A stretch of DNA of 64,000 nt from assembly GCA_964016885.1 (NCBI GenBank), contig OZ024745.1:132060001-132124000 (forward strand), given 5' to 3'. Within the stretch, counting starts at the first letter, position 1. Each line of letters begins with the position of its first letter. Shown here in pieces: positions 1-64,000 of the stretch. Both the position numbers and the translations under genes were made by a program. The notes beneath the pieces were generated by a model that was not told where the DNA came from, did not search any database, and saw only the letters and a list, made by a program, of their open reading frames with translations. The stretch is from Eledone cirrhosa. Its lineage: Eukaryota.

Positions 1-139
1 GAGAAGGATAGAGAGTCAGAGAACAGAAGTGAAAAAGAGATATAGAGAACAAATTGACCACAGTAGTGGACTGGTACCTTTTTTATTGACCTGGAATGGA
101 TGAAAGGCAAAGTTGACCTCGAAGTATAAGTATGATGCA

Positions 140-320
140 TTGGCTGTATCGGTAGAGAGTCGGACGCCATGCTTTCCAGCATGGTTACGTCCCTTTACAG
201 TCTGAGTTCAAATCCCGTCAAGGTTAACTTTGCCTTTCATCCTTACGGGGTTGATAAAATAAAGTACCAGTAATACACTGGGATAATTGCTGGCCTTGTG
301 CCAAAAGTAGAAACAATTAT
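140..320 (+). mobile_element. tRNA-derived SINE, family B (Nin/Deu-like central domain)
   Basis: A-box-like TGGCTGTATCGG and B-box GAGTTCAAATCC, then GCCTTTCATCCTTACGGGGTTGATAAAATAAAGTACCAG and tail GCTGGCCTTGTGCCAAAAGTAGAAACAATT. About 9 related copies occur in this window. Confidence 0.8.
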
Positions 321-744
321 TTTGAAAATAGATGTATTCTTGCAATGGGGTAGTGTATATGTGTGTACAGTAGGGGAATATGGCTGAAGTTGGGGGATAC
401 CTTTGCACAATGGGTTTAACTTGGAAAGGATCATTACACACTATGATGGTCATTAAACCTGTAAGAAATAGGAAATATATCACATCCTACCATTTTAAAT
501 AAGAAAAGGAGACTTTAAATGGTGTAATCCTTAAATGGTGTAATCCTTTCATCATAGGTTTATACATTCAGGGTTTAATTATGGCTAAATAAAAACAGTA
601 ACAACAATGAACTTGCAATGAGACAAAAACTCACTCTAGACATATTTCATGTCTATAAACAACAATTTAAAAAAAAGATCAGCTAAACCAAATTTTTAGA
701 AAAGAAAGACAATGTAGTTAAGAATGGAACTTGTATATATATAT

Positions 745-794
745 ATGGACGGTGTAATATATATATATATATATATATATATTACACCGTCCAT
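745..794. repeat. Perfect palindrome with (AT)n centre
   Basis: ATGGACGGTGTAAT-(AT)n-ATTACACCGTCCAT. Confidence 0.95.
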
Positions 795-1254
795 TATCAA
801 ACCCCTAGATTCCTATCATTTTCTCTTGATCATTAACATCTTCTCTTACAACTAATACATGCTGACTATATATACTCACTTCACTTTTTCCTTCACTGCT
901 CTCTATACACACATATACACTCTTATATTAACATACTTTTGTTCATAGCTTGATACTTTCATACACGCACACTCTTTTACTCACATATACACACACATTT
1001 CTTCTTAGCTTCATACAGACATATAATAACACACACAAATACACACACACACATGTTTACGCATGGGCACAAGTATATCTCTTTTTACAAAACGTTTTTT
1101 TTTCCATTTCAGGTAGACATACTCCATCATCCACTTTTCTAAAAAATAAATCATACACAAAACGCCAGCACTAACAGTTCTCCAAGAGATGTCAACATGA
1201 ATGGACCTGTTATTTTTATCTAAAGACATTTTTTCCAATTCCAACCTGCCCATC

Positions 1255-1787
<533 letters not shown>

Positions 1788-1795
1788 TCATATAT

Positions 1796-2125
1796 GAAGG
1801 CGCATGGCTTAGTGGTTAGAGCATCGGCCTTGCAATCGAAAGGTTGTGAGTTCAATTCTCAGACCGGGTGATGTGTGTTTCCTTGAGCAAGACACTTTAT
1901 TTCACATTGCTCCAGTTTACTCAGCTGTAGAAATGAGATGATAGGACTGGGGTCCCTATCATTCCACTGCAAAGTGGTCGTGGAGGTGCCATGGCAAAAA
2001 AGCACCCAGCACTCACTGTAAATGAGGCTGGTGTTAGGAAGGGCATCCAGCTGTAGAAATCAAGCCAGAATCAGTTCCCGTCCCACCCTTGCAAGCAGGG
2101 AAAAGCAGACGTAAAATGATGATGA
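1796..2125 (+). mobile_element. tRNA-derived CORE-like SINE, family A, with RTE-type tail and (ATG)n end
   Basis: A-box TGGCTTAGTGG, B-box GAGTTCAATTC, CORE-like CCTTGAGCAAGACACTTTATTTCACATTGCTCCAG, tail GGTGTTAGGAAGGGCATCCAGC shared with the RTE 3' UTR. Near-identical copies at 8751, 14395 and 40769. Confidence 0.85.
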
Positions 2126-2130
2126 TATAT

Positions 2131-2166
<36 letters not shown>

Positions 2167-2167
<1 letters not shown>

Positions 2168-3238
2168 GCGTTAACGTTGGTGTTCATCAGGGCTCCGTTC
2201 TTAGCCCCCTACTATTTATTATTGCCCTTCAGGCTATAACAGAGGAGTTCAAGACCGGCTGCCCATGGGAACTCCTATATGCAGATGATCTAACGCTCAT
2301 AGCTGAATCAATGGCTGAACTAGAGAAGAAATTCCAAACATGGAAGCATGGCCTAGAATCAAAAGGCCTTAAAGTTAACTTGTCTAAGACTAAAGTTCTA
2401 GTTTGTAGGAAGGAAAATAGGGCACCAGTCCCATCTGGGAAATGGCCATGCTTAGTGTGTAGGAAAGGAGTAGGCAGAAACTCCATTTTATGTCCCAAAT
2501 GCAAAGTATGGGTGCATAAAAGATGTAGTGGGATCAAAGGTAAGCTAACTAAGAATATAGATTCTATATGTGGCCGGTGCTCTGGTGCAATAAGTAACAG
2601 CAAGTGCCCACAGAATACTAGTTCATTCCATTGCACAGATGGTTCTATAGAAATAGTGGACACCTTCCGTTACCTGGGTGACAAAATCAGCAGTGGGGGA
2701 GGGTGCTCCGAAAGTACAGTAGCTAGAGTCAGAACGGGATGGAAAAAGTTCAGAGAGCTTATACCACTATTGGCCGCTAAAGGGTTCTCTCTAAAAATGA
2801 AAGGCAGGCTGTATGATGCCTGCATACGAACAGCAATGTTACATGGCAGTGAGACCTGGGCATTGTGTGCAGAGGATATATGCAGACTGGAGAGAAACGA
2901 AGCTTGCATGCTCCGCTGGATGTCTAATAGTAATGTACCTGAACGGCAAAGCATAAACGAACTAAGGGAGAAATTAGGAATAAGAGGGATCAGATATTGT
3001 TTTCTCGAGAGAAGACTACGTTGGTACGGTTACGTGATGCGCATGAAAGACAACTGACAGCTGTATAAAAAAGTGCAAGGCGATGAAAATAGACGGTAGC
3101 CAGGGAGTAGGCAGACCCAGAAAAACCTGGGACGACTTGATAAATTCCGACCTCACACACTTACACTTCTCCAAGACAATGTCACTGGACCGAGATCTTT
3201 GGCGCTACACAGTCATACACAAGACTCGCCTTGCCTAA
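2167..3238 (+). pseudogene. RTE reverse transcriptase C-terminal fragment with inserted PHD-type finger; frameshift near 3055
   Basis: GVHQGSVLSPLLF, LLYADDL, KVNLSKTKV, FRYLG, MLHGSETW, RRLRWYGYVMR; after the frameshift GRPRKTW...DRDLWR, stop at 3236-3238. Confidence 0.92.
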
Positions 3239-3627
3239 GTACAAAGCGAAAACTACAGTCAGTAGGCACCTCTAACAAAATACCCCCCACCCGTCTCACT
3301 ACCCACACCCCATCCACACCACCCCTTAAATGTGAAGTTATGTTGGTTCCACAACATCCAGTCCGAAACAAATGAGGTCGTGTAGGTGTCACGACAAAAA
3401 AAAACACACAGTCCACGCTGTAATGTGGCCGTGTAGGTAACACGGTAAAAACCTTCCAGTCCACACTGTAAATGTGGTTGGTGTTAGGAAGGGCATCCAG
3501 CCGTAGAAAACCCGCCAGACAGTCCTATACGAGCAGGACAACAAATCTTGCCTCAAGTGGGAAACTTCCCGTCCAAACCCATGCAAGCGTGGAAGATGGA
3601 CATTAAATGATGATGATGATGATGATG

Positions 3628-3628
<1 letters not shown>
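2167..3628 (+). mobile_element. 5'-truncated RTE-clade LINE with 3' UTR and (ATG)n tail, inserted in (TA)n
   Basis: RT C-terminal half followed by a 3' UTR ending GGAAGATGGACATTAA(ATG)n; (TA)n on both sides. Confidence 0.9.
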
Positions 3629-3685
<57 letters not shown>

Positions 3686-3733
3686 CCATATATATATATA
3701 TATATATATATATACCATATATATATGTATGTC

Positions 3734-3885
3734 TGTAAAAGGTAAACAGAAATAACAACACAATCGGTACAGTATATGGAAGGGATATATTAGCTTAACG
3801 CTTGATATAGCAGGAAGAGGGTCTTAACGTTTTGGACGCTAGTCCTTCATCTGAAGAAAGAATGAGAAATAAGATAGATTGAGGA
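3734..3885 (-). mobile_element. Inverted copy of the 1255-1407 pLTR; hammerhead core mutated
   Basis: Reverse complement of 1255-1407. The hammerhead at 3822-3857 reads CAGATGA...AAAAC instead of CTGATGA...GAAAC. Confidence 0.85.
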
Positions 3886-3904
3886 TATATATAGATAGAT
3901 ATAG

Positions 3905-4050
3905 AAGTGGATCAGCAGTATTGGTAGAGGGTCATATAACATGCTTTGAGGTATAGAGTTATGTCTCTTTACATTCTGAGTTCAAATCCCACCCAGGTTA
4001 GCTTTGCCTTTCATCCTTACTGGGTCGATAAAATAAAATACCAGTAATGC
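3905..4050 (+). mobile_element. SINE family B, 3'-truncated
   Basis: CTGAGTTCAAATCCC...GCCTTTCATCCTTACTGGGTCGATAAAATAAAATACCAG. Confidence 0.75.
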
Positions 4051-4077
4051 ACATATATATATGTATATATGCACTAA

Positions 4078-4360
4078 AGGCTAAAGTATGTCTTAAGCCA
4101 GAAGGCTCATTTGGCCAGTGCTTATCTCGGTTTCATGGTGTGAAGTGACTGAGAGTACAAGACTCTCCCCCCTGGACAGGGCACCAGTCCATCGCAGGGT
4201 TAAACTTCCAGCTATTGCTGGTACTCATTTTCAGTTGAGTATACTGGAGCAATGTGAAATGAAGTGTTTTGCTCAAGAACACAACACACAACCCAGGAAT
4301 TGAACCCACAACATTATGATCGTAAGTCCAACACCCTTTCCACTAGGCCACGGGCCTCCA
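4078..4360 (-). mobile_element. CORE-like tRNA-derived SINE with a different 3' part
   Basis: Minus strand: GGAGGCCCGTGGCCTAGTGG...GGGTTCAATTCC...TCTTGAGCAAAACACTTCATTTCACATTGCTCCAG. A related fragment lies at ~10770-10900. Confidence 0.75.
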
Positions 4361-5289
4361 CGTATATATGCACATATACAAACATATATATACATATATA
4401 TATCTATATATATATGTATATATAAGTAGAAGGAAGCAGTGATACTGATTACAAGTAACAACGATAGAAGTGAGGGAAGATACTTGAGGGGAACAGTTAA
4501 TACACATAGTAGAATCTCACATATGTGATATAGTGAGATAAGTATTTCGTAATGCAAATTATCCTTCCTTCTAGGTGTGTTAAACATTTAGATACAATAA
4601 GCAAGGAACATATCTCCAATAATATCAGCTAATGCAAATTCCTGGAAATTGAAGACTACATATGAGATTACCTTAAAGAAATATTCTACATGCTAAACAC
4701 ATATACATTAGAATCTCATTTATATAATATAGTGAGATGAAAAACTTCTCTTCTGAAGAGATTTAACATGATCAAAACAAGCTACTCTCAGATCTCAAAT
4801 AATTGTGTGTCGCTGCTTATTAGATTTTGCTCTTCTATCTCTGGCAAAGTTTTATTTTAAGTGGTAGCATCTGTGTGATAATTAATTTTCTTTAGACATT
4901 AAAAAATATTATACATGACAATAAAGTACCTTACTAGAAACCCCATATGTTATAAAATAAATAGGACAGGTCGGGGTCTCAATATGTAAACTAAATGACT
5001 AATTCTGGATTTAAAAAAACAAGGGAGACAACCTAGAAAAATTACCAATTCTCCCACCCCCTATTATTTTGGACCCAAGAGTAATTGCTTTCACCAGTTG
5101 GCTTTAAAGATGAAATGCTCCCCTAAGTACATTGTCTTTATTAAAAAAAATTAGATTGATATTTTTTTTGGTTATTATCCTTTCTTGTTATTTTCAGATT
5201 TTAACCACACCTAGAAGGAATTTGGTTTTGTATTGCATAGGTAATCTTTGTTAATCAAAGTTTTTCAACTCACTGTACTACATAATTAT

Positions 5290-6262
5290 AACCCTTCATA
5301 GCTGAATCTATGGTGGAACAAGAAAAGAAATTCCAACCATGGAAGCAGAGCCTAGAAAGAAGGGGTCATAAAGTCTACCAGACAAAGACTAATGCCCTAG
5401 TATGTAGAAAAGAAAACAGAACCCAGATCCCCTCAGAGAAATGGCCTTGCTCAGTATGTAGGGAAGGTGTAGGTAGAAATTCCGTCCTCTGCCCCAAATG
5501 CAAACTATGGGTACACAAGATTTGTAGTGGGATCTCAGGAAATTTAGCTAGGAATGTAGGCTTTACATGTAGTGGTTGCACCGAGATAGTAAATAGCAAA
5601 CGACCACAGGAAACAAGCACCCCCAAATTCTAGGAGGGCCCGGTAAAAAACAATAGAGAGCTTCTGCTACCTGGGTGATTGAATTAGCAGCGGAGTTCTG
5701 ACAGTACAGTAGCCAGAATGGGAATGGGATGGAAGAAGTTAAGGGAACTATTACTACTGCTGGCTACACAGGGCTTTTCCCTTAAAATGAAAGGCAGAGT
5801 GTATGATGCATGCATACAAACAGCAATTAGTGAGACCTGGTCGCTGTGTGGAGAAGACTTGTGTAGATGGGAAAGAAATGAAGCTTGCATGCTCTGATAG
5901 ATGTGTAATAGTAATATATGTGAATGGTAAAGTATAAATGAATTGAGAGAGAGACTAGGAATAAGAGGAGTCAAATGCTGTGTGCAGGAGAGGAGATTAC
6001 ATTGGTATGGACATGTGATGGGTATGAAGGATGACAGCTGCATAAAAAGGTGGAGAGCACTAAAAGTTGATGGAAGCCTTGGAGTGGGGAGACCCAAGAA
6101 GACCTGGGATGAGGTGATAAAAGCAGACCTTGCTCAATTGCACCTCTCAAAGGCGATGACACAGGACTGAGATCTTTGGCATTACGCAGTAATACAGAAG
6201 ACCTGACTCCCCATGGGCAATAGCTGAAGTACAAATATACAGTATATATCATCATCATCATC
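5290..6262 (+). pseudogene. Degenerate RTE RT C-terminal fragment, same family as 2167-3238
   Basis: KWPCSVCREGVGRNSVLCPKCKLWVHKIC...CSGC, RRLHWYGHVM, GRPKKTWDEVIK; multiple stops and frameshifts. Confidence 0.88.
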
Positions 6263-7290
6263 ATTTTATGTTCATTTTCCTTGCTCACATGGGCTGGACA
6301 GGTTGTAATGATCTGGGACAAGTCTAGTAACTAAGTCTTATTCATATCTTCCTTCTGGTTACAGTGGCTGGATGTCTTTCCTTATTTAAACCAATTTTCA
6401 GAGTACTTGGGTGCATGTTAATCTGACACCAGCACTAAAGAGATTGTCCTGTGTTTAGCAAAACTAAAATGTTCTCTCAACCCTATATTATTTCTGTTCA
6501 ATTGCCAACCACTGGGTTACTGCAAACGTTACATCTTAACCCCAATACTATAAATGTGTTCTACCTACTACAAGCTAAAAAGTATAAGCACTAAACATAA
6601 ATGTAGTGAGAGATCAAAGGATGTTTAGTGCTTATACTAGTGTGTGGGTCTTTTCTATAATGGCAAGCTATTAGTCATCATGATCGTATGTCCACATGTG
6701 TATGTGTGTATTAGCAAAAGTAAGCTTGGAACTCTCATTCCAAATCTAGTATGTATTGTCCTGCAATCTAATAGATACTTGTATCTATATTCTCTGATAA
6801 GTTGGCATACTATGTCAATCCAATTATCACATTAAGGTTTGGCTAACTTTTCCAGTTTAACAAGATCTTTTGCGTGGAAAAAGCAACTTGATGGAGTTGA
6901 GGCAGTTATAGTAAAACTAAGTAAGAGACCTCAAATAGGAAGCAACCCGAGACAATGGCAGCTAACTTACAAGATATAAAGTTGAAATAGTTATATTTAC
7001 AGTTATATATATAATTCTGGAGATCTAACAACATTATTCATATTTTCAATTTTGTTTCAGTTTAAATGTTCAAACAATTTATAGTTAAAATTAACTACAT
7101 GTAGTCCATAAATTACACAAGCAGTTGTCTTTCAGAAGAATTATTATGTAATACTCATTCTAAATTTATTGGCCACAGATCATCAATACTTCATTCATGT
7201 TTTTTGAAGCTAGATTTCAAATATAATCTAACAATGTAAAGTTTTAATTTTTCCCTTACTATTTATATTTATATGAATGTCTACCAGTCT

Positions 7291-7540
7291 ATGTATGTAT
7301 GTATGTATGTATGTATGTATGTATGTATGTATGTATGTATGTATGTATGTATGTATGTATGTATGTATGTATGTATGTTTGTATGTATGTATGTATGTAT
7401 GTATGTATGTATGTATGTATGTGTGTATGTATGTATGTATGTATGTATGTATGTATGTATGTGTGTATGTATGTATGTATGTATGTAGGTATGTTTGTAT
7501 GTATGTGTGTACGTATGTATGTATGTATGTATGTATGTAT
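7291..7540. repeat. (TATG)n microsatellite
   Basis: Direct inspection. Confidence 0.99.
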
Positions 7541-7779
7541 ATTCTTCTGGTTATATAATTTCACAAATGTTTACCAATAGAGAGTTGGTTTCTTACATAG
7601 ACACAAGACTCTCTCATTGGAATTTACACAACATCAACTAGGTAGGTATGTCTGCATGTCTGCTTGTGTAGATATGGATGTTATTGTATGGGTGGATGTG
7701 TATGCTTTGAGTTGTATGTGTGCATGTGTATATGCTTAGTATCTGTACATGTGTATATGCAGTTATTAGATGCAAAATT

Positions 7780-8205
7780 TGACAGTTTGGGGAGTACACA
7801 ACTCTATCCAACATGTTCTAAGTACAGCCTGACAGTTTGGGGAGTACACAACTCTATACAACATGTTCTAAGTACAGTCTGACGGTTTGAGAAGTACACA
7901 ATTCTATCCAACATGTTCGAAGTACAGTCTGACGGTTTGGGGAGTACATATTTCTATCCAACATGTTCCAAGTACAGTCTGACAGTTTGAGGAGTACACA
8001 ATTCTATCCAATATGTTCCAAGTACAGTCTGACAGTTTGAGGAGTACACAATTCTATCCAATATGTTCCAAGTACAGTCTGACAGTTTGGGGAGTACACA
8101 ATTCTATCCAACTGGTTTGAAGTACAGTCTGACGGTTTGGGTGGTACACAATTCTATCCAACTGGTTCGAAGTGCAGTCTGACAGTTTCAAGAGTACGCA
8201 ATTCT
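7780..8205. repeat. 50-bp minisatellite, ~8.5 copies
   Basis: Unit GACAGTTTGGGGAGTACACAATTCTATCCAACATGTTCCAAGTACAGTCT starting at 7781, 7831, ... 8181. Confidence 0.97.
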
Positions 8206-8469
8206 TTCGTCAAAATAGAAATTTGTAAACTACTGTTCTTTGTTCACTTACCTACACACATAGGGAAATAAACAAGAGACGACAATATATTGATAGTGCT
8301 GGTATTAGATAAGCTGTTCTTACTGGCATTTATTTTACATTGAAACGAAGTGGCTGGTGTGTTTTAGGATTGAGTCCTCTTGGACTAACGGGCCTTGTAG
8401 TAGGTTACAAACAGCCTAGTACTTGTACAATGTCATATTAACTCATCTTTTTTTTCTCTTTCTCTGTAC

Positions 8470-8530
<61 letters not shown>

Positions 8531-8688
8531 ACTAGCTATGCGTGGTTACACGCTTGTAAAAATTATCTCCTGTGATTATTCATGTATATATATATGTTAA
8601 TCAATTTCTAGTTATTATAAAATGCTCGGACCTATCTTTGAGCTTATTTCCAGGCGATATGGCGCAAGCAGGGAAAAGTGGACGTAAA

Positions 8689-8720
<32 letters not shown>

Positions 8721-8750
8721 ATATATATATATATATATGATATATGATAT

Positions 8751-9073
8751 GGAGGCACATGGTTTGGTGGTTAGAGCATTGGGCTTGCAATCGAAAGGTT
8801 GTGAATTCAATTCTCAGACCGGGTGATGTGTTGTTTCCTTGAGCAAGACACTTTATTTCACATTGCTCCAGTTTACTCAGCTGTAGGAATGAGATAATAG
8901 GGACTGGGGTCCATATCATTCCACTGTAAAGTGGTCGTGGAGGTGCCACGGCAAAAGATCACCCAGCACTCACTGTAAATGAGGTTGGTGTTAGGAAGGG
9001 TATCCAGCTGTAGAAATGAAGCCAGAATCAATTCCCATCCTAACCTTGCAAGCAGGGAAAAACGAACGTAAAA

Positions 9074-9104
<31 letters not shown>
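8751..9104 (+). mobile_element. SINE family A
   Basis: Near-identical to 1796-2125; (ATG)n tail. Confidence 0.88.
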
Positions 9105-9105
<1 letters not shown>

Positions 9106-9400
9106 ACATGGTAGATAGCTGAGTTTATGTTCATAAATATGTAGGTATGAATGTAAGAATGTTTGAATGTATGTATATATATATATTCTGCTTATATATA
9201 TATATTTATATATATATAAATTTATCAAACACTCTCTGTATGTAATAATATATACATACACATGCACACATACAGATTTGCATGCACACATACACACATA
9301 TATTACACAAGTACATACACACATGCATATATATATAAATAATGATTGATTGATACATTCATATATAAATCCATGTATATGTATGTATATATATATATAT

Positions 9401-9474
<74 letters not shown>

Positions 9475-9559
9475 ATATATGTATATATATATATATATAT
9501 ATACACATAGAGAGCGAGAAAGAGATTCATGTGCATACATATATACTGAAACTTTTATT

Positions 9560-10030
9560 GGAAAATTCAGAAAGGTTCAGTTGATGTCAAAGGAAATCAA
9601 AACTCTAATATATTCACTAAATCATCTTGATTTAATATGGCTAGCAGAAGAATTATATCTGAAATGTTAACATGGAATTCTTAATGCTATAATTCTTGAG
9701 TTGGAGCATTAAAATTGCTGATGACATCTTTCTTTACAAGGTTTTTGATAAGCATAGCAAATTTTCATTTCCCATCACCAGAATACAAGAATACAGTGGA
9801 AACAATTTGTACTTTATTTTCTATGGATCCATAATGTCTGACTTTGTAGGAATTGTTGGTGCCATTCTTTCATATGAAAATTTCTTACCTCAAGCAGAAG
9901 ATCTCTTTCATAGAATTATAAAAGAAGAAATATATAGAAAATACTTTCTTTGTTGCATCATAAAACAATCAATACTTTTGGACCATTTAAAGTATTTTGA
10001 AAAATCTATTTTTGAACTTATAGAATGGTG
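9560..10030 (+). pseudogene. Degenerate Penelope-like (Naiad-type) RT C-terminal/thumb fragment
   Basis: YKVFDKHSKFSFPITRIQEYSGNN...FYGSIMSDFVGIVGA...YENF resembles the YDKRDDFxFxIxxFPxxSSNIP..xYGxxxSQxxRxxRA motif of C-terminal-RT PLEs. Confidence 0.55.
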
Positions 10031-10348
10031 TTCAAATGTATTTTCATGGCAACTAATAATTAATTATGCAATACACCACACATATGAAGTAACCCATTGT
10101 AAGTAAGGTGTAAACATATTTGGTATTGCTGTGAGGATTTGGAAAAAGTGGGATATGGTTAAAATCCTATGGAAAAAAATCAACAACATTAAAGATAAAC
10201 AGTATTTGAACTAAGATAATTTAAATTTTGTATTAGAACCATCTTTGGATAAACTGGTTCACACTGTTTTGCTGGCTATTTGTCTAGATGGCATAATCAT
10301 ATTCTTCAATACAGATTGGGATGTGGCTTGAATAAAAACTGACTTCAA

Positions 10349-10601
10349 CAGTTGTTCCCAAACTTATTCTCTTACAGAACTCTTCTGCAATTTTTTGGAA
10401 AATCACAGAACCCATATTTATATATTTTCTAGACAAACTCCCACTACTCGCATTTTATTAAGATATTAAATGAAGCAAAAATTATCTTAGTGAGAGAATT
10501 TATTCATATAAAAAAATCATAGAATATATTTATTAAATTCTATCATACCCAGAATATCTTTGTGGAACATGCGAGTTTCTTGGAACTTTTTGGAAAGACT
10601 G
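10349..10601. mobile_element. Possible hAT-type MITE
   Basis: Ends CAGTTGTTCCCAAAC ... TTTGGAAAGACTG resemble hAT/Charlie TIRs; no 8-bp TSD is recognisable. Confidence 0.4.
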
Positions 10602-10970
10602 GATGAGAGATAAAATCACACCACTTGTATTTAAACATGCTTATTCTAACTGATAAGAAGTGGTCAACACCTGGACAGCATGGATTTCAATTATCATTAG
10701 AAAAAAAAACAATAAAAATTACAATTATTCAGTTGTTGATTATAATGTCTCATTAACTGTCTGTCTCGAGCCTGGAGGCTCTTCAGGTTGGTGCTTATTT
10801 TGGTTTCTGTGGCATGATGGAACTGAAGATGCCAGTCCATTGTAGGGTTAAACCCCCAGATATTGCTGGTGCTCATTTTCAGCTGAGTATACCGGAGCAA
10901 CACATTTTATTCAAAATACTTTTTGTAAGACTAAATATATTTACACACACACAAAGGATTAAAATAATAA

Positions 10971-11066
10971 TTGTTTCTACTTTAGGCACAAGGCCAGCAA
11001 TTACCCAGTACATTACTGGTACTTTATTTTATCGACCCCGTAAGGATGAAAGGCAAAGTTAACCTC
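10971..11066 (-). mobile_element. 5'-truncated SINE family B with target-site duplication
   Basis: Flanked by GGATTAAAATAATAA at 10956-10970 and 11067-11081, with a further copy at 11085-11099. Confidence 0.8.
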
Positions 11067-11439
11067 GGATTAAAATAATAATAAGGATTAAAATAATAAT
11101 AAATGAGGAAAAGATTTACTTTGGTATATCTACTCTTTTTAAACAAGAAAGATAAAAGATTTATTTTGCTATTTTACAACATTACTCTAGTTTTATCCTC
11201 ATCATTATTAAGGATATATCCTCTAATTGTTTTGATGCTGTATAATTCTCAAGTATTGCCATTTTTGTCATTCATACAGCATCTAATCCGAAGGTTGTAA
11301 ACTTTAGCATCCAAATATCCCTTTGTCTATTTTTACAATGTGTATATCATCTTTGAATAAATGCATAGAACTTACATACATTTATAATGTATTCCTTTCA
11401 AACATGGCAAAGTGAACATAAAAGTGATGATGATAATGA

Positions 11440-11720
11440 TCATGAGGATAAAATGCTATTTAATGTTTCATGGAAATACACCAGCAGAGAATTGTATGAG
11501 CAGCTTCCACCAGTATCAAAAAAGATAAGAAACATTGAGAAGAATGACACTTGAATGTCACTGTGTCACCATGAGGGGATAGTAAATTATCTTGTTCTGT
11601 GTAAAAGATAGATACACACGGTTTAAAAGAATAGGAATTACATTGATAGCCTGCTGGAAGATATCAGAGAGGCTTGTGTAGCAGAGCTGAGAATGTACAA
11701 TACTGCTGCTGATGATGGTA
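11440..11720 (+). pseudogene. Old RTE-like LINE C-terminal relic from a different family
   Basis: NVSWK..SRELYEQLPPVSKKIR...CHCV...YIDSLLED, matching the RTE C-terminal pattern; frameshifted. Confidence 0.5.
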
Positions 11721-11876
11721 GAGGTGGTTATGCCTGGACAGTTGTCTTTTTATGGCCTTTATCAAGTGGACATTTTGTTAACTAGAAACTTTTTCAAAAT
11801 GCTGATGTGTGCAAACACAGACACACAGATATACATGTTAGACACTGTGAATGATAGACACTGTTTTCTATAGTTT

Positions 11877-12066
11877 GTCATCACCCCTTCCTTCCTCAGT
11901 CATCTCTAGTGTGTGACGTCATCACCCCTTCCTTCCTCAGTCATCTCTACTACATGATGTCATCACCTCTTCCTTCCTCAGTCATCTCTACTGAGTGACG
12001 TCATCACCCCTTCCTTCCTCAGTCATTTCTACTGTGTGACGTCATCACCCCTTCCTTCCTCAGTCA
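11877..12066. repeat. 41-bp minisatellite, ~4.6 copies
   Basis: Unit GTCATCACCCCTTCCTTCCTCAGTCATCTCTACTGTGTGAC. Confidence 0.95.
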
Positions 12067-13320
12067 TTGTGTGACTGACAGACGGAAGTCACTCAAATTT
12101 ATATATAGATAATTTACCAATCCATTCTATCCTATTTCTCTAATTCTTCCATCTACTTTTCTGACTAACCAACTTCCTCTAAAGGGTTTATCTAATCTTT
12201 TTACATATGGTGTGGAAAGAGTTAGGGTGGTTGAGATATAAATCTCCCTCATGACAGAACATGGCCAATGACAGCTAAGTTTTCCCACTGTAATAAGTAA
12301 ACCAGAAACCAGCACCACAAGCGAAATAAGACATTTTAGACTGTGACAGGGCAGCTTATATGTAAAGTGGCAAGACAACACTACTGGAGATTAGAAACTG
12401 GAGATTAATTAACAGGTAGTGAAATTTTCAGTTTCTAATAAATATCTTCCTCCTCCTCCTTACCCCCCCCCCCCCCCCCCCTCCACCAACTCCCCCTCCC
12501 AATGGGAGGAGATAACTGTACCATGAAATGGTATCATAGTAGAAAGACAAAGATGATGATGATGATTATGATGGTGATATGATAATTATTATTGACTTTC
12601 TAGTGTGGTAATATATTCATAATATAAATAAATAAATAAATAAATAAATATATACAAAAAAAAATGATTGTTTTTTTTTCTCCAAGTATTTGACAAAATG
12701 TTGCTAAAATATAAATCATAAAACTTAACAATTTGAATTCTGAATTAATAAAAATTCAATGTTGACATACAAATTTATTACATGGTTCCAGGAATTACAA
12801 TCTTTTGCTGCCAAAGAGATTGATTCCTTTCTAAGGTTTCCCTTGCTCGTGTTTTCTACTGTAACCCTCTACAGGGATCCATTCAACTAAGTCTTCCAAA
12901 ATGTAATACTTTCTGTTGATCAGCTTCACAACAATAAATATATTTCGAATTAACTGTTCAATAACATCAAATATTTGAATCATGTATAACAATTTTTCAT
13001 TTCTGTCTTTCTTTTTCCTTATTCCCTTCTCTCCACCTCTTCACCTCTTCGTATTTATTCTTATTACCCTCTTCCTGCTCTCATCCCATCTTTCATCTAT
13101 ATTCTTTGTCTTCACTTCCCCTCTTTCAATAGATATCTTGCTTTTAACATCCTTTCTCTCATTTTTTACCTTATCATCCTTCTTAAAACCTCTATTCTGT
13201 CTTTCCTCATTTTCCTCCATCCATTTCTATTCTTACTCCTTCATCACCCCCCCCCCCCCAACCTCTCTCTCTATATATATATATGTATATACATACATGT
13301 ATATATATATGTATATATAT

Positions 13321-13696
<376 letters not shown>

Positions 13697-13744
13697 AAAA
13701 TAAAATAAATAAGTCAAATGTTTAAAATTTAGCTTCGTTTATTA

Positions 13745-13797
13745 CTGCTATATATATTTCGGTGACAGCCATCTTTGGTTGTGACCTCTTCAGGCAG
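13745..13797 (-). ncRNA. Type-I hammerhead ribozyme motif
   Basis: Minus strand: CTGC-CTGAAGA-GGTCACAACCA(AAGA)TGGCTGTCACC-GAAA-TATATATA-GCAG. Confidence 0.8.
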
Positions 13798-14055
13798 TCC
13801 GAATTAGTGTGGTATAGACAAGTACATATGTTGTTGAGGTGTATAACCTTGTCAATACTCTGATATGTCCAGTTCCTGGTTGGGTTGTTATTTCACTGAG
13901 GAACTGGAATCATATGTACTTGTCAATACCACACTAATATGATTCCAGTTCCTCAGTGAAATAACAACCCAACCAGGAACTGGGCATATCAGAGTATTGA
14001 CAAGGTTATACACCCCCAACAACATATGTACTTGTCTATACCACACTAATTCGGA

Positions 14056-14108
14056 CTGCCTGAAGAGGTCACAGCCAAAGATGGCTGTCACCGAAATATA
14101 TATAGCAG
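14056..14108 (+). ncRNA. Type-I hammerhead ribozyme motif
   Basis: CTGC-CTGAAGA-GGTcACAGCCA(AAGA)TGGCTGTcACC-GAAA-TATATATA-GCAG: stem I CTGC/GCAG, long stem II, palindromic AT-only stem III. Confidence 0.85.
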
Positions 14109-14261
14109 TAATAAACAAAGCTAAATTTTAAACATTTGACTTATTTATTTTATTTTATTTTATTTTACATTACTCTGGAGTAACCAGACCAACCTGCGCA
14201 CTTCGTCGAGTGCTCCAATCTGCATACTGAGGTGTTGGTATACAACCAACATCTACTCAAA

Positions 14262-14293
<32 letters not shown>

Positions 14294-14394
14294 ATGTGTG
14301 TATATATACATATATATATACATATATATGTGTGTATATATACATATAATATATATATATATATAGAGAGAGATATAGATATGTATACATATAT

Positions 14395-14738
14395 GGAGGC
14401 ACATGGCTTAGTGGTTAGAGCATTGGCCTTGCAATCGAAAGGTTGTGAGTTCAATTCTCAGACCGGGTGATGTGTTGTTTCCTTGAGCAAGACACTTTAT
14501 TTCACATTGCTCCAGTTTACTCAGCTGTAGAAATGAGATGATAGGGACTGGGGTCCCTATCATTTCACTGCAAAGTGGTCGTGGAGGTGCCACGGCAAAA
14601 AAGCACCCAGCGCTCACTGTAAATGAGGTTGGTGTTAGGAAGGGCATCCAGCTGTAGAAATCAAGCCAGCATCAGTTTCCGTCCCACCCTTGCAAGCAGG
14701 GAAAAAAGCGGACGTAAAATGAAATGAAAATGAAATGA
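14395..14738 (+). mobile_element. SINE family A
   Basis: Near-identical to 1796-2125; the tail here is (GAAAT)-like repeats. Confidence 0.88.
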
Positions 14739-15334
14739 TATGTATTTGTGGAGGGCAGTTCTATATACACCACATATAAACATACATGCACAGGCACTAA
14801 AACTCTTGTGCATACACATACACACACACACACACAAACACACACATACATACATACACACATACATACACACACAAGCATGCACACATACATACACACA
14901 CATATACATACACACATACATACATACATACACACACGCACATAGATACATACACACAAACACATACACATAAATAGATAAATAGATAAAGTTCTTTCTT
15001 TATGATTCTTTTGCCAAAGCGCATTAAATCCTCTCCAATTACACAGAACATTATCCTCCTGGTCACACTGACCTTGCTAATAGTCACAGTGATGCAGACA
15101 GCTCTTATTGTGGTCAGCAAATATGTTAGAGTAATATTTAAGGCCTTTTTACTTTATATCAGATAGCCATTATCTTCCTGACTGTTGCCATTACAAATAC
15201 CTCCCCCCGACCTATTTCTCCTACTACTTCTACTCCCCCCACATCGTCATCATCACTCTAACTTCCTCCTTGTCATCCTGCTCTATTTTCTTTTATTTCA
15301 ACCTCTTCATCTTCACAGTCATACTCAGTGCCTC

Positions 15335-15843
15335 CTAATCCTCCACCACCACCACTAACATCATCATCATTAACACCATCACTACTAATATCATCATCAT
15401 CATCATCACCACCACCATCAACACCACTACCATCACCACCATCACCACCACCACCACCATCACCACCACCATCATCACCACCATCACCACCACCACCACC
15501 ACCACCATCACCACCACCACCACCACCATCACCACCACCACCACCACTGTCACCACCACCACCACCACCACCACCACCACCACCACCACCACCACCAACA
15601 CCAACACCACCATCACCATCACCACCACCACTGTCACCACCACCACCACCGTCATCACCACCACCACCACCACCACCACCATCACCACCACCACCACCAC
15701 CACCACTGTCACCACCACCACCACCACCACCACCACCACCACCACCAACACCAACACCAACACCACCATCACCATCACCACCACCACTGTCACCACCACC
15801 ACCACCGTCATCATCACCACCACCACCACCACCACCATCACCA
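15335..15843. repeat. (CCA)n/(TCA)n trinucleotide tract with internal higher-order duplication
   Basis: Direct inspection; source of the poly-Pro/Gly/Val ORFs. Confidence 0.95.
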
Positions 15844-16964
15844 TACAACAATTCCCATTTTTACCAACATTAGGCTTTAACAATGACAATCTAAGTTTTC
15901 TAACAAATAATTTATTTCCAAAGATTTCTAAACAAACTCCAGAATTATCTTCCAGTTTAAATATATTTCATCTAATCTCTCTCACTCTCTCTTCTTCTCA
16001 TTCTCTTTCTTTTATTGTCTCCTCCTCTCTCTCCCCCTCACTATAATATTTTATCATTCCAGGTCAAGCCAGCTACATATATATCGAAGCATTTTATTCT
16101 TGTTTTTTCTCTATTTCATTCCATTTTCTACTGGTAGCCATTGCTAATTTATTTTTGTGTAAACTTTATTGGCAAGTTATGGAGGACAGGAGATGTGTAG
16201 CGGTATAGCTTGTAAGGCTATGTGCCAATAAAATATGGCCAGTCAAAGCTTTACGGATTTTAACTGAATGTAACAGGGTTAAACAATAGTAAATTGTGGG
16301 AATGAAATATATTGTTTCTCTACATCATATAAAGCTCTAAACATTAATTTATTGAGCACCATCATTGACTTCTGTCAGCTTTGCATATCTAGTTGAGAAT
16401 AGCTCCACCATATCACTTGGTGTTATCAGAGACAAGTAAAAGGGCTTGGCACCAGGAAGGGTATCTGGTCATAAAACATTGCCTGAAAAAGGTTCCTACA
16501 GTGACTATGATTAAACCTGTCAATGTGTGCATAAGCCTTCTCTTAGCAAGATATATTGTTTTAAAACAATTGTTGTTGTTTTGTTGTTTCATTATTTATA
16601 TATTTTGAACTAGTGTGGAAAAAATGGACGTTAAATGGTGATGATGATGTTAACAGCTCTAAGCACTGACACCGCTATGTCTATTGAGTTCTCAGCAATG
16701 TAGAGCCCTGGTTAACTATTTAAGTCTGACATTTTATGAATTTTCATATAATTTTAATATCTTGTGACTTTACTATCATGAATATATTTAATCTAGAAAA
16801 ATCTAAATTGACCTTCATTTAATTGTAGGTGGTCGTACTTTATATTAAGCCAGCCATTTTACAGAAATATGATAGCCTGGTCAAATATATACATTTATTT
16901 TAATTGATTTATTCCTCATATTTTAAAATTCAGTTTGTTTACAATATATATATATATATATATA

Positions 16965-17281
16965 TATACAATGATATTAAATAAATGGAAACTATATTTA
17001 TAAAACCATATTTATTCCATTATATACTTGAACCGTTAAGGTATATTCTCCTTGGCTATGTCAAAATTTATAAAACACACTTCGTATTTTATCTGATGAT
17101 AGTGTACCAAAATTTTGGTACCCTTGAAATATATATAATAGAATAAATATGGTTTTATAAATATAGTTTCCATTTATTTAATATCATTGTATATTATACT
17201 CCAGAAAACTTGTTGAGTGCTCTGAATCAGTTATAAACATTTATATTTGCTGAATTACCAACAAATTGAATATCCCTTCTA

Positions 17282-17284
<3 letters not shown>
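16965..17284 (+). mobile_element. Penelope-like pLTR with short 5' inversion between (TA)n tracts
   Basis: 16965-17026 is the reverse complement of ~17132-17193; the body is homologous to 25330-25562. Confidence 0.8.
17085..17145 (+). ncRNA. Type-I hammerhead ribozyme motif
   Basis: TATTTTAT-CTGATGA-TAGTGTACCAAAATTTTGGTACCCTT-GAAA-TATATATA-ATAGAATA; 8-bp stem I with one G-U pair. Confidence 0.78.
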
Positions 17285-17378
<94 letters not shown>

Positions 17379-17384
17379 GTATAA

Positions 17385-17970
17385 ACTGAGAGAGAAAGGG
17401 GGCATAAGAGTGATGAGATAGAGTGTGCAGAGGAGACTGTATTTGTATGGATATGTGATGCATATGAAGGATGGCAGCTGTATAAAAAGGTGCGGAGCAC
17501 TCAAAGTTGATGGAAGCTATGGAATAGGAAGAGCTAGGAAGACCTGGGAAGACTTGGGATGAGGAGATAAAGCTGACCCTACACAATTGCACCTCTCAAA
17601 GGCAATGGCACAGGACTGTGTTTTCTAGCACTATGCAGTAATACCAAAGACCCACCATCCTCCTTGAACAGGTTGAAGCTTTCATCTAGTTTGCATCTTC
17701 ACCTCCCATGTTGTAACACCTCACTCCTCATCTACGTCCCACGATCTATCTCCCCAATCCCCACCACAGTCCTCAGCCCACACTGTAAAGTGGTTGTGTC
17801 ACAACAAAAAATCTCCTAGAACACACTATAAATGTGTTTGGCATTAGGAAGGGCATCAAGTCATAGAAACGAAGCCAGAAACAGTTCTGTATTAGCATGA
17901 CAAGGTCACCTGACCTGACATGCCTCAAATGAGAAAACCTGTCTAACCCATGTGAGCATGGAAAATGGTA
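17385..17970 (+). mobile_element. Degenerate RTE 3' end (ORF end plus 3' UTR)
   Basis: RRLYLYGYVMHMKDGSCIKRCGALKVDG...GRPGKTWDEEIK, followed by the GGAAGGGCATC tail. Confidence 0.8.
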
Positions 17971-18192
17971 AGCAGTATACGGTACTGATGAATGGTAATC
18001 ACCCACAAACAATAGTATCTGCCGTTCTGTTTATATGCCAACACTTGATCATACTGACATGGCTTAAAGAGACTGTTTGCATAATTGGAAACAAATAAAA
18101 TATTATTAATATTCGAAAAACTCACATTTATTGTATTCAGCCATGTAGAGCAATAAAACTATTTGTTAGTTATATAATATATATATATATAT

Positions 18193-18665
18193 ATCATCAT
18201 CACTGTTTTACATCCATTCTTCCACGCTAGGATGGGTTAGACGGGTTGTCCTGTTGTGTGCAGTGTCTGGTCAGCTGACCTTGTCTTGCTCAAACGGGAA
18301 CTGATTCTAGCTTGATTTCAACAGTGGATGCCCTTCCTAACACCAACCTCGTTTACAGTGAGTGCTGGGTGCTTTTTTGCCGTGGCACCTCCACGACCTC
18401 TTTGCAGTGGGAGGGGTTGGGGGCATATTTTCTATATGCTTCAGCTTCAGCTTGAACCCATGGGAAGTCGTGTCTTCTGTATTACTGCGTGACGTCAGAG
18501 GCCACGGTCGTGTCATCGCCTTTGAGAGGTGCAATTGGGTAAGGTCAGCTTTTATCACCTCATCCCAGGTCTTCTTGGGTCTCCCCCACTCCGCGGCTTC
18601 CATCGACTTCTAGTGCTCTGCACCTTTTTATGCAGCTGTCATCCTTCATACACATCACATGTCCA
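18193..18665 (-). mobile_element. Degenerate RTE 3' end
   Basis: Minus strand YGHVMCMKDDSCIKRC...GRPKKTWDEVIKADL, 3' UTR and (ATG)n tail. Confidence 0.82.
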
Positions 18666-18825
18666 TACACACACATGTATATGTATGTCTATATCTAGCT
18701 ATCTATCTATCTATATATATATAGATATATATCCATATATATACATGTGTGTAATGGTAGCTATGGTGCTTCCATAGGTCGTATGCCAAAATTAGCACTC
18801 AATATTCTTACAGAGCAGAGTGTGA

Positions 18826-19297
18826 ATAGTATAAAAAAACGAAAAATCAGTGATGCATCTGGACTCAGTTTATTGCGTGTTACAATTGTTTCGCCGGCAG
18901 GTAGAGACATGATCACTGTATGGATCTGGCTGATTCTACGGCTGCAGGTTTCTTTGGACACATGCAATTCTTTCAGAGCAAATTTTCTCACTGGAGTGTT
19001 ATCATAAAAAAACACCTTCAAAAACATCTTCCACTCTTGTCATGCCATTGGCTGTTGTTTTTCTATGTCATCATAAATTCTGGTCACTATTTACTGCTAC
19101 ACTGGTCATCAGCCATTTTCTGTTCCAGTGAGAAAATTTGCTCCGAAAGAATTGCATGTGCCTGAAGGAACCTGCAGCCATAGAATCAGCCAGATCCATA
19201 CAGTGATCATGTCTTGAGCTACCTGCGAGCGAAACAATTGTAAGGCGCAATAAACTGAGTCCAGATGCATCACTGATTTTTCGTTTTTTTATACTAT
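18826..19297. mobile_element. Inverted repeat (~170-bp arms) with degenerate hammerhead-like cores; probable PLE pLTR inversion
   Basis: 18826-18995 vs 19124-19297. Plus arm GTGC-CTGAAGG...GAAAC-AATT-GTA; minus arm GTGT-CCAAAGA...GAAAC-AATT-GTA-ACAC. Ends at (TA)n. Confidence 0.65.
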
Positions 19298-19368
<71 letters not shown>

Positions 19369-19836
19369 AACAAAATATATTTTCACTCTTAACGTGGTGG
19401 ATACCTAAATGTATTGGTGAGTGAATATCAATAATATTATAATAACATCACAATCATCATCATCATGTATTTTAATTGTCACAATCATCATCATCATCAT
19501 CATGTATTTTAATTGTTCAATCATTGCCTGGTGCAGCCATATTGCAGGTATGTTTTCATTCATTTATTTTTTAATTTTCAAACACGAGGTGATAACAAAC
19601 ACTCGGTTTATTTCGGTCAATCTCGTTATAAAGAATTTTTCCTTACAGCCAATTTTTTTTATAACTTGTAAATTTCTTTATAACGGAATTTCACTGTATA
19701 TATATATATATAGACACAAATATACATATGTCTCCTTCTCAACAAGGAAGATGCAAAATCTTACCTCAACACTTGACTTTAAATCTTTAATTTTTAGTTT
19801 TTAATCCTTATTAATTCTTTTTAATTGTAATACTCA

Positions 19837-19882
19837 GCATTTGATAAGATGAATTTTACTAATACTTCGAAACCAGTAATAC
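19837..19882 (+). other. Degenerate hammerhead-like motif
   Basis: GCAT-TTGATAA-GATGAATT(TTACT)AATACTTC-GAAAC-CA-GTA-ATAC; two core substitutions. Confidence 0.4.
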
Positions 19883-20048
19883 TTTACGTATATACTTTAT
19901 ATACTTTACATACATTATATAACTCTTTTTTTTAAAAGAATTGTCCTGCTCATTTTTTCAATAATGTCACTTTGATGAATGAAAAAAAAGGAAAAAAAAG
20001 GAAAAACAGACCCTTAAATATATTTTCAGTGCTGTTTCCAATCCCCCC

Positions 20049-20079
<31 letters not shown>

Positions 20080-20916
20080 ATAACAATAATAATATTTAAA
20101 GGAAGTCATTGAAAGAACTGGTGCATCTCCGATCGTTCTGTCACTCAATGCTTTAATTAAGCCAGCATTACTGGGATACCAACCAAACAGGAAAGCAGAT
20201 TGCACACTTATACGTTAATACGTGAGAGAAACGATTTTATGTGGGTAAAGAGATTATTTCTTTGTACATAAATATATATATATGAGAGAGAGAGAGAGGG
20301 GGGGATATATATATAATAGAGAGAGAGAGAGAGAAAGAGAGATAAGTGTAAGATCCTAATCATTATCATTGTCATTTTAACATCCACTTTAGCATGCTGG
20401 AATGGGTAGAGATAGAGATATACAGAGCTAGAGCAGTGAAGTGTGTTGAATAAAACCTGCATTTTGAAATTTATATGACAGCAAAATGTGGCTTTTGAAG
20501 ACAAAAGACCTGAAAAATATTGAATAGAGAATATATATAATGGGATTCAGTAATATACACAACACATATATACAGACACACATATACAAACACACACACA
20601 CACACATACATATAGATCTATATATATATATAAGGCTGAGTGGTAAAAGAATTGGATTCCCAATCGTGAGGTTGTGACTTCAATTCCTAGACCAGGCAAT
20701 GCATAATGTTCTTGAGCAAGACACTTTATTTCACATTGCTCCTTCTACCTGGAGTTGCGACCGATAGATAGTATTAGCAACAGGAAAGACCAACGGAAAC
20801 ATTGTTTCCTTGGTCCAATTAGATGAAAGTCGATTGACTGTTGATATATATATATACATATATATAAATATATATAAATATATATACATATATATAAATA
20901 TATATACATATGTATG

Positions 20917-20947
<31 letters not shown>

Positions 20948-21315
20948 TTGTTGTGGTATATGTATGGCCTACTGCTCTAACCACTAAGCCATGCGCCTTC
21001 ACATGTATATATATATATATGAAAGACCCCTCAGCCAGTTACAGATTTAAAGATATTTTACTCAACGCCTATGACAGTAAAGAAGAACAGATAGAGACAT
21101 TCAATATAGAAGAGCACTGGGAGTTCCTAATCAAGCCAAAATCAGTTCCTGTATGAGCAAGGCATGGTGAGCTGACCAGACACTGCCCACAACAGGATAA
21201 CCCGTCTAACCCATGCTAGCATGGAAGAACGGACGTAAAACGGTGATGATGATGATGATATATATATATACTCCAGTTATATACATATACATATGACTCC
21301 AGTTCCCCAGTGAAT

Positions 21316-21460
21316 TAAACGAAGCTAAATTTTAATCATTTGACTTTTATTTAACTTTATTTTACACTACTCCGGAGTAACTAAACCAACCTGCACACTT
21401 CGTTGAGTGCTCCAGCCTGCATACTGAGGTGTTGGTATACAACCAACATAAACTCAAAAT
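21316..21460 (+). mobile_element. PLE 3' tail fragment (family of 13695-14262) lacking the hammerhead
   Basis: Homologous to 14112-14262; ends at (TA)n. Confidence 0.8.
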
Positions 21461-21461
21461 C

Positions 21462-21519
<58 letters not shown>

Positions 21520-21561
21520 CGTGGAAGAACGGACGTAAAACGGTGATGATGATGATGATGA

Positions 21562-21596
<35 letters not shown>

Positions 21597-21598
<2 letters not shown>

Positions 21599-21800
21599 GG
21601 AGGTGAGTTTTATTGTAGTACAATAAAGCAATGCAAATATCGGATAAGTAGCACTCTACAGTTTGTAGGACTGGAGTATAAATAATATAAGATCAAAAGA
21701 TGGTTAAACGAGTTCCAAGTATTTTATTATGCGCATTTCAAAAACAAATTTCATCATGAGATGATATCTGCGTTTTCATCAGATAAAATAGGGATACATG
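21597..21800 (-). mobile_element. Penelope-like pLTR of a third family, ending at (TA)n
   Basis: Minus strand order: hammerhead, bulged hairpin, terminal hairpin TTTATTGT-ACT-ACAATAAA, then (TA)n. The 5' extent is unknown. Confidence 0.75.
21720..21790 (-). ncRNA. Type-I hammerhead ribozyme motif
   Basis: Minus strand: TATTTTAT-CTGATGA-AAACGCAGATATCATC(TCAT)GATGAAATTTGTTTTT-GAAA-TGCGCA-TA-ATAAAATA; perfect 8-bp stem I, palindromic ATGCGCAT stem III. Confidence 0.88.
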
Positions 21801-22334
21801 ATATGAAGGTTAAAAAACACTTGTGAATAGTGAAGTTTTACTATATATATACAAAGATTATAGTAGTAATCGGTTTCTGTTAGTTGAATTTGTGTAACTT
21901 AAAATAGAAGACCGTGTCAAGATACAATGGTTTTTCACTTAACATATGAATCACTTTCCGTAGTTTTTCTGTGGTGATCAACCATAGATACAATAAAGGT
22001 AATTCCTCGAGTATCTATATAGAAATTAATAAATTACATGAATACACCAATTTCACAATTGAAGGATTAATATTTATTATGTAAATGACACGTGTTTCGT
22101 TAATATGTAAGTGAGCACATCCAGAGCTGCTAATCTGATGTTATTTTCAAAGAATTTGAATTCCAATATTCTGCTTCAACAGTTTTACATATGTGTGTGT
22201 GTGTGAATGTGTATGTGTCTGTGCATGTGTATGTGTGTGTGTCTGTGCATGTGTGTGTGTGTGTGTGTATGTTTGTGTAGTTAGAATCCCAGAAGAGATG
22301 GGGCAAGAAGCGAGAGAATAGAATTGAGATATTA

Positions 22335-22478
22335 GATATATGTTATATATATGTTATATATATGTTATATATATGTTATATATATGTTATATATATGTTA
22401 TACATATGTTATATATATATTATATATATATTATATATATGTTAGATATATGTTATATATATGTTAGATATATATTAG
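22335..22478. repeat. 11-bp AT-rich minisatellite (TGTTATATATA)n
   Basis: Direct inspection. Confidence 0.9.
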
Positions 22479-23439
22479 AATTGTAATCCAAATATTGCAT
22501 GTGGTGATAATCATAATACCCATCTCAGCCTCCCATGGAATTAAAGCTTTGCTGTTATATCAGCAGAAGTTTCTGTTGGGACTAAACTATAGTTATAGAG
22601 AATTCCTAGCTACATTTGGATAATTCTCTGAAGTAAAAGTGTACTTTCTATATTAATTACATACTTGACCAAGTTGTGTATAAATAAAGCTTAAATAAAT
22701 AAGCTTATCTAATTTTATTTTAAACCAATTATAAGAATGTCTATTAGTATTTTGTTTCATTAGTTTAAGAATTATATTTAGTATTGTGGTAAAAATGATA
22801 TACAGTACTTTATTACTGTATATATTTGTATATCCCTAGTGACACAACTGATTGTATTAAAAATTGTTAAAATAAAACACAAACAAAAAAATGACTCATG
22901 CAACATTGTGACACTTGTGAAATCATCATCACCATCATCATAATTGCCATCATCATCATCATCATCACCATTGCTATCATGATCACCATCGCCACCATCA
23001 CCACCATCATCATCCATCACCATTGTCGTGGCTGTCATTGTTGTCATCTTTTACATGCACTTCTCCATGTAGGTAGGATGGGGTTTTTTTGGGGCCTTCC
23101 AATTGCCAACCCTTGTTTTTTTTTTAAAGTCAGGTGTTGATCTTCACGTGTTGAACTAGTGAGCAGCAGGATATTGTTTCTGCCATTAATGGCTGTGTCG
23201 GGTAAAATTTCCATCAAAGGATAGAAATCAGCGGCTAGAAATGTGTTGACCCACAGAAGTGATAGGTAGAAACGAGAAAGCGATGAAATGGATGAGAGCG
23301 GATCTCACAAACATTAAATTTTCTCGTCAGCTTTTAGGCCGCCTGTGGTTTCGACGATTTAACTAAAAGGACCACGTAAGATAGAAGGCTCGTGACAACG
23401 GAGAAATAAATATCGCTGTTGGTATAATGTTCCACCACT

Positions 23440-23988
23440 ATGAATTTAGCGCAGAATATTAATAGAATTAATAATAGAAACTTAAAACCTAACCAGAATA
23501 GCATTAATACCCCTAACAATATCCAATATAAGGTTACGGCTCCCAATAATATAAATTTAGATAAATGTTATTGTAGAAATAAATCTAACTGTCCTCTAAA
23601 TAATAATTGTTTAGTTAAAAATATTGTATACAATTGTAATGTCAAAACAAATGAAAACTCCTTTAACTATGTCGGCTCTACTTCCACAGACTTCAAATAT
23701 CGTTTTAATAACCCTAAATGTTCCTTTACGAATATTGGTAAAACATCTTCAACTTCTCTATCTAACTTATTATGGGACTTGAAATCCAAGAATATTAACT
23801 ATTCTTTACTTTGGAAAATTATTTCCAAAGCTCCTTCATACACTCCTTTATCCTAAAATTGCTCTCTTTGTGCTGAAGAAATATTCTTCATACTAAAAAG
23901 TAAGAACTCTATTAATTTGCGAAATCATTTATTCAGTTCCTGCAAACATCGTTTAAACTCAACTTTTAAATATATATATAAAATGTAA
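23440..23988 (+). pseudogene. PLE GIY-YIG endonuclease domain with one in-frame TAA (23854-23856)
   Basis: CYCRNKSNCPLNNNC (CxCx5Cx5C), IVY..YVGST..FKYRF, TSLSNLLWDLK, then in frame after the stop NCSLCAEEIFFI..INLRNHLFSSCKH. Confidence 0.88.
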
Positions 23989-25361
23989 TATATGATTTAT
24001 CTCTTTTACATAATGTCTTCTATATCTATATATGATTCATATATTTAATTTACTTTCTATTATCTCTACTTCACATATATATACTATATACTTTATATTA
24101 TTACACCTATCGATAGATTATAAAATTTCCTTATATGACTGCTTGAAACTCCTTTAAGGAAAATATTTTCTTGTAAAACTTACGGAAGGTTTTAAGAAAA
24201 TCTTTTGAAAATTCCTTTGAAAGATATAGAAAAAACATTATTTTCATACCTTCCAATACTTTTATATTGTTATATTTTTATATTTTTATATCTTCAAACG
24301 TTTTTAATATATATATCCAAATGTTTATATATATGTGGAAAAACATGATTTTTATATTTAGGTTTTTTATATATATGTGGAATAACCTATGGTTTATGCT
24401 TTAAATATATTCTTAAGATAAATTTTCTAAATGTTTTAACTTTATAGCAAGTAAATTTATGACTTCGTATAAAATAACATGGTTCATGTTTTAATTATAT
24501 TCTTAAGATAAAAAATTTGTTTAACTTTTTAACTTTATAACATTTAATCCTTAGTCATCTGAGTTCTTAAAAAACCACTTCTAACTTCCTTTACACTACC
24601 TTACTGTTTTTATAATATAACTAAGTGGTTATTCCTTTGTAAACTCTCGGAAAGTTTTCATAAATTTAGAATTATTTGGATGTTTAAATTTTGACTTACA
24701 ACTTTTAATAAAATAAACTATACTAGATTTGCTCTAATGTAAAATACTATATATTATTTAAATAATTTATAATCCTTAACATACACATTTAAACTAATTA
24801 TTAATATTAAATTATTAAATTAAATCTTTAATATTAAGGTAAATTTTAATCTTTAATTTTGATTTCTAATTTTTTAATTTTAATTTAATTTTAATCTAAT
24901 TTTTCAACCTATCATTATAAATATTATAATCAAAACGTAATGAATCCTGCATTATAAATATTATTCTTCCACGTTATTCTCATTTCTTCTCTCAATTAGA
25001 TATTAGATATACTTACGCTGTGTATATTTGTCCTTTGAAATTCATCTCTTCATGCACTCTATTTTCACTATCAATATATATAATCGTTCTTTCTTTCCTC
25101 TTCTATCTTCCTCCTTCCTTTTTCTTTTTTTCTTTTTTCTTTATTTCTTTTTTTTTCTCTCTCCCTTACATATCACCTTCTTCCAACAGTTTCATTTAAA
25201 TAAACCGTTATCTTTTCAATCTTTCGGACACTCATTTGCATACTCACTCATAATTTTGTATCACCCTCAATAAATGTAATATCTCCACTATCCAGGAAGC
25301 CCCAACCGCTATGGTTGTCTTTTTTCCGGGTATGTCAATATTTATTTATAAAACAAATCTG

Positions 25362-25427
25362 TATTTTATCTGACGAAAGCGCACCATAATTTGCCTTGCT
25401 TGCCCTTGAAATATGTATAATAAAATA
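25362..25427 (+). ncRNA. Type-I hammerhead ribozyme motif
   Basis: TATTTTAT-CTGACGA-AAGcGCA...TGCcCTT-GAAA-TATGTATA-ATAAAATA. Confidence 0.8.
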
Positions 25428-25735
25428 AATATGGTTTTAATAATATAGTTTCCATTTATTAATATATTGTGTATTTACTCCACGAAACTGTTGAGTGCTT
25501 TATATCAGTTATAAAAATGTTTAAGCTTGTTGAATCCCAACAAATTAAATATAACCTCTGCATATATATATATATATATATATATGCACATATAAATATA
25601 TGTATGTCTGTATATATATATATATATGTATCTATATATATATGTATATATATCAGATAGGGTGTGGTAAAAAACCAGGTAAACCACAACCCACCTGAAT
25701 ACTCGAGACATGGGGTAGTAGAGTGGGTAATATGA

Positions 25736-25816
25736 AAAGATTCAGGACCCTGACAGCTAGATCTGTTCAGATCTAGCTGTCGAAATGGCCGAAGCTCAGC
25801 TGTCGGGGTCCTGAAT

Positions 25817-25820
<4 letters not shown>
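25736..25820. repeat. Nested fold-back next to (TA)n
   Basis: Outer arms AAAGATTCAGGACCCTGACAGCT / AGCTGTCGGGGTCCTGAATCTTT; inner palindrome GACAGCTAGATCT-GTTC-AGATCTAGCTGTC. Confidence 0.9.
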
Positions 25821-25873
<53 letters not shown>

Positions 25874-25903
25874 CATATGTATATATACATACATATATAT
25901 ATA

Positions 25904-25984
25904 TTGGGTCGTCAAGTATGTGAAATTTGTAGAAATTTGTTTTTTTTCTACAAATTTCTTCACATTTCTCACTTGACAACCCAA
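25904..25984. mobile_element. 81-bp mariner-like MITE in (TA)n
   Basis: TA|TTGGGTCGTCAAGT...ACTTGACAACCCAA|TA; almost entirely palindromic. Confidence 0.7.
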
Positions 25985-26319
25985 TATATATATATATGTA
26001 CATATATATATATATATGTATTTTTACAAAATATGCAGGTGCCAAATAATATTGATATTACTGTGAAGTTTCAATATTTTTTATCAGCATAAAATATTGG
26101 TTCGTTATATTAGCTTATGTTGCATTCCTGCTAATAACATTTATGTATTTATTACAAGACTTGCATACCTTCATTATTTAACGCTGCTTCAGGCTACTGA
26201 AACTTCAAGCCATTGAATCGAGCAGCTACTAAACATATTAAGGAAAAGTTTGTTTAAGTAATAATTATATTAAAGCAAAATATGAAGACAACCTTGTAAA
26301 CATGATTGTAAAAACGTCA

Positions 26320-26536
26320 TTAACCCATTAGTTACCCACCCAACCCAACCCAGCCCAACCATCTCCAGTTCTACGAAATAAAATCACTCATTTTAAAGAT
26401 TCCAACATAATTTTATATAAGAATTTACTATTTTAGTAATGAAATAATTAATAATTTTAGTAAATCTCTCAAAATTCTTCATTAATTAATTAAAATAGAA
26501 TATATTTCATTAGAAATATAGTCATGAGAGGATTAA
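26320..26536. mobile_element. piggyBac-like MITE
   Basis: TTAA-CCCATTAGTTACC ... AGAGGA-TTAA; homologous to 51172-51336. Confidence 0.55.
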
Positions 26537-26769
26537 GGATACAATTTTAATAATGATCTCTCATATTGGGGCAAAAAGAGTATTATAGTGAAATGTGTCA
26601 ACTCTATTACTTGTCATTTCAATAACCTGTCGGAGCATTATGTCTGTTCTGTGTGTGAATATAATCTTTATCTTTATCAGTTGGCCTAAGATATACACAT
26701 GAATATATATACAAAATGGGACTAACAACATCTGACTGATGAAATGACAAGTTAGTCAATCATATTCGT

Positions 26770-27060
26770 GGCCTCCCCATAGCCCCGGTGGACAGAATAG
26801 AGAAGGCGTTTCCCTGGAGGACGGCAAGAAGACGCGCTGGAAAAGCCATCCCAACACGTGAAGCTCACACCTGCGGCTGGCCAGCTCAGTGCCTATGGTG
26901 GTGTGTAGGGAGGTAGCGCTAGTGCCGAGGACACCAGAAGTCTCCACTGCCAAGGGTAGCCAGCTCAGCCCCTATGGTGGTGTGTAGGGAGGTAGCCCTA
27001 GTGCCGAGGACACCAGAAGTCTCCACTGCCAAGGGTACAACCGCAAACCTGTTGTAGAGC
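26770..27060 (-). pseudogene. CRE-like (RLE) non-LTR retrotransposon C-terminal relic with internal ~79-bp duplication
   Basis: PLAVETSGVLG...GWLFQRV..AVLQGNAFSILS; 26880-26958 is duplicated at 26959-27038. Confidence 0.7.
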
Positions 27061-27105
27061 GAGCAGCACTGTGAGATTTGAACATAAAAGATAGGCTAAA
27101 TGAAA

Positions 27106-30100
27106 CCCAGTGGACCATTTAGACCAGTCTATCACAGTTTCTCTCATCTTACTATACATGGTCCCAGTGGACTATTTAGACCAGTCTATCACAGTTTCTC
27201 TCATTTTACTATACATGGTCCCAGTGGACTATTTAGACCAGTCTATCACAGTTTCTCTCATTTTACTATACATGGTCCCAGTGGACTATTTAGACCAGTC
27301 TATCACAGTTTCTCTCATTTTACTATACATGGTCCCAGTGGACTATTTAGACCAGTCTATCACAGTTTCTCTCATTTTACTATACATGGTCCCAGTGGAC
27401 TATTTAGACCAGTCTATCACAGTTTCTCTCATCTTACTATACATGGTCCCAGTGGACTATTTAGACCAGTCTATCACAGTTTCTCTCATCTTACTATACA
27501 TGGTCCCAGTGGACCATTTAGACCAGTCTATCACAGTTTCTCTCATTTTACTATACATAGTCCCAGTGGACCATTTAGACCAGTCTATCACAGTTTCTCT
27601 CATTTTACTATACATGGTCCCAGTGGACTATTTAGACCAGTCTATCACAGTTTCTCTCATTTTACTATACATGGTCCCAGTGGACCATTTAGACCAGTCT
27701 ATCACAGTTTCTCTCATTTTACTATACATAGTCCCAGTGGACCATTTAGACCAGTCTATCACAGTTTCTCTCATCTTACTATACATGGTCCCAGTGGACC
27801 ATTTAGACCAGTCTATCACAGTTTCTCTCATTTTACTATACATAGTCCCAGTGGACCATTTAGACCAGTCTATCACAGTTTCTTTCATCTTACTATACAT
27901 GGTCCCAGTGGACCATTTAGACCAGTCTATCACAGTTTCTCTCATCTTACTATACATGGTCCCAGTGGACCATTTAGACCAGTCTATCACAGTTTCTTTC
28001 ATCTTACTATACATGGTCCCAGTGGACCATTTAGACCAGTCTATCACAGTTTCTTTCATCTTACTATACATGGTCCCAGTGGACTATTTAGACCAGTCTA
28101 TCACAGTTTCTCTCATTTTACTATACATAGTCCCAGTGGACCATTTAGACCAGTCTATCACAGTTTCTCTCATCTTACTATACATGGTCCCAGTGGACCA
28201 TTTAGACCAGTCTATCACAGTTTCTCTCATCTTACTATACATGGTCCCAGTGGACCATTTAGACCAGTCTATCACAGTTTCTTTCATCTTACTATACATG
28301 GTCCCAGTGGACCATTTAGACCAGTCTATCACAGTTTCTTTCATCTTACTATACATGGTCCCAGTGGACTATTTAGACCAGTCTATCACAGTTTCTCTCA
28401 TTTTACTATACATAGTCCCAGTGGACCATTTAGACCAGTCTATCACAGTTTCTTTCATCTTACTATACATGGTCCCAGTGGACCATTTAGACCAGTCTAT
28501 CACAGTTTCTCTCATTTTACTATACATAGTCCCAGTGGACCATTTAGACCAGTCTATCACAGTTTCTCTCATCTTACTATACATGGTCCCAGTGGACTAT
28601 TTAGACCAGTCTATCACAGTTTCTCTCATCTTACTATACATGGTCCCAGTGGACCATTTAGACCAGTCTATCACAGTTTCTCTCATTTTACTATACATAG
28701 TCCCAGTGGACTATTTAGACCAGTCTATCACAGTTTCTCTCATTTTACTATACATGGTCCCAGTGGACCATTTAGACCAGTCTATCACAGTTTCTCTCAT
28801 CTTACTATACATAGTCCCAGTGGACTATTTAGACCAGTCTATCACAGTTTCTCTCATCTTACTATACATGGTCCCAGTGGACTATTTAGACCAGTCTATC
28901 ACAGTTTCTCTCATCTTACTATACATAGTCCCAGTGGACTATTTAGACCAGTCTATCACAGTTTCTCTCATTTTACTATACATAGTCCCAGTGGACCATT
29001 TAGACCAGTCTATCACAGTTTCTCTCATCTTACTATACATAGTCCCAGTGGACTATTTAGACCAGTCTATCACAGTTTCTCTCATCTTACTATACATGGT
29101 CCCAGTGGACCATTTAGACCAGTCTATCACAGTTTCTCTCATTTTACTATACATGGTCCCAGTGGACTGTTTAGACCAGTCTATCACAGTTTCTCTCATC
29201 TTACTATACATGGTCCCAGTGGACCATTTAGACCAGTCTATCACAGTTTCTTGCATCTTACTATACATGGTCCCAGTGGACCATTTAGACCAGTCTATCA
29301 CAGTTTCTCTCATTTTACTATACATGGTCCCAGTGGACCATTTAGACCAGTCTATCACAGTTTCTTTCATCTTACTATACATGGTCCCAGTGGACCATTT
29401 AGACCAGTCTATCACAGTTTCTTTCATCTTACTATACATGGTCCCAGTGGACCATTTAGACCAGTCTATCACAGTTTCTCTCATTTTACTATACATGGTC
29501 CCAGTGGACCATTTAGACCAGTCTATCACAGTTTCTTTCATTTTACTATACATGGTCCCAGTGGACCATTTAGACCAGTCTATCACAGTTTCTCTCATCT
29601 TACTATACATGGTCCCAGTGGACCATTTAGACCAGTCTATCACAGTTTCTCTCATCTTACTATACATGGTCCCAGTGGACCATTTAGACCAGTCTATCAC
29701 AGTTTCTCTCATTTTACTATACATGGTCCCAGTGGACCATTTAGACCAGTCTATCACAGTTTCTCTCATTTTACTATACATGGTCCCAGTGGACCATTTA
29801 GACCAGTCTATCACAGTTTCTCTCATTTTACTATACATGGTCCCAGTGGACCATTTAGACCAGTCTATCACAGTTTCTCTCATCTTACTATACATGGTCC
29901 CAGTGGACCATTTAGACCAGTCTATCACAGTTTCTCTCATCTTACTATACATGGTCCCAGTGGACCATTTAGACCAGTCTATCACAGTTTCTCTCATCTT
30001 ACTATACATGGTCCCAGTGGACCATTTAGACCAGTCTATCACAGTTTCTCTCATCTTACTATACATGGTCCCAGTGGACTATTTAGACCAGTCTATCACA

Positions 30101-31540
30101 GTTTCTCTCATTTTACTATACATGGTCCCAGTGGACCATTTAGACCAGTCTATCACAGTTTCTCTCATTTTACTATACATGGTCCCAGTGGACCATTTAG
30201 ACCAGTCTATCACAGTTTCTCTCATCTTACTATACATGGTCCCAGTGGACCATTTAGACCAGTCTATCACAGTTTCTCTCATCTTACTATACATAGTCCC
30301 AGTGGACTATTTAGACCAGTCTATCACAGTTTCTCTCATCTTACTATACATGGTCCCAGTGGACCATTTAGACCAGTCTATCACAGTTTCTCTCATCTTA
30401 CTATACATGGTCCCAGTGGACCATTTAGACCAGTCTATCACAGTTTCTCTCATCTTACTATACATGGTCCCAGTGGACTATTTAGACCAGTCTATCACAG
30501 TTTCTCTCATTTTACTATACATGGTCCCAGTGGACCATTTAGACCAGTCTATCACAGTTTCTCTCATTTTACTATACATAGTCCCAGTGGACCATTTAGA
30601 CCAGTCTATCACAGTTTCTCTCATCTTACTATACATGGTCCCAGTGGACCATTTAGACCAGTCTATCACAGTTTCTCTCATCTTACTATACATAGTCCCA
30701 GTGGACTATTTAGACCAGTCTATCACAGTTTCTCTCATCTTACTATACATGGTCCCAGTGGACCATTTAGACCAGTCTATCACAGTTTCTTTCATCTTAC
30801 TATACATGGTCCCAGTGGACTATTTAGACCAGTCTATGACAGTTTCTCTCATTTTACTATACATGGTCCCAGTGGACCATTTAGACCAGTCTATGACAGT
30901 TTCTCTCATTTTACTATACATGGTCCCAGTGGACCATTTAGACCAGTCTATCACAGTTTCTCTCATCTTACTATACATGGTCCCAGTGGACCATTTAGAC
31001 CAGTCTATCACAGTTTCTTTCATCTTACTATACATGGTCCCGGTGGACCATTTAGACCAGTCTATCACAGTTTCTCTCATTTTACTATACATAGTCCCAG
31101 TGGACTATTTAGACCAGTCTATCACAGTTTCTCTCATCTTACTATACATGGTCCCAGTGGACCATTTAGACCAGTCTATCACAGTTTCTTTCATTTTACT
31201 ATACATGGTCCCAGTGGACTATTTAGACCAGTCTATCACAGTTTCTCTCATCTTACTATACATGGTCCCAGTGGACTATTTAGACCAGTCTATCACAGTT
31301 TCTCTCATTTTACTATACATGGTCCCAGTGGACTATTTAGACCAGTCTATCACAGTTTCTCTCATCTTACTATACATGGTCCCAGTGGACTATTTAGACC
31401 AGTCTATTACAGTTTCTCTCATCTTACTATACATGGTCCCAGTGGACTATTTAGACCAGTCTATTACAGTTTCTCTCATCTTACTATACATGGTCCCAGT
31501 GGACTATTTAGACCAGTCTATTACAGTTTCTCTCATCTTA
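27106..31540. repeat. 57-bp tandem array, ~78 copies, highly homogeneous
   Basis: Unit CCCAGTGGAC(C/T)ATTTAGACCAGTCTATCACAGTTTCT(C/T)TCAT(C/T)TTACTATACAT(G/A)GT. Confidence 0.99.
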
Positions 31541-31635
31541 AAGACAAAGTTGACCTTGGTGGTATTTAAACTCAGTGAGTAGAAAGCCAAAATGAACACC
31601 ACAAAACATTCTATACGATTCTGCCAATTCGCTGC
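31541..31635 (-). mobile_element. 5' part of a SINE family B copy abutting the 57-bp array
   Basis: AAGACAAAGTTGACCTTGGTGGTATTTAAACTCAG is the reverse complement of the family B B-box and core start. Confidence 0.65.
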
Positions 31636-32761
31636 CTTGTAAGCATTAAACCCCCCAAAGTACTTCTTATTATGAGATGTCTATCTATTAACAAGTTACA
31701 TGGAGAGTTTAAGAATATTAGAATGTGAAATTCTGGAGTTGTGAGGAATTAACAGAGTAAAGCAATAAATTGGTAGAGTCAGTGATACATCAGATAGCTG
31801 ACAATATTTATTCCATCTTTCTTTACTCTGAGTTCAAATTAAGTGGAGGTTAACTTTAGCTTTCATTATTTTCTTTTTGGTGGTAGTGGGGGTGATAAAA
31901 TATCAATTTGAGACGGTGGGTTGGCAGAATTGTTAGGGCATCAGAAGGAATGATTTGTAGTATATATTCTGGCTCTATGACATCTGAGTTCAAGCCACAC
32001 CTCTTGTCATAAGAAAAATAGCAACTAGATGTGGCCCCTATTATCAAAACTCCAAAATATCACCAATGAGATGCAACCACTTAGGAGATGAGCAAAGCCT
32101 TCTCAGGTGTATACCATAACAACAAGAAGAGCAACAACATCAACATATGGAGTATGAAGCCAAACCTTCTTCTTCAAAAAGTAGCTACGGTTTTGAGCAT
32201 CTTTGTATGTTGTAAATATATATATATGCCTTTATATGATTTAAATATATAAACATATATTGGTATCAGTTGCTTTGGAAGTTGAAACCATAAGGATTTT
32301 ATGTTTGCTGATTTACCATTAAAATATTATGACCATATTTTACAGTATGGAAATAGTGCCTCAACCATTGCAGTCTTCTGATCATACACATTGCTCTTTC
32401 ATGCATACTCACATGCTGGTTTTAGTCACACACACTTTTTTTTATTAGTCTGATAAATATGTGAGTATGTAGATGAATGCAAACAGGGAATTTATAGATA
32501 ACTAGGTTTTGGTGATGAAATTTTTTTACTATAGAATAAGAATAAAAGGGGTGTAATGTTGAAAAGAGGAAAAAAAAGTAGTCTACAAAATTGGTACAAT
32601 TATTTTAACTCAATGGGAATTGGTAAATCATGATCTCAGTGTGAAGAGTATCCTTAGAAAAAAACAAAACAAAACAAAACAAAATAGCCTCAAAACAAGA
32701 AGAATAAGTAAAGCAGATTCCCTGAAATATCGATAATGAGCTGAAAATAATATATATATAT

Positions 32762-32813
<52 letters not shown>

Positions 32814-32858
32814 GTATGTATATATATATATATATGTGTATGTATATATATATATATA

Positions 32859-32911
<53 letters not shown>

Positions 32912-32935
32912 ATACATATATATATATATACATAC

Positions 32936-32966
<31 letters not shown>

Positions 32967-32976
32967 CATATATATA

Positions 32977-33014
<38 letters not shown>

Positions 33015-33040
33015 TATACATATATGTATATGTTATATAT

Positions 33041-33080
33041 ATATTCTCAGGATATATATATATATATATCCTGAGAATAT
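33041..33080. repeat. Perfect palindrome with (AT)n centre
   Basis: ATATTCTCAGG-(AT)n-CCTGAGAATAT. Confidence 0.95.
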
Positions 33081-34097
33081 GAATGAGAGCTCAAACTATG
33101 AAAATAGAACTACCACTGATGAAATAAATGGTTTTTAATCTATGTCTTTACTTCCAGCAGAGAAAATTAACCATAGAAAATTCTAATTTGGTGTTTTATA
33201 TTAAAATCTGTTGTTCACACTTTCTTTTAATGTTCATTCATTTAGGAAGGTTTGTATGTTCTTTTTGTTAAACTATTCACCTTGCAACTAAGGACATTTG
33301 GGGCATTTTCTAATTACTTAGTCACATTCAAAATATTTGAATGAAATTCATATAATCTGTACAAATGGCAACTGCGAGATTAAATCCAGCTGGGCTTTTA
33401 AAGACATTACCATTTGATTGACTGTTCCTTTGCTCACACAGGTGACAAGACTTGAAACAAGCCAAGCTTAATTGGAGGATTTCAGCCTTGTAATTCTTCT
33501 CATCTGCTATGCTGCCAAACTGCTACAATAAATGGAAATATATGGAAACTATGCTTCATGAATAAGAATTCTATTAGTACCATTACATTCAATTTACATA
33601 AACCTTTGGCAAATAAAATAAAAGAATATATAAATAAATAAAAAAGCAACATGCAAATATTCTTCACTTATGAGAAAAATATATTAATAATATTTGCATC
33701 TCTCTTTCATTAAGGTGTGTTATTTCCCTTCTATCATACATACATCCTCATCATTTTATGCCTACTTTTTCATTGAGTTGGGGGAAACTTTTTGAGGCAG
33801 GTTTTTATGGCTGGGTGTCCTTATATATTTTTTGAATGATGTCAATATGAAGATATTTGCAGTAACTGACCCGCACACACACACACATGTACATGATATA
33901 TATATCATCATCATCAGTGTTTAACATCCATTTCCCCACATTGTCATGGGTTAGATGAGTTATTCTGTTGTGAGCAAGTCCAGGTCAGGTGACCATGTCT
34001 CGCTCATACAGAACGGAGTTTCGCTTGGGTTTTACAGCTAGATGCTCTTCCCTATGCCAACATCATTTAGAGTGTGTACTTGATGCTTTTTCTCTTA

Positions 34098-34586
34098 CAG
34101 TCAGTAGGCATCTCTATCAAAACACACCCCCGTCCCACCACCTCCACCCCACCCACACCGCCCCTTTCAATGTAAAGTTATGTTGGTCCCACAACATCCA
34201 GGCCGAAACAAATGAGATCGTGTAGGTGTCACGACAAAAAACACACAGTCCACGCTGTAAATGTGGCCGTGTAGGCAACACGGTAAAAACCTCCCAGCCC
34301 CACACTGTAAATGTGGTTGGTGTTAGGAAGGGCATCCAGCTGTAGAAAACCCGCCAGACAGTCCACACTGTAATGTGGCCGTGTAGGCAACACGGTAAAA
34401 ACCTCCCAGCCCCACACTGTAAATGTGGTTGGTGTTAGGAAGGGCATCCAACTGTAGAAAACCCGCCAGACAGTCCTATGCGAGCAAGACAACCACTCTT
34501 GCCTCAAGTGGGAAAACCCCCGTCCAAACCCATGCAAGCGTGGAACACGGACGCTAAACCTGATGATGATGATGATGATGATGATG
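34098..34586 (+). mobile_element. RTE 3' UTR fragment with internal ~120-bp tandem duplication
   Basis: Homologous to 3255-3628; the CAGTCCAC...CCCGCCAGA block occurs twice; (GAT)n tail. Confidence 0.85.
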
Positions 34587-34669
34587 GCTTCCCCCTCGTT
34601 ATCGAGTATGGCCTTTGCACGAAAAGAAAGTAATAATAATAACGTCAATAATAATAATAACAATAACAA

Positions 34670-34786
34670 TAATTGTTTCTATTTTAGGCACAAGGCCAGC
34701 AATTACCCAGTACATTACTGGTACTTTATTTTATCGACCCCGTAAGGATGAAAGGCAAAGTTAACCTCGGCCGGATTTGAACTCAG
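34670..34786 (-). mobile_element. 5'-truncated SINE family B
   Basis: Reverse complement of the family B core and tail; flanked by CAATAACAATAAT. Confidence 0.8.
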
Positions 34787-35059
34787 ATAACAATAACAAT
34801 AATAATAATAAAACACACACACATACACACACACACAATAACAATTAATGGTGCTGCGATCGAATGTGGCTTTTTAGCCCAGCCAATGATCTAAAATGTC
34901 TTGCACAGAGTTGGTAACCAAAACATTCACTGGTAATAGCCAGCTGTGGTTGGACTTCATGTACTTTTGCATGTCGTTTGAGCCCTCCTGCTCATTATAC
35001 TCTCTACTACATGCTTGGCAGGCATGATGAGTAGCACTTGAGGCAAGATTGATCAGATA

Positions 35060-35365
35060 CACGTATCTTGCTCATATAGGACTGTATCTGGCAGGTTTTC
35101 TATGGCTGGATGCCCTCCCTAACACCAACCACATTTACAGTGTGGACTGGGAGCCTTTTTACTGTGTTTCCTACATGACCACTTTACAGCGGGGACTGTG
35201 TGTGACACCTACACAACCTCTTTAGTTTGGACTGGATGTTGTGGTACCAACATAACTTTATAGAAAAAGGGTGGTATTGGTGGGAGTGAGAGGATGGGGT
35301 AGTGGGTTGGAGTGTATATTTGGTTAGGAGAGGCCTATTAACTGTAGGTTTACTTTGTGTGCGTG
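35060..35365 (-). mobile_element. RTE 3' UTR fragment
   Basis: Reverse complement of ~3235-3545. Confidence 0.75.
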
Positions 35366-35671
35366 TGTATGGAGGGGGGATATAAGGTATAGTGTTGGTA
35401 AATCTCAGGAAACATGGAGATTTTAAAGGATGCAGTGTCTCGAAAGCTAACAATTGATGCAGGTAGTTTACGCCATGCTTCAGCAACTCTGAGCATGAAA
35501 AAATGTTTCCAAAAGTCATGGGAGCTGTGTTACTTTCTGACTTTGTTGACAACCAAAAATTTGAAAAAAAATAACAAACAACCTTCGGCCTCCATGATGC
35601 ATAGTAGATTTTTGAGACTTAATTTTTTAAAAAAGTAGCGTCTTCAATGTCAGGAAATACGTATATATATA

Positions 35672-36130
35672 TATGTGTGAAATTCGTAAATCTAAAGATA
35701 TATGTATGTTTAATAAATAAACATTTTGAAAGGCTCAGCTATGAATAGAACACAAAATTCCCATACATACTTGTATACAGCTATGTCGAAGCTAAATTCT
35801 AATTCTATTTTAAGTTGATCCAACTTATACAGATTTGTATGCAAATGAAGCTAATCAGCTCTTTTACACAAGCAAAAAAACTATATATTTTTGTCTGTTT
35901 CAAAGTCCAGCAGTAGAAAGCATTGTCTTGATGAGAACCATTTAAGTTCAAAGTGCATAGAAAATTATACCCCCTTGCTTCTCCTGGGCTCCATTCGACA
36001 GCACTGCCGTCAGTCTTCTATTCATAGCTGAGCCTTTCAAAATGTTTATTTATTAAACATACTATATATCTTTAGATATACAAAATTCACATACATATTT
36101 GTATGCAGCTATGTCGAAGCTAAATTCTAA
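35672..36130. mobile_element. Inverted plus direct repeat complex; possible PLE pLTR rearrangement
   Basis: 35672-35749 is the reverse complement of 36016-36094; 35753-35802 is directly repeated at 36081-36130; degenerate hammerhead-like motif at 35922-35965. Confidence 0.55.
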
Positions 36131-36155
36131 TCACACACACACGCACGCGCGTGCG

Positions 36156-36186
<31 letters not shown>

Positions 36187-37296
36187 AGACACACACACAC
36201 ACACACACACATATGGGTTTATGAATTTGCGAAATATGTTTTTTGCCCTGTTTTTTTTATTGTGATATAACAGTCAGTATCGTGGAAGGGAGATAATTAA
36301 TAGAAGTTATATTTCTATCACAGCTTAAATAATCTAAGTAACCAGATAATTAACTAAGAGAATTCCCAATTTACATATAACTAAGAATGAAATCAGACCA
36401 GTTATGCTACAAAAAGTGTATAAATATTATATATGTTTATATGTATCTATATAAAAATGGGGGGTCGGGGTGGGGGTGCTGTGCTGTTAAATTAAAGGTA
36501 CTCATGAATACGCCAAAGGTAATTTATATATCAATATATTCTCATAGCTCCTATTATCAATACTTTGTTAAATATTTATATGGTTGTAGTTGAAATTAAA
36601 TTTAAATCAGGTTATCACAACTTGATCATGATCAATTTATAATTACCTCTGGTATTTAAATTGATGTGCTGGAAATTTACTTAATTAAATATAAAAATAT
36701 ATTGAGTGTTACATTAATTAGTCAATATCAAGTATAGTCATAATTTCTAAAATTGCAGAATAGGGTTACTAATGTACTGAGATGGAAGTGTCATACAGTA
36801 TATAGCGCTACTAACTAAATATATTATCATCTGAATAATGTCTATACTATTGATTATGGATTCAGAGCACATAACATACTCTTATATAAAAGTGCAGGGC
36901 TACAGGAAAGATATAATACTATACTCAAGATTATTGCTGCAACCAATAACAATCATTTAGGTCATCAAAAGTAATAGAATAGGTACTTTCATTCATATGA
37001 TTATACTACCAAACTTGATATAAATACGGGATTAATGTGGAAAAATAATTCCCCAGCCCACACTGTAAGGCAGTCATGTAGGTGTTGTGACAAAAAGCAC
37101 CAGCACTCACTGTAAATGTGGTTGGTGCTAGGAAGGGCATCTGGCCATAGAAACCAAGCCCAAATTGGTTCTGTATGAGTAAGATATGGTCATCTGAGCT
37201 TCCCTTGCCTCAAATAGAACACCCCATCTAACCCATGCTAGCATGGAAAATGAATGTTAAACAGTGATGATGATGATGATGATGATGATGATATAT

Positions 37297-37329
<33 letters not shown>

Positions 37330-37572
37330 GAGAGAGAGATATTCCTCTGCAAAGTATTTTATTGATTGAAAGAAATTCCTTATTTGGCCCGAAGCAATGG
37401 AATATATAGGAAAATAGATGTAAGATGATAAGTTAATTAATTTATATCAGTATATCTATGATACAATGTATTTATCTATATGATGATGATGATGACATTG
37501 TATAGCTGTGTGTATGATATAACTGTATGTATTTCTCTATATGTATATGTGATATAACTGTGTGTGTATTTC

Positions 37573-37746
37573 TCTATATATATACCATTGTATATGTATA
37601 TGTATGTACGATAGAAGTGTGTATGTATTTGTCTATATATACCATTGTATATGTATATGTATGTACGATAGAAGTGCGTATGTATTTGTCTATATATACC
37701 ATTGTATATGTATATGTATGTACGATAGAAGTGTGTATGTATTTGA
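37573..37746. repeat. 57-bp minisatellite, 3 copies (unrelated to the 27-31 kb array)
   Basis: ACCATTGTATATG...GTACGATAGAAGTG at 37584, 37641 and 37698. Confidence 0.9.
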
Positions 37747-37851
37747 CATTCCATATCTTTCAATATCTGTTTATGTATGTTTATGTTTGTCTATTTGTCT
37801 GTTTGATATGTCTATTTCTATAATTACATGGTTTTATATAAGAGTAAGTAC

Positions 37852-39880
37852 TTATATAACAAGACATATATGTAACACATGATATATGTAACACATGATA
37901 TATGTAACAAGTGATATATGTAACAAGACATATATGTAACAAGACATATATGTAACAAGTGATATATGTAACAAGTTATATATGTAACAAGTGATATATG
38001 TAACAAGACATATATGTAACAAGTGATATATGTAACAAGACATATATGTAACACATGATATATGTAACAAGTGATATATGTAACAAGTCATATATGTAAC
38101 ACATGATATATGTAACAAGTGATATATGTAACAAGTGATATATGTAACAAGTGATATATGTAACAAGTCATATATGTAACAAGTGATATATGTAACAAGT
38201 CATATATGTAACAAGACATATATGTAACAAGTGATATATGTAACAAGTCATATATGTAACAAGACATATATGTAACAAGTGATATATGTAACAAGACATA
38301 TATGTAACAAGTGATATATGTAACAAGACATATATATAACAAGACATATATGTAACACATGATATATGTAACAAGTCATATATGTAACAAGACATATATG
38401 TAACACATTATATGTAACAAGTGATATATGTAACAAGTGATATATGTAACAAGACATATATGTAACAAGACATATATGTAACAAGACATATATGTAACAA
38501 GACATATATGTAACAAGTGATATATGTAACAAGTCATATATGTAACAAGACATATATGTAACAAGTGATATATGTAACAAGACATATATGTAACAAGTTA
38601 TATGTGTAACAAGTGATATATGTAACAAGTGATATATGTAACAAGACATATATGTAACAAGACATATATGTAACAAGACATATATGTAACAAGACATATA
38701 TGTAACAAGTGATATATGTAACAAGTGATATATGTAACAAGACATATATGTAAAAGTTATATGTGTAACAAGTGATATATGTAACAAGTGATATATGTAA
38801 CAAGACATATATGTAACAAGACATATATGTAACAAGTGATATATGTAACAAGTGATATTTGTAACAAGTGATATTTGTAACAAGACATATATGTAACAAG
38901 ACATATATGTAACAAGTGATATATGTAACAAGTGATATATATAACAAGTGATATATGTAACAAGACATATATGTAACAAGTGATATATGTAACAAGACAT
39001 ATATGTAACAAGTTATATATGTAACAAGTGATATATGTAACAAGACATATATGTAACAAGTGATATTTGTAACAAGACATATATGTAACAAGACATATAT
39101 GTAACAAGACATATATGTAACAAGTGATATATGTAACAAGACATATATGTAACAAGACATATATGTAACAAGTCATATATGTAACAAGACATATATGTAA
39201 CAAGACATATATGTAACAAGACATATATGTAACAAGACATATATGTAACAAGTGATATATGTAACAAGTCATATATGTAACAAGTCATATATGTAACAAG
39301 ACATATATGTAACAAGTGATATATGTAACAAGACATATATGTAACAAGTCATATATGTAACAAGACATATATGTAACAAGACATATATGTAACAAGTCAT
39401 ATATGTAACAAGTCATATATGTAACAAGACATATATGTAACAAGTGATATATGTAACAAGACATATATGTAACAAGTGATATATGTAACAAGACATATAT
39501 GTAACAAGTGATATATGTAACAAGACATATATATAACAAGTGATATATGTAACAAGTTATATGTGTAACAAGACATATATGTAACCAAACATATATGTTA
39601 AAAGTGATATATGTAACAAGTTATGTGTAACAAGACATATATCTAACAAGACATATATGTAACAAGTGATATATGTAACAAGACATATATGTAACAAGAC
39701 ATATATGTAACAAGACATATATGTAACAAGACATATATGTAACAAGTGATATATGTAACAAGACATATATCTAACAAGACATATATGTAACAAGTGATAT
39801 ATGTAACAAGACATATATGTAACAAGTGATATATGTAACACATGATATTTGTAACAAGTCATATATGTAGCAAGTGATAT
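37852..39880. repeat. 16-bp minisatellite, ~125 copies
   Basis: Unit GTAACAAG(TG/AC/TC/TT)ATATAT. Confidence 0.98.
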
Positions 39881-40574
39881 ACGTATATTCTCTTATAAAA
39901 GTGTGTTTTTCTATAAAGTTTGCTGTGGCTTTCAGCATATCAAGGCAGGTTTTTATTTATTGCTTTCTGCTTAGTTGTTACTTATTATGCTGTGGCTATG
40001 ATGTGTATTTTTTGTGGGGTTTATGTATGTATGTATGTATGTATGTGTGTATGTATGTTAGAAATAGTTGGGCTGGATACCCGATCGCGCGGTTAAACCA
40101 CTGGGAGTGAAGGACCCCTAGCCTTTGTCAGGGCATTCTTCTAGGAGAAGGCAACTCAGGAAACTGGGATAACTCAGATATAAAACCTGCAGCTCAGTAG
40201 TTATCGATGATGTTGATCTTTTCTTCTTTTCGGGTTATAGCTACTCAGAGAGTGGGATTGGCTCAGTGCACAGTCTTTCCTCACTTTAAAAAATATCTTC
40301 ACGCACAGGCATTGCACGATAGAATTAATTAATAATTATTAATAATGTTATATTGTGCAATGGCTATACTCGATAATAAGGGGGCAGCCATCAAGTATGT
40401 ATGTAAGTATGTATGTATGTGTGTATGTATCTGTGTGTGTTTGTGTGTGTGTGTCCGAGCATGTGTGGAACATGTTTAGTTAGATATGAATTAACATAAT
40501 CACACACACATATATATATATATATACATGTGTGTGTATATATAAATGTGTGTGTGTATATATAAATGTGTGTG

Positions 40575-40610
<36 letters not shown>

Positions 40611-40670
40611 TATTCTATATATACATACATGTATATATATATATATATTCTATATATACATGTATATATA

Positions 40671-40701
<31 letters not shown>

Positions 40702-40724
40702 ATATATATATGTATTTGTGAGTG

Positions 40725-40758
<34 letters not shown>

Positions 40759-40768
40759 AATATATATA

Positions 40769-41103
40769 TGGCTTAGTGGTTAGAGCATTGGCCTTGCAAA
40801 CGAAAGGTTGTGAGTTCAATTCTCTGACCGGGTGATGTGTTGTTTCCTTGAGCAAGACACTTTATTTCACATTGCTCCAGTTTACTCAGCTGTAGAAATG
40901 AGATGATAGGGACTGGGGTCCATATCATTCCACTGCAAAGTGGTCGTGGAGGTGCCACGGCAAAAAAGCACCCAGCACTCACTGTAAATGAGGTTGGTGT
41001 TAGGAAGGGTATCCAGCTGTAGAAATCAAGCCAGAATCAGTTCCCGTCCAACCCTTGCAAGCAGGGAACAGTGGACGTAAAATGATGATGATGATGATGA
41101 TGA
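40769..41103 (+). mobile_element. SINE family A
   Basis: Near-identical to 1796-2125; (ATG)n tail; preceded by (TA)n. Confidence 0.88.
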
Positions 41104-41944
41104 TATGTCTGTTTGTGTGTATATATATAAATATATATATATGTGTGTGTGTACATACATATATGCATATGTGTATAGGTTTACCCATATGTTTGTAAGT
41201 ATTTATTAATAAGCACTTGAGGTTAGATCAGTATTTATATGCATGTGTATATATACGGCTCTGTATATATGTGTTTATGTATACGTATGCATATATGGGT
41301 CTATATATATGTATGTATATATGGGTCTATGAATATGTACGTATATATACATATCTACATATGTTTCTATATACAGGTTTTATATTTCCTGGAAATTCTT
41401 TTTGGACATGTTCAAATTACCAAATAGTAAATCTTATAAATAAGCAGTATATAAGATCTTATGTTTAAATTTAAGTAACTTATTGGAAATATTTATCATT
41501 TATCCAAATATAATGTTAGGAGTGTTTATATAAATATAACTTTGATTTTAAAGATGTGTGTCTAGGTTTCATATGAAATAATATCTAAAATTGAAGAATT
41601 CTAATAATGGTTTACATCACCAAACTTCAAATCTGTACAAGAAACAAAGTGATCTTCTGGACAGAACATTTCATTATAGAATGAAGGTAACAAACTCTAT
41701 TATTTTATTATCTGTTATAAACATAAACATTATGTCAACTATATTTTACAAACAGAAGTTATTAATAATGGATCATCATCATCATCATCATTGTTTAACG
41801 TCTATCTTCCACGCTAGCATAGGTTTAGGCGGTAATTGTCCCACGTGAGGCAAAATTGGTTGTCTTGCTTGTATAGGACTGTTTGGCAGGTTTTCTACGG
41901 CTGGATGCCCTTCCTAACACAAACCACGTTTACAGTGTGGATAT

Positions 41945-42400
41945 ATGAACAAAAAGATTTTTTTTAAATTAAGAAACAAAAAAGGGGAGATCTGACTGCA
42001 TGGGAAAGTAGAGGAAAGAACTATAAATCCCTTAAATGAGAGGAAAAGGAGGGAAAGAACAAGGACTATTAGACAACAGAATAATGAGAGGGAGAAGGTG
42101 AGATGGTGACAGACTATATGCTTAGGGTGGGGTGGTGTTTTGGCTGTGTCCTGTGGACAAAACTGCAAAGGAATTTGCGTGGACAATGGCCAGCAACACT
42201 TGCTGCAACAGCCATCCCACCTCATGGGACTCCTTCCTCAGACAGGTTTTTGATATTACAGAGGAGCTTGGCTGTCTGGTGTCTGATGATACCTGAGGTT
42301 TCAACGGCAACCAGTGCCAAGAGGAATCAAGTCAACAAGTCCCACTATTTGCTTGTCTGCCTGTCTTCTCCATTGTGGCCCACATTACCCTCAAAATAAC
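41945..42400 (-). pseudogene. CRE-like C-terminal relic plus 3' UTR
   Basis: LVAVETSGII...HEVGWLLQQVLLAIVHANSFAVLSTG; 3' UTR shared with 52220-52385 and 48495-48780. Confidence 0.7.
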
Positions 42401-42624
42401 ATATCAAACTCTTTTATTGTTTTATTGGTTTCTGTTAATGGTTGCAGCCCTGCAGAATTACTTTCAGAGGATTAGCTGACCCCAGCACTGATGTCCTTCA
42501 GCGGCTTCTTTTATTGACCCCTATTGTTTGGACTGTTACATTAAAAGACACAACATTACATTTTAGACTGGAATGAACTTAAACACACACACACACACAC
42601 ACATGCACACACACACGCACACAC

Positions 42625-42701
<77 letters not shown>

Positions 42702-42779
42702 TACACACATACACACATACACACACATGGTGGGCTTCCACAGTTTACATTTACTAAATTCTACTATCAAGTTATTAGT

Positions 42780-43117
42780 CAGCAGGAGACCCTGGGGTCA
42801 AGCAAGCAAGATGGTTAGTTAACATCCATAAGCTTAGCTTGTCTCTCTTGTCTCTTGGGGATCCAGGTGGATCAGTTGGAAAGGGTTACTTCTGACAGGA
42901 CCCACTGGAAGGAGATTGTTTGAGGACTCTGACCCCATGACCCTCTCAGGAATAAGTGAGCGAAGAAGAAGAAGAAGAAGAAGAAGGAGGAGGAGAAGAA
43001 TGGGGAGGAGGACAAGAAGAAGAAGAAGAAGAAGAAGAAGAAGAAGAAGAAGAAGAAGAAGAAGAAGAAGAAGAAGGAGGAGAAGAATGAGGAGGAGGAC
43101 AAGAAGAAGAAGAAGAC
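42780..43117 (+). mobile_element. Rex3/Expander-like RTE 3' end with (GAA)n tail
   Basis: LGIQVDQLERVTSDRTHWK followed by a long (GAA)n; homologous to 47715-47940. Confidence 0.75.
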
Positions 43118-43711
43118 TGTCAATGGAAGGTTACAGTAGAAGTCAATTGGCCAGGATGTTATTCAATATGACTGACCTGGTGCCTAAACCACTTGTGAAG
43201 CTGTCTACTCCACATTGTTGGGAAGTGGGGTGGTGTTGAGGGTTGGTATACCTGAGCTGGGTAGTGGGGTGGTGTTGGGGGTTGGTGTACATGTGGCTGG
43301 GCACCTCTTGTGCAACCTATTGGCCAAAGAAACTCCATTGAAATGAACTTACACCCTGAATTCCTCCAGTGGTGTCAGCTCAACCCTCCCCAGGTAAACA
43401 CCGCCACAGGTACATGTAAAATTTATATTAATTAATAAATAAGAGAACTAGCTGTACCAAGACTATTGCAGACCCTCTTAGATCTGTGAAGTCATTACGG
43501 CTGGAGGCCTTTTTTTTTTGAACATTGGTAAAATATGGGCTGGGAGGGAACTGCAGAGAAGTGCAGTTCTAAGGACAAATGATTAAGAAAAGGGTTTAAT
43601 TGAGATTAAAGGATGGAGTAAGTCAGATAAATCATCATCATCATCGTCATTTTACTCCCCCCTTTCCATGTTGGCATGGGTTGGACAGGTTTAAAATTTA
43701 AAAATAGTGAT

Positions 43712-43922
43712 ATCTACTATAGACACAAGTCCAGCAATTTTGGGAGAGGAGGAAAGTCGATTAAATCGACCCCAGTGCATTACTGGTGCTTTATTTTATC
43801 GATCCCATAAGGATGAAAAGCAAAGCTAATCTTTGCAGGATTTAAACTCAGAAAGCATAGGGGCGTAACTCTATGCCACAAAGCATGATGTCCGGCACTC
43901 TACTGATACTGCCAATCCACCA
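43712..43922 (-). mobile_element. SINE family B (long variant)
   Basis: Reverse complement has GTGGATTGGCAGTATCAGTAGAG...CTGAGTTTAAATCC, core and tail. Confidence 0.78.
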
Positions 43923-44289
43923 AGGAAGCATGTTTCAATTCAAACTTAGAAAACAACTGTAAATAAATTCAATGTTCCTATATTTTATGGTTTGATTTAA
44001 ATCACATTCAAGACAGACTGTATATAAATCTCAGACAATACTTTGTTAAATAAACCTAAAGATAGCTGAAGGAATAATACAACTCAAATGTAGACACAAT
44101 TGTTTTAGGATAACTGAAATCCATAAATATTAAAATACAGATTTGATTTATTGAACATAAAAAAAATAGTGTAAACAATGTATTGAAACAAGAATTATAA
44201 TCATTATTATTAAATCTCATGAATGAGAGCCATTAAACCACTATAATTAGATATATCTATTGTAAATGACAACACATTCAGTCACTAAT

Positions 44290-45100
44290 TTATGATTGTA
44301 GCTTTCAGCCAGAAGACATCATTAGATGGTGGCCAGCTTGTCTTAGGTATTTTATCTGTAAACTATAATATGCTGGTAAGTTGGCAGTGATGTCCAGTCA
44401 TTAACCATCATCTGGTGTTCAGCTGAATATCTCCCACCTTTTCTAGAGTCATCAAGATGTTATTTCTGCTGCCTTACTACTTTTTCGGTGGCCCTTTCTC
44501 TCCATGGTTTCCTCACATCCTATCAGAATGGTTCTCTTTGTCTCCTTAGATTATATAATAATATTTATTACACCTCAAGAATATTTGGAGAACCGAGGTG
44601 TATTTTTCTTCCCAGACTACCATCTCTCATGAGTGTGCTCCTCTTTTTAGTTTATTTTGGAGAAATGTGGTTCCTCCCTCTTTTTGATAAACTGAGTGAA
44701 AGGTATAAGACCAATGTGACATTGGCCTAAAATTGTTTCTCTCTCGTCTGTGCTAAGATGTCAGCCAGGGATTTGAGGACCTTGTCATGGGACTTATGTG
44801 CAATCTTTCACCAGGGATTTGAGGACCTTGTCATGGGACTTATGTGCAATCTTTCACCATGACAGTATGTGCATCATTGTTTCCCTCCCTCCATATAATC
44901 TACATGGTCGGTTCTCCCTCATTTCTCACACATACAGGTATGTTGGTGTTGAAAAGTTTTGTACACTGATCAGAGCAGGAAGGAGACATGTTCTAAAACT
45001 CAGGTCACATAGTCGTTTGCTTTAGCAAGTCCTATTTTGTCCAAGCTCCTTCCCCATATACAAACAGTGTAGACTATGTAAAGGTAGAAACCTATGGTAG
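44290..45100 (-). pseudogene. HERO-like (RLE) non-LTR retrotransposon C-terminal relic
   Basis: Minus strand SFLL*SVY, CRLYGGRETMMHILS, HDKVLKSLADIL and KAAEITS**L*KR match the HERO zinc-knuckle/RLE region; ~46-bp internal duplication at 44765-44858. Confidence 0.65.
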
Positions 45101-45224
45101 CAAGGTTTCGGAATCTTCTAATACTACCTCTGTAAAACTTGAATTAAAAAAAAAATTAATTTCTTTCATATTCTTTACAAGAGATTTCAGTTTAAATCTT
45201 GTGTATTGAAACAAACGTTGCATA

Positions 45225-46302
45225 TTGTTTCACATTCAACATATTGTAGAGCCATTCTTCACATTCAACATATTGTAGAGCCATTCTTCACATTTAACAT
45301 TGTAGAGCTGTTCTTCACATTTAACATAGTGTAGAACCATTCTTCACATTTAACATCGTAGAGCTGTTCTTCACATTTAACATAGTGTAGAACCATTCTT
45401 CACATTTAACATAATGTAGATCTGTTCTTCACATTTAACATTGTAGAGCCATTCTTCACATTTAACATTGAAGAGCTGTTCTTCACATTTAACATTGAAG
45501 AGCTGTTCTTCACATTTAACATATTGTAAAGCTGTTCTTCACATTTAACATTGTAGAGCCATTCTTCACATTTAACATTGAAGAGCTGTTCTTCACATTT
45601 AACATATTGTAAAGCTGTTCTTCACATTTAACATTGTAGAGTCATTCTTCACATTTAACATATTGTATAGCTATTCTTCCCATTTAACATTGTAGAGCCA
45701 TTCTTCACATTTAACATATTGTAGAGCTATTCTTCACATTTAACATTGTAGAGCTATTCTTCACATTTAACATTGTAGAGCTATTCTTCACATTTAACAT
45801 TGTAGAGTCATTCTTCACATTTAACATATTGTAGAGCTATTCTTCCCATTTAACATTGTAGAGCCATTCTTCACATTTAACATATTGTAGAGCTATTCTT
45901 CACATTTAACATTGTAGAGCTATTCTTCACATTTAACATTGTAGAGCCATTCTTCACATTTAACATTGAAGAGCTGTTCTTCCCATTTAACATACTGTAG
46001 AGCTGTTCTTCACATTTAACATTGAAGAGCCATTCTTCCCATTTAACATATTGTAGAGCTGTTCTTCACATTTAATATTGTAGAGTCATTCTTCACATTT
46101 AACATATTGTAGAGTTATTCTTCACATTTAACATTGTAGAGACATTCTTCACATTTAACGTAGTGTAGAGCTAGTCTTCCCATTTAACATTGTAGAGCCA
46201 TTCTTCACATTTAACATATTGTAGAGCTAGTCTTCTCATTTAACATAGTGTAGAGCCATTCTTCACATTTAACATATTGTACAGCTATTCTTCACATTTA
46301 AC
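45225..46302. repeat. 27/29-bp minisatellite, ~38 copies
   Basis: Unit TTCTTCACATTTAAC(AT)ATTGTAGAGC(C/T)(A/G). Confidence 0.97.
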
Positions 46303-47461
46303 AAACACATCAATAACTGTTATTCTTTCTATTAGTCTGTATAACAGTTGATAATATCAATCTTTACACATTTGTAAGCTGATGTATTGTTACATACAGC
46401 CCCTTTAAATATTAGTGAACAGCCATTAAACAATGAAAGATTTTGATAATTTTAACACTGAAAACTAAATAATAAAGAGTTATGTGTTTAACAAATAACC
46501 AGTTTAACTCCACCAATAGACAAGAATATGTAATACAAGAAAAACAAAACAAATTTAACATAAAATATTTCTTTTCCCAATGAAGACCTTTTTTTTCCAA
46601 ATGATGTAACATATGGCAAATTGTCTTAATTATCAAAATAAATTCATTATTTACAGCAACTATATATGCCGAGAGAAAAAAAAAATGGAAATGATATTTA
46701 TTTGAAATATCTTTTGTGATTAGATCAAAATTTCTCATCTTTTCTCAAAGCATATAATTAGGAGAAATTGTTAGAAAATTAACTTACTAGAACATTTTTT
46801 TAAAGGAAAAACAAAACTACAATAGAAAACAACAACAAAACCCCCATTAGCTGAAGGTTATATGAAATTAATGAAATAGATTTAAAAGAGGCAATATATA
46901 GAAATTATAGCAATAACTCTTGTTAAATTGAAATACATTTAAAAATTTTCCCAAAAGGATAATTTATTTAAGCAATGTATAAATGATTCAAGCTACATTG
47001 TAAGAAGTTGCTTTTCTTACTTTAAATTTGTTTTTCATTTTATTCAACATGAGCTTTTTAACTTAATTTTCTTCTTAATAAATGCCTTGCTAGCATCAAC
47101 AAAGCTCAGACAATAAACTGGCTAATCTCTTTATATGTTGCTTAAAGAATCAGGATTTCTATTTGTTTTTTTTTTATTGCTTCTAGATTATATTCTACTT
47201 TCTTCTGCATCATTATTTATCAGTTAGAACTAAACTGCTGATGTTATGCCTAACAAAATATACACCTACTTACTTGTTGTTCTCTTTATCAATCTTTGTT
47301 TGTCTGTCTGTGTCTCTCAATTTTCTTAACTCTGTAGATTAGTAGTAAGTTCCCAACAATGCAAGTTCAATTATCATTCGAGAAATCTTACTTCTTCTAC
47401 GTGAAATTTATAGTCATATTCACTAACCTGGAAAACACAATTGCTATGAAGCTGAATTATT

Positions 47462-47632
47462 TGTAGAGGGCCGGACGCCATGCTTTGACGCATAGAGTTA
47501 TGGCCCTTGCCATTCTGAGTTCAAATCCAGCCGAAGTTAACTTTGCCTTTCATTCTTACGGGGTCGATAAAATATAGTACCAGTGCATTACTGGATTAAT
47601 TGCTGGCCTTGTGCCAAAAGTAGAAACAATCA
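47462..47632 (+). mobile_element. SINE family B
   Basis: Highly similar to 140-320 and 60528-60713. Confidence 0.8.
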
Positions 47633-47714
47633 TTCTTAACTTTCAGAGAGGAATTGAACATTTCTATCTGCTAATCTATTTATCCATCTTGACTGTGTAT
47701 GTATATATTGTTAT

Positions 47715-48180
47715 AGTCCTCCTCCTCTTCCTCCTTCTTCTTCTTCATTCTTCGCCCAGTTATTCCTGAGAGACTCATGGGGGTGGGGTGGGGCAGGGTC
47801 CTCAAACATTCCTTCCAGTGGGTCCTGTCAGAAGCAACCATCTCCAACTGATCCGGCTGGATCCCCAAGTGAAACCAGCCAAGCTCATGGATGTTATCCA
47901 ACTATCTTATTTGGAGTCTACCCCTGGGTCTCCTGCCGGTTGGTTTTGTCCGTAAAATTTGTCTAGTGGTTCTTTCCTAAGAATCTGGAGAGGTAGCAGC
48001 TCTACCTAGAGCAGCTCTCTGATCTCTGAGTTACAAATCTGTCCAGTGATTCTTTCCTGAGATATTCTAACTGCATGTCCATAGTATTGGAGCTGTAATC
48101 TCTCAATTCAGAGAAGTACCAGCTAGAGTGACTCTCTGATCTCTGAGCTATGCACTCTATCTTTAGAGTTGACTGTTTAT
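47715..48180 (-). pseudogene. Rex3/Expander-like RTE C-terminal relic
   Basis: DRVHSSEIRESL, IERLQLQYYGHAVR, GRRPRGR, LGWFHLGIQPDQLEMVASDRTHW; GAA/GGA tail. Confidence 0.78.
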
Positions 48181-49474
48181 ATTGCTATACAACTGTGTGT
48201 AGGTTGGTTCTATTAGTGTATATGTATATGTTTTTGTCTATCTGCCAATGTCTCTACTCTTTTATTCTTCTATGTGTTCCAGTGATAAGGCTGAGGCCAT
48301 GCTGGGCTAATCCTAAAAGTGATCGTCAGAAAAATGGAGATAACAGTAGTGGTGGCATCACACCCATTACAACTGAGCTAATAACTTAATAATAACAATG
48401 CTAATGTTAATCAGTTTAATGATAAGAATCAGACGACACCATCATCATCTACAAAGTTATTTAGTGGGGGTTAGAAATAATTGATATATAAATGTTTAGC
48501 TATGGTTTTATTATGTCAACTATGTTTTACAAACAGAAGTTATAAAATGGTGGAAATATTAAAAAAAGATAAAAACAAAATTAATAAATGAAAAAAAACA
48601 AAAACAAGGGGGAAAAAGTTAAAGAAAGATAGATCTGGCTGTAAAGGAAAGTAGAAGAAAGGACTATAAATGTCATAAATGAGAGGAAAAGGAGGGAAAG
48701 AACAAGGACTATTAGGGAATGGACGAAAGAGAGAAGGAAGGGGAGAGGGTGACAGACTTTGTGCCTAAGTCAGGACAGTATTTCAGTTATTTTCATTTAA
48801 CACTTGTTTTCCAAGATGGTAGAGGTTAAGCAGACTTACAGTACGGCATATCACTCTGTTGGAAATGTGACATCTCTTTTACAAGGTTCAATAGGCTAAG
48901 ATTATGTTTCACATGTTCTTCTCACATGTGTTTTGATATTTTGTTTTAACACACTTTTTACTACCACAATTAGCAGAACACTTACCTCTCTTGTTTTAAT
49001 TGGCTGAGAAATTCTATCAGATGCAACTACCAAATAGATCCTAATTAATTTGTTTCCCTCCAGCTGCCTCATAACCTCTTCATTTAATTACTACACCTGA
49101 CTACCTTGCAACATCAGAATATCTATGCTAAAGACTATCCTGTCTTTTTTGTACTTCAAGCACTACATTATCTAAACTCTTCTTTGTTTTTAAGACAGTA
49201 AGTTGTGATTTAAAGATGATTTATCTGCCTCTTTAAACTGGTTGAGCAACATGTACCACCTCAGTAACTAAAACCATCTTTTTTATCTGACATAAGTAAC
49301 ATATTGATTACTTTTGATGGGCCTATATGTATATTGTGAAGTCCTTATTTTATATCATCTGTTTTAAGCAACATTCTTCTGAAGTGTGAAAAGAAAAGAA
49401 GCCAATAGTCAGATGTGACGAAGGAAACTGTAAATATATGGAAAAATATTATAATAGAGAAATAAGATATTGAA

Positions 49475-49971
49475 AAATGTGGGAAGTAGAGGCTACAAGT
49501 AGTGGAAATATGTGTTGGTTGGAGGATAGCAGTCAAAGAAAGACATAACTAATAGGAAATTTGGGCAGTAGAGGCTACAAGTAGTGGATATATGTGTTGG
49601 TAGGGGGATAACAGTCAAGGAAAGACATAACTAATAGGAAATGTGGGAAGTAGAGGCTACAAGTAGTGGAAATATGTGTTGGTTGGGGGATAACAGTCAA
49701 AGAAAGACATAACTAATAGGAAATGTGGGAAGTAGAGGCTACAAGTAGTGGATATATGTGTTGGTAGGGGGATAACAGTCAAAGAAAGACATAACTAATA
49801 GGAAATGTGGGAAGTAGAGGCTACAAGTAGTGGATATATGTGTTGGTTGGGGGATAACAGTCAAAGAAAGACATAACTAATAGGAAATGTGGGAAGTAGA
49901 GGCTACAAGTAGTGGATATATGTGTTGGTAGGGGGATAACAGTCAAAGAAAGACATAACTAATAGGAAATT
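49475..49971. repeat. 82-bp minisatellite, 6 copies
   Basis: GGGAAGTAGAGGCTACAAGTAGTGG... at 49481, 49563, 49645 and onward. Confidence 0.97.
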
Positions 49972-50149
49972 TGGCATATTTGAAAACTGAGAAAAGAAAA
50001 GATTAAAGATATGAAGGGAAGATAAGTAGGTGGTGAAGGGGATGTGGGATATCTTTTAAACTAAGGAGGAGGAATGATGAGGAGACAAAAGTGTATGCAA
50101 GGGTTATCATACTGTAGACATGTTAAGGAGGTTGAAGTCAAGTAGGAGA

Positions 50150-50565
50150 ATGGTGATGCCCATGAGGGTGCCTGGCTGTTTCAATACCTTAATCTCACCA
50201 TCATCTGGCCTTATTGAGGTGTCAGGTGATGCCCATGAGGGTGACTGGCTGTTTCAATACCTTAGCCTCACCATCATCTGGCCTTATTGAGATGTCAGGT
50301 AATGCCCATGAGGGTGCCTGGCTGTTTCAATACCTTAGCCTCACCATCAGCCATGGTAATGCTGCAAGTGGGCTGGCTTGCCTCAAATGTTTCTGTTGAT
50401 CCTTGTGGTGTGTGGCTGATTGTAGCACTTGGTGGTGAATTGATGGTTGTTTTTGTTTATTTGTTGTTTTTTACTTTCCTTTTCTATTTCTCTTGCTTTG
50501 ATCCTATATTTTTGTGCCTTACATTTGTGAGGTTCCTAGCAATATTTAACAGTATTTATTAAAAA
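50150..50565 (+). pseudogene. CRE-like C-terminal relic containing a 73-bp tandem repeat (~2.7 copies)
   Basis: GNAHEGAWLFQYLSLTISHGNAAS; repeat starts at 50152, 50225 and 50298. Confidence 0.65.
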
Positions 50566-50856
50566 CCAAAAACAAATTTATTAATGCCTGTGGGAGACGA
50601 AGTTTCTAGACTAAAAATAAGATGTTTTTCTCTACCCTTGTAAGTGTATGACAAGCGATGGTGCATGAGTACAACACAAACTGAAGTGGCTTGCTAAATT
50701 GGTCGTTTGAGTTTACAGAATCATCACCATCTTACGCTTGGGTACCAAATGATTTTGTTAAGGTTGTTAAAGAAGTTTCAGCTTTCTCCTTCCACATTTA
50801 TAGAAATTGTTGAAGAAATCTAAACCAAATCTTTTTTACCCAAGAAGTCTTTAGCC

Positions 50857-51257
50857 AAGAAGTAGTAAACTGTAAAATAATATTTAAATACTGACAATAA
50901 ACCTTTGTCAGTTGTATAGTGCTCCTGCTGTTCATAGTAATAGACTTTACTTTGCCATGGTGCCTATTTAAATGGAAGTAGACTGGGTCATTAAGATATA
51001 TGTGTATTTACAAGAAAAATAATGCACTACTAGGATCAGATTTAAACCACCAACACTTTAATTAGTAGGTAAGCACCTTGATCAACTGTTATTTAATTAC
51101 AAAATAGTGCTGCGATGATGATAACTAAATTAACTATTTTTATTATTATTTAGACATGTTCAAGAAATGGTTTAACCCTTTAGTTACCAACCTGGTCGAA
51201 ACCAGCTCTGGTTCTATGAAATAAAACCACCCATTTTAAAGGATTCCGATTTAAATT
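50857..51257 (+). repeat. ~400-bp direct repeat, copy 1
   Basis: Nearly identical to 52386-52786 (offset 1529 bp). Confidence 0.95.
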
Positions 51258-51336
51258 TAAATTTTCCAGCAAAATTCTTTATCGATTAATTGAAATAGAG
51301 TGTATTTCACTAGGAATGTGGTGATGAAATGGTTAA
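51172..51336. mobile_element. piggyBac-like MITE
   Basis: TTAA-CCCTTTAGTTACC ... GGTGATGAAATGG-TTAA; homologous to 26320-26536. Confidence 0.6.
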
Positions 51337-51624
51337 GGAAGCTAAGCTAAATATCTTAGCACTATAGTTTTCAACTATAAATTGACATTATTTAAACTCT
51401 GATAACAAACTAACATCAATTATATTGATATTATTGTTTACAAATGTCAAATGATTTGATTTTAATATCAATCATGCCACCTGCAAATAGTAGAAATCAT
51501 TATTGTTTACAAATGTAGATTCAACCTCACCCGAGTACTTATTTACAGCAAGGTGAACTATTCTGTGGAAGGTTACGCATCATTTTCAAGAATACTGCAC
51601 TGATGATAGTTAAGGTGAGGGTGA

Positions 51625-51840
51625 AGGATTGGCAGTGTTGGTAGAGCTTTGAACAGCTTTACAGCTCCATATAGTTACAGCTCTTTATGTTCTGAGATCA
51701 AATCCCATTGAGGTTAGCTTTGCCTTTCACCCTTATGGGGTCGATAAATTAAAGCCTCAGGTATGCACTGGGGTTGATTTAATCACCTTTCTCCTTCCCT
51801 TTAAATTGCTGGCCCTGTGCCAAAAGCAGAGACAATCATT
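51625..51840 (+). mobile_element. SINE family B (long variant)
   Basis: GATTGGCAGTGTTGGTAGAG...CTGAGATCAAATCCC...GCCTTTCACCCTTATGGGGTCGATAAA...GCTGGCCCTGTGCCAAAAG. Confidence 0.75.
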
Positions 51841-52024
51841 TAGCTCAAAGTTTTATTTGGAAACCTTTTATCAGAGGTGTTCCATCCATGACCTTCTCAT
51901 CTAACATTCAAGTTGAGTAATTGTGTATATACTACTTCCTAGTTTTTACTATACTTTTGCTTTATCTGAATGTTTATCCACAATAATATTAAGTTAGTGA
52001 CTCTCACTAAAACTTTAAACAAAA

Positions 52025-52385
52025 GGATTTGTCCAACTGCTTCCTCTTCACACTGGTCACCATCAAGACCACAGGCATCTTCAGATCCCGTACTGCCGAG
52101 CTCCTCCATAAAATCAGATTAACTGCAGCCCGAAGTGGGTGGCTGGTGCAGCAAGTGTCACTGGCCATTGTCCGTAGGAATACCTTTGTAGTTTTGTCCA
52201 CGGGGTGCGCCTGAAACACCGCCCCGCCCCAGGCATAGAGCCTATCACCCTCACCTCTTCCCCACTTTCTTCTGTGGCCTCATAGTCTTTGTTTTTCTCT
52301 CCTTTCCCTCTCATTTAAGGGATTTATAGCCTTTTCTTCTACTTTCCTATATAGTCAGATCTGCCCTTCTTTACCCCTTCCCCCT
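52025..52385 (+). pseudogene. CRE-like C-terminal relic plus 3' UTR
   Basis: LVTIKTTGIF...GWLVQQVSLAIVRRNTFVVLSTG*. Confidence 0.7.
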
Positions 52386-52786
52386 AAGAAGTAGTAAACT
52401 GTAAAGTAATATTTAAATACTGACAATAAACCTTTGTCAGTTGTATAGTGCTCCTGCTGTTCATAGTAATAGACTTTACTTTGCCATGGTGCCTATTTAA
52501 ATGGAAGTAGACTGGGTCATTAAGATATATGTGTATTTACAAGGAAAATAATGCACTACTAGGATCAGATTTAAACCACCAACACTTTAATTAGTAGGTA
52601 AGCACCTTGATCAACTGATATTTAATTACAAAATAGTGCTACTATGGTGATAACTAAATTAACTATTTTTATTATTATTTAGACATGTTCAAGAAATGGT
52701 TTAACGCTTTAGTTACCAACCTGGTCAAAAACAGCTATGGTTCTATGAAATAAAACCACCAATTTTACAGGATTCCAATTTAAATT
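52386..52786 (+). repeat. ~400-bp direct repeat, copy 2
   Basis: Nearly identical to 50857-51257. Confidence 0.95.
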
Positions 52787-52985
52787 AAAATCATCCAATT
52801 TCATGTTTGTTAATTATTCAATAAAGAAAAACATATTTAGTGGAAAATTAACATGAACTATTGTTATACTTTGGGAGAGTCATGCTGCCAATAAAAACAC
52901 ACACACCTGTTGATTTACACTTTAATTTATAACAACATTCCAGTTGGTTGGTTTAATAACCGGCTGGTTGTTTATTTGTTTATTA

Positions 52986-55271
52986 CACTGGTCAACAAAA
53001 TTAAATGTATTATACTCATTATGAATGCAAACCAACTGTTTTAGATTAATTTTTCATGCTGATTTCAAAATTTAACTCTTGTATGCAGCACGTATCAGTT
53101 TTTCAGTAGATACATGTAAATATTTACATATTTGTAGATATGAAATCATTAACGTAATAAATAAGGACATATTTTTAGAAAGTAAATGAGTTTATTGAGT
53201 TAAAAATCATCACTATCATTCTACAAAGAGTGAATACACAAAAAAATGGGTCTGACAAAACAGACAAAGTTAGAATAACAGAGTTAGAAACATTGTGATT
53301 TGGATTTCCTGTGGTGTTCCTGATCTGGTTGATCATGGTAAAGTGTCCAACAGTAGTCAGCCAGCATACTGTCATTCTAGAAGCCTTGGTACCGTTTCTC
53401 CATAGCACTAATGTCCTGGTGAAATCTTTCACCATGTTCATCAGACACTGCTCCAAGGTTATCTGTGAAGAAATCCAGATGGGAGTCCAAGAAGTGAACT
53501 TTCAGTGACATGCGAGTAACATTTGCTGAGTAACATTTCAGAAGATTCTTGATGCCATCCTTGTAGTCCATTACCTTCTTGTTGCCCAAGAAATTCTCAC
53601 AGATCCAATTGAAAGCATTCCAGGCAGGCAGTTCCAGTTCATCCAGTATTGTCTTGAAGTTGACATCTTTGAGTACTTCTCTAATTTGGGGTCTGACAAA
53701 GATACCCTCTTTCAACTTTGCCTGTGTGATTTTGGGTAACCTTTCTACGATATACTCAAACCCTCTAGCATTTCTCTTCCCTGGTGTCTTTACAAACTGT
53801 TTCATCAGTCCAAGCTTTAGTTGCAAAGGAAGCAATAAGACATTACTTGGATCTACAAGAGATGTATTCTTGATGCTAGACAGTCCTGGATGGTATGATG
53901 TTCTTGTCTGCTAGTTTGATTCCGAATAATGTCTGTCAGTTGTCCGAATATTCCATAGACACAAGAAACAACAGTATTTTGTGAAACCTGACTGCATTCC
54001 CATAAACTTTCCAATGACTTTTAAATCCCCACATATTTTCCATGAGTATTTTTCATAGACAATGGCATGAAGTAAAAGTTCCATATTCTCATATGATTCA
54101 TGAAGATGAACGGAGTGTGCAATAGGAATGGAAGGCTTCAAATTACCATTATGGAGAAGTACAGCTTTTAAACTTCGTTTTGAAGAGTCAATAAACAAAC
54201 GCCACTCTGCAGGATCATGATTTTGTGATAAACATTCGAAAAGTCCATTGCAAAAGCAAAGCAGGCCTTTAACAGAAAAACACATTTGTAGAACCACATT
54301 TCTCTGCCGAAAATAAGTTATATGAACACCTTGCTCTAGCAGATACTTCTCCTTCAGTCTTGATGCCAACAGTTCTGCTTTATCTTTTGAGAGGGATAGG
54401 TCTCTGACAAGGTCATTCAGTTCAGCTTGGGAAAATATCTGAGGTTCAAAGCTATCATCATCAGCCACGTAATCTTCCTCAACAGCACTATCGGGACAGT
54501 CAACATCATCATCTGATGTTTCAATACCATCATTTGGTGGAACTGGAATTGGCAGACTTCCATTTTGAGGCACAGGTCTCATTGCAGAATCCAAATTTAC
54601 TTTGCAAAAATAACAGTCATTGAAATGGTCTTTCGGCTCCCTCCGTATCATTGGAATGGCAAAAGGCATGGACTTCTTCTTCTTATTGAACCAGTCATGT
54701 AAGCCATTTGAGCAAGCTGAGCAGATAAAATGTGGTGCCCATAACTTGTCCTGATCTCCAAGAGGACAGTCAAAGTAGAGCTTATAAATCTTCTTGGTCT
54801 CTGGTGTTATTGTACGTTTTTGAGCTTTCACAATAAATTGTCCACAGACAACAAAACACATCAGGACGATTTCTACACTGTCTTGACATTGTTATCACTG
54901 TAAAACAAGTAAGATATTGAAATATTTCATCAGACCAATTATGACTGGACAATTTGAGATGTTGAAATACCTATTTCATCAGAGAAAACTTGATTGGGTA
55001 ATTTAAGATGATGAAATATTGCATCTGAACTATGCAGCAATGAATAATGTAGTTTATTTTAAAGGTATGTTTCCATGATGTAAACGAAATACATGCATAC
55101 ACGTCATTAATTGGAATTTCTATATAATGCATGAGCTAAAACCAAAAAACTTTCTCATCTTGAAAACTGTACGCGATGTCAAAAAACTAATTGTATATTT
55201 GAAATCAGCATTAAAAACTACACTAAGTACAGCTTGACATATGCTTGATGAAAAATACTTCTTGACCAGTG
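52986..55271 (-). mobile_element. Full-length Chapaev3-type (CMC) DNA transposon
   Basis: TTA|CACTGGTCAA ... TTGACCAGTG|TTA (10-bp TIR, 3-bp TSD); subterminal inverted ATGCTGATTTCAAA / TTTGAAATCAGCAT; internal transposase. Confidence 0.88.
53284..54889 (-). pseudogene. Chapaev3-type transposase, disrupted
   Basis: MSRQCRNRPDVFC, GDQDKLWAPH, WRLFIDSSKRSLKAVLLHNGN, ICGDLKV, SDEHGERFHQDI, MLADYCW; frameshift near 54850 and TAG stops at 53911 and 53377. Confidence 0.88.
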
Positions 55272-55829
55272 TTATCAAAGCTCTTTCATCACACATTCTC
55301 TGACCTCTTAGTGACTAATTTGTTATTTTTTGTGTCTCTCCTTTGCTATGTCAGACACCATCTTGTTTTTGTGTGTAAAAAATGAAGTAACATTAACTAC
55401 TTAAACAAAATAAACATCTTTAAATATTTCTATTCAAGCATACAAACCAAAAGATAGCTTTAATGAAGTTACTTGGCCTCCTAGAATTAGTAGTTAAATC
55501 TCCTTCAAATTACTCTCTAATGCCTTATAAAAGGGGAGACACATTAGAAAACATAGAAACAGATAACACGACTGAATTAAAAATAACAAATAAGACCCTA
55601 CAAGAAAATAGAATGTAATAATGCCTCATTACTTCTGAAAGGTCACCTTTCCGAAATGATATGGGAATAAATATGTCACAATGGTGAGTTAGTTATTAAA
55701 AATACTTTCTCTGTTTGTCAGTTTAATTTCTTTTATTATATGTGTTCTTGAAAGATTTAACTGACATCACATTCTGTAAGGCATAAGAAACAGTTGAAGA
55801 GCTGATTATTATTACTATTGATTGGCACT

Positions 55830-57110
55830 ACGCTAAGAGAATATGAGGTGGTGACAGGAGCAAAGATTAACCAGGAAAAGTTAGTGGGCCTGTAGCTTGA
55901 CACCTAGAGAGGCAGGTCCAAGCCACCCAACAGCATTGTCAGGCACTGGACGGATGGACTGGTAAAATTGCTAGGGGTCTGGTTTGCTCCAGACCTCCAG
56001 ATGGCCAGAAACTGGGTTGAGGTGACAAGCAGAGTGGCCTCTCCCACCCAGAAATGGGCTGCGAGAAAGCTATCCCGGAAAGGTCGCACAGAGGTGGCAA
56101 ACACGTACATCGCATCCATCATCTACTGCTGCCTGACCATCGTGCCTTGACCTAAGCCTTGGAGTACTTGCTTTGGAGTACTTGCTTTTTCGCTTTTTGT
56201 GGAAGGAATGCAATCCGATGATCAGGCGGTCCATCTGCTGTCAACACCTGCTATGTGGAGGACTGGGCATGCCGTGACTGATAATGCACAGACATGCGCT
56301 GAAACTACGACATTTCCAGATTTTCCCAGATGATGAACAGGTGTGGTTGCCTTTCACAAGGCACGTTTTTCCTTTGTTCATCTCCTTGATGAAGCTGCAA
56401 TCCTGAGTGAAGTGGAGACTGAGAGGGAGCGCTGGGAAACCGGAATGTCTCCTAGTGCTCACTGCCCTTAGCCAATCAGGCATTGCAATTGGTGGAAACA
56501 CTACCTTGGCTTTCTATAGCAGGTTAATGGAGGGCAAGAGCAACGATGTTCTTGAGAAAAATCTGGGTGTCGACAAAAGCCAACTAGCTATTCTCTTCGG
56601 GAGGGCTTTCGGTCTAGGGCCAATGGATAACTTCCAGAAATCCCTGGCCTGGCAGTGCTACCAGAGAGTGTTGCCAGTTTGAGATAAACTTTACAGGTAT
56701 GGAAGAGCCATCAGCCGGACCTGTCCAAGATGAATGCAGGGCGACAAGACCATCCTGCATTCACTCGTCCAATGTCCGAGTATTGCCAACTTGTAGGTTT
56801 ACGTCACACATCTGCTGTCATGTGTAGGACAAATCCAGCCCCCCTCCTTTAACCAGGAGAGGCAAGCAGTTTTTATCTGCCTGGTGACCATGATGAATGA
56901 AATCATGGTGGACACATTTGAAAGGGTTGATGATGGGCACTTTCCTCTTCGGTGACACTTTCATTAACTTTTTCTGGTTTCACATGAAAAAGAAAATCAA
57001 GGTGGAGAGGGAAGTGCTGCTTTCCAGCCAGTTTATTGAACAGTGGTGAGAGAGGCAAGAATGGCCCGTGTGAATTGGCCTACCCTGAGTGTATGCCTGT
57101 AGTACTGAAG
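55830..57110 (+). pseudogene. Tx1/L1-clade LINE ORF2 C-terminal relic
   Basis: TGAKINQEK, KLLGVWF, WAARKLSRKGR, GGLGMP, LAWQCYQRVLPV and the TCPR..KTILHSLVQCP zinc knuckle; many stops. Confidence 0.82.
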
Positions 57111-57184
57111 GAGGACAACTGGGAGAGAGCACTTGCCCTACTGGTCAGGGTGATCGTGGCATTTCATTCTAAGTTTTGTTTCCA

Positions 57185-59620
57185 CAAAAATAATTTATTC
57201 TTAAATTGTTTCATAGATTTTGTTATAAGAAGCAGGTCATCAACATACAAGTTACCAAAGACAGCTTCTCTTAAGCTTCTCTTTTATGACCTGGAGATCT
57301 ATAATAAACAGGTGAGGGTGAAGAAGGAGTTTTGATGAACCCCCACATTGAATTCCTCACTAAACTCATGACCTACTCTCACTGGTAGCTTCTCTGTACA
57401 TATTTGCTTTACTCTCACAAGCCATTCATTTCTATCTAATAACAGATTGTTGTAAGCTGTCAAAGGCCTTTTCCACATCTATAAAAGTTAGGGATAGTGG
57501 CTTACACTTGGCTAGGAATTACAACCCTTGTAGTTGTCTTACTAAGAAGAGAGCCTCTGTAGTGCTCCTTCCTGGCATAAAACCAAACTACATGTCACCT
57601 AATTTGAATTTTTCCCTAATTAGTTGTGCTAATACTTTTTTCTGATAATTTCATAACATGAACCATGAAATTCATGCTTGTGTAGTTGCTCCATTCTAGA
57701 ACATCACCTTTTCTCTAGTAGCAATTAATGATTACACCACCACACAAATTATTGGGAATGAGATCATCTTGTATTAGGTGATTAATTATCTGAGTGACTA
57801 GTTTGACTCCTACTTCCCCAGATAAATTAAACCTCTCCATAACCATCTCTGATGGTTTAAAAGCTTAACCATTTTTCATCTCCCTGATTGATTAGTTGAC
57901 ACAATAACTGCCAATTTCAATAAACAGTCTTTTTGAAGAGTCTATTGAGGGTAGTCCCTCTCATAGTAGCATTTCTAGGTCTCTTTCTTCTGGGTGTCAT
58001 TGAGGCCATGCATGTTGCTGTCATTCCAAATACACTTCTCAACAACATCCTGATTCATACTGACACATTGCTTCACAATGGGTAACATTTTATGATGAGG
58101 CAGGTTGGAGATCCTTGGTCTTGCTGGCACTCCAATCAATGGAATGGCTAGCTTCTGAAATTAACATGCAAGGGACTGAGCATTCCAAAGACATACATAC
58201 CATTAACATAATTCTCAGGGAGATTCAGCATGTTCAGAATCTGACAAGGCTGGATCTTCACATCACAGTTCATTATCAATTGTCTTGCTATCTGCTTCTC
58301 TGTGTATTAAGTAAGCTTGTCATCTACCTTCACTCTTAACTACTTGGTATTGCTCTTGGTTGCCTCCATTTCCCAGTCTTCCCATGCCTGTCTCTTAACT
58401 TCAATAGCTCTATCTACAGATGTATAATACTCTTTCACCACAAAGTCAGCTTTCATCTTGCTGGTTGAATCAGGTTGTACTGTAGAAACTTCCAGTTGTC
58501 ATCTATGTCTTATATATCTGACTCCACCTCTTTCTCACCACACATATCATGTAATTCTTTTCTAAACATATATTTAATAGAAAGGTCTTTTAGCTTCTTC
58601 AGATTGCCCCACATTTCTTCTGAGCATCAGCGAGGCTCAGTGCACCAGCGATATTCTGAACATATTTCTCCCCAACACTGACTCATTGCTTTGCAATATA
58701 GAACTCAGACCATTGATCCTCACATCTTCATATCAACTTCTCTATGTGCTTTGTAAACTTGTCATCTAGCTTCCATTTTAATGACATGATATTGCTCTTT
58801 GCTGTCCCAATTTTAATAACCTTTCTATGTCTGTTTCATATTTCTAATAGTACTGATCTACAACTATGTCACCTTTTGTCTGGCTGGTACCTTTATCTAG
58901 TCACAGTTCTCATCAGTAACCTGAAGCAGTTTGTGTCATAGCAACTTCCAATTAAACTCTCTCATATCTACTTCTTCTCCTGCATATGCATCACATAGAG
59001 ATTTTCCAAATTTATATTTAATAGAGACATCCTTTAGCTTCTATACTTTCCCTCAACAGATTGACTTGCATTCCACCTGATTCTTATTCTGATAACACTA
59101 ATAACAAATGTTTGTTGCATGGTACATTCATAATAATCTTTCTATCTCATTTTCTAATGAGCATGAAGTCAATGTAGCTTATATGTTTGCCTGATTGGTA
59201 GGTGATCATGAGGCTGGCTGGTTTCCTGAGCTATATCCTTAGCCACTGTACACTCTGGCATAGCCACCAGGGAGCTGTACAACATGTCCCTTAAAATTGT
59301 TAGCTAGGATGATGAAGTCTCTGCTGTCTGTTACTAAACTTATCTGAAAGAGGTCACCATAGAACCGATGCTTTTCTTCTCTACATATCTTGGTCATGAT
59401 GTACAAGTGGAGATAACTGTTGTCATTTTACTTGATAACTCTGTTACTTAAACTATCTAAATTATTTCATCTATCCATTTCTCAGTAAAATGACTATACC
59501 ATTTATTGCATCATCTTGTCTGACCCAGAGAGCTTATATCTGTACTGTTTGTTTGTGAGGGGTCTGGCTGATCTACCCCTCCTCTTCACTCCTTGTATAC
59601 ATCACATGTAAACCTCTTTT
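57185..59620 (-). pseudogene. Old RTE LINE relic spanning APE endonuclease and RT
   Basis: Minus strand ITYQSGKHISYIDFML (APE), FGFMPGRSTTEALFLVRQL, FIDVEKAFD, YVDDLLL; heavily frameshifted. Confidence 0.85.
58092..58255 (-). mobile_element. SINE 3'-part fragment nested in the RTE relic
   Basis: Near-identical to 62074-62235. Confidence 0.7.
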
Positions 59621-60439
59621 ATAAGAGGAAATTATAGATAATTTTCATGCTACCATGGCTCAAATAGATTTTTTGCTGTATTTGGAGCAATTTTTTTTAC
59701 AATTGAAAACACATTTTTTTATGCCTAACGATTGAACTATAACGGTTAAGAATTTGGAAGCAAGTAAAGAAAAAAATAGTTTCCTTGTTCAAAAATACAA
59801 TACAAAAGTTGTACTGTGGTTTGAACTTGTGATCATATGGTGAATTGTCGACAGTTTTAATCATATGACCATTATATCTTCTTTTTAGTATATAAAATTC
59901 ATTTCTCCCTCTTGTAAGTAGAATTTCTTACATGTCTTAGTAGTTATTTCCAAAAGAATAAATAGTTAATATTTAGAAAACAGAAATATGTAGAATTAAG
60001 TGATCTGTCTTGAGAATAGCATCAATAGAACAGAATAGCATCATGATTGTCGTCATCAGTTTTTATGTCCATTTTTACATAGAACAAGAGTTTTTGTGGT
60101 TGAACTGTTTTATAGCCAGCTGCCCTTCCTGATGCAAACCTATACTATAGTAAGTGTGGTATATATGTAGCTAAATGTTCATTGAACTGCTACACTGCGT
60201 GTAGGATTGTTTATAGTGGACTTAGATAATGTTAGAACTTGATTTTTTAAATATTGTTGATATGACATTTGCAGTGACTGGGTATATACACAGACACACA
60301 TACACAAACAAGCATACATATATATATATATAAGTGGTGTGGGATGCTTAAAGCATCCGTAAGCGGTATGCCGTTTGAGCACTCGATGCTTTTACAGAGT
60401 AGAGTATAATATCACATAAGAAACGGAGAATCAGAGCAG

Positions 60440-61545
60440 TCAATTACATATGTATTACTTGCAACCAAATGTTAAGCAACAGGCCATGAAGCCTTCAAGA
60501 TTAAGCTATCATTATATTCTAAGCATGAGCGGTGGATTGGCAGTATCGGTAGAGGGTCGGCTACCATGCTTTGAAGCATAGAGTTGCGTCCCTTTATGAT
60601 CTGAGTTCAAATCTCGCCGAGATTAACTTTGCCTTTTATCCTTACAGGGTCGATGAAATAAAGTACCAGTAATGTACTGGATAATTGCTGGCCTTGTGCC
60701 AAAAGTAGAAACAATTATATTCTAAGCATGCTGACCAGTAGGAGAAACCTTCGTCATATTTCTTGCAACTCCAGATCTCATTTGAAAAATGGAAAATGCT
60801 GACCTCGGAATTTCAGAAAGCAGCTACGCATAAGATAACGGAATAAATATGTTGTACAACATTGCTTTACAGGCCACAAAGTCCTGAATGTCCTACACTA
60901 TAGGAGAAACATTACTTTCACCTATTAATGAAGAAGTTCTCTCGACTGTAATGCATAAAAAGCCTGACACAATTATGAAGACAATTCCATTTAATAATAA
61001 CACAATTTCTTGACGTATAAATAAAATGGCCACTCTGGAATTATGAATTTTCCATACAAGTTGACAGATCAACAGTTATGGGTATTCAAGATGATGGTGT
61101 ATGTTGGTTTTTTTAAAATGAGAATATTCAACCTTGAGATGCTATTTACTGATCAATTGTTTTTGACTCTGTTTTAGAGTTATTGAAGCTATTTTTTAAC
61201 GATACATAACACCTCATTCAACAATATTGTTGCCTGTCCATCTGATGGAGTGACTGCTGTGGTCGGTAGATAGAGAGAATTCTCTTCTCTCTTAAAACTG
61301 TTTTAACAGTTCACACTGTGACTCACTGGCAACATTTAGTGGCATAAAATACCCATGACAAGCTTAATGATGTACTGCAGCTAAAATCAAATTCTTTGAC
61401 TGACCGAATTTTCTGTTAACTGTTCTTTGATAATGATGATGACTATGTGAGTCTTTTGTACTATATTAAAGTACAACAGCTGTCAAAATATAATTGCATT
61501 GTCCATTTTGTCAAACTGTTTGATACAATAATATTTTTTCGCAAT
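60440..61545 (+). pseudogene. hAT (Buster/ZBED5-like) transposase relic interrupted by a SINE
   Basis: CITCNQMLSN..AMKPSRL..H..SKH (BED finger), YTIGETLLSP, IPFNNNTIS*RINKMA, SDGVTAVVG, SLLYYIKVQQLSK. Confidence 0.78.
60528..60713 (+). mobile_element. Full-length SINE family B with 17-bp TSD
   Basis: ATTATATTCTAAGCATG at 60511-60527 and 60714-60730. Confidence 0.9.
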
Positions 61546-61659
61546 ATTCCACCATCCACTTCTCCAATTACTTCAAAATGTGATATTTTCTCCTTAGCGA
61601 CATATTTGCTAACCCTAACCATAAAACTAACCTTGACCATCAAACTAAATTATATCCTT

Positions 61660-61850
61660 TATAGTTAAATTTAACGACTCACAGAGATGATGACAAAGGA
61701 TTGTGATGTGTGGAGAGATATTGTGTTGAGAAGGACCCATCCAACCCCTGCAAGGGTGGAAAAGTGGATGTGTGGAGAGATATTGTGTTGAGAAGGACCC
61801 ATCCAACCCCTGCAAGGGTGCAAAAGTGGATGTGATGATGATGATGATGA
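61660..61850 (+). mobile_element. RTE 3' end with ~62-bp tandem duplication and (GAT)n tail
   Basis: LTEMMTKDCDVWRDIVLRRT runs directly into CCAACCCCTGCAAGGGTGGAAAAGTGGA, present twice. Confidence 0.65.
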
Positions 61851-62071
61851 CAGTTTTAAATGGTCAAGTTTGCTTTTACTTGTTCTTTAATACAGTATTA
61901 GCAGCAGCAGCTGCCACATAAGTCAGCGTTATTTACTCCCCCCCCCCACTTGTATTCTTTACTATATCATAAAAAGTCAGTCTGCGAACCAGTAACAGAG
62001 TTTACCAAACATTCTTGGAAAACTTCTGAATATACACAAGTGGGTGGGGGAAATATTTCCATGTGAAAGTG

Positions 62072-62370
62072 AGTGATGAGGCAGGTTGGAGACCCCTGGT
62101 CTTACCGGCACTCCAATCAATGGAACGGCTAGCTTCTGAAATTGACATGTAAGTGGCTGAGCATTCCAAAGACATACATACCATTAACGTAATTCTCAGG
62201 GAGATTCAGCATGACACAGAATCTGACAAGGCCAGTTCTTTGAATTACAGGTACAACTCATTTTTGCCAGCTGAATTGACTGGAGCAATATGAAATAAAG
62301 TGACTTGCACAGTGGGTGCCAGACCTTACGATTGTGAGCCAAATACCCTAACCCCAAAGCCACATGCCTT
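62072..62370 (-). mobile_element. CORE-like tRNA-derived SINE with a third type of 3' part
   Basis: Minus strand AAGGCATGTGGCTTTGGGGTTAGGG...CAAGTCACTTTATTTCATATTGCTCCAG. Confidence 0.7.
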
Positions 62371-62894
62371 AACACCCCTAAAACATGCTAAAAGCAACCA
62401 AGTCTGATATGTTAGGCAAAAGTCAATGTATTAGACCTATCACCCTACAAAGGTTAACTAAAACAACAGGAAGGCCTGACGTGTGAAATTAATGGATTAT
62501 ATTGAAGGGAATATGATAGCAGTGAATTGAAACTAGTCTTCAACACCATGACAGTGTTAATAGCAGTTTTATGATGTAACCAATACTAAAACCTGTCTCT
62601 TTACTTGGAAATAGTTAGGAAACTTTCTCCATATTATGTTTATGTATTCTATATTTTTTTTGGTTTTTACTTTATTTCAACCTTAGCACTATCAGTTGAT
62701 TACATCTCGGTAGGAAGATAATAAAAGGAAAATAATCAGGAACTAACTAATGACTCTAAGAGAATTTAATTTCCTGCACAGTGGCCAAGAGAGCCAAAGA
62801 ATATGGTTAAATGGTATTGTGACTTTCCAAGTTATAGGGAGGTAAAAATTAATGTTGCTCGTGATGTGAGCAACATGTGTATTGAGTCAGGAGT

Positions 62895-62926
62895 GAAGAG
62901 AGAGAATGTGTGTGTGAAAGAGTGAG

Positions 62927-62978
<52 letters not shown>

Positions 62979-64000
62979 AAAGAGTGAGGGAGAGTGTGTG
63001 TGTGTGAGAGAAAGAGTGAGGGAGTGTGTGTGTATGTGTGTGTGTGTGTGTGTGTGTGAGAAAGAGTGAGGGAGAGTGTGTGTGTGTGAGAGAAAGAGTG
63101 AGGGAGTGTGTGTGTATGTGTGTGTGAGAAAGAGTGAGGGAGAGTGTGTGTGTGTGTGAGAAAGAGTGAGGGAGTGTGTGTGTGTGTGTGTGTGTGTGAG
63201 AAAGAGTGAGGGAGAGTGTGTGTATGTGTGTGTGTGTGTGAGAAATAGTGAGGGAGAGTGTATGTGTGTGAGAAAGAGTGAGGGTGTGTGTATGTGTGTG
63301 TGTGTGGGAGAAAGAGTGAGGGACAGTGTGTGTGTGTGAGAAAGAGTAAGGGAGAGTGTGTATGTGTGTGTGTGAGAGAAAGAGTGAGGGAGAGTGTGTG
63401 TATGTGTGTGTGTGTGAGAGAAAGAGTGAGGGAGAGTGTGTGTATGTGTGTGTGTGTGAGAAAGAGTGAGGGAGAGTGTGTGTGTGTATGTGTGTGAGAA
63501 AGAGTGAGTGAGAGTGTGTGTGTGTGTGTGTGTGAGAAAGAGTGAGGGAGTGTGTGTGTGTGTGTATGTGTGTGAGAAAGAGTGAGGGAGAGTGTGTGTA
63601 TGTGTGTGTGTGTGAGAAAGAGTGAGGGAGAGTGTGTGTATGTGTGTGTGTGTGTGAGAAAGCGTGAGGGAGAGTGTGTGTATGTGTGTGTGCGTAAGAG
63701 AAAGAGTGAGGCAAAGTGTGTGTGTGTGTGAGAAAGAGTGAGGGAGAGTGTGTGTGTATGTGTGTGAGAAAGAGTGAGGGAGAGTGTGTGTGTGTGTGTG
63801 TGTCAGAAAGAGTGAGGGTGTGTGTGTGTGAGAGAAAGAGTGAGGGAGAGTGTGTGTGTGTGTGTGTGCGTGTGAGAAAGAGTGAGGGAGTGTGTGTGTG
63901 TGTGTGTGAGAAAGAGTGAGGGAGAGTGTGTGTATGTGTGCGTGCGTGTGAGAAAGATTGAGGAAGTGTGTGTGTGTGTGTGAGAGAAAGAGTGAGGTAG
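62895..64000. repeat. Compound satellite GAGAAAGAGTGAGGGAGA-(GT)n running off the window end
   Basis: Direct inspection. Confidence 0.97.

Follow-up and report, generated by a model that had tools for sequence, protein, structure and literature searches.

Paired bulged hairpins of Hydra-clade Penelope-like elements as a candidate docking and start signal for their reverse transcriptase

Penelope-like elements (PLEs) are the closest retroelement relatives of telomerase, and their choice of template, optional tail and inverted arms form a long-standing puzzle for which the literature calls for an in vitro system. Structured RNAs near sites of initiation are known for other reverse transcriptases (RTs): like the hairpin considered here, the R2 3' UTR features a bulged or looped stem near the copying start, as a single signal within the copied 3' end, and hepadnavirus epsilon is a stem-bulge-stem RNA that binds RT near a start codon and templates protein priming from a 5'-side bulge. 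The PLE hairpin has instead a 2-nt bulge on its 3' side, with a predicted start outside the hairpin and a putative DNA primer, so that epsilon offers a resemblance only. A bulged or internally looped stem that adjoins the copying start and is shared by autonomous and non-autonomous partners is also present at the 3' end of the eel LINE UnaL2 and its SINE (excerpted text of PMC1636434); that signal is single and lies inside the copied 3' end, whereas the PLE signal proposed here is double, 3' of the start and left uncopied.

Two described PLE systems stand closest to this locus. The Hydra clade (Craig et al. 2021, PMC8557442), in the portion of that paper drawn on here, combines a C-terminal endonuclease, RWK-type and DKT motifs and a CxCX5C linker without CCHH with a pLTR hammerhead, (TA)n targets and a usual length of <3 kb; within the same portion the annotation comprises the hammerhead only, and the hairpin, its second copy and a link to the tail go unmentioned. 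Inspection by eye of that paper's consensus file (PMC8557442) located the motif described below intact in three of six new families and with one mismatch in a fourth, and it was unseen in two. Poseidon_Ac (Frangieh et al. 2024, PMC11167929), a related PLE from another clade, starts internally at two tail-matching sites 3' of its hammerhead, with the tail between them and AT-rich targets, extends both strands and requires RNA 3' of the start sites. Its starts are found in an 'AC-rich stem loop' within the ORF, and no conserved or duplicated binding motif is named in the text; in the Hydra-type elements studied here, in contrast, the predicted starts fall within the 5' UTR, where each adjoins the foot of a separate hairpin. 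Finally, non-LTR retrozymes (PMC7229834; bioRxiv 10.64898/2026.07.22.740005) are small non-coding units in tandem whose mobility is ascribed to PLEs and which are defined by a type I hammerhead, whereas the similar units of families G and E described below yielded none and hold two hairpins instead.

The window analysed, a 64-kb stretch of the Eledone cirrhosa genome, contains the following features, where m1 denotes the first hairpin of an element:

13695..13937, minus strand: inverted partner arm of the family A copy, with hammerhead at 13744-13798 and a short end before m1
14055..14109, plus strand: minimal type I hammerhead of the tail-bearing family A arm (core 14060)
14172..14214, plus strand: hairpin m1 of family A, ACTC..GAGT-GCT with a 30-nt upper domain
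14172..14262, plus strand: family A tail, from m1 to the long end, then (TA)n
16334..16360, plus strand: GCTC-type degenerate copy in an old decayed element (covariance model E 0.003)
16969..17040, minus strand: inverted arm paired with the 17198 copy, with a short end
17088..17143, plus strand: minimal hammerhead 5' of the 17198 hairpin (core 17093)
17198..17221, plus strand: hairpin m1 of a family B subfamily, with a tail to about 17285
18794..18821, minus strand: hairpin m1 of a D-like copy
21369..21411, plus strand: hairpin m1 of a 5'-truncated family A copy with no hammerhead remaining, with a tail to 21459
21650..21677, minus strand: hairpin m1 of family C, with a tail to about 21595
21722..21788, minus strand: minimal hammerhead of family C (core starts at 21782; limits counted from the sequence)
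23428..23856, plus strand: broken Hydra-clade ORF remnant of the family B element ending at 25562, with a CxCx5C-type linker motif and a GIY-YIG-type domain
25364..25425, plus strand: minimal hammerhead of family B (core 25370)
25477..25499, plus strand: hairpin m1 of family B, with a tail to 25562, then (TA)n
25698..25724, minus strand: degenerate m1 of a copy resembling non-coding family G
60378..60405, minus strand: hairpin m1 of family D, with a tail to about 60334

The five hairpins that a sequence-only reading had reported in this window were confirmed in both position and letters, as were the hammerheads it had placed ~40-65 nt 5' of four of them, which are of the minimal type I and lie about 42-61 nt from the motif when counted from the end of stem I, or 105-112 nt from the core. 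The set was real but incomplete, four further copies (at 60378, 18794, 16334 and 25698) having been missed.

Across 75 families from Eledone cirrhosa and other organisms, the bulged hairpin takes the general form RCUC-[paired domain]-UN-GAGY-RCU. Inside the window alone the excess of the motif is modest (8 matches to TACTC-N6-34-GAGTG against 2.99 +/- 1.62 in shuffles, of which 1 in 100 reaches 8); genome-wide it is not due to chance, the pattern matching 20,576 times and its reversed control 39 times, and two motif patterns giving >36,000 matches against 335 in controls. The lower helix had been described as invariant, which does not hold: it comprises 4 bp, and its first pair is G-C in 48 of the 75 family clusters, A-U in 17, G-U in 6 and A.C in 4, as well as U-A in the second hairpin copy of E-type families. 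The covariation anticipated for a larger sample was found, with compensatory changes across the 75 families and Watson-Crick pairing at the four variable pairs in 65, 68, 50 and 50 of them, as high as in 0 of 20,000 permutations, a test inflated by kinship among families. These figures come from anchored counting, which was used alongside a near-equal-length set, MAFFT having returned a gapless alignment of 40 variable-length hairpins that was unusable for pairing; the 100-row alignment of our covariance model is fitted to the structure, and its 34 positions miss the long-insert family A hairpins in the window. On the sense strand G.U exceeds A.C in the hairpin pairs (24 to 10), and in some copies the upper domain holds inserts of 75-90 nt. 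Single-sequence folding provides weak support, the m1 pair probability being 0 in one family A unit and 0.38 in one family D unit; only two of the five window hairpins have the drawn fold as their minimum-energy structure, other folds being preferred in three. Two candidate extensions of the motif were rejected, namely a fifth base pair below the lower helix (T.G), which is Watson-Crick in 20 of 75 and under the permutation mean, and a T-G/C-A covariation after GAG, as the second hairpin (m2, see below) often reads GAGC-GCT.

The hairpins belong to Hydra-clade PLEs, which are found in many animals. An uninterrupted 741-aa ORF in locus L365 and the ORF of L201 encode an RT followed by a C-terminal GIY-YIG-type domain, both assigned by motifs and homologues, a Pfam search of the ORF having given no match. 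RWRAF and SDKT, with DKT replacing DKG, are present in both loci, while RWRAF is also seen in families A and D and RWIAF in C; the linker reads CNCRDRSKC or CNCRNKSNC (CxCX5C), and the endonuclease lacks CCHH and has a single Cys ahead of the YVG strand (both in B and C only). The elements share the pLTR hammerhead and (TA)n insertion of the Hydra clade, whereas the tandem unit spacing of family B (3,715 nt in L384, or about 3.7 kb) exceeds its usual length. Assignment to Neptune or Naiad was rejected, since the ORF motifs fit Hydra. In an RT tree with long partial rows as outgroups and no named Hydra reference, 24 motif-type proteins stand apart from two canonical-type PLEs (100/99), and among the viral contigs searched no relative was found.

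The single hairpin first noticed, although real, constitutes half of the signal: full-length elements hold two, m1 and m2, 3' of the hammerhead and 5' of the ORF start, in the order hammerhead, m1, tail, m2, AUG. We predicted m2 from loci of other organisms and afterwards found it in Eledone cirrhosa families B, A, D and C. In family A read-through relatives it lies 99 nt after the start of m1, with the ORF ATG 26 nt after m2 (32 of 34 pattern matches, control 0), in family B read-through copies it begins 8 nt beyond the end at 25562, and it is present in 3 of 10 family D matches and, together with the ORF, in the family C read-through copy L079. Both hairpins occur in 16 of 20 long-ORF loci. 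In other organisms the motif matches 61 times on the strand of the ORF and 9 times on the opposite one (shuffles 1-8), lies <=60 nt from where the ORF begins in 33 of 44 loci, with the strict descriptor failing there in 11, and is doubled in 20 of 35; (TA)n follows m1 by 29-42 nt and the m1-m2 spacer measures 35-56 nt. Furthermore, the segments following m1 and m2 form a helix (-12.0 kcal/mol between cognates vs -6.4, the cognate ranking first as partner in 13 of 21) that covaries and whose end adjoins the AUG. A role of the family B ATCAG segment as a blocker of the hammerhead core was rejected, as ATCAG pairs with the post-m2 segment.

With m1 73-141 nt past the hammerhead core, m2 8-40 nt before the ORF start and the long-range helix ending beside the AUG, the hairpin could act as a tertiary partner of the minimal hammerhead, as the sequence-only reading also put forward, could regulate that ribozyme, or could signal translation from the nearby AUG, the element ends coinciding with it for another reason. 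We consider such roles highly improbable. The non-coding tandem families G (257 nt) and E (570-620 nt) retain both hairpins, and a relaxed descriptor that found two positive controls detected no hammerhead in 4 of 4 of their units, which argues against a ribozyme partner, as do short-end arms that bear the hammerhead but not the hairpin. In family G, moreover, both ends are in use, with 22 and 17 ended copies, and among sampled motif matches only 20 of 30 and 14 of 30 have a hammerhead core pair within 170 nt on their 5' side. Rfam covariance models gave 0 matches at gathering score in the window and none in eight loci, where weak matches were mostly microRNA models on microsatellites; no description was found in the literature searched either, and within Rfam and these papers the motif still stands as undescribed.

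Genomic copies stop at (TA)n, about 3-10 nt 5' of either m1 (short end) or m2 (long end), so that the tail corresponds to the m1-m2 interval and the signal itself is left uncopied at that end. The distribution is bimodal in families A, B and C, where 24, 20 and 21 matches, respectively, end at -18..+2 of m1, 22, 31 and 32 at +77..+92, and 1 elsewhere. In each of the nine family/site sets, the modal position of the final base that matches a read-through copy is -3 to -10 relative to m1 or m2, and 4-6 A/T bases at the junctions are common to element and (TA)n target; TA microhomology blurs junction positions. A short arm is combined with a long one in 71 of 75 head-to-head insertions (p 8e-10 if arms are independent and equally likely). 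In E-type non-coding families with intact m1, short ends were seen at 0 of 23 and 0 of 4 places, among loci picked by a tail-bearing query. As expected of an RT signal, the hairpins keep a fixed position relative to the element ends and are retained by the non-autonomous partners G and E. These data favor the cis-element for RT recognition or priming suggested earlier, since element ends coincide with the hairpin's 5' foot and the second copy explains the second end, and we propose that the hairpin is probably an RNA docking and start-site signal for the Hydra-clade PLE RT, occurring as a pair.

A fixed distance between motif and end would suit a cut as well as a start, and the hairpin might instead act as DNA, folding in single-stranded cDNA or second strand and directing the GIY-YIG endonuclease to cut just 5' of it, thereby trimming copies to two ends. 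Craig et al. ascribe the tail to endonuclease-mediated resolution (in the portion of PMC8557442 drawn on here), and Frangieh et al. found the Drosophila virilis tail necessary for endonuclease recognition (PMC11167929). This explanation is nevertheless unlikely: the A/T bases shared by junction and target are expected from priming, the G.U pairs, sense-strand bias, long upper-domain inserts and long-range helix resemble RNA, and the two ends of the anole element match in vitro RT start sites (PMC11167929). The same two genomic ends are also predicted if the hairpin, through a host nuclease or the RNA itself, directs RNA cleavage a few bases upstream, yielding two 3' ends for ordinary target-primed reverse transcription, and the invariant CUC/GAG, U-bulge and RCU might fit a nuclease just as well as they fit RT. 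We regard this as quite unlikely, since cleavage by itself leaves the prevalence of short-long inverted pairs unexplained, the anole PLE uses internal starts on an RNA that is uncut (PMC11167929) and no Rfam ribozyme was matched.

Under the preferred reading of RT docking and initiation, a read-through or circular transcript would fold such that the post-m1/post-m2 helix keeps both hairpins together, and the RT-endonuclease, perhaps as two protomers, would bind both and cut both strands of the (TA)n target. Each target 3' end would then anneal to A/U-rich bases just 5' of a hairpin and prime cDNA synthesis, and both cDNAs would run toward the 5' end before being joined head to head. The optional tail would represent the distance separating the two start sites, and one RNA would prime both strands of the cut target. 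In a broader model, whose chances we judge evenly balanced, two linked docking hairpins on one PLE RNA would recruit a pair of RT-endonuclease protomers and prime the two strands of a double-strand cut simultaneously, tail and inverted head-to-head structure would arise in one event, in contrast to LINE/R2 target-primed reverse transcription, and the ~130-nt module alone could mobilise any upstream RNA in trans.

If true, the hairpin pair would explain the optional tail of these Hydra-clade elements and provide a short, clade-wide RNA signal with exact predicted starts, making PLE initiation testable with few compensatory mutants. The hairpins also serve as an annotation marker for PLE ends and start codons, reveal hammerhead-less non-coding dependants and suggest a compact signal by which RT-directed insertion could be aimed at (TA)n. 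The motif cannot explain all PLE tails, since a canonical-clade PLE of the same genome, with two ends and a tail of 38 nt, lacks it. In several families, a second hairpin of non-conserved sequence is found within the tail.

The bulged hairpin RCUC-(paired domain)-UN-GAGY-RCU is a real, clade-wide RNA signal in a known element family, the Hydra-clade Penelope-like elements (PLEs), and apparently an undescribed one. All five copies claimed by the sequence-only reading are present at their coordinates, the hammerheads that it placed upstream are borne out for four of them, and an Rfam search returned no match to the hairpin, in line with its remark that it did not recognise a described motif. Full-text literature searches, with subscription journals, Repbase reports and Dfam outside their scope, yielded no title or abstract describing the motif; figures in PMC11167929 may show the PAc RNA fold. 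The window holds 8 matches to the motif pattern against 2.99 ± 1.62 expected, and the (TA)n-rich, 3.0-Gb host genome holds 20,576 matches to TACTC-N9-16-TTGAGTGCT against 39 for the reversed control, as well as 16,147 against 296 for the variant GCTC-N10-20-TNGAGCACT. Within 130 nt of the motif a dinucleotide run follows in 28/30 and 27/30 cases (first 30 matches to the TACTC and GCTC patterns, respectively), which places the motif at element ends.

To characterise the fold, we collected 599 instances with a sequence-only anchor, set aside 142 whose start was ambiguous, and grouped the remaining 457 into 75 clusters, none of which was removed. Watson-Crick pairs occupy the first lower position in 65/75 clusters and the three upper positions in 68/75, 50/75 and 50/75, compared with just 2-22/75 at slid-position controls; none of 20,000 permutations reaches the observed counts at these four variable pairs, a figure that, as in every permutation test here, is inflated by kinship among families. 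A tool-based covariation count over 14 rows (0.59 vs 0.16) agrees with the anchored one. In the subset from other organisms (foreign loci) taken by itself, the first lower pair is nearly always G-C and gives no covariation signal (p 0.21). The bulge reads UU in 49 clusters, UA in 12, UC in 11 and UG in 3, its U being part of the anchor. A signal read in DNA by the endonuclease is an unlikely account of the hairpin.

The ORF remnant at window 23428-23856 has 51,525 first-look candidates genome-wide, and long ORF copies feature RWRAF, SDKT and a CxCX5C linker and lack CCHH, a combination that Craig et al. (PMC8557442) give as marking the Hydra clade. The same RW motif is seen in the initial part of the ORF in families A, C and D, and a tree built without named references separates the Eledone proteins and their foreign relatives from two canonical-type PLEs.

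Searching the genome with families A, B and C, at 30 loci per family (L030 being a duplicate of L003), revealed that 3' ends fall into two classes, with positions given relative to the hairpin start: short ends at -18 to +2 (24/47, 20/51 and 21/53 matches, respectively) and long ends at +77 to +92 (22, 31 and 32), with a single match outside both. Family D features the same two classes. The first hairpin (m1) thus opens the known optional tail. Head-to-head arms are found in 75/114 loci, as 71 short+long, 3 long+long and 1 short+short pairs; our queries favoured long arms, a bias that explains why each pair has a long arm yet leaves the short partner unaccounted for, and the short+long excess has p 8e-10 assuming equal odds. 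Head-to-head arms with a one-sided tail are a known and unexplained trait of PLEs (PMC3846280, PMC8557442).

An alignment of 21 homologues was used to fetch 77 metagenome and 21 genome-contig loci. The latter, which include the PLEs with (TA)n flanks in L314-L334, come from records whose titles name bacterial assemblies; their DNA is probably that of an animal host. Across the foreign loci, 61 motif occurrences lie on the ORF strand and 9 on the opposite one, against 1-8 in shuffles. The motif is found no more than 60 nt from the ORF start in 33/44 (several of the others carry near variants, the rest no motif), and is often doubled upstream of the ATG, with two copies in 20/35. This doubling predicted a second hairpin (m2) just past the long end in Eledone, which was indeed found in families A (34 pattern matches, of which 32 continue in the same way; 0 in the control), B (8 nt beyond the long end and 21 nt upstream of the ATG), C (in L079) and D (3/10 pattern matches). 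Both hairpins are present in 16/20 long-ORF loci, the other four being truncated or mutated at that place. In the portion of the published consensus file consulted (PMC8557442), by-eye reading found the motif intact in Hydra-2_Amil, Hydra-2_Ajap and Hydra-1_Ajap, twice ahead of the ORF in the last, and with one mismatch in Hydra-1_Crog; neither Hydra-1_Amil nor Hydra-1_Obim showed it.

The two hairpins differ at the base of the upper stem, opened by C-G in m2 of 20/21 units and by U-A in m1 of 12/21. In 21 non-redundant units (out of 74), the 24-nt segments that follow m1 and m2 pair with each other at -12.0 kcal/mol, vs -6.4 ± 2.8 for non-cognate partners, and the cognate is the best partner in 13/21. 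Thermodynamic folding gives both hairpins high probability in 4/6 read-through units, those of families A and D excepted, and prefers other folds for 3/5 window copies; the hairpin fold would need protein or the full context.

Ends were measured as the last base still matching a read-through copy, counted only where an AT-rich run follows; the resulting modes are upper limits because the final bases are common to element and (TA)n target. Before m1 they fall at -5 in A (43/96, with noise from a repetitive anchor), -3 in B (17/29), -8 in C (16/40; -10 in 13/40), -4 in D (11/20) and -4 in F (10/23), and before m2 at -4 in A (6/15; -8 in 5/15), -4 in B (28/29), -7 in C (21/24) and -4 in D (15/21). 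Foreign loci enter (TA)n 29-42 nt past m1 (18 cases), with m1-m2 spacers of 35-56 nt (25 cases). A rare third end occurs in L388/L389, where a family A arm crosses m2 and terminates 5 nt beyond it, at (TA)n. That the hairpin directs RNA cleavage at its foot, where these ends cluster, seems improbable to us. What we observe directly is where the hairpins lie, that they are duplicated and covary, which classes of end occur and how the arms are paired. We favour with fair confidence a role in RT docking and start-site selection, in which RT would bind each hairpin, A/U-rich bases at its foot would serve for priming, and both hairpins could be used within one event. For a related PLE, PMC11167929 reports internal starts at two sites matching its tail, extension of both strands, a requirement for RNA 3' of the starts, dispensable hammerhead cleavage and a predicted dimer. 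The docking mechanism is specific and cheap to test.

Non-coding derivatives retain both hairpins:
L414:560-1330 and window 25660-25825 (minus strand in the window), family G, non-coding tandem unit of 257 nt that keeps m1 and m2
L410, L411, L412, L182 and L199, E-type families, 570-620-nt non-coding tandem units with m1 and m2 kept and no ORF

Family G, very frequent among fetched loci, has no ORF; a short remnant of the ATG survives, of the hammerhead just the GAAA half is left, and its copies end at both hairpin feet (22 and 17); four family G and E-type units yielded no canonical hammerhead. A service of the hairpin to ribozyme or translation is, next to such units, highly improbable. In family D, L151-L175 carry a hammerhead variant that has a 62-nt stem II domain and escapes short descriptors. 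The E-type m2 is UCUC..GAGA, its U-A first pair adding a third pair type, and bears a 75-90-nt insert; E-type copies show long ends only (short ends 0 in 23 and 0 in 4 places, in a tail-biased sample), a pattern unexplained by RT docking.

In the Naiad/Chlamys sequences, searched within the limits set by line breaks, hairpin context was seen at none of the 10 GAGTGCT occurrences and at none of the first 10 GAGCACT occurrences out of 22. The two ends of a canonical PLE (DKG, CCHH) are separated by 38 nt, and the motif is absent there. This young element (L418-L447, ~1717-1800) targets (TA)n, its 38-nt tail holds a likely start codon and a GCAAAC that could pair with GTTTGC beyond the long end, and each of its ends is followed by CATT.CAC; it may possibly use another signal that works on the same principle.

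The window also contains:
27100-31580, 63-nt tandem repeat of about 4.5 kb, two forward frames open
53377-54891, minus strand, a pair of adjacent ORFs whose start is rich in Cys, which we take to resemble a DNA-transposon protein
2038-3057, plus strand, LINE-type reverse transcriptase fragment

Fragments like the last recur across many fetched loci.
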